Assembly: GCA_964270895.1 (NCBI GenBank)
Contig: OZ185442.1
Length of the DNA: 64,000 bases
Direction: 5' to 3' (one strand)
Source: Podarcis filfolensis
Taxonomy: Eukaryota
The notes beneath the pieces are model-generated. The model saw only the letters and a program-made list of their open reading frames with translations. It had not been told where the DNA came from and ran no database searches. Positions 1 to 64,000 of the stretch are shown piece after piece. A program made the position numbers and the translations under genes. Numbering within the stretch: the first letter of the stretch is position 1; the number at the start of each line of letters is the position of its first letter.

Positions 1-1125
1 GAAATAATGTTCAGTGGTGATGAAAACTTTGTCCGTCTGTCCCCCAGCCTGCCATCTCTTAACTGAATGTTCTCGGTAATCTTGGCAATTTCCACGATAG
101 TCCAAATCTTGAGCAATCACATTTTTGTTGATGTGACAAAAACGATTGACTCTCTGCTTTGTTGTAATCACCATTTTTGCAGCTGACAATAGTTTTCACA
201 CTAGCCCCTAATTTTCTCTCTTTACTGTGTCATTCACATAACCTACTGACCTCAAGAGAGGATCTAGTGGCATTGTGTAACCTCATGTTAGGCATAATGT
301 GTAGTTAGCTTGTTTTGGAAAAGGATTTAATTTACAAGCAAGCTCACCATCTGTGGTAGAAATTAGCCATATTTTGAGTACAGCACCAGCCATGATCTGT
401 GGCTTTTAAAATATTCTAAACTGCCTGTCTGGGGTCAGATACCACTTACATAGTTTAATGATTCTCTCCTTTTCCAACAGATGGTTTGAGGTGGATCTCT
501 TGCAAATATAAAGTGCCATATCTGATACGATATATCTGAGCCATTCATTTCTCCCTAGGCTTCTTAAAAGCTATTACAAGTACCATGCAAATTTTAATCA
601 TATACTGTACATTTTTTTTACTTCTTACCATGAATTTTTGACACCAGATTATTTGAACTACTGGATTAGTATGACAGTACTTCAAACTCTTACTATTTTT
701 AGAAATACACTGTACAACTGTTGAGATGTAAATATTGGAGCCAAAAGAGCGGTTTCCTAATTTTTCAAGCATATCTGTTCCACTCACTTCACTAACACAA
801 AGGGAGACAGTAAAGATAATCCTGGACTTTTTTTTTTAATTAAAAAAAACTGTATCCCATACTTCCTAAACAGCAGTCACACAAACATCATTTATGTGGC
901 CGCTGTTTTCTGTTTCTTTTCATCAACCCTCACTTGGGGCTGCAAAGCATTTGGGCCTCCATGCTCTGAAGCTCTGTGTGACTTACGGAAAGACATGTAA
1001 TCCATTTCAGGCAGGGAAAGGGAACTTCCTGATAATCAGGGTCGGCAGCTGAACTGCCAGCAGTGAGCAGTGTAGGTGATGAGTCAGAAGAAGCAAAGTC
1101 TATTGTTCTGCTTTTGCCTTCTCAG

Positions 1126-4100
1126 GGCCTCGCTTGGGCAACTCCCCAGTGCCGAGCATCGTCCAGTGTTTGGCAAGGAAGGATGGGACAGATGACTTTT
1201 ACCAGCTCAAGGTAAACAGCAGGTGGAATCCTTTTTTCTGGAGAAGAGCTGGCCAGGTTGCGGAAGCATCGGCTGCTGCAATCTGTGGCCTTGTTCCTTC
1301 TGTGATGATCAGCCTTTAAACCGCTGACACCACAGCACAAAGTGCTGTCAGGGTGCTGCAGCTCTGCTCAAGTCCCCAAAGGTCGGGCACCAGGGTTTCA
1401 TTGGTCCAGCTGTAAATATTCCAAGCACAGAGTTTGATGTTGGAGCTTGTTGACTTTCAAGAAAGAAATGCAATATGTGTGTGTGTGTGTTTTCTTTTCT
1501 TTGCCTGCTTTCCCCAAAGATCCTTACCTTGGAGGATAGGAATGACAAAGGCACGGAAACCCAGGAGGAGCGCCAGGGCAAGATGCTACTCCACACAGAG
1601 TACTCGCTTCTCTCCCTCCTGCACAACCAGGACGGGGTGGTCCACCACCACGGCCTTTTCCAGGTAAGCACAGCCATCCTGGACACACTGGAGTTCTGTA
1701 TCCCTGCCCAGCCCAGCCGGTTGCAGGTTCTATCAGCTTTTGCCCTTTGGAGAGATGTGGGTCCCTGTTCCTCAAAAGACACTGCACACCTATCCAGCCA
1801 CTCTTGTGACTATGATTGCCCCCATATTTGCTTCACTTATATGTCACTCTATTGATATTATAGTGTATGCAACATGATCCACCCCCCAAATGCTATTATG
1901 ATTATTATGAGCCGCTTTGAGCTCAGCATCTGTTATCTGAAAAGTGGAATAAGAAGTATCAAATCAGATCAGATCAAATATATTTTTAAGCTGCTTGCTG
2001 AGGCTGCCAGTGCCACAGTGACTCCATGTTTTGCAATCATACTGCAACAATGAAATATCACTCTGTTCAGGCTTTGCTACAGTCTTCAAGTTCTTCTGAC
2101 TGTAACTTGTTTTACCCAGTTTTAATATTTTTACATGGTTGTAACCCACCCTTGGACTTTATGGTGAAGGTAAGAAATTGCAGTTCATAATACAGACTGC
2201 AGGTGACCCAAACTGAAGTGTTTAGGAAGCTCTTCAGTGGAACATTTAGCAGTTCAGCCTTTTGAGTCTGTGGCACATTAGTGGGAAGAATTCCAGCACA
2301 CTTCCAGCAATAAGGCCTTTTCTCAGGCCCCCCACCAAATACACACATCCATCCATGTAAATTCAGCACATGACTGGAGAAGGTGAATGGGCCAGACCTG
2401 CCACACATGCTGCTGTTGTGCTGGTGGAAAGAGACCTTTTTGGAAAGGAGACTTTTGAAATAGAAGGGTTGCATCAGTATTAGTCATACTTGGAATATAC
2501 CCATTGAAGTTAATCAACATGACTGACTTAGGCCCATTAATTTCAGGGGGTCAACTCTGAGTATACCTTTGTTTCCTCCAACCCCAAAACCATAACTGGG
2601 CTCTTTATTGCATGTCTGTGATCATGCAGGTGTAGAGTTTGGGGTTGGCTGTGACCTCTCGTGCCAAGGAGTGGTGGCCTAGATAGGGGTTTTGACTTTT
2701 GGGAGCCACACAAGCAGCAAGTATGGGGGTCAGCCACTGATGGATGGAAAGGCCAGTTTGGCACCATCTCTCCCAGATTAAAATGACACCTTCCTCCATC
2801 CTTGTTGGGGCTGCAGGACCGAGCCTGTGAGCATGTGGAAGACCTGGAATCCAACCGGATGGTGCGTAAGATGAAGAAGCGCATCTGTCTGGTGCTGGAC
2901 TGCCTCTGTGCCCATGACTTCAGCGACAAGACAGCCGACCTCATCAACCTGCAGCACTATGTCATCAAGGAGAAGCGCCTCAGCGAACGGGAGACCGTCG
3001 TGATTTTCTACGACGTTGTGCGGGTAGTGGAAGCCTTGCACAAGGTAGGGTGTCTCTACTTGTCTCAGGGAGCTGTGAGGAAGATGTGGGGCCCTTGTGG
3101 GGTTTTGGCAGCCACGTGACTGTGAGCGAGGCTTGGTGCTTTGGTGGGGGGCATGGCGTCTGCCAATGCTGAGCTAGAAAGAGTTCTGTGCAAAGCATCT
3201 TCTTATATCCAACTTAGTTGGTGCAAAAGTCTTCAAGTCATAAATGGCCAGGTGAAATGAACAAGGGATCTTGATCCACTCCATTTTCTGCAAGCACATC
3301 TTTAGGGTTGGGGGGATTGAATTAAGCATTTAAGTTTCTTATCTTACCAAATAATCTACTTTGTTCTACAGTGGTACCTCTGCTTATGAACTTAATTCAT
3401 TCGAGAGATCCATTCTTAACCTGAAACCATTCTTAACCTGAGGTACCACTTTAGCTAATGGGGCCTCCCACTGCCACCACCGCACCACTGCTGCGCGATT
3501 TCTATTCTCATCCTAAGGTAAAGTTCTTAACCCGAGGTGGTACTACCAGGTTAGCAGAGTCTGTAACCCGAAGTGTTAGTAACCCGAGGTACCACTGTAA
3601 TAGTATAAATTCCCTCTTGTCTTTCTAGAAGAACATTGTGCACAGAGACTTGAAGTTGGGGAACATGGTGCTGAACAAAAGGTGAGCCCCTCTTGCAACT
3701 TTCACTCTGGAACATTATTTGCAGCTGGTGGGATTTCTGCGGATTGAGGTGGCACGCCAAAGAAAGTTAAGCTCCTGTGTGTGCTGGGAAACACCTGCCA
3801 AGAAAGCTCCCGCTTTTCATTCTGTGCATCCACACACAAATCAAACAGCAACCTTAGAAGGCGGTGTCTTGTTTGCTTGTTTTTCCCTGGAGAAAGCACT
3901 TTGGCCTTCCTTAGGAGTTTAGCGAGGTCACAGGAGAATGAAACTGGAGGAGGGAGGCCGTATCAGTCTCATCCCCCTAGACATCTGATGCAGGAACATG
4001 TGTTGCAGCCTTGTCATTTGTGCACCAGTTCAGGGTTGACCTCATAAGAGCCTCAAGTGAGACGAGGCCAACTAGTTTTATCATCAGAGTGTAACTTCCA

Positions 4101-7100
4101 ATAGCTGCCACTGCCCTCTCCCTTCCTTTGCTCCCAGACAACTCAGCGTCACAGTGAGGAATGCCGCTGACAGCTCCATGCACCCCTTTAAACAAGATGT
4201 TATGTCACATCAGTAGGTTTTGTATCCATTGCTTGCACACACTCACATGCTCCGCATAATGTGACTCACGTTTCTGGCAAGACTTTGCCTGTTAAAGCCC
4301 CTGCCACCCACAAGCACAAGTTATATCTGTTCTGAAACATACAAGGCATACATGTGGCTTCATGTCTGGCTTTTGAGCTTCTTGGAGATACTTAAGCTGC
4401 TGCATTTGGAAAAAGGATACTGGGTTAGATGAACCTTCTGATATCACCCACTAGGGCCGCTCTTACACTCCTAAAAACGAAACGCAACAGTTTTCTAGAG
4501 CAGCCGTTCCCAACCCTAGTGCCTTCCAGGTGTTTGGGACTGCATCTCTCATAACCCTTTAATGTTGGCCATTGAGTGGGGCTGATTGGAATTAAAGTAC
4601 TAAAGTTTTGGAGGGCACCAGGATGGGGAAAGGTGTTCTAGGGAGTTGGAGATGAACAACCCTGAAAAAGGATCTGGTTCGCACCTGAAAGTTCTCTGAG
4701 TTCCAGCCCTGCAGTTGATTGTCTGAAGTGATATTCATGGCTCAAAGTGCCTTTCATTGACTTTGGCTCTTTTACCAAGAATGAACCCTTCCTGAGTAGG
4801 CCTTATCCCAGGGATCCAGCAGTGTTTTGCATTCAAGGTGGCCACAAGGCCATGTTCTTGCAGGCATGTTCTTGTTTCTGTTGCCACCGCTACATTAAAA
4901 GCGCATCAAATGGCCTTGTGGAGCGAGAGATGTGAAGTAGGCAAATATCTGTTGAGCAACGGCCTGGTAGTGCAGAAATGCCCTTTGGGTGGCCCTCGCT
5001 CATCCAGGATCACAGTGAGGCAAGTGGTGCCATTTATTGCTCCTTCCTGATCCCCTGTGGGATGAGATCAGTTTTTGGCTGCCTGAAAACAGCCATTCAT
5101 ACATTTCACAGCTGAAGCACCTTGGATGCTGATCTCCTGATGGCTTCATTGCCAAGAAAACATCGTCGTCTGCCAGGAGGACACGGCGGATGTTTATGAG
5201 CTGAGGCCATCCTCCACCCCTCGCTCACAAGAGAGCCATCAGGAGCTGGCTGTTTGGAATGCTGACTTCTTTCTTTCTTTTAAACAAGTCTCAGTTAATT
5301 TAGCCAAAGAACATCCAGGCCTGCTGGTTCTTGTGCATTCAGGCCTGTTGCTCCGTCGTCCCTCCCTCCCACTCCCAACTTCTCAAAAGTCCGCTCGTAT
5401 TTCTTGAGTGAAGGTCAATAAATCTGGCACAGATGATCAAAACCTTTCAGGGGAGTGCCAGACCCCCAACTCCCAGGGGGTTAATGCAACTTTTGCCATC
5501 TTAGTGCTCTCCGCATTTGTGGAGGACTGAAGGGTGTTTTAGTCCAAAACGTCTGGAGGGCATCAAGTTGGTGAAGGCTGAATCAGGGTTTTGAGGACAC
5601 TCTGAAAATCAAAGTTTAAGCTGAACCTGAGTTCACAAATTTAGATAGATAGGCAGCGGCATATTTATACAGTGCTTCTCCAAGTTGCTCAGGCCAATGT
5701 ACATGGTCTTGCATCCATACACCCACATGCCCTTGCCAACTACCGCATGTTACTCACTGGTCTTAGGTCACCCAGAGAGCTTTACAGCTGAAGGGTGGCT
5801 CTGAATAATTCTGATGTGTATGTCATACCAAACTCCCAAAAGCCCCATCTGGTCCATCCACTGTTGTTAGCTGCTTGGCATTATTCCTCAGAGCGGCCTT
5901 CAGTGTCTTTGTTGACACCCCAGGCATTCATACTACTCCAGCACCCCTCACTCCCACCCCCCGTTACCCGGCCACTAACTTTTTCTCCCCTCCAGGACCC
6001 ACCGAATCACCATCACAAACTTCTGCCTGGGGAAGCACTTGGTGAGTGAAGATGACCTCCTGAAGGACCAGCGTGGGAGCCCTGCCTACATCAGCCCTGA
6101 CGTCCTCAGTGGTAGGCAGCAGCATCCCGTGGCAGCCCCCAGACCTTTCTCCCAAAAGGGCCTCCTCCCTGCTTTGCAAGCATGACACCACAGGCATGTG
6201 ACGCGGCACTGAGCCTCTCCAATGTTGGGCCCAAAACGGGAACATGAGACCAGCCCACAGGCTGGTTGCTTAGCGCCTCTCCTTTGTCTTCCTCCTCCTC
6301 CTCCTCCTCCTCCTCCTCCTCCTCCTCCTCCTCCTCCTCCTCCTCCTCCTCCTGGATGGGCCCTGCTAACTCTCCAGGGCTGTCTCTCTCTGTTTGCAGG
6401 CCGGCCGTATCGTGGGAAGCCCAGCGACATGTGGGCCCTGGGCGTGGTCCTCTTTACCATGCTGTATGGGCAGTTCCCCTTCTACGACAGCATCCCCCAG
6501 GAGCTCTTCCGCAAGATCAAGGCTGCTGAATACACCATCCCCGAGTAAGTGGGGGTCGGGGGCATGCCTGGCCACGGGGTTCTGGGCCTTGGTGTCTCTG
6601 GTTTGGTAGCTCCACTGCCCCTCACTCTCGCTCTTTCCTGACAGAGATGGGCGGGTGTCGGAAAACACTGTGTGCTTGATCCGAAAGCTGCTCGTCTTGG
6701 ACCCTCAGCAGCGCCTGACAGCCTCCGAAGTGCTCGACTCCCTCAGTTCCATCATTGCTTCCTGGTGAGTGTGTGGTGGAAGGGGAAGGGGATAAAATCC
6801 TTCAAAGAGCCCTGCAGATGGATCAGGCCAAAGGCCCATCTCACCCAGCATCTGTTCTCGCAGGCACCAACCAGATCTGGGGGCAACACCAGCCCCTCTG
6901 CTCACCCCTCCAGCCCAAAGCTGGCCTGCGGTGAAGGAGTGAGCTTTGTTGGGAAGGCTGGGTGCAGGAGTCTTTTGTAAATGCTTTGAACATTGGCCAA
7001 AAGACACAGGAAGTGTTGTCTCAACTCCTTGGGAAGGAACACCTTGGGCCATGTCTCTTGTTTCTTAATGGTGGATGCGGCATAATTTCTCCCTCCTCCT

Positions 7101-9068
7101 CACCTTGCTCCCTTTGCTAGAAGAGCATCTTCTTGAGCTAAGTTTTATACCCTGCTACAGAGACCCAGGGACGCGGGTGGCACTGTGGGTTAAACCACAG
7201 AGCCTAGGGCTTGCCAATCAGAAGGTCGGCGGTTCGAATCCCCGCAATGGGGTGAGTTCCCATTTTTTGGTCCCTGCTCCTGTCAACCTAGCAGTTCGAA
7301 AGCACATCAAAGTGCAAGTAGATAAATAGGTACCACTCTGGTGGGAAGGTAAACAGCATTTCCGTGTGCTGCTCTGGTTCGCCAGAAGCGGCTTTGTCAT
7401 GCTGGCCACATGACCTGGAAGCTGTAGGCCAGCTCCCTCAGCCAATAAAGTGAGATGAGCAACGCAACCCCAGAGTCAGTCACGACTGGACCTAATGGTC
7501 AGGGGTCCCTTTACCTTTACAGAGACCCAAGTACTGAAAGAAGCATGAGCAGCCACCTTTACTTCTCAACTAAATGGAAGCACCCCATTTGTGTCCTTCA
7601 GTGCCCTGCCCAGGAAAAGGCTTGCCTTTCTTGACAGTGGGCACTGTGGAAGACCTCTTACAGTTCTGACCACCAGGTCTTAAAAAGATATTGTAGAGCT
7701 GTCAAAGGACAGTCAAAAGCATCCTGGGGATGGAACAACTGCCTGCAGCATGTGATGAACCCTTCGGTCCACTGATAAAGAAGCATCCATAATAACCTGT
7801 GTGTCATGTTGCCCCCACCCCACCCTGGTCCTGTGCTGCTGCTTCAGTCAGGTGCTGCTGGCTTGTACATGCTGAGAAATGGTGAGGTGGGTGGGCGGGC
7901 AAGGCTCCTGTGTGCAGTGTGTGAGGGTTGCCGTCTTCCAACTGGGGGCTTAGGCCACCTCTGAGGTTGGCACAAATGTGCCGCCTCCTGACCCACCAGC
8001 CTGTCTCTCCTGCAGGCAGTCCATGTCCCTGCTGAGCGGGCCCTTGCAAGTGGTGCCTGACATAGACGACCAGGTGGCGAATCCAGAAAGCGCACACGAG
8101 GTAAGACCGCCTGCTGAGCAGGACCACTTGCTAGTCAGAAATGAAACGAACAGGGCAGAGCAGATACCCAGCAGCATCTGTCTCTGCTGGCCTTGGGGGC
8201 TTTTGCCATCAGTTGGTTCCCAGCTGATGAGAAGTGATGGCTGGGGAAAATGAATGTCTTGCTGAGAAAGCTCTCTGAGATAGCAACACATTTTTTAACC
8301 GAATTGCAATTTTAATGCAGATTCTTAAGTATTATTAAATGCTACTGGGGATCTGAAGTCAACCACCTCAGCTTGTCCATGAAATTCAGCTGGTATCTTG
8401 GCTTCCTCTTTTTCTCTCTTTTCACCTGCAGGCGGCCCCTTCCCTTCTTAGCTGGCTCCACCTGTCTTTCCTCCAGGCCCCTCCTGCTTTCCCTTTGGCA
8501 GTTGGAATGTTTGAGGACATTCCTGCCAAATATTAAGAGCCCCCAGGTTGTGTTCGAGTGCTGCGAATCTGGCGGCTCCTTGCAGCAGAGACCCCTGTCG
8601 CCTCTCAGAGCTTGCTATCAAGTCAAATGCCCACTGCTCTGAATGAATCTGGGATTCCCAGGTGCATGAACATGGAGGGGGTGGGGAGCGACTTGTCAAT
8701 GCAGAAAACGAGCCTGGCAGGCTTTGTGGTGTGTGCAGTGGAGCAGTGAGCTTGTGTACAAATGCTGGGGGGGAAGGGGGGATGCTGTTGCAAGCAGGTC
8801 TGGCCCCCACCTTCCTGGTGGTCTCTAACAGGGCTCCTCCTCCTCGCAGGCGAAGGTGACGGAGGAGTGTTCGCAGTACGAGTTTGAGAACTACATGAGG
8901 CAGCAGCTGCTGCTGGCCGAGGAGAAGAACACGCTCCATGAGGCCAAGAGCTTCCTCCAAAAGCGGCAGTTTGGGAACATCCCTCCGGTGCGGCGCCTGG
9001 GCCACGACGCCCAGCCAATGAACCCCTTGGACGCGGCCATCCTTGCACAGCGCTACCTTCGGAAGTAG
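1126..9068 (+). CDS. STK40: Serine/threonine kinase 40 (pseudokinase), 5'-partial. Coding exons: 1126-1211, 1520-1663, 2817-3044, 3629-3681, 5996-6111, 6400-6544, 6645-6764, 8016-8100, 8850-9068 (TAG). The first coding exon lies upstream of the window.
   Basis: All nine exons have AG/GT boundaries with consistent phases (1196 nt in total). The translation (PRLGNSPVPSIVQCLARKDGTDDFYQLK...HRDLKLGN...ITNFCLGKHL...GSPAYISPDVLSG...LQVVPDIDD...AILAQRYLRK*) is nearly identical to recalled human STK40, including NFC in place of DFG and the VPD COP1-binding motif. Confidence 0.98.
3369..3597. mobile_element. Tc1/mariner (Tigger-like) MITE in an STK40 intron
   Basis: TIR CAGTGGTACCTC...GAGGTACCACTG with TA target duplication (3367-3368, 3598-3599). 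A second copy is at 48645-48858. Confidence 0.9.
4501..4635. mobile_element. Degenerate palindromic hAT (Charlie/URR1-like) MITE
   Basis: Imperfect internal palindrome with 8-bp TSD ttctagag/ttctaggg. Related decayed copies are at about 5435-5581, 40748-40878, 51010-51090, 54800-54908 and 61705-61800. Confidence 0.65.
6291..6353 (+). repeat. (CCT)21 perfect trinucleotide repeat in an STK40 intron
   Basis: Read directly; it ends 46 nt before the exon at 6400. Confidence 0.97.
7168..7517 (+). mobile_element. Full-length Sauria SINE (lacertid type) in an STK40 intron
   Basis: Head GGGACGCGGGTGGC...GGTTCGAATCC (B box), 3' end (TTTACC)n, and a 12-bp TSD tacagagaccca (7156-7167, 7518-7529). Confidence 0.93.
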
Positions 9069-11961
9069 CTCCTCCCACCCCACCGTGGGTCTCTTGCCCC
9101 CGACGGGGCGTGCGACAGCGACAGCCAGGTCCCAGGATCCCTCACAATGTAGCAGTCTTCCCCTGTGAGCTGAGTGCTCAACAGGCATTGCCTGCTGGGC
9201 TTTGCCCCCCGACCCCGGAGGGGGCAGCAGGGGAAAGACCCCAACTGTCTGGGGAAATGGCTGGCGGATTTTAACTCCACACCTAGACAGCTAATCTGCT
9301 TTTAATCATGACTCTGAAATCTACCTCTCTGCCTCTTTTTAACCACACTGTTCTCTGGACTGAAACGAGGAGCGTTTTTTGGCAAAGTTTGCCCCCGCAG
9401 GCTTCTTTTCTGACGCAGACGTTGGACTGCTGCGGAGACCACGTGGGCCGTGCTTTGCTCTGTCTGGTTTGAATAAGCTTAATCATTTCCCCCTCCTTTC
9501 TTCCCTCCCCCCTGGTGGGTTTCATGAAAGTAACTATTTCTTAAACCCTCTCCCCCATCCCCTTTGTTCTATTTTTAATTTAACACCTGGTTTGAATATA
9601 TTTTGTGTAAACGTTGGTTTCGGGCCCTCTGCGTGACCACAGGCTTAGCAAATGGGTTGCCTCCACTACGAGCTTCTCTCCACGTGAGAAAGCCTCGCTC
9701 TGCAGATTCTGACCTGGGGAAAGAGTTCCAAACCAGGGGCTGTTTAAAAAATGTAGCTTTTCTGAGGGCCCAAACCTCCCTTTTCCAATCACTTTAATTA
9801 TTTGGGGAGGGTTTATTTTTCCTGGGAGGGTTTTTGTTTTGTTTTGTTCTGTCTTCCTTTCTTTTTAAATGGTAGCTTTTGAAAGGTGCAGTAACGTTGC
9901 ATTAATTCTGTTGACATTTCTCCCTGCCTCCTCCTCACCCACACTGGTACGGCTGAAGGGATAAATCTGTGAAAAATGTGAAAAGGGTTTGCTTGCTTCA
10001 TTTTTGTTTTGTTCCCTACCCCCCAGGCTGTCTCAGGTTCAGAAATGCCTGCTGGTCTCCACTCCTTTATGTGCTCTTTGCTTTGTCTTGCCATTGCCAT
10101 CTTGTCACAGACAATTCCCCCACCATGACATTTATTATTATTTTTTGCGGGGGTGGGCAGAAGTGGTTCCCCTGATGCTGTGCGAACGGCGGGTCTTGCT
10201 GGGACTGGGCTGGATCATTTCTGAGCCTCGTTTGTTGGAACTGGATGCCTCTCTTGCCAGATAAGCTGTTCTCAAGCAACCCTCCCTAGGCTGTGCTGCC
10301 CCATTTCCACTCCCTTCCCATTTCCGGTCAGCCTTCATCACCCTTTCAAAAATTGTCTCAAAATGTGAGGTGTCCCCTCCCCACCCACCCTGTTGAACCA
10401 TTGGATGCCAGCAGAAGCAGCATTGCAGTATCCAGGAAGCGACACTGACCTGAAGGAAGTTGGCTCTGCAGTCTGGCTGGAGTGGGGCTGTTGGATGGCC
10501 CTGAGATGAATGAACCAGCCAAGGACAACGGCCTCCCTTAGTGTGAATGTTTTTGCATGGTTCAAAGAGGAGGACTAGCGAAGGTTGTAGATCCTGAAAT
10601 CTGACTTCAGCACAAGGAATTATTTTCTACTGACGAGAACTGCAAAAGAATTCTGCAAATCTCTTTAAAAAGAGAAAAGAAGAAAACCAACCACGTTGAA
10701 ACTTCCTTGCAGAACCTCTGTGCCTGATCTACACTCCCCTCCCCTCTGTGGGGCAGACTCTGCTTTGGTTGTTCTCTGGCTTTCTCATCGTTGCTAAGTT
10801 GGGAAACAGGGATGGAGTTAGGGAAACCCACATTTTGCTCTCTCACTAGGAATGGATGGTAACCAACCCCTCAAAGGTCACCAGCCCCCCCATGCAGTCT
10901 CGCCAAGAAACACAGCATAAACCTGCCTATAAGGCATTAGCTCTGTGGATCAAGCCAAAACTGGATTGGTGAACGCTAACAAGCTTAATGGCACCCCTTG
11001 CTTGGCCCAGGTGGGGGCAGTAAATTTGGGCTCCCATTTCACAGCCCCTTCTGTGGGCCAAACCTCTCCAGGTGAGCCAGTTGCTGTAGGCCCCTGGATC
11101 TTGTTTCCTGGGCCCCAGCCTCTCTGGTGGTTTTTGGGACTGTTGCTTGCAGCACCATCATAGCCCACAAGATGGAGAAATCCCTCAGTTGGGGGGTAAG
11201 ATATTTCCCCAACTCCAAAAAACTGAGTTGCCCATCTTGTCATCTGGAAGCACATGCGAGATGTCCTGCTTGAGCGGGGCCTGCACACCTCCAAAATGAA
11301 CTATTCTGCTGAAGACAGACCCATAGCAGTTCCCCTCAGTCCTACCTACAGCTTTCTATGGGGTTGCAGTCCCAGCTGACATGTTTTCTTAACAGTATTG
11401 GAAGGTGGGAGAAGAAGTGTAGGATGACAGGCGAGGTGTGGGCCTGCTTTCACGACAACTTTCTAGTCCACTTCCCAAGCAGGCGGTTTCTGTGGACTTC
11501 TCCTCTGCCTGGAATATTTCCTGTGTCAGTAGCAATAGAAGCCCCCTGGGCAGGGCCGGCTCTTCCTTCCCCTCTCGGAATTCAGGCAGGGCAGACTCTG
11601 CTCCCTCTGCTTCCTTTCTCTCTCTCATCTCCCCTTCACCAATACTGACCATCTTCCCCAGCAGAGCTGGCTGTGTGTTTTGCATTGGGACTCTCTCCAT
11701 CCTCAAAAAACATAGCAATACTCGACAGGCTGTCAAGCTGTGTGCTCCGCCCAACTCTGGACATGGTGATGAAAAGCAAACTGAAAGGAAATGGGGAGTG
11801 AGGGTGTGTGGAAATTGGGGTGAGCTGTCTGGGTTGTGTTTTTGTGGATTACAAGCCGGGTGAGACACCAGAGACAAAAGATCCTATTGTAAAAAAATTG
11901 CAAAGATAATTTGTATAGAGACCTATTTTTGTATTACATCCAACTATTCCTGCATGTCAGC

Positions 11962-11967
11962 AATAAA
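11962..11967 (+). terminator. Probable STK40 polyadenylation signal (AATAAA), giving a 3'UTR of about 2.9 kb from 9069
   Basis: AATAAA at the end of an AU-rich block (11880-11990), followed by a GU/U-rich stretch and then a (TG)n(AG)n microsatellite. Use as the poly(A) site is inferred. Confidence 0.65.
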
Positions 11968-12034
11968 ATTTCATAATGTAGAACTAAATCTGTATTGTGT
12001 TGGAAGGTCCTGGCGACTTTTGTCTGGAGCCAAG

Positions 12035-12037
<3 letters not shown>

Positions 12038-12122
<85 letters not shown>
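12038..12122 (+). repeat. Compound (TG)n(AG)n microsatellite
   Basis: Read directly, just downstream of the probable STK40 poly(A) site. Confidence 0.97.
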
Positions 12123-12124
<2 letters not shown>

Positions 12125-12856
12125 CATGTGAAAACAGAATTCTGTTTCAAGAGAATTATTTTGCTAGCTTTTAAACATTTTTACAGAAACTCCTAGTTCT
12201 CATGCGTCTGAAGATGTGCTTGGAATGAGGTAGGCAATATCTGCAGAAATCTTGGGAGCTGGAGGGAAGGAAGGCTGCACATGAGACGACAGGTTGGAAC
12301 GAATTGCACATGGGGAGGTTGAGCACATGGGATCACTTTGTGTAACTTATGAAAGGCCTGCAGTTTGGGTGCAAAATCTGAGTTGTCCAAGGAGACAGAA
12401 TATAATGTGTCTCAAATAAGCAAGCCTTGCAGTGAGTCAGAGCGAAGGGCTTCTCGCCGCTGCCTGAGGAGCATCCCTTGAGTTGTTTGTGCAACTCATT
12501 TGTCAAACACCAATGTTCTACACCTGTGTTATCACTGGCAGTCAGGTATGTCCTTTCTGCCCTGGTGGTATGGGTGCTTGTGGTAGTTAAAATTCTTCTA
12601 CTTAGGAATGTGTTGAGCCCCAGCTGGGAGAGAATTCCACTGGTCTGTCTTATCTAACACACTCAAAATTCCTCTGAAGCACCACTCCACCATTGAGGAA
12701 GCGAAACCCAAGAGGGCACAAGCTGGTACTCAACTGGGGAAGGGGAAGACACTCAGATCTCTCCCTTGCCACCCGCTTCTGACTCTACAGAGTTGGAGGA
12801 GGGCTGCAGGAATAGTTTTGTATTTCCCATGCACACAGACATTTAGGCAGCCCTAC

Positions 12857-13029
12857 GGTGAAACGGCGTTTCCGTGCGCTGCTCTAGTTTCGCCAGAAGC
12901 GGCTTGGTCATGCTGGCCACATGACCCGGAAGCTGTATGCCGGCTCCCTCGGCCAATAAAGCGAGATGAGCGCCGCAACCCCAGAGTCGTCTGCGACTGA
13001 ACCTAATGGTCAGGGGTTACCTTTACCTT
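12857..13029 (+). mobile_element. 5'-truncated Sauria SINE
   Basis: The 3' half is nearly identical to 7345-7517 and ends in ttacctttacctt. Confidence 0.88.
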
Positions 13030-13684
13030 CACAGTGAAAAATGGCCTGGCATAGAAAATCCAGGAACCTTCGCAGCAGGGCTGAAGGTAAAGTGAGCTAG
13101 AGTTTCCAGTCCAACAAGGCACCGTTAACCCACCTCTGCCTCGGTAACACACTGGTTGGTCCACATTGCAGCAAGCTCATTAGGCGGAACATCTCCTGCA
13201 CCAGCCCTGTGAGGTAGGCTAACCCAAAAGGATGACTAGTTCAGAGAGTGCTCTGGCTCAGGGAGGTGGGTGGATTTGAAATTGACCCCAGTCTAAAACC
13301 AACAGCACGCTGCAGACACCCCTATGCTAGGCTGGATGCTCCCTCTTTTGCACGCAGCTGCCATGTAGAATCAGTCTGACTATTAATTTGTTCCTCTCAC
13401 CTGGTGTCGCCTGCTTCAGGGTATTGGGCACAACTCTACCACCTGGTATAGCGCCCCCCCCCCCCCCCCCGTGCTTGAACTTGGGGTTTCCAGCCAATCG
13501 GGTGCAGGCCCTCTCCATGTTCTCTGGGCCCCAGAGGATTCTCTGCAGTGATCTGGTACAAAGGGGCACTGCTGAGGTGTACCTTGCAAGTGATGGTGAT
13601 TTGGAGGCCTGCTACCAGGGCTAGGTCAGTTGCCCAAGCCCAAGCCCAAGCCCCCCGGTCACTGCTGGCGTGGCAAGAAATTAG

Positions 13685-14117
13685 TTAAGAGGTGATGTGA
13701 CAGAAGATTACAAAATGTGTGGCATGGAGGAAGTGGATAGGGGAAAGTTTATCTCCTTCTCCCATAACACATTCGAAGCCGAAAGCTGTGGAGGATTCAG
13801 GACAGATTATGCAGCACATAGGTAAACTGTGGAACTCTCTCCCACAGGAGGAAGGGGTGACCACTGACCTGGATAGCTTTAAACGAGGATTGGACAACCT
13901 CACGGAGGAGAAGGCTACTAGCCAAGATGGCTACGCCCTGTCTCCACCGTCAGAGGCAGCAATGCTTCTGAATACCAGTTGCTGGAAACCACAGGAGGGG
14001 AGAATACTCTTGTGCTTGGGTCCTGCTTGCAGGTTTACCACAGGCATTGGTTGACCACTGGGAAAAGAGGGATGCTGGACTAGATGGGCCACTGGCCTGA
14101 TACAGCAGGCTCTTCTT
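13685..14117 (+). mobile_element. CR1 LINE 3' fragment
   Basis: Decayed ORF2 C-terminus (LWNSLPQE...LDSFKRGLDN) followed by the typical 3'UTR ggatgctggactagatgggccactggcctgat. Confidence 0.8.
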
Positions 14118-16937
14118 GCATTGGGTGCTGCAACAAGGGCCTGAAGAGAAGTCAGTGAAAGGACTGCGGCCCCCAGTGTGGCACCTTCACGTGGTCCCCT
14201 GAAAGGGATATGAGGGCAAGCAAGGGCCTCAGGCTGGACTCTTCCACTACTGAGTTAATGCCTGGCCCTCTTTTTGGCACAAGAGGGCGCCTGAGGGTTG
14301 GGCGCTGGATGCAGCCCTGACTGGGCCTCAGTCCCTCCTGGAAGCTCCACCCTTTGCAACTGCAGCAGCAGCCTTCCCTTCCTGCAAAGGAAGATTTGGG
14401 GTGGGAAAGTCTCTGCCAGCGCTTTCCCCCCAACTCCCCAGTTCAAGACCTGGAAGGAGAAAGGAGCTTTTCTATTGGGGCTTCCCATCTTCTTTGAGCA
14501 GCTTCCCTGAGGGTCTCTTGCACCCCCACCCCAAAAGAATGAGAGATGGGGGGCTGCGTACCCAACAGGTTGGCCCCAAACTTGTTTTGGGGTTGGCAAA
14601 CTGCTTGTGCAACTTTGTGCCAAACTGAGGAATTGGGGACCTATTTTAGCATAATTGGAAATCCCTTTGTATAGGAGTGAAGGTGATTGAGATGGAGCCA
14701 GCCCACAAGGGGTGGCTAGGGAGAGCTCTCCAGAGGTTGGGGGTAGCCCTTGAGGACACAGCATTGCCCCTTCCTCGCTACTTGCCATTGCTTCCCAGTG
14801 CCAGTGTCCACATCCCCTCCTGAGTGCATGCTTTTCTTTCACAGCTCAATAAGCCCAGCCCCACTCTCCTGCCCCCTGGATTTGGGGGACAAGGCATCTA
14901 GGCAAGGAGGCAGGGTTAAGTTCCAGCCCCATTTCCCTGTGGGACTGGGTGGACAGAAATGAGCTGTGCTGCTGGCACAGCTGCCCTTTGAGGTAATAGA
15001 AGTGGACTAAGGAGCACCTTCTAAACCCTGGTTGGACTAATGCCTACAAAATCTCCTTCGACCCAAGTAGAAGTTGCACGTGATTGAACACATAAGAGTC
15101 TTGTGGAGGAAACAGCCTCAGAAAGAGAGAGCAGCAGCAGGAGGAGGAGGATACCGGTGAGAAGGGAAGGGAATGGCCAGATCTAGAACTTCGGGTTAAA
15201 TTTGTTGGGAGAGCAGCTGGTTATAAATGAGGTAGGGGGGAGGGGACTGAATTTATGGGTGGGGGTCTCTGCAACACGTGGGCAGGACCTGCAAATGGTT
15301 GAGAAGCGGAAAGAATGAAAGGAGAGAATTTTCAGCCCAACATGCTATGTTCAGTCTTAGCATGTCTTCTGGGAGTCACCTGCCAGTGGTGGGTGGGGCC
15401 AGAGACAAGAGTGGGTGGAGCAGCGGAGGTGACTCCTACTTCCTGCATTCTAGCCACACAGGTCAGAGTGGGTACATGCCTGCACACCCACGTTTCTCCC
15501 TCTGTCCAAGCAAGCAGGAGGCCTGATCACACAGCTCATGGGCACGTTCTAGCCAGGCAAAAGCAGTTGAGGAGGGTGATGAGCCAGGCAGATGAGGGCT
15601 GTGGCCTTGGGGAGAAGGGGTGTGCCCTGCAAAAGACTCCCAGCCACATTCAGACCCAGGTTTGAGGTTCTCCACCCCTGATAACAGAGGGTCAGCTGGT
15701 CTAAAGGGGTCCCCCATTTCGAGTCATTCCCTGGCACATATCCACCCTTAAACTCCACAGGACACACAGGGGCTTTTTGCAGGCCTGCCCATGAACACCA
15801 GAGCAGGAGATATGGGAATGTGTGAAAGCCATGCTGTCTCTGGATTTACACCTTCAAAATCTGGATCCTTGTAGCTAAAGGGAGTTGCAGTTTGTGCCCA
15901 CGAAGGACTTGTTGTTCTGTCCTGGTAGGGATCATGTCTCTTGTTCTCCTGCCTCTCAGCCTATTCTATTTATTAAGGTTAAACCAACAGGCTCCTCAAA
16001 TCTGCATATCTTTAAATAAATCAACATGCCAACTATTCCAGCTGGAATATTTAATCCTTCCCTCCCATCCACATGGAATTTCAATACGCATTATTGTCGT
16101 TGTGTACTCCAGTGGCCATTTTTGTTTAAGGGACGGCACCTGCCTTCCCTTGCTTGTTCTACCTGAAGCAGGTTAGCCATCAAAATAATCCAGCCATCCC
16201 TGCTCTCGCTCCCTCTGTGTGGGTGGAAGGGGGGGAGCTCTGACCCGCCAGCCCCCTCTCAACCACTTCCTGTTGCTCAGCAGCGTTAATGGAAAACAGA
16301 CCCCATCTTTGCCTCTCTGACTCTTTTCATTCCCAAGCAAGAGGACGGAGCAGGGGGGTCCTTCCGTGGCAGAGGGGCTCCATTTTTCCCTCCTGGCCCC
16401 CTTGGTGCTCCCGCGTCCCTCTTCTCCGTGTGCCCGGTGAGTATGCCATGGCGAACAGCCTTCCCCCACCCCCATCTCTAATGTCTTCCCACCCAGGGTT
16501 CCAGGCGACCCAGTTCTTTGATCACTGGAGAAAGAGGAATGGCTTCTGCGTCTGGCTTAGAAGCCACTTAGCTTGAGGTTCTCCACCATGTTTCACAAGG
16601 AAGGTAGCGGAGAAATCTCCCCCCACCCCGATTCTGCTCTCTCTCTCTGTGTGTGTTCATGTGTTTGCTTGTATGTAGGGAGAGGAACTGATCTGGGCCT
16701 GTTAGCTCAGTGCAAGCATGCTCAAATTTGCGTCTTGGGCACAGACTTGAGTTCTCTCAGATGCTAGAATTCAGCCGGAGAACAAGCTAGCCACCTTCCT
16801 CCTCTCCGGTCCTACTTAACTTCTGCAACCCTTCTAACCCTTGGAATTAGGGAGCCATTGTTTTCAAATGTGTAGCAGTTGACTGTAGTTACTCAGCAGT
16901 GTCCCTCTGCATGTGTTCAATGATGCCATAGCTATTT

Positions 16938-17530
16938 CACAGAACCATAGAGTTGGAAGAGACCTTGAATCTCGTCCACTTCAAACCCCTGCTCAGTGCA
17001 AAGACGCCCATTGCTTCAGCATCCCATCCAACCTCTGCTTAAAAACCTCTAACAAAGGAGAGTCCACCACCTTCTGAAACAGCCTGTTCCAAATACCTCA
17101 CGTTATCAGGAAGTTCTTTCTAATAAGACAAAATCCTTTTTCCTGTGATTTGAATCTGTTGTTTCAGGAGTCCTACACATTTGCCCCATCTCTGTGACAG
17201 CCCTTCAGATATTTGAAAGTAGTCGTCATTGTATCTTGTTCAGGCTAAATATACTCAGCTGCTTCAACCTAAAGACCTAGGAAGAAAGGGGTCCTCTTGC
17301 CCCTCCCTGTGTTAGTTTGCTTGCTTGCCCACCCCAACCCCAACCTCTGGACACATTCCAATGTGTCAATAGCCTTTTTAAGCTCCAGTGTCCAGAAGTT
17401 AACACTGTTCTCCATATGAGGCCTGGTCACAACAGAACGGAACAGCACCTTCCTTGTGATCTGGATGCTATCATGCTGATGCAACCTAGAATTTCACTAG
17501 CCTTTGTAGACACCCCATCCCACTGCTGAC
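16938..17530 (-). mobile_element. Old CR1 LINE 3' fragment
   Basis: Reverse-strand CR1 3' end (catagagttggaagagacc...tccaacctctgcttaaaaacctc...ggagagtccaccacc) extending into decayed ORF2. A shorter related copy is at 21499-21647. Confidence 0.7.
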
Positions 17531-20500
17531 TCAACAGTGGGGCTGCTGATTCCATGTGTCCCAGCGCTGAATGCTAGACTCTGTGTCAGCAACTAGCATC
17601 CTTGGGCAGCTTCCAGAATTGCAGTACCTTGGCATGGTCCACTGCTGATGCCTGCCCTGGACCTCCTATAATTTTGATGGGGTGGGAGAGCACTATGAGC
17701 ATTGCAATGGGGTCTATCCAGCTTTTAAATTTCCCAACAATGCCCCTGGCCTAATGTTGCTTTGGGGTACTGTATGAAATTTTAAAAGTACATAGATTTC
17801 ACTGCCCAGCAGTCAGCTAAGCCCATCAGAGGACATTGTTGCCCAAGGCCTTGAGAAGGGGCTCCAGGTCCAAATCCACCCCCTTCTTCCACCTTGCCCT
17901 GCCTTTAAAGCCTGCTAGGGTCAAAGACATGAGATAAAGTCCACAGGGCACTAGGCTTCTTCAAAGCTCATGGTTGCTTCCTGGGTTTGGGCCATTAAAG
18001 CTTTCTCCTGCCATCTTGGCAGCACATGGCTCAGCAATGAGGACTGGAGCATGATGGCAATGCCCATTCCTGTTAGCACATTCCCAGCAGGCCCAGGAAT
18101 TGCTGCTGAAAAGTCCGGGCGACATTCTTGTTCATGGCTCTGGCTGGGGCCAAATGGACTTAGCTGCCCCAGTTGAGTGCTCTTCAGCAGTTGCAATAAT
18201 GCATATATAGAGTGCTGCAGACTCCCCTAAGCAGTCGGGACTCGGTCTCAACCTAAGGATCCAGTTGAGAATATTGCAGAGATGAGAGAGTGAGCCAAGG
18301 GCACCACAGGATGACCATCAGCCGGTGGCCTTATTGCAAGCGCACCCCCTTTGTCTTGGGACTCCGTTTCTCTTTCCACCTGTAACTGCTTCCTCCTCCA
18401 GCTCTCCAGCCTGCCAGCTGACTACGAAGATGCAGGACTTCCTTGCTCTTGTGCCTCCAACAGCACTGAGACCATTTGTCCTTTCACCTGCTAAAGTCTG
18501 CGGCCCAGTGTGCTTTTACAAAGACACAGTTACACTTTGCAGCTGAACAGTTGGCACCCTGAGTCACCCCCTCCACTGCTCTCTCCCTGCACTTCAAGCC
18601 TCTTGACTTTGCTTTAATCATTAACCAGATGTTTGAGCTGTGCGGAGACCAGGGAATGGGAGGGGGGCCCCGCTGGATGGGGGGAGCTTATAGGAACTGA
18701 GCTGCTGCATTGAGGGGAGGAGGGGAAGATTGTGGAAGAGGTTGCAAGGGTCAATCTAGGGCCACTTCACATTATTTTAGTGGCCCTAGTCTGGACTATA
18801 ATGTGCCTATGGCAGGGTCCCCTCAAGGCTGGCAGCTTCAACCTCATCACCCCTCTTTGTGGTAGTGAAGTGTCAACTGTCACTCAAGCCTGGCCACTTC
18901 ATTGACTTGCCTCCCTCCCTCCCCACCCCCCCCACAACAGATAAGCCAACCAGCCCTTTGTCGGACAGATACAGCCAGACATATCAGTACAGATTGGGAG
19001 AAGCCACTGAATTGGCTGGGGGAACAGCTCCACTACTTGAGGCAGTGACTGCCCCCCCCTCCGCCGCCACCACAAACAAGAGAGGGGCCCCAGCACCCCC
19101 CATTTCCTGTGGCTGAATACTTGGCATCCCTCCTCCTGCTCCTTGCCAGAAGCCCCCACACCCCACCGAAGGGGGTCTGTGTTTTCTATTGCTGGCCTGG
19201 CTTGACTCATCTCTGCTGATGTGTCACATTTTTTGGATTTTTCTCTTCATCCTCCATCCATCCGGATATTTCTGGGAAAAACAGGATCTGGCTGCCCCTG
19301 TGTCCGCTGCCCCACTTGGGCTAAACTCAGCAGCCATCGCTCTCAGTCCCAGGAAAACTCCAGCTGCCAAACTTGCTGCAGCCAAGGAGACGGGACAGCT
19401 GCTTTTGAGCTCAGTGTTGTGAAGCGGAGAAAGAGAGAGGATGCTAGAGGAGGCCTGATCCTTCCTAGCCCCATTGCCACTGCTGGGGTTCTGAGGTTAG
19501 TGACTAAAAGGCTGAGGGACTTAAAAGCTGGAGTGCCCAGAGGTATGAGACCACTTTCGTGTGCCAGGAAAACATGTGTGCCAAACCTGAACCAATGGCA
19601 GAGGGGAGCAGTCACTATATATTTCTGGAGCAGATGGCCAGATCTTTTTGCTTCTCAGGCTGACCAGTATTTCTAATGTATTTGGGGAGGTGGGGGTGGG
19701 CAGCCACCCACATTCTTGGAAGGGTTCCTGCACTGAAAGTTTGGTTGTCTGAATGCAGTGTTTCTCCCTAAGACAGGACACCTGGCGTTTGTCTTTTTGA
19801 TAACAGGGTTTGCAAAACCTGCTGGAACTGGATGCTGCATTTGTGGCCTGTGTGTGCGGTTTTGACATTTTGGGGGAGAAGTCTTGGCAACAGCAGGAGA
19901 GGCTATTTTGACGTGCACCAAAAAAACCCCTCCCTTGTGGGGTGTGCCAACCAGCATGGCCTCCTGGGACCAGTGCCTTGGCGTCACTGCTTGTTTTCTC
20001 TTCTGTGGGGCTGAGTTAAACTTAACATGCCACATCTAATGAGCACCCCTCCCATTGGAGGCATGCTGCCAGGGTGCCGTTTTGGGAGCTTAATCCAAGA
20101 ACCGCTTAGCTTGGAGAAACAGGAACAGAGTTTCTCTGTGCCATGTGCAGAGAGAGACTTTCCCCTCTCAAACTAAGAAATTGCTGCTCCGGTATAGTTA
20201 AGCTTACTGACTAGTTTCCCATCCAGAAGGAGGCAGCCTTGGGGGCCCATCCAGCACCCCCTTTTTAAAACCAAGCTCTGCTGATGAAGCCCGGGACCAA
20301 ATCTGAGAGGCCCAAAGGAGCTGTTTTCTGCCTCTGCTGGCAGGAGGGTGTTTCTCTTGCCCTGGCTGTGCAAACACACCCAGCGGGTCTTGATGCCAAC
20401 CCAAGCCCAACCTTGGAGGCCTCCCTGGTGCAGAGAGAGAGGGTCCTTTGTGTGGACCTCTTTTGATCCTGACTTCCTTCCATGGACTCTGGGCCCCTTT

Positions 20501-23426
20501 GACCACCACGGCAGGTGGGCAGGCACAGGGACAGCTCCTTTCGCAAAGGATTTTGCAGTCCATTGGCCCTTGCAAGCCTCTCCTCCTTGTTGCCTGGCCC
20601 TCTGCTGCCCGGGGGCTGCTCCTCCCGGAACGCAGAGAAACAGGAGGCCTTCTCTTCTCCTCCCTCTGTGTGTCCCTGGGTGTGTGTGTGTCCGTCCGTG
20701 TGTCCAGCCCAGGCTTCCTGCTCCAGGGGAGGGGGCGGGTTCACTGTCCAAAGGGAGCCAGGCCGGTCCTGACATTTGTGTGCTTCCAGCTGCACGGAAG
20801 TGAGCGGCAGTTTCCATTAGCCGCTCAGTCCAGAGGCCAGTCTGCTGCTGCTCTGTAAGATCCCGCTCAAGCAGAGGGGGGGGGCTCCCTTTCTCCCCTC
20901 CTTCTCAGAGGCTCCTTTCTTCTGACAGGGACTGCAATGGAGGCAGAGCAACAGCCTTGAATTCGGATAGACCCTGCGCTCGGTAAGCCTGGCACCCTTT
21001 CTCAATGTTGGTCTGATAGCTGGATTCTGTGGCTGCTAATTGCATGAACCGCTTTGTAACGGTCCCATTCAAATCTGCTTTGAAGATAGCAAACTTTTCA
21101 GAAAGGAGAGCTGGAAGTTGCCCATCCACATCTATGCACTTGGATAGCAGACCAAGCACAGGGCCACAGGTTGCCTGACCCACGAACTTCCCTGCCAGGG
21201 TGAGATGTACTGTATTTCCATCGAAAGCACAGTAAATACTCGCAAGCGTTCGTGAACTAGTGCATCCAAATTTTGTTCAATTGCATCCTCTTTGCCCCTC
21301 TTTTGGTGTTGCATCTCATCCTTTTTGGGTGATGCCTGAGTGGGGATCCTGTCCCTGTGCCATTTGGGAAGGATGGGCTGATAGAAGGAGCTTTGTGGAA
21401 GGAGCTTCTCCGTGGGAATAGTGGGTGAACAAGCCTTGGGATTCCAGTCCGATTCTACTCTGGGCAACTGTTCCTTTAGAAGAAGTCGTGCTTGTTCCTA
21501 GAATCAAAGAATTGTAGAGTTGGAAGGGACTCTAAGAGTCATCTAGTCCAACCCCTTGCAATGCGGGAATCACAGCTAAAGAATCTCTGGCAGATGGCCA
21601 TCCAACCTCTGCTTTAAAACTTCCAGTGAAGGAGAGTCCACCTCTAGGGACAGACCTGTTGGTTCTATCGCTGGCCTCTTCCTCGCATCCTTTACTGTAG
21701 TGGCATGAATAACCTACTCAGGTGTAGCTCCTGAACCTTCATGGCTCACTTGCACCAATGGATGGGGTAACTGCTCTTAATTTCACAAAGCAGACCTGGC
21801 TAGCTATCACCTCTGCACGGGTCCTCTCTTATCCCAAATTGGGGGAGGGGGCTTGCTGTGGATGCACGAGCACTCTGCCCATGCTCAGAGACAGAATTTA
21901 TTATTAAATTCTAAGCCGAGTCTTGCCAACAACTTGTACGTCCAGTCAAGTCCCCCAGTGACATCTTAATATCCTGTTGTTACTGGGTGAGATCAGTTTC
22001 TACATCTTTAACGCTCTGTGGAAAATCCCATTTCACGGAGCCTTTCCCAGTCCCTGCTAACATTATGTCTTCAGCCAAAGCTGCAGTTCACCGTAACATA
22101 TTCACAAAGTCTCCCCCCACCCCAAAAAAAACACCCAAACTCCGCTTCCCTTTTTAAAAATTTGATGTTATATAGAACCCATAAACAGCCCAAGGGTTGA
22201 AATGGAAAAATTAACTTTCTAGATTTGCTCTCCCCCACCCCTCCCCCAAATAACAGGCAATGGTTCCTCAATGTGAGGGATGCGCTCTGTGCATGCTTTT
22301 GGTTATTCTTGCCTTTGTTATTAGCTAGCACATTCCCGGAGATGCGCTTAAAACAACATTGAGCACCAGGACTCTGCCTGAAGCTGCATCTGTGTCTGGC
22401 TTCTGCTGGTTTCCCCCCCTCCCTCCCTCCCCTGCATTCCTGCACTCTTGGCTTCCTGCTGCAACAGGCCAGGCATCATTGGGCAATTTGGTCAGCACAG
22501 GAGAGACTCCAACCAAGCCAAGCCAGTTTCCATTTTAATTTCAGGCTCAACTGGAGGAGGAATTGCCTGGTCCCTCTTTGAAATTCATTCACCCCCACCC
22601 AAAAAAAAGGCATCTAGGAGAGTTCCCCAGAAAGTACCAGTGGGGGTGGGAGAGAATCTGAGGCAGCTTCTAAATTGCTTTCCCTACTCACAAAAGGTTC
22701 CTCTGCAATCTTTTTCTTTCTTTTTTCTTTATTCTCCTCTGCTTGATATTTGAAAAAAATAGGACAAAGCTGGGTTTTGTTGGTGAGATTGGTTTCATAA
22801 CATAAATCTCTTATTTTTAAAATTATTCCATTATCTCAAATTATTTTGATCAGATTATGGCAGCATTTATCTCTATGCTTATTAGCTAAAACAGATGAAA
22901 AACAGGTCATGGGGGGGACCCCTTTCCTACCCACACCCCAATATGTGTGTGTTGCACTCCAGTTAGTGATCGGTGGCACAAGTCTGTTTTTCTGCATTTT
23001 TTTTTAAAGGGTTTTATCCTCTGTGCCCAAATGTCTCATTTTCATTTCCGAGTTTTACAAATATTTTTGCAAGTGGTTTTTAGACTCCCTTTCCCATTCC
23101 TTCCCTGCTGTACTGCCATGGGGGTTGGTCGAGGGGTGTGTGCGTATTTTCCAACATCACAGACAAATGAGAAGAGGCAGTTCTTACCTTTGATGAAAGT
23201 TAGCAGCAACACCCCCCTTGTTTCCTCCCTTACAACTTTCTTGTTATCCCTGACTTATGTGGAAATACAGCCTGGTAGGAGCTGAACAGACCCCTGATGC
23301 AGGACCTTCTCTGCATTCCTTGTAGAGATGAACAGTGGGAGGTAACAGAAGGAGGTGCTCTCCTTCCCAGCAGAAATGACCAAACTCACACGCCAGATCA
23401 ACAAGGCAGTGGTAGTCACCAAGCTA

Positions 23427-23782
23427 AGGTAAAGGTAAAGGGACCCCTGACCATTAGGTCCAGTCATGGCCGACTCTGGGGTTGCGGTGCTCATCTTGCT
23501 TTATTGGCCAAGGGAGCCGGCATATAGCTTCTGGGTCATGTGGCCAGCTTGACTAAGCCGCTTCTGGCGAACCAGAGCAGTGCACGGAAACGCCGTTTAC
23601 CTTCCCGCCAGAGCGGTACCTATTTATCTACTTGAACTTTGACATGCTTTAGAACTGCTAGGTTGGCAGGAGCAGGGACTGAGTAACGGGAGCTCACCCC
23701 GTCACGGGGATTCGAACCGCCGACCTTCTGATCAGCAAGTCCTAGGCTCAGTGGTTTAACCCACAGCACCACCTGCGTCCCT
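23427..23782 (-). mobile_element. Full-length Sauria SINE inserted into a CR1 3' fragment
   Basis: Reverse complement of the 7168 copy, with a 14-bp TSD tagtcaccaagcta (23413-23426, 23783-23796). CR1 sequence continues over 23797-24030. Confidence 0.93.
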
Positions 23783-24554
23783 TAGTCACCAAGCTAGATG
23801 ACTCTAAAAGCGGTTTAGACAAATTCATGGTTTAGACTAACAACCATGATAGCTACTAGCCACGACTAGTCAGAGGCAGCAATGCTTCTGAATACCAGTT
23901 GCTGGAAACCACAGAAAAAATCCTGCTTGCTGTTTCCCCTTTAGGGCATCAGATTGGCCACTGTGAGAACAGGATGCTGGACTAGATGGGCCATGGGCCT
24001 GATCCCGCAGGCTGGTCTTATGTTGTTATGTTTGGGGCCCATAACTTTGCATGGTTTATCCTTAGCATGTTCAGAAGAGGAGGTAATTTTTCCCCAAAAA
24101 ACAACCCCCTCTTTCTTCTCTGGCCTGCTGCCCAGCCCAGCTGCCTGGCTCGCATCAAAGGGTCGCTCAGAGCTTTAGGAAATCTTGGACTCATGAAAAG
24201 CTTGCGGGGTGAGGGGGGAGAGTTCTGTTTGCAGATGAGGCTGGCATCTGCCTGGATGGCTCCTGGAAATGGGGGGCTGTGAGCTGCTCCTTGCTCAAGG
24301 GGGCATCCAATCCAGCATGTTGTCTTGAATGGGGGGTGCTTTCTACCTATTATTCAGCAGAATAAGTGGGGGCCAGGAATAATTATTTGCCCAAGGCCCT
24401 GTTTGAGGAGTCAGTGCTGTGGGTAGTAATATTGGTGAAAATTTGTGTTCACATGCAGCTTGAGAATCTTCAAAGCTTTTGACTCAGATCTAGTTTGAAC
24501 CTGAGAGTCTCAGACCCAACCTGCCCTTCTGTCCCCAAGAACTTTTTGCTCTGA

Positions 24555-24660
24555 TTGCAGGTTTGATCCCCGTATGGGACAGCCACATAATCCTGCATTG
24601 CAAGGGGTTGGACTAGATTATACTCAGGGTTCCTTGCAGCACCTACAATTCAATGACTAT
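24555..24660 (+). mobile_element. tRNA-derived SINE with CR1-type tail (5'-truncated)
   Basis: B-box remnant ggtttgatcccc followed by cctgcattgcaaggggttggactaga. The same tail occurs at 43845-43930 and 48170-48240. Confidence 0.7.
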
Positions 24661-26303
24661 CAGCTTCTTCCCTGGCCCTTGTTCTGTCCACCCTGGAGTG
24701 TGTCCTCTGGACCCTTTGCAACATCCTTTCAACCTGCCAGAAATAGCCTTGACCTGGAAGACTCCTGAGTGCGGCAGTTGCTGGGTGGGGGCAGAGGAAG
24801 AGGCAACATCCGGTCTCCAAACAACAAGCCATCTTCCCACCACTAAGGATGCATCTTTTCCTGTGACAGTGGCAGGAAGTGCCCTGGGGGTGGGGGGCTT
24901 AAGGGATGGGGGAAGAGAGGAAACATTTGCTGGGGCTCTGTTCCCAGGGTCATGCACAACCGTAAATTAAACATTGGGCCTCGGGGGATGACAAAGCAGT
25001 GTGAATAATGCATTGGGTTTGGGTATGGAGAAACTTGGGTTCAAACCCTGTTTGGGCATGAAACTCAAAGGCCTGGGTCATTGAGAGGATTAAATGCCAC
25101 AGGAAATTCTTTGTATCCTTTGGCGCCCCTCTTTTCAGCTTGCAGAGTCACTGACAGATGCCTCCATCCAAGCTTCCCCGGGGTGTGGTGTGTGACGCAT
25201 GTCAGAAGAGGCCCCCTGGGAGGGATGACTGTCACAGGACTTTGTAGCCTGAGAGGCTGTCCTGTCCAGCAACCCCATGACTGGCCTGGGGGCCTGAGGA
25301 AAGCAAGGCAGCTGTTTTGCTAATTAACGGGGGGGGGGGAGTTGTTTGGCACAGTCAAGCCCCCAAGGTTTCTTTTATTTGGCAATTTAAAACTATCTCA
25401 GCTGTTTGCCCTTTAAGCTTAAGAGTTCTGGGGCTGTGCACCCCACAGTGTGAGCAAAACCGAGAGAGAGGAGTTCTCAGGAGTGCCACAATCAATTTAT
25501 TAAAAGCCTGACACATTTTAGAGAAATTCCTTTGTTGGAGGCATCTTAGTAGACCTGCAACCCACATGCATTTAACTTGCGTGCATTCAGCTTTATGTGA
25601 CCTGGTTCTAAGAAATGATTCACAGTGGGGGTGGTGTACCTTGCTTTTATCCCACATGTTACTGAGGTGCTCATTTGTAGTGGTCTTTGTGTTTGACCCA
25701 CATAGTTTCCTGCATGCACACCAAGTGGCATATACTACATAAATGCTACTGCACATGGAGAAATGTTGGCTGGTATAAACTGTTGGATTTGTGAACATGT
25801 AAAATTTACTTGTATGATTACAGTGAATGCAGTGTCTGCAGGGATGGTGGCCAGAGAGCTTAGATATTCCCAAGATAATGGACTGTGGTGGATTTTACAT
25901 TAGAGTCGCTGTGAACCAACCAGTCCTTTAAGTTCCTTGTTCTTTTGTGATTAAAGGTTTGCTCTCTAAACATAGAACGCTATCTTGAGATGCCAATGTT
26001 TGTGAATACGATTCTGAAGACCATTGGTGACACTGTCCTATCTCAGACCACAAACAATTCTGTCCTTGCTCCTCAGCAGGGATATTGATAGAAGGTCCTC
26101 TGTGTTCCTTCTGAAGGCCCTTAGCCTGATGTCCTCTGCAATTCTTCATGGACACCCTCTGTCATTTAGTCCTCTTTCCAGTCCAGGTGCCTCCTGTCTG
26201 AACGATGTCTGAACGAACCATGTCTCCTAAGGAATTGGGCAGGAGTAATGTGCAAATAATGACCCCTCCTCCCTGTCCTCCCAGGTGCCACTGAGGAGCC
26301 ACC

Positions 26304-27816
26304 ATGGAGACCCACAAGCGGGAGATGGAGCTGCTGAGCAACAGCATGGCAGCCTATGCACACATCCGAGGTGGGTCAGGAAATGGGGGCGGGGCAGACA
26401 TATATTTGAGCAATGGCAGTCTCTGGCACTTGGCCAGAGGTGGCATCTTGTTCCCACTATCCGTCCTCAGCACACTATCTTGGGATGTGGATGGAGGATC
26501 TTCTTCCTCCTGTTTCAAAATGGCAGGCCAACCTCCTTCCTTCCCATCCCCAGAATGGAGTCTGGTTTAACTGCATTTATGAACTGACCGGCCAATTTAG
26601 CCACCAGCCTTTGGATTTCTTCTCTCAGAAGCCAATATAGTCCACTGCATTTCAAGTTCAGGAACCCTCTTGGTCAACTTCATTATAAAAGTTATATTGC
26701 TCCATACAGTGCAGTGTGATTTAGGATACCTCCTTGACTTCATAATGGAAAACAGTGGGAGGCATTCAACACTGTGCTCTTTAATTCATTCATTCATTCA
26801 TTCATTCATTCACTAATTCATATACCGCTGTGTCATTGAGGATGAAGGCTATCCATCCCTTGATGTACAATTCACAAACACCTGAAAGTGAGCATTTACA
26901 ATGTGAAATAAATAAATAATACTCTGGTAACCATTTAAGAAACCTCAGCGAAAGACTACCATGTCAAATTAATTGCCTTCTTCCTGTACCCACTTCCGTA
27001 TTCCCTCATTACATCCCAGCTATTCAAAGGCCATTTCTTTATTTCACACAGAAGAAACTGTATCCCTATATTTTCTATATACGTCATACTACTTTCCCTC
27101 CACCATAGTATTTATCTAAGTTTTAAGCATTTAGTACTGAACAGCCCTTCACCTCCAGCTGCACAATAGTTTAAATCTCTGGTGTCTTTCAGTGTTTGGC
27201 TACTAAAATTCCAGCATCCACAAAGAAATGGCAAATCAACTCAGTTTCTTACCGCCTAATGTCTACAGAGTATGTGGGAGCCCCAGCTCTTAACCATTTC
27301 TGTCCCATTCACTACCATTTGAATCTCAAAAGCCGATCTCCTCGGTGGTCTTCCTAGCCTATCTGACCCTCTCTTCCATGTCTCTCTCATCTAGATCACC
27401 CTGAGAGTTTTGGCCTTTATTTCGTGCTGGGGGTCTGCTTTGGCCTTGTCTTGACCCTCTGCCTGCTGGTCATCCACATCTCATGGCAGCCTCAAGCCAT
27501 CCCCCGCAAGCCCCGAAAAAGCCTACGCGACTTCAGTGAAGATGAGGACGAGGAGGATGATGACGATGAGGAGGAAGAAGACACCATTGACCAAGCTGCT
27601 TCTGAGCCCCCCTTGGCTATGACGGAGCTGCCGCTGGAGGCCCACTCCACCCCTGATGGGACCCTCACCGTCAACGTCTTTGCCTCGGCGGAAGAGCTGG
27701 AGCGTGCCCAGCGGCTGGAGGAGCGGGAACGCATCCTCCGGGAGATCTGGCGCAACGGGCAGCCTGACATCCTGGGCACAGGCACTGGCACCATTGGCAG
27801 AGTCCATTACTATTGA
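26304..27816 (+). CDS. EVA1B: Protein eva-1 homolog B (FAM176B), 162 aa. Coding exons 26304-26370 and 27395-27816.
   Basis: Acceptor at 26284, perfect Kozak gccaccATGg, phase-1 GT-AG intron. Translation METHKREMELLSNSMAAYAHIR-DHPESFGLYFVLGVCFGLVLTLCLLV...NVFASAEELERAQRLEERERILREIWRNGQPD...GRVHYY* matches EVA1B. It lies downstream of STK40 on the same strand, as in human. Confidence 0.96.
26784..26812 (+). repeat. (ATTC)n tetranucleotide repeat, probably the tail of a reverse-strand L2-like fragment in the EVA1B intron
   Basis: Read directly; the LINE-tail origin is inferred. Confidence 0.85.
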
Positions 27817-30620
27817 CCCATGGTTGGCCATGGTCACATTCCTCACCTGGGCAGGGTGGACTGCTACTGAACTCTTGAACCCCCTTGTCTCACCCCAAGG
27901 GATTTATGGTTAATCACTTCACCCAGCCAGTATCTCAAACATTGCGAGACCTGCCCTGATGCCAGATAAGAGGCAGCAGTTTCACACAGGGGTGAGAGAG
28001 GATCAAGTGACAGTGATAAAATGGCAAGAAGGACCAAGATGAGTTAGTTAAACTGTTGGACAGCAAATTCAAGGACTCTGCTCCTTTTCCTCCTGGGAAC
28101 TTGAGAGGGAAGGCAGTGCAGGCAAAGTAAAGGAGCAGCACACAGAACTAATGCCAGTTCTTTTGTTTACATGTGAGGACTATTCCTGATTTTCACAATG
28201 GACATGTGTAGGGAACATGGAAAGTGGTGTAGCAGTGCCCACTGCAGTAACAGAAAGGTACGGGGGTTGCAGTTCACCAGCCTGAACAGACCAAAGTCAG
28301 TACTTGCATGCAGGACTCTGGCTTGCATTGTGCTTAACTGATTTAGTAGGCAAAAAAGGAATATGGTGCTCTTGGGGAGGATTGTGGTGGCAGCAGGGGT
28401 GGTGGTGTCTTATTGCACCTGTCCAGGTACCTCTAAAGGGATGGGTTGGAGGGAATAGACTGCAAGGACCTTCAACCCACCTGTGCTTACACACAACCAC
28501 ATACCAAGGGAGACAGATCAACCGTGACAAAGTTCTGTATCTCCCTTTTTTCCTGGCTGTGTTAGAAGCCTGTTTTTCTCCTACCCCTCCCAAATGGTGC
28601 TTATTATTTCAAGGAGTTGCATAGGGAACAGGTAAGTACCAACTTCAGTATTTTTCCACACTACCAGGAAACTCCCAGTGAATTCTCAGGGTGCAGCACT
28701 TCATCTCATCCCACCTTCAGCCAGGTTGATGCACAACTGGGGTGCATCCTGCAGGGAGGCAGCTTGGGGATGATCCCAGCACTTCCTTTGCTGCCTGACT
28801 CCTCTCATCCCACAAACAGGGTGTGGTTTGGCTAAGTATTATCAAGCAGCAGCAGTGGCCTTTATGGCTCTTTCCCCGGATGGAAAAAGGGGAGGATTAG
28901 CAACCCTCCCACTGGTCCTGTGGGGCGTTGTGCCTGGTGCCCATGTACCCCAGAGGGGGACCTTTTCAACTTTGCACAGACCCATGTTGTATACAGGACA
29001 ACCTTGGTTTTTAACAGGCCGGTAAACTTTTATGTAAAAATGTGCCTTATCTTTCATAAACACCATTCCAGTTTTCCACAACTTGCCTTGTGGTCTCACC
29101 TCCGGTCCTCTGCCTAATTTTACCTGGGTAACAAGGAAAATGGGGGAAGCAGGCGGGAAGGCTAGCGTTCCCCTGCCCCTGGTGGAACCTCCTTTGGTTG
29201 AGATGCTTTGCCAATGCCTCTCTCTCTAAGCCCCCTAATGCACAGGAAGGAGCCAGATGGGAGGTTTGAGAGGGCGGGGGAGTCTGAGAGACTCTTGGCC
29301 ATGTTCCAAGCATATTTTGGTAGTATAAATTCCTTTAACTTTTTCTCTGTCCCCATCCACACACACACAGACCAGCCAACATGAAGGATGTCTAGTCTTT
29401 TCCTGAAAAAGGCTGGTTCTCCTCTGCACCAGACCTTCCCTGTGTTGGAAGAAGAGCTTTTTGTGCCCATGCTACTTGAAGGCTCTTACTGACCTTCCTT
29501 GTTTGGGAGCCCTCTGCTTGGTTCCCACAAACCTCCTCCCCACCCCCCACCTTGACTCAATCTTGGAAAACAGTAACAGGCTGGTGGGACGGGCGGGGGG
29601 GGGTCAGGTTGGGGTTGGCTTCCCAGGGTCACAGCCTCTGTCCAGTAGCCGCATGCTTTCCCCCAGAGACACAGCACTGGTGATGTGGGAGGGGTGGAGA
29701 GTGAGAGCAGAGTAAATGTGTCTGGGCTGGGAATGGTCAGTGCGGAGCAGGGACAAGCACAGCTGAAAATCAGATGCTTAAAGAGTTTATTTTGCAATTA
29801 GGGAAAGCAACCAATTATTCCATCCAAGAAAACAAACCCCACCCCTGACAGCATCTGGCCGCTGGTAGGACATTTGGGGTCATTGGTCCTGGGACAAAAA
29901 GGGCTCAAGGCACACACCCCTTCCTCCCTGCTCCTTTTGCTCTTTATCCCACTCCTCCCTAGTTTGGCTTGATAAAAATAGCCCATCCTCTCCTCCTGCT
30001 GCTGCTCTAATTGGAGCCAGATGTTTTCCTGCAGGCGGGGGGGGGGGGGGGGCTGGGCAGGAAGTTGCCTGGAATGCAGTGGATGAGGGGATGAGAAAGG
30101 GTGTTGGGGGAAGGAAGCCATCCTGCATCTAGGGAGTGGGAAAAGAAGGCAAGGCTTCTGGGTCCAGATGCCCCAAAGAGAGCCTGTGCCAGCCCAGGGT
30201 CTTCCCTGTTCCCATCTGTTGAAAGTTAGGAATGTGACATCTGTTTTTTGTATCCACATCATCAACTGTGTTGGGATTTCATGCACACAGCATCTCCAAG
30301 GCCACTGTCTCCAGTCACCCTGAAATCCTTCTGGGTCCTATCCTGCCCCACATTTTTTCAAGGCTTGTGTGCCACTTCTTTCTGTCTGTGCATGGGAAGG
30401 TTATTATGCCAGCTTCTTAAGTGAGGCTTAATATCATTTTCCTTATATTATCTGGTGTAGGGGGGGAGTTAATGAGTGATGCTTATGACCACCCCACCAA
30501 AACAAACATCATTTAGCTGGCAATTACTGTTGAAACTAAAACCTGACCTACCCAATTCAGTTTAGGTGGAATAGAAAGGAGGGCACCACAAAAAAATTTT
30601 ATGTCTGCAAGAGTCTAAGA

Positions 30621-30756
30621 TAGGCTTCCTAAACCTCAGCCCTCCAGATGTTTTGAGATTACAATTCCCATCATCCCTAACCACTGGTCCGGCTAGCTAG
30701 GGATCATGGGAGTTGTAGGCCAAAAACATCTGGAGGGCCGAGGTTGAGGAAGCCTG
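30621..30756. mobile_element. Young palindromic hAT MITE
   Basis: TIR taggcttcctaaacctc/gaggttgaggaagcctg, a hairpin-like body, and a perfect 8-bp TSD gtctaaga (30613-30620, 30757-30764). Confidence 0.9.
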
Positions 30757-32306
30757 GTCTAAGAGGTTCTGCTTCTGCCAGAGCTAAGAGTCGAAAGGTC
30801 CTGGCTAAGTGAATTTCTTCCCGTTCCCTTAAAAGGGGGCAAATGTCTTGATCCCTACAAGTGTGGGTGATGAGACCCCAAACAGTGTTAAACATTCTCT
30901 CTCTACTCACCTGCCTCCTTGAGTCCCTTTAGGGTTACGAGCAGGACAAACAAAGGCACGTGCCATAGAACATACCACTTATCAAGCGACATCTATTCTT
31001 TAGGAGGGAACCATGATACACAAACTGCCAAAAAAAATACAGGTTCGGAAACTCCCTTCAACCCCTTGAAGGAAACAAGAAGCCAAAACTTCAGGCAGAG
31101 TCTCTTCTTTCTGGCCAGAACGGACTGCCTGGAGCTCTGCCAAACTGGGAGCCTGGAGGTTCTGAGGGAAACTGGTTCTTAGCCAGGCTTGTGCATGTGC
31201 TTGTTTAGTTTCAAGTAGTCACGACCGTATCTCTCCTCTCCCCAAAGAAGCCTGGGACCAGGATATTGGGTGCCTGGCCAGTGCTCTTGATAGCCATTTT
31301 ATCCCTTTGAAAATCCAAGTTTCTAGCTGCAGAGAGGTCCTTTTTGCATGGGGCACCTTCTAAAGAGCATCTCATCAAAAGCAGGAGGACCTGAGTTCCT
31401 CTTTGGTCTCAGTAAGCCATGGTTTGGCCTAGTGCAACATGAGAACAAGGACAACAAAATAAGTAATGGAATAGAGACATCCAGAAGTTGTCTACGCTAG
31501 ACACTTACAGTTCCCCTAGAGTCCAACAGCACTTGTTTTGCACATTTAGCAGAGAGCTAACACACTGTTCCCTCATTTTTTATGGGACACCTACATGATG
31601 ATGCCACCCAGTTGTTATCCTCTTGTGTGTTCTCCACAGTATCGGCTTTTTCTTCATCCATCTTCCCTTAAAAGTCTCTGCACTACACCCGCTGTCACAG
31701 GTGTGCATTTAAATCTTTTTAGATATTGTCCATGGAGGATGGAGAGGTGGTTGTGGGTGTGCTGATGCACATCTAAACACTGTGTGGCTTGAATGCAGCC
31801 TATTCCACAAAGGTTAAGAGCCATGTCTGTCACTTCACAGTGATATTTGTAAGCACTGGAGTACAGTTATGGGAGCTGAACTCTACGAAGCCACAAAGCT
31901 CCGCCTCCAATTTGGGACTTACCTCCTTCTGTTAAATCATCCACATGCAGCCAAGGTCAACAACCAACAGACTGCAGAACAAGCCAATACAGAGACCATA
32001 AAGGGTGCTAATAGCTCGTGTAAAGTTCAGATTTCATCCAATGTAGACCAGCTATCAGTCTGTAGAAATGGGCTCTGAGCCTCACTCACAACAGATAAAT
32101 CGGAAGAGAGTCTTCACTGTTGCTTTCACAAACATCAAAGCTGGGGGCATGTGGAGTAGCCAGCTCCAGGGAACTACAAGCTTTTCCCTGCAGTCATGGT
32201 GGGAGCTGCTCCCCCCAATGCTTTCTTCCCCCTGATGGCTGGTAAGAGCAGTTACATCTGTTTCTGTTTGACTGGGAACATAGGCTGGAGACCTCCAAGT
32301 CGGCAG

Positions 32307-34746
<2,440 letters not shown>

Positions 34747-35251
34747 CTTCCTCAGCGTTGGCTGCCCTGGCAACCGCGTCTCTCGATGACGTCAGCGAAG
34801 CGCGACAAGCGCGGGCTCTTTTCTTCTTCCTTTTTCCTTAAGTTCCTCAGAGCGGCCGCTAAGTGGCGCTGTCCAGGCGCTCTCTTCGTTCTCCGGGCTG
34901 GATGACGGAGGCGAATGTCCTCCGTCATTTGCTTCCAAATTAATTGTTGGTACAATTACATTAAGCACCATCGGTCGAGGGTTTCTCAGCAGGCGCCTAT
35001 AATATCGTCCACTGCATTTTTAGTCTCTTGTTTCTCCAAATAACTGCCCCTTATTTTAGGGCTCATCCTATACGCTAATCCCTTATAACGGAAAGATGCA
35101 GGTTGATATACCAGTGTGATATGATATATTTAATGTAATATAATCTCCCCCCAACACACCTGCCCCCCCCCACTGCCCGCAGCCAAGTCTTGTTGGCAAC
35201 TGTTGGCGGCGAGCTCTCGCGAGGCTTGTTCGCAAGGCATCGCGCATGCGC

Positions 35252-36821
35252 CTTTGAGCCGCGCCATTTTGGAACTGGCTGGCAGACTGGAGCGAGGCCT
35301 TGTGGGCGCGGCGGGGGAGAAACGGCGGCAAAGAGGAGCGTTCAAAATCCGGGATCCCGACTGGAGCTGCTGTGCTTTGCCGGAACTGGGCTAGCAGGTG
35401 AGAGTCGCGGCGGCGACAACGCTTCCTCCTTCTCCTGCCACACCGCCGACCGGCCTGAGGGAAAAGGAGGCGGAGGAAACAATGTTTGCGTGTGGGGGGC
35501 GGGGCTCGTCCGTGGTGGGGGGGCGGAAGAGGGAGGAGAAGCCGGGCTCTGAGGCTCCCATAGTTCGGTCTTTCGCCCCCTGCCTCGAGCATGTGGCCTC
35601 TCCGTCCTTCCCCCGTCTCCTTTCTTCTTCCAAGGGGAAAAAATAATGGGACTGAAGTTCCGTTGGGGTCCAGCTTGGTCGAGGGGCGGCAGTTGGAGGC
35701 GGATTGCGAGGGAGGGAGGGAGAGTGTAGATAGGGCAACCTGGGACGGGGGGCGGGAGTCGTACCCGACTTTACCTGGCTATGAAATGGGAGGGGAGCAT
35801 AGCTGTCAACTTTCAGATTCGAAAATAAGGGATCAGCAGCCTCACCTGTCCCGGGGACAGTCTACGGGATATCTAACAATCCGGGATAGCAGCGGGAAAC
35901 GGCGCTGGAATAAGGGAAATTCCCGCAAAAAAGGGAAGGTTGACAGCTATGGAGGGCAGGAAACGCGCGCGCACTCCCGCAGGTTAGGCGCTGAGATCCA
36001 CGGGCGCTTTTCCTCCTCCGCCCCCACTTTCTTTCCTCGGGTCCCGGATCCTCTGGTGGTTTGCAGCGCCGTCCTGTTGCGTGTTTACTCGGAAGTAAGC
36101 CACACGGTGCGTAACGGGGACTTTTCCCAAGTAACTCTTATGCCTTGGGGTTGCAACTGCAACTCCTCCTTTCACCGAGGACTGCCTTCTCTTTGGCTAG
36201 TTGGGCCAAGGAGCGTGGTTGTTGAGTTTTAATTCCTCTAGTTTCCTTCGCGCCTGCCTCCCATGATAGTATCGCCGTTTCACCCTGCAGTAAGGCATTC
36301 TCACCTCCCCTTTTTGCTGCCGATTTTAGCGTATGCTTCCAGCGCAATCGGCGTGGATTTCGTTGCATGTTATTATTTTAAGGCTTCCTTGTTCACAAGT
36401 ACATGGTGTTCACGTCTGGAGAAAGGAACACTGATTGCAATGTGTCTTGTCTCTTCTTCCCAGCCTGGCCTTCTAGGTGATCTGGATTCTGAACATGAGG
36501 CCTGGATGTTTTGCAACCTGTTGCCTCAGCTTGTGGGGCAAAAAAGGTAGCTGGATTTTGACCAGCAGAGTCTGCTTCGGTTGAAAGGGAAAACGTTGAC
36601 TAAAAAGGGAATTGGGATTAAAACCAGCTCAGTCACTTTTCCACTTCAAACACTTCTGAAGTCTGCAGAACCCACCTCATGAACTTTTGAAATTCTCCTT
36701 AAATTCAGGATAACACCTTGGACTACTATTTTCCCACATGGAATGGATAATTGTATAAACTTCTTAAGTTCTGCATACTACTTTCAAGAGCTGTTTTTGC
36801 TTTCTGGTTCAAACATTTCAG
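35252..36821 (+). other. Putative spliced 5'UTR of the hAT-derived gene: exon 1 from about 35252 to 35397, optional exon 36464-36546, acceptor at 36821
   Basis: Donor CAG|GTGAGA after 35397; branch CTGAT plus pyrimidine tract and CAG at 36431-36463; donor AAG|GTAGCT after 36546; acceptor tttttgctttctggttcaaacatttcAG ending at 36821. Predicted from motifs only, and the transcription start is approximate. Confidence 0.55.
35798..35951. mobile_element. hAT MITE inside the CpG island / first intron of the hAT-derived gene
   Basis: 13-bp perfect TIR CATAGCTGTCAAC/GTTGACAGCTATG and 8-bp TSD gaggggag/gagggcag. Confidence 0.88.
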
Positions 36822-36855
36822 GCAAAACTGAGATTTAGTGCTTCTACGCAACAAA

Positions 36856-38802
36856 ATGCCGAAAAGAAAATGTAAATTTTCTGTTGGGCTACAGAAGAAG
36901 TATACCTGTTTTAGAAGAGGTAGAGATGATTTTGAAGGCGAATGCATGATATGTAAACCGGGTACATTTGTCTCTGTGGCAAATAAAGGAGGACGTGACT
37001 TGCAATCACACGTGGAGTCCGAAAAACACAAAAAAGCAATTCGAGGCGAAGCTTCTTCAGCACAATTAACAGACTTTTTCATAAAACCATGTAGCAAATT
37101 GGAAGATGAAGTAACCGCAGCTGAAGGAACTTTTGCTTTTCACACTGTTAAGCACCACAACAGTTATAACGTGATGGCGTGCACATCAGGCCTACTGAAG
37201 ACAACATTCCCGGATTCCAATATCGCAAGGAAGTTTTCAAGTGCAAAAACCAAGACAGAAGCAATTGTAAATTCTGTCTTGGCACCCGATTGTTTGGAAA
37301 ATGTTTTGAAAAGCATTGAAGAAAATGATATATGTTATTGTGGAGTTTCTACTGATGGGAGTAACCATGGTTCAGTAAAGGTGTTTCCAATAGTTATTCA
37401 GTATTTTGACTGGAAAAGTGGTGGTTTGCAGTCCAAAATAATTGAAATGCGAAGCCAACCCAATGAGACTGCAGATACAATCTTGTCATACGTGAAGGAA
37501 ACTCTTGAAAGTAAAGGACTGCTAAAGAAATGCATAGCATTCATAGGTGACAACTGCAACACAATGTTTGGAGGGATACGATGGGATTCAGAAGGAAGAA
37601 ATGTGTTCGCAAAGTTGAACAATGAGCTAGATAACAAAACTTTAATTGGTGTGGGATGTCCAGGACACATTTTGAATAATTGTGTTCATCAGGCAGCAGA
37701 AACTTTGGACATTGATGTTGAGAGCATCATTTTCAAGATATACCAGTACTTTCACATCTATACAGTCCAAACGGAGCAGTTAAAGGAGTACTGTGAATTT
37801 GTAGATACTGAATACAAAAAGCTGCTATCTCATAGTAAGACAAGGTGGTTGTCATTATTTCCAGGCGTCAATAGACTCATTCGCGTGTTTCCAGCTGTCA
37901 AGGCATTTTTTCTCTCGCAGAATAATCCACCAACAGTGTTAAAAAGGTTTTTTGAGCACGAGTTTAGTGAGGTTTATTTATTGCACTTGCAGTCTCTCAT
38001 GAGTATGTTTCACTCATATATTTTAGAACTCGAAAGGGAAAATAATTCAGTTGTAGAGGTTCTGAAAGTTCTGCTTTGTGTTCAGAATGTGCTCAATGAA
38101 CATAAAAGCAACAACTTTATGTCCCTCAAAGTTAAGAGCCTTCTAGAAGAAAAGCGTAAGGAGGGTCTTGGTGCAGAGTGTAACAAATTCTATGCAGAAG
38201 TAAATAGCTTATATGACAGCTGCATAGAATATCTGGGAAAATGGATGGAGTCCATGAAAGAGTTTTCATGTTTCATGTGGATGTCTCTTAGTGAGTCACT
38301 TGAGTGGGATAAGGTAGAACTTTCCATAAAATTTCTCCTGGACAGGGATGTGTCCATAGATGATGTGAAGTGCTTTGATCAATTCTGCAACCTCAAGAAG
38401 TTTGTGGATCAATACAAAGGTGATGATGGGTTCATTAATCTTCAGGCACATCAGAAGTGGACCAAGTACTTTGAGACTTCCCAAAACATGTGCCACTCAG
38501 AACTTTTGAAGATTGCACAGTTTTTTTTTGCTGTTGCATCACATGATAATGCAAATATGGAACACATTTTCTCTTTGATGCAGAGTTGGTGGAGCAAAGA
38601 AAGAGGCCACTTATCCTTGGAATCGCTGCGGAGTATACTGCTAGTACAATATAATTATAAGCACTTTACTTGCAAGGAATTTCATGCTTATCTCTTAAGC
38701 AATAAGCAGTTGTTGAATAAGATAAGATCTACAGAGAAATATGCTTGGGCCAGACAACATCAGAAAGAAGAACAAAGTGCATTTGAAAGTGACGTTCCAT
38801 GA
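36856..38802 (+). CDS. Intact hAT-superfamily transposase or transposase-derived protein, 648 aa, single coding exon (candidate domesticated gene)
   Basis: Uninterrupted 1947-nt ORF. It has an N-terminal CxxC-x18-H-x5-H BED-like zinc finger (36943-37029), catalytic-type D in STDGSN (37354), D in IGDNCNTM (37549), CPGH CxxH (37657-37668), KTRWLS, and C-terminal NANMEHIFS (E at 38560), which corresponds to the hAT ERxFS motif. A splice acceptor lies at 36821, 35 nt before the ATG. Confidence 0.93.
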   Translation: MPKRKCKFSVGLQKKYTCFRRGRDDFEGECMICKPGTFVSVANKGGRDLQSHVESEKHKKAIRGEASSAQLTDFFIKPCSKLEDEVTAAEGTFAFHTVKHHNSYNVMACTSGLLKTTFPDSNIARKFSSAKTKTEAIVNSVLAPDCLENVLKSIEENDICYCGVSTDGSNHGSVKVFPIVIQYFDWKSGGLQSKIIEMRSQPNETADTILSYVKETLESKGLLKKCIAFIGDNCNTMFGGIRWDSEGRNVFAKLNNELDNKTLIGVGCPGHILNNCVHQAAETLDIDVESIIFKIYQYFHIYTVQTEQLKEYCEFVDTEYKKLLSHSKTRWLSLFPGVNRLIRVFPAVKAFFLSQNNPPTVLKRFFEHEFSEVYLLHLQSLMSMFHSYILELERENNSVVEVLKVLLCVQNVLNEHKSNNFMSLKVKSLLEEKRKEGLGAECNKFYAEVNSLYDSCIEYLGKWMESMKEFSCFMWMSLSESLEWDKVELSIKFLLDRDVSIDDVKCFDQFCNLKKFVDQYKGDDGFINLQAHQKWTKYFETSQNMCHSELLKIAQFFFAVASHDNANMEHIFSLMQSWWSKERGHLSLESLRSILLVQYNYKHFTCKEFHAYLLSNKQLLNKIRSTEKYAWARQHQKEEQSAFESDVP

Positions 38803-38830
38803 GGTAATTAAAAGTAGAAGTTAGCAAATG

Positions 38831-38867
38831 TGTCCTCTTTTTTGTTCTTCAAAATATGGCAACCTTA
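38831..38867 (+). mobile_element. Right terminal inverted repeat/subterminal end of the hAT element (atatggcaacctta, with subterminal tgtcctctttttt)
   Basis: The reverse complement TAAGGTTGCCATAT resembles TAGGGTTGCCA-type hAT ends and the ends of the MITE at 51637-51824. It begins about 50 nt after the transposase stop codon. Confidence 0.7.
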
Positions 38868-39730
38868 GTCTGGAACTGAGAGGGGTGTTATGCACTGTTG
38901 ACACTAAATGTTTTGTACTGACAGTGTATGGTGAATGCTAATGTATAAGTTTGCTTGAAGACAGAGATGCATTATTAAACAGTCTGTCTCCCCACTCTGC
39001 CTCATATTTAAATCAAGCCTTGCAATTATGTATTTGTGCCCCATCTCTCAGCCTTAGTTCCCAAGGCAGCTTACAATGACATTTAAAAATCCACCCAAGA
39101 AATGAAAGGGCCCCTGAGCAAATGAATGGGGGAGGGCACAGGAGGGTGACACAGCCAAGAGGAGCCTTGGGGCAGAGCAGCAGTCCCCTAGGATTGCTAT
39201 CAGCCAGATAAGTCACTAAAGTGTAGTGCCAGTTCCCTCCCTTCAAAACATATTAGTATTAAAAGCTGAAAAGCTATAGGAGAGCCAGTATACTCGCACG
39301 CACCCTCCACTGGTGTAGACCATCTAGCAGGACCATCAAGACATTTTCAATACCAAATCTGGGTCAGAATCAATTTTATAGCAAATGTGGTTATAGTATG
39401 AACAAGAATTGAGAAAAAAGTATTTTAAGACAGTTTGCCAATCTGACTTACACTGCCACAATGATGTCTCCCAGCCCACATAAAGCCCCTGAACTCCTGG
39501 CTCACTGCCCCCTTGATCATGAGATGATGAGGTTCCTTACCACCTTCTCCCTTGAAAAAGTACTTAAAACGGAAGGAGGCAGTTGGACACTCGTTTTCCT
39601 CACGATGTGCTCTCAAGGCTCAGATTAATTCTACTGGACCCAACTTTTGCACAAATCCCTTGGAAAAGTGAAGTGAGTGCATGCACACTTTCTCTTGCAC
39701 ACCCCTGGTATCTATGATGTTAACTGTCGT

Positions 39731-40147
39731 AGTTACAGGTAGGTAGCCATGTTGGTCTGCCGTAGTCGAAACAAAACAAAACAAAATTCCTTCCAGTAGC
39801 ACCTTAGAGACCAACTAAGTTATTGGTATGAGCTTTCGTGTGCATGCACACTTCTTGAGATACACTGAAACAGAAGTCACCAGACCCTTATATATAGTGA
39901 GAGGGTGGAGAGGGGTATTACTCAGAAGGGTGGTGGGAATTGCAGTTGTTAACAGTTGTCAACAGGTTTACCACACCTATCAGCTAATCACCCATTCCCA
40001 CCACCCTTCTGAGTAATACCCCTCTCACTATATATAAGGGTCTGGTGACTTCTGTTTCAGTGTAACAAGAAGTGTGCATGCACACGAAAGCTCATACCAA
40101 TAACAAACTTAGTTGGTCTCTACTGGAAGGAATTTTTTTATTTTGTT
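39731..40147. mobile_element. Penelope-like element terminal repeats in inverted arrangement, each arm with a degenerate minimal hammerhead motif
   Basis: Arms at about 39775-39940 and 39994-40147 are reverse complements (small indels) around a 53-nt spacer. Each arm carries aagaagtgtgcatgcacacgaaagctcatac. The Penelope assignment rests on family knowledge. Confidence 0.75.
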
Positions 40148-40503
40148 AACCGACCTGTTTACCCATTCCCATATTTGTGTGTGTGTCACTGTATTAAACT
40201 AGCAAGTATCAGTTGTCTCACATACACAGTCCCATTGAGGTCTGCGCCCCTTTCCACCTCCTGGATCCCACCACCACCACAGCCCACCTCTGTGATGTGA
40301 TCCTCAGGTGTACATTCCAAAGTAGAGAGCATTCCAATGCTACATCTTTATTGTAAGAACATCCATAAGATAAGCATTTGAGACGAAGATTGCACAAAAC
40401 CAGCATGTGGTTGTTTAAGAATCTCACACACACGCATATCTAGGAAAAGCCTTGCCGGGTCTTTGTGTTACCACAGTCTTTTCTCAGGTGAAACAAAGTT
40501 TCT

Positions 40504-43500
40504 TCAAGCCGGATGGAAAGGAGGCTTTCTTGTCACTTCTTCCTGTGAGTCACCAGCAGAACACTGAATTGTGTGGGCCTTCTGTAGTTTGTCAGAATTC
40601 TCAACCTACTTGATGCATAAAGAATTAGAAATTAAAGAACAAGGCTAGTTCTGTCTCCAAAAAATATTGAAATAAGCATCTAGAGGGCTTTGGAAGGAAG
40701 GTTGAACTGGGGTGCAACTGCTGGAGTAGGAGGGCTGAAGGAAGATAACGGGTGGGGGACTTGTGGTGTCCCAGGTGTTGCTGGACTACAACTCCCATCA
40801 TCCCTGACCATTGGGCCATGCTGCCTGCAGGGGACAATGAGACTTGGGAGTCCTGCAAGATGTACCCCATCCCTGTCTTAGAAAAAGGTAACACGTGCAA
40901 GAATAAATGGTATTTTGTGCTCAAGTGATTAACCACCTTTTCTAAGGTGACGGGGTTAAACTATGGATACATTTTTTTCTGTGAAAGGTGCTGCAGACAA
41001 TATGCACATTTCTCTGAGACGGCTACTTTACCTTCCGGCTACTTTACCTTCCTGCGTTGCAAAGCTTCACTTTTGGGCACAACTTCCTCTTCTACAGTCT
41101 CTGCAGCTTTCTGGAAAAAAGAGGAGATGGAATTGAAGAGGCCCAGGAGGATTCACAACACACACAGCTGGAGAAGTGCTTTGTTGCTCCATACAGCAGT
41201 AAGTCCCAGTGAAGAAAATGGGACTTGCTTCTGTGTAGAGGGCTGTACAGTAAGTTGGCCACAGCCACAAAGCCAGCTGCTTTTTAGAATCGTGGCCACA
41301 ATTGGAATGTAAAATTTAACAACAGGCACCTTGTGTGAGGATGGAGATCTAAAAAAGCTTGCAGCTTTCAAGTCAATGTAAAGGCAAAGAGACTCCAACC
41401 CAATATTCAGAGTTCTCCATAACTCCTCCCCCAGACACATTTTGAGAGTGAATTCTTCCTGCTGACGTTTCGACACCCACTGGGATTCTTTGTGGTGGTG
41501 ACAGTTTCCATTCATAAAATCAATCCAGAAGATGTTGACCTAAAGAGAGGCCCACATAACCCCCTCATACCTGGTCAAGAGGCAATTCCACCTGCGTGTT
41601 TTCATCATCTCTGATTTCCTGGGCATTCTGTATCTCTTCCCTTACACCTTTTATTTTGTAAACACTTCCTTCATCTGAAGGAAAATAAAACATTTTGAGA
41701 AAACATTCTTTCGTATCCTGGGGCATCCTTACCAGAGGAAATGGGATTGCGAAGGCAGCCTACCCCAATGGCCTGCAGGTCTGAAGTCTTCTTCACTTTG
41801 GGGGAATCCTATGACCTTTCCCCTTAAAATTAGGAGCACCCTTTCATTTCACCCAAGAGGTACTTCTGAATAACACAGCTACATCATATTCCAGAGAAGT
41901 TTTCAACATCTCTCACACATGATGGATGGGATTCACTTCGCCAAAACACAGTTCTTGCCACCAGCTAAGGACAAATTCATGGAAGACAGGAAGACAGCAC
42001 CTTCAGGGGGCACAGCCTAAATTTAAATCAAGCTGGCTCAACCCGAGACCTTCCACAACCTTCACAGCACACACACCGGTCATACTACATGCGGTTGGGC
42101 TTTATGTGAATTCTACCATCTTTATTACTACTGTATTAAGGATACTACAATCCATATTAAACCAACCAATAAAGACATTTGGTTGGCCTGAATGAATACA
42201 CTGCCCCTCATAGGGATTTGAGTTTTGTTTTTTAATGACCAATGAGGCTATCTTTGTGTTATGTGCAACATTCATTCATTTATAACATTTGTACTCTGCT
42301 CTTCAGCCCAAAAGGCTCCCAGAGTGGCTTACATGCAATCAAAACAAGACAGGCTTATCATCAAAAATTCACACAACATGCAAGGGAAAAAGAACAGGGA
42401 GGGGAGAGGAAAATCAAAAACTCAGGCACTACACAGCTGTTCCTATATTGACCAGCTGGCACAGTTCAGGGGCAGGTGGGGCCTGATGGAAATGATCCTC
42501 CAGCAAAGCTGCTTACATTAGCCCTGTTGCTTCTCATCTCTCCCCCTGAGGCAGCCTGAGAGAATGGCTGCCCCCAGGATGACAGTTGAGGGGAGGAAGA
42601 GGAGGAGGTCTGGTGGGGCTGGCTTAGCTGACAGAGATTCCAAGCAAGAAAACCTCCTTTTCCTTTTTACCTTGGTCAGAATTCTGGTTTGAGTTCCTCC
42701 TGATACGCCCGACCTGGCCTGGCTTGGCGTGGAAGATGGAGTCTGCCTCCTTGCGCAGGTGCTTCCTGCCTTTCCGCGTCACCGCGGAAAGATTCTGGCT
42801 GCTCTCCTTCTGCACAATCCCTGTGGACTGCACTCTCCGAAGGTTCAGCTGCAAGTGTGAGACAATTTTATCATTCTCAGGAGAAATTTATTTCTAGGAG
42901 TGGTGCCTTATTTGAGCTGGGAGCCCCACCATCTCCACATTTATGAGTGCTGATGCTCAGGTCAGGTGTTTCTTCACAATCGCACAAGTTGCCATGGCTG
43001 TCACTTGTGAGCTCCTACACTCACATTTCACTGCTGACACAACTAGGCTCTTTCCACCAAAAAAAGAAAGCTAGTGTGGTGTAGTTGTTAGAGCGTGGGA
43101 CTAGTACCCAAGAGACTAGGGCTCAAATTCCCACTCGGCCACTGGGTGACCTTGAGCCAGTCACAGCTTTCCAGCCTAACCTACCTCCCAGAGTTGTGAG
43201 GATAACAATGGGGAAGAGAACCATGTGTGCTACCTTGTCACTTTTGAGCTGGCCATCGGGTTTGAGGGAGAAGCAGGGCTGTTTCCACACAATGATTGCT
43301 AAGGTGGAAGACACACCACAGGATGACTTTTCCCACTCCATATTCTCATGCTGAAGCAAACTTGGGGAAAGGGTCCTCACAAAATAAAATGGCAGACTTG
43401 GGTAGCCAGAGAACAAGTGCTTTCAGCACATCCATCATTTGTCATCACTCTCTGATTCTAGAGGGTGGACTCAATGGCAACCTCATGGAGATTCATCCAC

Positions 43501-46001
43501 TTTGAAAATGCACCATCTCAAATCGGGGTGTGGAGTCTTCCTGGCCCAGTGGGCCTGATGACCTTCTGTTCCCACCCTCACAGGGTCATTACGATGCTAG
43601 CTGCTTGGGGGCTGCAGCAAGAGGAGCTTGGGCAGGCCGATGCTTGGCAAAGCTGCATTCTGGAGGGATTGGCTGTGCAACCATGGGTTGAGTTCACCTG
43701 CTGATGGGCAATGAACCATGATCAAGTGCCCCACAGGGAATTTGGTTATGCAGATGATCTACCTACGTCTATACCTGATGTTACATTTGCAGAACTAAGC
43801 AGGATCCAGTATGGTTTAAAACTGGATGAAAGACCATGTGTTGAGATTCCTGCATTGCAGGGGACTGGACTATAACACCTTTGGGTTACCTTCCAACTCT
43901 GCAGTTCTGTGAATCTATTATTCTATATGACATCAGGTATGGGGAAGATGGGTGTAGTTTGGGGAAAACAGTCTCACAGGCCAAACTGGAACCCACACAG
44001 GGCCAAATCTGGCCTGAAGTCTGGAGATTGCTCACCCCTGTCTTAAATGGTTCAAACATTTGTCCCAAATGGCATATTAAGAGCCACCATTTGCTTTTCG
44101 GGGGGGGGGGGGGCAGATAGAAGTATTTAATGATGGAAGGGAGAGATACATACAATAAAAACATGTTTTTAAAAATATGACATCAATGAATTTTTAAGGC
44201 TGCACAAACCTTAGGGGGTCTTTGTTAAGTTCTTTGCAGTAATATTATTTGTGCACTTTTACTGATGACCATGTAATCACAAGCTCCCTTTTTCAGTCAA
44301 CACGAAAGAGAAGCGTGAGGAGAAGCCCCCATTTCCCCAGAGCTGCTGTTTGTGTTTCTCTACCTGTTGTGGCGGTTCAAGGAGTGCTGAGTCACTGGAC
44401 CCCTCTAGCGGAGCCAGGTGGAGCTTAGCTAACTGGAAAAAAAGAAGATATAAAATTCCCACCAGGGTAATTGTGAATAAATCAAATTAATTGTTAACTT
44501 AACCCAAGGCTGCTTCATTTTCAAAAGACAGGCAGACCCAGAGGGCTGGAATTCCGAGTAGAGGAAGCAAAACCTATCTCTACATTTCAATTGGGTTTTG
44601 AGCCGTGGCAATGGAAAGGGCAGACTTTTGTGGCACAACATCAGGAAATCCTATGCACTGATATTTAGCAATGTGAGATTTCGGCTTCCCTGGGATCTCT
44701 TTTACTTGATGAAATGGGGGTGGACCAGCCCAATACATCACACAGGGAAGCAAGCGTTTTGCAGAAATCACACTATTTTTGAAGAATCTAACATCTCCTT
44801 GGGTACTACCTGATGATCACTGGAAACCCTTTTTTAAAAAATGGATTTTTCCCAGAAAGGGAAAATCTAGAATAAAATATTTTTCTCATAAAATATCTGA
44901 GAAAAAACATGGGCTGCCCATTCTGCATGAGCACAACCAAACCCACCATATGACACACCGACCCATCTGGAAGTCTTTTCCCCGCCCTTCCCCCTTCAAC
45001 CAGCAGAATCCCTGGCCAGCACCACCCCAGGGGAAGTCAGCAAAACTTACCCTTCGATTGTGGCTCATTCTTCTGCTATTTGAGTGGTCCCTGTAATCAT
45101 AGAAGCAGGAAATTCACTGCGGCCCACACCCGGATAAGTTTAGTTAGGGAAAGAGGGTCTGGATAGGTCAGATTTATTTTAAAATAATAATTCTTATAGT
45201 GCTAAAAAGTTGCCTTTGGTACGTTGTTATATCTGCTATTGCGTTGTTTTACTATGTAATTAGGACATTGTTTTTGCACTGTTTGATTTTGAAATGCATT
45301 CCTGTTTCCTTGGTTGTAAGAGCATTATTTGTTTTGTAGAAAAGTGGCCTACAAATACAATTATGAATGATTTTTATTTTGAACAAGAGGTACTGAACAA
45401 GTTTTAGCAGCATGAACACAACCATGAAGGAATGGGGAGGGGCTGGTGTTTACAGACTTGTAGCCATCTAAGGAGTGGCACTTGAACTGGCCCCCAGTGA
45501 CTTCAGCCACCTACCGAATTGGCTGGTGTGTTATCTTTGGGGGCACCAGCAATTCGAAGTACGGCAGGTCTTTGTACTTCTCCAGGCCCACCGCCACGTA
45601 GTAGTTGCCGCTCACCAGATCTTCACCAGTGGAGACGGCATCGCCATTGAGCTTGCAGAGCCTGGCCAGAGACAGAAAAGCAAATATCTCTAACAGGCAG
45701 GGAAATCTAAACTGGGAATGAGATTGAGGATGGAGAGAAAGTTCTATATTTGAATGGAGAAGGACCATAGCTCAGTGGTGTAGCACCTGCTTCGCATGCA
45801 GAAAACAACCTTTGCATGGGAGAGAACCCTAGAAAGCCACTGCCAGTCAGTGTGGGCACTACTGAGCTAGATGGGCTAATGGCCTGCCTCGGTATAAAGT
45901 AGTTTCTGAAACTTCACTATAAATTTGAAGTGAAACTAGCAAACCAAAATGCTTATAAAGCCTTGAGAACAGACTTTGCACCTTTCTGCATTTCTATAAA
46001 A

Positions 46002-46048
<47 letters not shown>

Positions 46049-49000
46049 TGAATTAGTATTCTATTCAAACATTAAACCTACAGCACAAAACAATGTGGGT
46101 TTAAATGTCACTGTCTTCCCTTGGGAACTGTGTTGACAGCCTGGGACTTTGAGCAGAATTGCCAAATTACAGTTCCCTGAATTCCTTGGGAGGGAAACCA
46201 TGACAGTGATGCCTATATAAAACAGAGTGCAGATCTCTTCCTACAGACCACGTGGTTGCTTGTAATCCCTAGTCAACAAACCTTGTTGCACATATTCCTA
46301 GGAATGGGCACTTTCAGAGGAAGAATCTAGCAAATGCCAATTACTTTTATTTATTTATGGCATTTATATCCCACCTCTCCTTCAAGCTCAAGGCGGGATT
46401 CTTCCCCATTTTATCCTTATAACAACCCTGTGAGGTGGGTTGGGCAGAGAGTGACTGGCCAAAGGCCCACCCAGTGAGCTTCATGACTGAGTAGGGGTTT
46501 GAACCTTGGTCTCCCACGTCATCATCCAATGCTCTAACCACTACACCTTTGGAATGGCAGCCCCATACTGCAAGCATCTCATTCCCAGCTGGTTTTTCTA
46601 CTTGTAAACTACTTAAAAGTCTGTTTTGGCATTAAACAACATATAAATAGCCAGTGTTCCAGAATTCAATAAATCCCACATAGAGGTGCCTCCTAGGAGA
46701 CAAAAACCTTTGGGTCCATTTCCCAAAGAATCTCGTTGCTGGAAAGTGAAAGGCAGGCAAAGGGGTGGAGCTTGTTCAAAGTACTCACCTTCTAACAGCC
46801 CCAGTCCGCAGGTTTGCCTTGATTGACAAGATGGACAGGACGGCACTCCACTCCTGCAGGGTGCTCTTGTTGAGGATCAGGCGGAAGGGGGGGCTTAGCA
46901 GGTCCCCGTTGCGGAAAACACTTCAACAGAGAAGCAAAGGGACAGGCTGCATGGGGCATGATTTCCATAGTCACCTGTATGTGTAAGCTCTCCCTTCCTT
47001 TGGGAAGGGGCGTGGCTCTGTGGCAGGGTTGCATATGGAAGGTCCCAGTTGAAACCCCAGTGGCTCCTGGTAGGGCTGGGAGAGAACCTGGCCTGAAACT
47101 CTGGAGAACCACTGCGAGTCACTGTAGACAATGCTGACCAAGATGAACCAGTGTATGAATGGTATACACTGATGGTATACAATGACGACCACCAAATCCA
47201 CCAACTACATACAACAAGACACTTAATGCCACTGTTGCTTCAGGAACCTCCAAGCTGCCTTGCATCCAACAGGTACTCAATTCAGATTTATACATTTTTG
47301 CTAACCACACACCAGCTAAAAGCAGCACGAAGCCCTTGTGCCAAGAAGTTTACCCCTATGACAGTCAAGAAACATGGCTTGAACCAGGCCTGGAGTGAGG
47401 GATGGGGCATGTTCTGCCTTCAGCACCCTTTCCGAATAATCCCTGCACTCCCCCCACCACCACTGTCCAAAGGAAATTCGTTTTATTTCTCTGCTGCTCC
47501 AAAGGGGAAATTGTCAGAAAAAAACAGGGAGTCACTCACTGTATAATGCAGGGCAAGTTCGCCTGCTTCCTCCACTGTGTCGAAACAGGCATCTTCTGGG
47601 GAATAACTGGGTAGCTCTGAAGACCAGAAACACCAAAATTGTTATTGACAACAAGAGATCTCCAGCCATGCTCTTGGTGCTCTGCAGATAAGCATAAACA
47701 GAAAAGAGAGACCAACAGGGGTCTCTACCCCAGCAACCTTACAATCTGATTTTTGGAAGACCAGAAGAGGGGAGGGAGGACCAAGTCTGACAAGCGACGG
47801 ACATGGGGTGACTCAGAAGACAGAAGCAGCCCAGGAAAGCCTGACCGGTTTATGCATTCTAAAGTTCAAACTCAGAATTTGAAACCAGACAGCCAACAAC
47901 AGGTTAAATGGGCTGCTGCCCTCCCCGCTAAGCCCAGAACTATGGCACACAGCAGTGAATCATTGTGGCCTTGGCAGGCCTGTTCCTAAGAGGCACTGCT
48001 AAGACAAGGTCTTTCTGTTGTCACCAACACAGAAAGAAGCCTCCTTCACAATGGCTTGCTGAGTGCACATCCTGCTGCTATAGTGACTAAAGCTTTACAC
48101 AGCTCACTTGGTAGAGCATGAAACTCTTGATCTCAGGGCCATGGGTTTGAGCCCCAAGTTGGACCAAAGATTCCTGCATTAAAGGGGGCTGGACTAGATG
48201 ACCCACGTGGTTCCCTTCCACCTCTTACAATTGTATGATTTTTAGTCTTGTAAGGTGGATGGGACTAACTCAAGGGGTTCCACTCAGCCTGAGGAAGATT
48301 CAGACCTTCCTCCACAGATTTACTCTTCAGAGGTTAACCTATATAATTCATATCACCATCTTCAATGAGTGGACCATTCTGTACCCCTCCACTGCTTGCC
48401 TTTCGACCTAAGTAGAATCACAACAGTGATAGATAGTTCAAGGTCTTGTTGCTATATTTAAGAGAAAAATCAGTGGGTGGGTGGATAACTTACTTGCATC
48501 AGCCACCAGGCATTGCAATTTGTGTACAAACACACACATTATTATTATTATTGTCGTTGTTGTTGTTGTTGCTGTTACTGTTATTATACCCTCACCCATC
48601 TGACTGGTTGCCCCAGCCATTCTGGGTGGCTTCCAACAAATATACAGTGGTACCTCGGGTTACATATGCTTCAGGTTACATACGCTTTAGGTTACACACT
48701 CTGCTAACCCAGAAATATTACCTGGGGTTAAGAACTTTACTTCAGGATGAGAACAGAAATCGTGCAGCGGCAGCAGGAGGCCCCATTAGCTAAAGTGGTG
48801 CTTCAGGTTAAGAACAGACCTCCAGAACAAATTAAGTTCTTAACCCGAGGTACCACTGTAAAAGCATAATAAAACACCAAACATTTAAAATTACTTAAAG
48901 CTGCTTTCTACTGAGCCTAAAAACGCAGAAACAGAGCAGTTCAGAGCCCTCTTGCAGGTTTGCTTCACTGCATTGGCTTCTCAGAGACTGGACTATATTG

Positions 49001-52000
49001 GAGTGGGTGGGCCAAGCAGAGAGACTAACTTTTCCAGACTGTAAGCCTGAAGGCAAAGCTTATTCTTTCGCTTCCTAATGTGCCAATAAATATTTTTTGA
49101 AGTTTTTGTGTGTGTGTGAAAACCGCTTTAAACTGCTCATCCTTTAAAGCAGCATCAGCTGCTTACAAACAGCCAAGGCCTTTCCCTGCCCCACTCTGGA
49201 ACTCACCTGCACTCTGTCTTTCTTCTGGTTCCCATTGAGCTGCTTCATTCCAGGGTTTAGATAGCTGTCAAAGCAGTGAGGGAAGGAAATGAACAGGGTG
49301 AGCAAGCAGAGGTCAAATCCCAACTCAAGTCTGACTCACTGATTGGGTCTGGTTAAGTCTACTGTTGTGAAGTCTCACTCCCCCCAGTTATGGATTGGAC
49401 ATGTAATTTAGCTTTACAGCTTCTTGTTTGGTGGAATTAATGTCCCCTGACAAAACCAATGTGATCTTTATAAACAGCAACATTTGGGTGATTAATGAAA
49501 AAAACTAGTTGGATCTGCAACAAAGTGCTGCGGGTATAGCAGGGGTGCCCTCCAGGACTTGCAGGGGTGAGCAAGTAAGCAGGCACCAGCAGCACCATGG
49601 CCATTGCTGCTGCTTTATTGCCAGTGTTCGAAATTAGCCAGGAGCCAGGCGCATTTTGAACCTGACTATCGGCCACTTGCGAACAAATGAAGATGCCAGG
49701 GAGCCAGGATGGCGCCTGACATCTCAATCATCTGGAGGTACATGCTTGGGGATCATTGGATCTTGATTGTTTTCACACACTAATATCACATCCTGTAGAA
49801 TGCTATCTGTTATATTTTATCTGCACAGTCGGAACAAATTTCTAGAACCATTTTTTTTCCTGTGCAGCCTGAACAGGAGTGGTGAACAACATTAATGGTT
49901 GTACAAACCTAAAGTTATGGTGTTCCCTTGAATCCCACCTGTCTCCCAGAAAATAGTGACTCTTTGGAGGCGACCAGACAAAGCCAGAGACACTATGGTT
50001 TACAGAAGCCAGAAACGACCCCCAGCTTCGTACTGTAACAGCCCCCCAAAATGCAAACTGCCAAGCAGCTGCCTCTCTGTCTCACACCCACCCTTCTCTT
50101 CTGCCAACATCCCTAACTGTCAGCGACCATTAAAATCCCCCAACGCTCTTGAGGAGCAAATAAAGACTAGGGTCGTAATCCAGTCTCTAATATAGGATTA
50201 TGACTACTTCTACAAATTATACACTTTTTGGCCCAAAGGCCCCCAGAGTGGGAAACGGCATGTTAAAACAAAATATTTATTTCTTTAAAATATTTATAAA
50301 CTGCCTACTCCCATAAAATATATTAAGGCAATGTACAACAATGCACACACACACACACACACACACACACCCGTAAAGTGCCACAAAACAGTACAAAACA
50401 ATCATAAAAAAGACTGGCTCGTCTTTTTTTAAAATTTAAACAACTGAACAGGCCTGTCGACATGAAAAGATCTTCAAGAGACACCTGAAAGTCAAAAGCA
50501 AGGGATGCCCTCCTCTGGTTAATGGCAGTGATCAAGCTGGTGTCATTTCATGGAGTACAATAAATGTACATCAAATCAGCAAGCAAAGGCAGCCAAATCA
50601 CAAGAGGAAAAGCCTCCCCAAGCAAGATTACTTACAGGTGACTTCACCAACCCTCCACACACAGTGCCTTGAAGACTGAACAGACAAGAAGAACCACTTC
50701 TCTAAAAAAATGAGAAACACTTCTAGAAATATTTATTAAGTCCAACATGCCCCCCATTATATCTAGCAAAATATAGCCCCTCAATAGAAGCCTCATTATA
50801 CTTGTGTGCCCTGTCCCTCCGAAACCTCAGCCATGATCTCCAAAGTCAAAAGCACTTGCAGAAAGGTTCTAGTTCTCTCCTAATAATAATCATAATGATT
50901 CACCTCAGTCACTCTCCACAAGTCTCAGGCAAAGGGCTGAGTCACCTCTTCTCTCTGGGACCCTCCAAAAGCCACTAGACTTTGGACACACACACATACC
51001 CCCCCCCCCGTTTTTGGCCATGTTGGCTGGGGCCAATGGGAGCTGTAGTCCAAAGCATCTGAAGGGCACCAGGTTGAGGAAGGCTGCACTAAACATTGAC
51101 CACCAGATACACCGCTCCTTAAAGCAGCCTTTGTTGCCTGCCAGTAGATTGACTGTATTCCCAGAGGACGGTGGGATAAGAGGCGCTGAAATTCAGACTG
51201 TTCCGTTACCTTGCACATCTGCTTTGTAAGTCAGGAGCCCACGCATACACAATACTTGCTGGGGATAATGCCTGTGATGTTTGTGGGCTGACATCACAGA
51301 CTTGCTGCTGTCACAATCCAGGAGGGGAGTCTCCCTGGGACACACAACCTATTGTGGGGCCTTCTGTATGGGTACGGGAATCCCAAATGGGAAGGGTGTT
51401 GCTGTGGCACTCAGGTCCTCCTTGTGCGTTTCCCAGAGGGCCAGAGTAAGAACAGGATGAGAGACCCTCCAAGTGCCCCTATTTTCCAGGGACAGTCCTG
51501 GATTTACAGAAGCCGTTCCAGTTTCTGATTTGATCCCAGAATGTCCTGCTTTTCCTCTTTTCATCAGAGAAATGTGGGAGGGGATGCAGTTATGCGACCC
51601 TTGAGCTAAGGAGATAAGTAATTACAACCTTTAGAATGGGGTTGCTATATTCCCAAAAGCGAAAATCTGGACAAAGTTGTTGACCAAAAAACAAGTAAGT
51701 CTTTGGCCCTTTGGGGGGATTTTTAAAAGCATTTTTATTTTAAAAATCACCCTAGTTGCCCGGACAACATTTTGACAATGATTCCCAGACGTGTCCAGGA
51801 AAACCCAGACATATGGCAGCCCTACTTTAGAAGACATCTGAAGGCACCCCTGAATAGGGAAGTTTTTTAATGTTTAATGGTTTTTATATACATTGGAAGC
51901 CACCCAGAGTGGCTGGGGCAACCCAATCAGATGGGTGAGGTAATACTATTACTACTACTGAATAGGACGTCCCTATTTTCATCAGAGAAATGTTGGGGGG

Positions 52001-53031
52001 TAAAGGGTGATGGGCTAGATTGCCACTGGCCTGATCCAGCAGGTGGGCTCTGCTTATGCTCTTAACTTCCACTCATCCCATCAGGACTCATGTAGGAGAT
52101 CCTACCGCAAGGAGGCCGGAGGGTGGCAACACGAAAACGGGCCTTTTCTGCAGTGGCTCCCTGTTTGTGGAATGCTCTCCCCAGAGAGGTTCAGTTGGTG
52201 CCTTCATTATACACTTAAGTGCCCGGAGAAAACGTTCCTCTTCAACCAGGCCTTGGGCGGAATGACATCTGATGCCCTTTTAAATGTGTGGTGGGAGCGG
52301 GGATTATTGGGTTGTCTTTGTTCTTATGCTTCTTATGTATTTTGTGTGTGTTTTATATGAGAATTTTACGATGTGAACCGCCCTGACATCTACGGGTATA
52401 GGGCAGCATGGAAATTTAATAAATAAACAAATAAAATACCACGTGCCAGTTGAAAGCCTAACTCCCCTCTATGCCGTCCCACCCACCCACCCCCGCAGGC
52501 AGCTCCTTTGAAATAAAAATCTGGCATCCTGCGGTGCCCCAGGTGAGAAGACACCCTCATTTTTGGTAGGAAATCAATGCCCTCATACCTGACTTCATCC
52601 CTCCCTGCCAGTCAACATAGCTAACAGATTCAGAGTCGGTGGAGCTGATTTTCTGCAGAGAGCCTGGGATTATTTGGGGTTGGGGAGGGGGGCAGATATT
52701 CTGCTGCCATCGGTATGGCAGGCAACACAGCCAGCCTCCAAGTGCCTACTCACTCCAGTCTCTTGAATCTCTCAAAGCCTCCTGCAACGTACTGGCACCC
52801 ATTCTGCAGCTCGCCCAGATCGGAGACCCGATGCCCGTGCCGGGGGGTGTAGATGCTTCTGATGGCCATGGGGGCATGGATTGTGCTGGTCACCTCGTTC
52901 AAAAAGGCCTCAAAGGTCAGGAACCGCCGGTGGCTCACCACGAACTTCCTGCCGTGGAAGAAGGGGTCCCCGTTGCGATACACCATCACGTTCTTGGCCA
53001 CAGGGGCCACTGCCACTGACCCTGAGCTCAT
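40504..53031 (-). CDS. DCDC2B: Doublecortin domain containing 2B, about 415 aa. Coding exons (5'->3'): 53031-52754, 49264-49207, 47616-47540, 46920-46789, 45661-45515, 45090-45051, 44432-44364, 42848-42671, 41674-41571, 41110-41048, 40605-40504. The last exon and the 69-nt exon are less certain.
   Basis: Two DCX domains are present ([18 protein letters not shown]...[10 protein letters not shown] and [13 protein letters not shown]...[21 protein letters not shown]), plus the C-terminal DCDC2-family motif [13 protein letters not shown]|[13 protein letters not shown] boundaries and phases all close (1248 nt). It is adjacent to CCDC28B. Confidence 0.9.
43072..43250 (+). mobile_element. MIR/CORE-like SINE
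   Basis: gtggtgtagttgttagagc...gggctcaaattccc...ctgggtgaccttgagccagtcac...aacctacctcccagagttgtgaggat. Reverse copies are at about 46345-46552 and 56935-57160. Confidence 0.65.
45999..46050 (+). repeat. (TAAA)n(AAT)n microsatellite
   Basis: Read directly. Confidence 0.92.
48096..48240 (+). mobile_element. tRNA-Lys-derived SINE with CR1-type tail
   Basis: The head agctcacttggtagagcatgaaactcttgatctcagggccatgggtttgagcccc aligns by eye to tRNA-Lys(CTT) and is followed by a CR1-like tail. It is not a functional tRNA. Confidence 0.75.
48645..48858. mobile_element. Tc1/mariner MITE (same family as 3369-3597, opposite orientation), inserted into an L2-like 3' tail
   Basis: TA-CAGTGGTACCTCGGGTTA...TAACCCGAGGTACCACTG-TA. 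Its flanks (48540-48644 and 48859-48900) rejoin as the reverse-strand L2-like tail that is seen on the + strand at 51825-51960. Confidence 0.88.
50343..50370 (+). repeat. (AC)n microsatellite
   Basis: Read directly. Confidence 0.92.
51637..51824. mobile_element. hAT MITE with TAGGGTTGCCATAT-type ends in DCDC2B intron 1
   Basis: Ends tggggttgctatat (51637-51650) and atatggcagcccta (51811-51824), with a perfect 8-bp TSD ctttagaa (51629-51636, 51825-51832). It sits within a nested repeat cluster spanning 51465-51995. Confidence 0.85.
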
Positions 53032-53208
53032 GTCCCTCTGGCCTGTAGGTACCAGCAGGTTGCTTATCTTGCAAATCCCCTTGGCCAAAGTTGGAAAGCA
53101 GAGCAATGGGGGCGGGGGGCAATCCTAGGGAGATCCCACCACTGCAAACCCTTCCAGTCTGAGCAGGGCCTCTTTGCCAAGGTCTGTTCTGAGAGAGCAA
53201 GGCTTGCT

Positions 53209-53332
53209 GTTTCCATAGCTGCCAGCTCAGCAGGGGAGGTGGAAATATCCTTGTCAGGCCAGGAAGCTGAGCCACATCCAGAGCAAGAGGGAGGGAGGAA
53301 GAGAGTGAGTCACTTTTGGCTTGCCATGGACA
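53209..53332. promoter_or_regulatory. Two RFX X-box-like motifs upstream of DCDC2B
   Basis: GTTTCCATAGCTGC (53209-53222) and CTTGCCATGGACAC (53319-53332; reverse complement GTGTCCATGGCAAG), 180-300 nt upstream of the ATG. Confidence 0.45.
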
Positions 53333-56300
53333 CCGATCCTCCCTTGAACAACATTCACAGTCCAGGTTCCTTCCTTTGACTTCAGAACCTATCCAGTTCT
53401 CAGGCCCGCAACATGGGCTTGTGCAGAGTTCCTCCCACCTAGGATTATAAACGAGTCTTCCAAGCCCTTCTCACTTATGTTGAGAACTTATGCCACTGGT
53501 GGACACAGCTTGGGAACATATATTTTCACACTATAGGCAATACATTTATTTTGCAAAGGAATTTGCAATCCTTCCTGTGCTTGCCTACCTAACAACTCGG
53601 CAAGGTAGTCCATTGTTAATTCCAATTTACAGATGGGAAAAAAGAGGTTGAATATGTTGCCTACCCACTGAAGCCACAGGACTTGCCCCTGGGTTGCTTA
53701 TTTGTCAAAGCAAGCTCTGTAGACCCTGGCAGGACTAAGTACTACAGTCCCAAACAGCCGTGTGATGCAGAGCAGATTGTCTCTTGAAGAATATTCTGTG
53801 AATATTCACAGAACCTGGTGCTCCATAACCATCTCCCTGCATCGGGCATTGCTGTCCAGCCAGGTAGGAAATGTGGCTGCTACCTCTGATGATCATGAAT
53901 GGTTTGTATTCTGCAATTCAGTACAAGAACAGAAAAAAATGCAGATAGTGATACAAGGGGCAGAATCCAGATTCTCCAGAATCTTAACTTTTCTCAGGGG
54001 GAAAAGCATAGCCATAAACCTTGCAAAGGATGTGGGTAAATCTGACCACAGCAGGCCCACTTGTGCACAGCATCTTGCTTGTACCCACAGAAAGTAGCAT
54101 TGGGGCAGAAGTGATGGTTTGGTACTAGGCAGAGGACACTCCTCTGGAGTACTGGGTGCATAAGTCTGAGATAATCCAAGCTTTTTGTGGGATTGCTGGG
54201 AGCCTACTTTGTTTCATACACTACGTACCTCAGCCTTTCCCAATATTATTGCCTTTCTATCTGTTTATTTTCTTCCCCTGCCTTCTAAATTGGTGGGGGT
54301 AGGGCAATCATGATTAGGAATCTGGAGGGGGGGTCAGGTATTTTGACTATCCTAATTAAACCCTACCGCCCACTTGGCTACAGGATGTGATTTGGACTCC
54401 AGAAGTCTGGAAACCGAGTTGTGATACCATTTGCAGCATAAAGCACATCAGCAGCGACTGGGTGCTGCTAAATTGCAGTGTTGCCAAGTTAGATGTCAAA
54501 ACCAAAGACACAAAATAAACTTACCTACCAAATATACACACAAAACTTTTGTCCTATAGAAAGTTTAATAACTATTTATGAGCTGGTTTTACAAAAATTG
54601 GACTCCACCCCCTTCCACGATGAACGTTTCATGTGTTAACAAGCACAACAACATTAAAAAAAATAAAAACCACATTCATTTGTTCAGTAGACTACAATTT
54701 TCACAAAGGTTTAGAAGAGCTTGGGAGGGAAAGAGAACACAAGGAAGCGGGCTAGTAATACAAATTAAAGTTTGATTTTAAGTGCAGCTTTTGGAGGATA
54801 CACACTACCAAGTCTTTGCCAAATCCGTGCCCTTCAGATGCTTTTGGATACAACTCCAGACGTAGCCAAAAACAACTAGAGGGCATCATGTTGGTGAAGG
54901 CTGCACTAACCCCTGCCTTCAGCAGTCCTATGAACTAACAAAGAATTCTTCTATGGGACTTCAACTTACTAAGCACTCAATCCATATCCTTACACCATCA
55001 GACAGTTACCAAACAAACACTAACTGGGCCACGCGAGAGCCTCTCCAAGCCTCAAGGGACGGGCAGTGCACTACAGGTCCAGCTATCCAAATGGCTCTGG
55101 CAGTGACTCCGTGTTCAAGGCTAAGGGTGATCAGGAGAAGGAGGCAGTTGGGAGCACTTGCAGCAGCACCAGAACTGGGGAAAGTGGAACTGAGGGTCAG
55201 AAAAATCCCAAGAAATATGGTCCTCGAGATTCCTGCCCCTGATACTCCTCAGCTCTAATTTCTCCTGCAGGAAGGCAGAGGTGGCTCCCATATGCATTAA
55301 TCCGCATGGAGAATCTGGATGTTGATCTGGAGTTAGCTAGGCCTGCGGAGCCATCAGCTGCAGCAAACGCCAGCAGGCAGTAGAGCAGCTGTCATGGGCT
55401 AAAGCGGACGACAAGATCAATTCTGCCACATTGCGCAGGCCGCTTGGAACTTTCTGCTGACCCTCAGGGACCATCATGAGGTGCCCAGGCAACCTGATGA
55501 GGTCGTCACAGGAAACATCCCATCAGCATAAATAAGATACTAAAAAGCGCATTGAGAACAACAGCCACAGTGCCTCAGCAAATGTGGAATCAATAACATG
55601 ATTGACAACGGAGTGTCAAAGTGACCTGAGCAAAGGGGTGCTGGAAAAGGAAGGGGCTCACAGATTACGGGCACCCAGAATCTACATCTTATATGGGCTT
55701 GCCAAGCAAGTAATGAAACTGATAGAAAAGGTAGAAAACACAATCTTTCTGGTATATAAAAGGTGTTCAGAGAATCTCTCTCTTTCTACCTGCCTGCTTG
55801 GGGTCTAACTCTTTTTTTACATCCTCTCACCCAGCTAAAGGCCACAGGATCCTAGCCCACAGCTATTGATGGTTAAGTATTTTATTCCAAAATGCTACAT
55901 GTGCCATCAAACTTAGAAATTCATTTTCACAACTAGATGGCTCCAAGTCAGGAGGCTAAATTTTCTGGAAACCTAGGTTTGCTCGGCACAACAAAGCCAC
56001 TTAAAAGAAAAAGAAAAAACAAGCTTTCTGCAGTCAAGAAAACAATGCACTAAAAAGTGTGAGATAAACGACTGATTAAAAGGAAGGCATAACACCATCA
56101 CACAAGCAATTCAATCACAATGAATGTCCATTGTCGTATAACGTCCCTGAAAACAAATCAGAATGTTTGCTCAATAAAAACCAGACACCGTATCACCTCC
56201 ACATAAACATTGTGTAGACAAATCAGGATGAATGCTCAGTGTAGAGGCCATCTGGAGATGATATCCATATTAAGTTCTAATGGTACTATACTGCAATATT

Positions 56301-58194
56301 ACATTTCTTCAAATGCCACATCTATATGAAGAGAATAATATACCTTGAATGAAGCAAATGAATAATATACCTTCATTTCATGTATAATCTTGAGTCTTTT
56401 ATCACTGGTTATGCATTACTGTCTCACTAGGTTCTGATCGAGCAAATGTGAACCCTAATTAGATTCCCCAAGTTGTTAACACTGGGAAAATTTTGCATCT
56501 CCGTTTTGTTGCCTTGGAACAACCGCCAGAGCCCTGCATGTGATGTAGGGGTAACCTAGCATAGTCTTGGATTAGGCCTGTCTGGGGATTCCTAGGGCTG
56601 CGTTGTGGTTGAGAAATGAGGGACAAGCCCCAGGGAAGAGAAAGGAGGTAGCCCAGGAATAGTATTTCTACATCTATAGCAAACCAGCTGTTTGTGTGCA
56701 GTTGCAAGGGGCAGCTACTTCCTGAATAGAGAGAGTGCAGAAGTTCACCTGGCAGCATGTGAAGGGCTGTGGAGGCAGGAAACTTCCCCTCCTCAAGTGA
56801 CAGTGGTTCCCTGAACTGTTCCACAACCTGTCCTTCAAATCTGGTATCGGGGAACTGGGTCCTCCTTTTCATGGCAGAAATGAAACATGCAGACCAAGGA
56901 TTGGATGATCCCAATGATGAGGATAATAAAAATAGTAACACTTAACATCTGTATAGCACCTTCACATGTACTCTCTCTAGCTGTAAAGCTTAGCAACAGC
57001 TCTGTAAGATATTATCATACCCCATATTGCAGAGGGGGGTACTGAAGCTGAGAGAAAGTGACTAAGGACAACTAGTCAGTTTGTGGCAGAGGCAAGATTC
57101 AAACTGGACACTTCTTGATTCATAGTCAGTCTCTTAAGCCACTACACTACACCCGCTCTCTACAAATAGGCCTGGGGGATAAATTTGGGTCTGGCTTGCA
57201 TTTTAATGCAGAACTCCATAAGTTGTGCTTATTAAACAATGTGTAAATAAAAATACAGCTATTCTTCAAAATTCACACTCCTCTGAAGTCTAACACAGTT
57301 CTCCAACCAAATAATGTTTTTAAAATGTGTATGTTAGGGGAAAGTGTGCATAAAATGCATACATTAAGGAAAATAACATACAAAAAAAATGCATTCGGGG
57401 AAATTGCTTGCAGAAATGTGGTTAAAGAAAACTCTGTATAATTAGGAGGAATTCAACTGAAATTCTGATAAATTTGACCTTCCCTAGTCATAAGACCACT
57501 TTCCTCCTCCAGGGGCAGTTTCCTGTTAAACAGTTGGCATTTTAAAAAATGTTGATGGGGCACCAAACAAACAGTCATGAAATTGAGCATTCATGCTATG
57601 CTGAAAAAAAATATTAAAACTGGAGGCAGACAACTCTTGGCAGAAGCAGCAAGACTGATGGAATACATCACCATTCAATTTGCTGGCCTTGTGCCTGTCA
57701 AACTGTGTGTGTACACACATGGCATGTGTGCAAACTGGTCTGGAGCTGTAGGAGGGGAAAAACAGCAGATCCTGGTTCTAAGGACTGTCTGCAGGCAGCC
57801 AAGCCCTAGAACCTGCATCACTCTGTGTTGGCACAGGACATTTTGCCAGTCAAAGCCAAGCATCCCTTGCCACATCCCCCAGGGCCCTGCAGTGGAGCTC
57901 TCTGTTTGCCCTCTGTCGGTCGTGGGGCGCAGGAGTCTCCGCCGGAGGCTGGCTTCCATGCTGCATCTGCAGTGTGTCCCCAGTGCAGTGAGGCCCAGGA
58001 GTCGCATCCTTTTCCACCAGGCTCCATCTAACTTATCCTTTCCGTGTACAGTCCAGAAGTAGTTCTGCGCGAGGGTCTTCTTTGCTCGGCTCCGCAACTG
58101 CTTCTTTGCTTCCCTTGTTTTTCTTTTTGAGGCTTCTTAATGAAAACAGTCAAGAGAAAAACCAGGCAGCCTCCTCCTCCTCCTCCTCCTTGTT

Positions 58195-62636
<4,442 letters not shown>

Positions 62637-62867
62637 CCCGGAAGCACCAGGTCTCTCTTAATCACACACCGGAAACCGCTCAGGGGAACCGAGAATGAAG
62701 CTAAAGATAAGCTAGAAAGAGATAGCAACAGCATATTGGTGGCTTTCAGTCATGAACGTAACTAGATGGATCCTCCAGTGCTCCAAGGCAGTCTACTTCT
62801 GAACATCAGGTGCTGGGACAAACAACACGGCAGTGGCCAGTCCCAACATGCTCTGCAGGGGAGCTTC

Positions 62868-63066
62868 CATAGAAACACAGGAAGCTGCCTTATACCAAGT
62901 CAATTCCTTGGTCCATCCAGCTCAGTAGTGCCTGCACTTACTGGCAGCAGCTCTCCAGGGTTTCCGGCAGGGGCCTCTCCCAGCCCTACCTGGGGATGCG
63001 ATAGGGCATTGAACCTGGGACTTTCGGCAGGCAAAGCTGATTCTCTGCCACTGAGCTATGGCTCTT
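62868..63066 (-). mobile_element. Squamate tRNA-derived SINE (Squam3-like)
   Basis: The reverse strand reads catagctcagtggcagag...ccaggttcaatgccc...gtagggctgggagagg...ctgagctggatggacc...ataaggcagcttcct. Related + copies are at about 45760-45906 and 47005-47165. Confidence 0.75.
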
Positions 63067-64000
63067 GCGCCTTCCAAAGGAATCTGGCTGGCCTTCAGTG
63101 AAAATAAAAGGCTGGAAAAGATATTCTTTATTATTATTTTAAAGAACCATTTCTTCATCAGAAAATTGTAGGGTGTACAAAAGTTTTAATAAAACTCCTC
63201 ACACAGCTTGCAAATATTTTTTATAACCCCAACAGTAAACAAGACGATAAGAGACATATAAATATGTCTTCCTATATACATAGATATGTAAGCCTGTCAT
63301 TGCACAGCACCCATTGAAGGATTCATCACAATCCTGGATTTGCAGGAAGTTGTGGTGGGGTAGGGGAGGAAAAGAGAAGGCAGGCTGTACAACAACAGTG
63401 GCAACAGCAAGGGAGTGAGAAGGGAGGCACACTGAGAGGGGAAGCAGTTTTGTCAGGTGTTGCAAGGCCAGGGAGCGTTCTGAAGACAGCAGCCCATTCT
63501 GTAACCAGGACAAGAAATAGACTTCCAGCACTTCCAGACTTCCTCTTCCTCACTTCCCATCTCCAACCCTTTGAATCAGAGGTGGGGAACTGGATCTAGC
63601 AAACAACAGCAAAGGTTTGAATAAAGAACCTTCCATACAATGAAATCACTGAGAGCTCCTCATCCTCTCTCTCACACAAAAGAGTCAGGTGAGGAATAGA
63701 AGGAGAAGTTTGAGTATAGAGAGAAGGGAGAAACACAGTAGGGAAATAGTAGTTTTAAACAGCAGCACAGGTCTGAATAAAGCAGGGGTGGAATGAAGCA
63801 GAGCAGGGGATGGTTATTTTAAATAGTGGCAGAGGTTTGAATAGAGTGAGTCAAGGTGACATTAAGAGGGGTGAAGCAGCAGATTAGAAAAAGGTTTGAA
63901 TACAGCAAGGAGGTGGGAAGGCTCTGTTGTGTTAGCTGCTACGATGCACCCACTTCTGCTACTTCTCCTTATTAAAACAGCTTCATTTTTTAAAATAACA

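Follow-up and report, generated by a model that had tools for sequence, protein, structure and literature searches.

The window, by which we mean the whole 64,000-nucleotide stretch of Podarcis filfolensis DNA that was analysed (contig OZ185442.1), carries an open reading frame of 648 codons without internal stops that encodes a Buster-type hAT transposase (Table 1). Read from the ATG the frame spans 36856..38802 (648 aa), and from a preceding GTG 36838..38802 (654 aa). The order IQCC, open reading frame, DCDC2B is colinear with the window in P. raffonei, P. lilfordi and Zootoca, with a DCX gene downstream. A CpG island common to this frame and IQCC contains TCTCGCGAG at 35215, an NRF1 palindrome at 35242-35251 and a YY1-type core at 35262-35270; its core hardly changes between Podarcis and Zootoca, and stranded reads diverge on its two sides. 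A preliminary description of this DNA had placed a splice donor at 35397, downstream of NRF1 and YY1-type motifs in the IQCC-linked island, and all of these elements are present in the sequence. An Rfam scan of 34800-39400 found no RNA family.

Table 1. Features of the locus and of a related element in the window
Feature	Position	Strand	Evidence
CpG island, bidirectional promoter common to IQCC	35180..35760	.	GC 0.64, CpG o/e 0.83, motifs
Non-coding exon 1	35287..35397	+	RNA contig, run X3; 5′ end at or upstream of 35287; donor CAG/GT at 35397/35398
Intron 1, 1066 nt	35398..36463	+	Skipped by the 35397->36464 junction
Exon 2: 392-nt 5′ UTR, entire coding sequence, 3′ UTR	36464..39061	+	Contiguous RNA contigs; 3′ end approximate
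Proposed acceptor AG, 35 nt before the ATG	36820..36821	+	RNA contigs run through
Coding sequence, 648 codons + stop, Buster-type hAT transposase-derived protein	36856..38802	+	Open reading frame, homologues, selection, fold
BED-like zinc finger C30-x2-C33-x18-H52-x5-H58	36943..37029	+	Homologue alignment
D167 codon, first catalytic Asp, STDGSN motif	37354..37356	+	End of predicted strand 162-166
D232 codon, second catalytic Asp, GDNCN motif	37549..37551	+	Invariant column; follows predicted strand 226-230
C268-x2-H271 motif	37657..37668	+	Homologue alignment; weak alignment to Hermes CSSH motif
E569 codon, catalytic Glu, NMEHIFS	38560..38562	+	Profile search: aligns with Hermes SERTFS glutamate
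Right subterminal region and TIR remnant, ending ...ATATGGCAACCTTA	38831..38867	+	35/37 identical to intact relative's right end
MITE of ~190 bp, ends like the TIR of the window hAT family	51633..51825	.	38-nt match, 89%, to intact relative's left end

Conserved residues and family membership

The stop-free 648-aa frame had been described as holding a finger, two Asp residues, a CxxH motif and a Glu, and each of these is seen in an alignment of 31 homologues. The four ligand positions of the finger are invariant or nearly so across these homologues and all three lacertid paralogues introduced below, while the columns of D167, D232, C268xxH271, E569 and a conserved tryptophan (W331, in TRWLS) are invariant or at least 90% conserved. 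The equivalence of D167 and D232 to the catalytic Asp residues is drawn from motif and predicted strand position, not from residue-level structural superposition.

A Pfam scan of the window protein gave no match above threshold, zinc-finger models included, and none to PF05699 (the hAT dimerisation domain) even at E<=1; paralogues c2, c3 and c4 likewise gave nothing above threshold, and a single-sequence search of PDB sequences with the window protein returned no match. PF05699 is found in 19 of the 31 aligned homologues, and relatives bear PF05699, DUF4371 and FAM200-ZBED5 domains. Compared with Hermes, the family profile matched the same C-terminal region (E 1.5e-4). An AF2 model of the window protein (pLDDT 81.3, pTM 0.73) drew Hermes chains as its top 12 matches in a PDB fold search (E 3e-8 to 4e-6), the best of them at E 3e-8 with a TM by target of 0.63-0.66. 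Thus Hermes was recovered by profile and fold searches only, whereas Pfam and single-sequence PDB searches did not find it, and since Pfam does not recognise the window protein, its hAT identity rests on homologues, family profile and predicted fold.

Hermes of Musca domestica (PDB 2BW3, 4D1Q, 6DWW, 8SJD) is the best match among solved structures, with the C-terminal domain aligned and the catalytic Glu in register. Identity is 14-15%, however. Hermes belongs to the Ac clade, is active and has both TIRs; the window gene derives from the Buster clade, has one TIR and gives a host-type transcript. The human genes ZBED5, FAM200A/B/C, SCAND3 (ZBED9), ZMYM6, ZMYM1, ZNF862, KIAA1586, EPM2AIP1 and GTF2IRD2 are domesticated Buster/Charlie-type hAT genes that, like the window gene, have their coding sequence in one exon, no longer move and occupy a fixed place in the genome. 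They match it in fold over the whole length (Foldseek E 1e-16 to 1e-12, TM 0.5-0.67), and the window protein has language-model matches to clusters with DUF4371, FAM200-ZBED5 RNase-like and hAT dimerisation domains. Their identity to the window protein is only 11-16%, so the window gene would be a separate and far more recent domestication, seen in lacertid lizards alone. Unlike these human genes, the window gene retains the full D-D-E, CxxH and W and has no SCAN, MYM or GTF2I fusion. DAYSLEEPER and RICESLEEPER of plants are similar in being immobile, selected hAT genes with a BED-type finger, a dimerisation domain (predicted in the window protein) and a fold match, but they are of the Ac clade and plant lineage, have lost catalytic residues and share 10-12% identity with the window protein. 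The comparison with the ZBED family drawn in the preliminary description does not extend to orthology: the BED Pfam finger (PF02892) has no match in the window protein, which shares 14% identity with ZBED5 and 11-14% with ZBED1/4, and the protein is Buster/FAM200-like, not a ZBED orthologue. The gene resembles a domestication of ZBED type in its manner but lies outside the ZBED family.

The gene is one of three lacertid paralogues (c1-c3), which databases label as 'uncharacterized LOC' or mislabel as 'golgin subfamily A member 6C' and for which we found no paper in the literature. Paralogue c2 carries Gly in place of E569 and c3 Gly in place of D167, both losses being fixed across species, so that these two would have no DNA-cleavage activity; D-D-E, CxxH and W are all preserved in the window copy alone among the three. 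The lacertid genes have as their sister group (support 100) an intact autonomous relative, cluster 4 (loci L004-L013 and L019), which resembles the window gene in its 648 aa, its right end and its identity over the whole frame (79% aa, 82.7% nt). Unlike the window copy, this relative has TIRs at both ends (TAGGGTTGCCATATG...) and a 5′ leader of 354 nt, and near-identical copies of it, some of them frameshifted, are numerous in 146 samples. P0124, listed in cluster 1 and considered as a lizard orthologue, proved to be a frameshifted copy of this mobile relative.

Element ends and transcription

Neither a pattern search nor Smith-Waterman alignment against shuffled controls revealed a recognisable left TIR within 1.5-2 kb upstream. 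When the 354-nt left end of the intact relative was compared with the 2 kb upstream of each paralogue by fuzzy and Smith-Waterman matching, the scores lay in the range given by shuffling, apart from c2 in Zootoca, where the score was marginal. A scan for inverted repeats that might form a TIR pair gave a single candidate of 70% at 36520/38837, which we take to be fortuitous. The right TIR remnant, in contrast, is found in all orthologues, and paralogue homology stops there. The earlier remark that a left TIR is missing stands; on the right a remnant stays and the element is not TIR-free. The window copy is thus an hAT derivative with only the right TIR, not a complete element, and with its left end no longer recognisable it would be unable to move itself.

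We considered GTCTGGAG at 36414-36421 and GTCTGGAA in the right flank, which agree at 7/8 positions, as an 8-bp target-site duplication; they do not abut a TIR and their match is within chance by estimate. A hand alignment, which has no statistical support, sets 36433-36446 against TIR positions 4-17 (11/14) in a T-rich tract adjoining the 36464 acceptor, and is suggestive of an acceptor that arose from a transposon subterminal motif. The MITE at 51633..51825 matches the TIR pattern with 2 mismatches and is a relic of the past activity of this hAT family in the lizard genome.

The preliminary description had predicted a 35397->36464 junction, and it is seen in RNA: a run X3 contig covers 35287-35394(+3) and then 36461(+3), with GT..AG ends. 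This support comes from one run, in a single assembled contig with a k-mer depth of 4.4. P. raffonei, P. lilfordi and Zootoca share the donor of exon 1, and the acceptor AG at 36462-36463 is conserved in five lacertids. Contiguous contigs cover the exon 2 region at X1 36126-36917, X3 36461-36857, X9 36399-36767, X9 36743-37254 and X1 38452-39061; read depth drops past ~39060, and a candidate ATTAAA lies at 38974-38979. In the stranded run X23 the first mate is minus over the open reading frame and plus on the IQCC side in all reads, which gives + strand RNA over the frame. Run X1 has no depth at 35202-35654 or at 35957-36107, a pattern that DNA contamination would not be expected to leave. The contigs X1 36126-36917 and X9 36399-36767 pass the 36464 acceptor unspliced, so that transcripts of this gene may often start internally or retain the intron. 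The 392-nt 5′ UTR contains several ATGs. Divergence of the 5′ UTR exon (5.4-5.6%) is not below that of the intron (5.3-7.6%). Intron 1 also holds an unrelated 154-bp MITE at 35798-35951 with 17-nt inverted arms that are 94% complementary.

A further acceptor had been proposed at 36822, reached from 35397 directly or through 36464. The AG is there in the sequence, but RNA reads through it, the contigs seen do not use it as an acceptor, and the site is not conserved, being deleted in Zootoca and CGG in Lacerta agilis. Sites made of a pyrimidine tract and AG occur at the corresponding place in paralogues c2 and c3, and the AG was probably inherited from the transposon and is unused here.

Transposases are known to be captured by splicing, and one RefSeq isoform of the P. 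muralis c3 gene is longer by 53 residues at its N-terminus (678 vs 625 aa), so the frame might be imagined as one exon of a larger host-transposase fusion gene whose real product is not the 648-aa protein. We regard this as very improbable, for reading upstream from the ATG meets in-frame stops at 9 and 36 codons, no ATG occurs in exon 1, the annotated orthologues are all 648 aa, and contigs continue unspliced beyond the stop codon to ~39061.

Orthologues and selection

The orthologous insertion is intact in P. raffonei, P. lilfordi, P. muralis (represented by a 648-aa protein in the cluster) and Zootoca, with 648 codons in each and no indels, and the catalytic residues and zinc finger are kept in all five species. 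In Lacerta agilis the locus, reached via the neighbour EVA1B with a 10-kb flank that covers the first 32 nt of the frame, has the promoter, donor, acceptor, ATG and first 10 codons; the 90% protein cluster has no L. agilis member. Sequence of the locus in the outgroup Rhineura ended short of the site. This cluster holds one protein per species, which, for annotated proteins, is indirect evidence that there is no swarm of near-identical copies.

Between the window and Zootoca the frame shows 70 differences, distributed 15/15/40 over the codon positions. The NG86 estimates are dN 0.0185, dS 0.117 and omega 0.158 (bootstrap 0.10-0.25), and the maximum-likelihood omega for Podarcis versus Zootoca is 0.28; Fisher's test gives p 4e-14. 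At the flanking rate of 44 events in 5.1 kb, 16.7 indels would be expected in the frame and none is observed (P 6e-8). Purifying selection is thus found, and it has kept the transposase intact in at least two lizard genera. These values bear on the idea of an ordinary decaying transposon whose frame is intact by chance and whose RNA is read-through from the CpG island. Low GC (0.38), the transposon-type frame, the retained right TIR and the unspliced contigs upstream of the frame would all suit such a copy, but the third-position excess, the low omega, the missing indels and the identical length in five species leave it strongly disfavoured and barely credible.

Conservation might also reflect transposon-family biology and not host function, if the gene were an immobile but active transposase source that mobilises related MITEs in trans. 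The intact catalytic residues and finger, a right TIR matching that of the intact relative at 35/37 positions and a MITE with family TIRs in the same window are compatible with this. A copy that does not replicate itself gains nothing by moving other elements, however, so selfish selection cannot explain an omega of 0.16 and zero indels at a single orthologous locus over the Podarcis-Zootoca divergence. Moreover, paralogues that lack a catalytic residue are equally conserved (measured for c2, whose orthologues have omega 0.10), and this suggests that the family serves some purpose other than transposition. We consider an active source of this kind distinctly unlikely.

Origin and possible role of the gene

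The analysis shows that the gene stays at a fixed position with its frame intact, is under purifying selection, is transcribed from one strand and is spliced at one junction. So far as they could be made, the checks named in the preliminary description each favour the lizard-lineage host gene first proposed, and we think it very probable that a Buster-type hAT transposon gave rise to a host gene of the lacertid lineage at this locus. The transposon would have inserted ~1.1-1.5 kb downstream of the IQCC CpG-island promoter, on the opposite strand, before the split of Podarcis, Zootoca and Lacerta. Its left end would then have become unrecognisable, with loss of self-movement. Transcription would start in the bidirectional CpG island, ~130 bp from the IQCC 5′ exon, and a short non-coding exon (to 35397) would be spliced to 36464, exon 2 supplying the full 648-codon frame. 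The protein would act through its conserved N-terminal zinc finger and predicted hAT oligomerisation domain as a putative sequence-specific DNA-binding factor, and probably still recognises ends of its own family, for example its own right end and related MITEs.

Residual DNA-cleavage activity of the window protein is possible, judging from the retention of D-D-E, CxxH and W. As the frame and right end differ little from those of an active element, function need not differ from transposase activity. A bolder and rather unlikely variant of the host-gene reading is that the IQCC-linked copy is a still-active domesticated nuclease or recombinase that forms hetero-oligomers with the dead c2 and c3 on family-derived sites. 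Candidate sites for such a putative hetero-oligomer are MITE ends and the gene's own right TIR in lacertid genomes. If true, lacertids would possess a system of their own for programmed DNA cleavage or transposon control, with a logic like that of RAG1 or PGBD5.

Domesticated hAT transposases are a known kind of event, of which the lacertid gene is a new example. Domesticated transposases have been a source of vertebrate regulators and recombinases, and most known domestications are ancient, so that the steps of capture have been erased. In the lacertid case these steps are legible in an intact mobile relative, one remaining TIR, a captured promoter and a new leader exon. The three paralogues represent different fates of the catalytic site, with purifying selection where it is measurable (c1 and c2). 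In lacertids one can thus study how a transposase turns into a host gene, and whether its catalysis persists to serve a host purpose.

hAT identity of the encoded protein

The open reading frame between IQCC and DCDC2B encodes a Buster/FAM200-type hAT transposase. A Pfam scan of the protein recognised nothing, the sole match being a sub-threshold zf-DBF. A large protein search yielded 159 relatives, several with PF05699 (hAT dimerisation) or the FAM200/GTF2IRD2 helical domain, and in a language-model atlas its neighbours are clusters with DUF4371, FAM200-ZBED5 RNase-like and hAT dimerisation domains. When 31 homologues were aligned, every residue listed in the table fell in a column invariant or at least 90% conserved, and 19 of the 31 match PF05699. 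The profile of this alignment matches the C-terminus of Hermes transposase (E 1.5e-4), aligning the SERTFS glutamate to E569, and the best 12 solved-structure matches of an AlphaFold2 model (pLDDT 81.3) are all Hermes chains (E 3e-8, TM by target 0.63-0.66). Conserved columns, Hermes profile, PF05699 relatives and fold thus establish the hAT identity and bear out the BED-like finger and the D, D, CxxH and E motifs of the preliminary description.

A fold comparison with reviewed proteins puts human domesticated hAT proteins closest, namely ZMYM6, ZBED5, ZNF862, FAM200A/B/C, SCAND3, ZMYM1, KIAA1586, EPM2AIP1 and GTF2IRD2. Identity to these is only 11-16%, ZBED5 included, indicating an independent domestication that is orthologous to none of them; the gene is Buster-type, not ZBED, the family to which it had been compared. 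Among annotated genomes, hits above 60% identity came only from lacertids, some fishes and unnamed contigs, and snakes, a skink and Sceloporus reach 46-58% at best. A literature search found no paper on these lizard hAT-derived genes.

Features of the hAT-derived gene, its protein and neighbouring elements in the window
Feature	Position	Detail
CpG island	35180-35760	GC 0.64, o/e 0.83; TCTCGCGAG motif, NRF1 palindrome, YY1-type core
Intron 1 MITE	35798-35951	154 bp; 17-nt inverted ends CATAGCTGTCAACTTTC / GAAGGTTGACAGCTATG
Long frame (+)	36838-38802	654 aa counted from GTG (six-frame ORF list)
Start codon	36856	ATG; 648 aa, begins MPKRK
Donor-like site	38800-38808	GAG/GTAAT directly after stop codon
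Right subterminal region and TIR	38831-38867	35/37 match to mobile relative
Candidate 3′-end motif	38974-38979	ATTAAA
MITE with family-like ends	51633-51825	~190 bp; both ends resemble TIR of the gene's own hAT family
Finger ligands	C30, C33, H52, H58	
Aspartate	D167	in STDGSN
Aspartate	D232	in GDNCN
CxxH	C268-x2-H271	
Tryptophan	W331	in TRWLS
Glutamate	E569	in NMEHIFS

Orthologues, selection and paralogues

Four species each contribute a single 648-aa protein to the cluster that the protein forms at 90% identity: Podarcis raffonei, P. lilfordi, P. muralis and Zootoca vivipara. It differs from these at 7, 8, 9 and 28 residues, with catalytic and finger positions untouched. The window is colinear with the loci of P. 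raffonei, P. lilfordi and Zootoca, where an IQ-motif gene and/or EVA1B lies upstream and a DCX-domain gene downstream. Lacerta agilis has no member in this cluster; its locus, reached via its EVA1B protein, aligns to the window as far as 36887, the end of the fetched DNA, and up to there holds promoter, donor, 36464 acceptor, ATG and first ten codons. Compared with the window, intron 1 of P. raffonei is longer by an insertion of ~1.07 kb (L001 7886-8955, at window 35826), and in Zootoca ~4 kb around the IQCC gene body (window 30972-34968) is missing.

No indel separates the four coding sequences, each of which is 1947 nt long. The 70 coding differences between window and Zootoca are distributed 15/15/40 over codon positions, with NG86 estimates of dN 0.0185, dS 0.117 and omega 0.158 (bootstrap 95% 0.10-0.25); maximum likelihood gives omega 0.28 and dS 0.071, similar to the flanking non-coding divergence of 0.060. 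Non-synonymous versus synonymous changes give p 4e-14 by Fisher test. From 44 indel events in 5.1 kb of flanks, 16.7 are expected in the reading frame and 0 are observed (Poisson P 6e-8). Since the copies compared are orthologous and post-date insertion, this constraint sits on the host locus, not on a replicating transposon lineage.

The gene belongs to the lizard lineage, as had been proposed, but it is not alone there, being one of three paralogues. Two more lacertid clusters lie at 84% identity. One, c2, occurs in L. agilis, Zootoca and three Podarcis species and is flanked by JTB and an Arf-family gene; the other, c3, occurs in three Podarcis species and adjoins INTS5 and a DUF5564 gene. 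The three clusters group together (support 97) in a tree of 43 relatives, each repeating the species tree, with a mobile relative as sister (support 100). Homology shared by the three loci runs only from ~18 nt 5′ of the ATG to the right-TIR end, so the paralogues came as transposon copies and not by segmental duplication. A CpG island separates each from an upstream gene on the opposite strand; c2 (L002, L016) and c3 (L015), with the ORF at 10001 in each, stand head-to-head with JTB and the DUF5564 gene, respectively. The P. lilfordi annotation calls all three paralogues 'golgin subfamily A member 6C' (P0121, P0128, P0130, P0131), which neither sequence nor fold supports and which looks like automatic mis-naming.

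Element ends and divergent transcription

The mobile relative (L004-L013, L019), at 79% amino acid identity and likewise 648 aa, comes from contigs of 2.5-3.7 kb in 146 samples. These bear TIRs at both ends (TAGGGTTGCCATATGTCC... / ...ATATGGCAACCCTA), with 354 nt between left end and ATG. Two copies are 99.9% identical and one of them is frameshifted, which marks the family as recently active; this is apparently an active autonomous hAT element. Its protein is identical across the 146 samples, its flanks are AT-rich, and the contigs derive from runs ERR3138735-776 and ERR4842565 and assemblies ERZ3898123/182. Window 36848-38793 matches it at 82.7%, and the match further downstream shows that the right TIR is kept, with 38867 as last nucleotide. 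Upstream of the ORF, neither left TIR nor 5′ leader was detectable in a pattern search or in Smith-Waterman alignments scored against shuffled controls; the lack of a left TIR had been described, and a right one remains. The MITE at 51633-51825 carries TIRs of this type, one end matching the mobile relative's left end (89% over 38 nt), so this hAT family was formerly active in this genome. RNA contig depth over the intron 1 MITE is 10-80x that of the gene and its reads have unrelated flanks, marking it as a high-copy element inside many transcripts.

Four RNA runs were placed on window 34900-39400. In run X3 a contig joins 35287-35397 to 36464-36857 and leaves out 1066 nt bounded by GT..AG, exactly the donor and alternative acceptor predicted; this junction is supported by one contig at depth 4.4, and contigs of X1 (36126-36917) and X9 (36399-36767) run through the acceptor without splicing. 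The favoured acceptor, 36822, fared otherwise: all contigs read through AG 36820-36821; Zootoca has lost this AG in a 14-nt deletion, and in L. agilis it is mutated to CGG. Because c2 and c3 show a pyrimidine tract followed by AG at the corresponding position, where paralogue homology starts, we read this AG as the probable acceptor of a 5′ UTR intron that belonged to the transposon itself, kept in Podarcis and not used by this gene.

In the stranded raw reads of X23 the first mate is always on the minus strand at 36561-38976 and always on the plus strand towards IQCC (34900-35050); IQCC and the hAT-derived gene are thus divergently transcribed, the RNA of the latter being + strand. Genomic DNA contamination is argued against by X1 depth, which is zero at 35202-35654 and 35957-36107 and 20-150 over the ORF. 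IQCC-side contigs extend to 35151 and exon 1 of the hAT-derived gene starts at or before 35287, placing the 5′ ends ~130 bp apart within the CpG island, whose YY1-type core, with the donor, is nearly invariant from Podarcis to Zootoca. GC is 0.38 in the ORF region versus 0.53-0.66 in the CpG-rich stretch upstream. The 5′ UTR contains several upstream ATGs, and depth drops past ~39060. RNA contigs are unspliced at the donor-like site after the stop codon, which the mobile relative also has (GGTAAC).

Catalytic residues and probable host role

Selection, synteny, divergent transcription and the 35397/36464 junction support the reading of this locus as a domesticated hAT host gene with the IQCC CpG-island promoter. 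Domesticated hAT transposase genes are already known as a kind, and this lacertid one is a further case. The protein would bind DNA through its finger and may oligomerise. The window copy keeps every catalytic residue in 5/5 species, a full site with which residual cleavage is possible. In c2 E569 is replaced by Gly, with a 5-residue deletion (5/5 species), and omega between L. agilis and Zootoca is 0.10-0.17; in c3 D167 is replaced by Gly (3/3 species). Conservation of these catalytically dead paralogues argues that the host role of the family would need no transposition.
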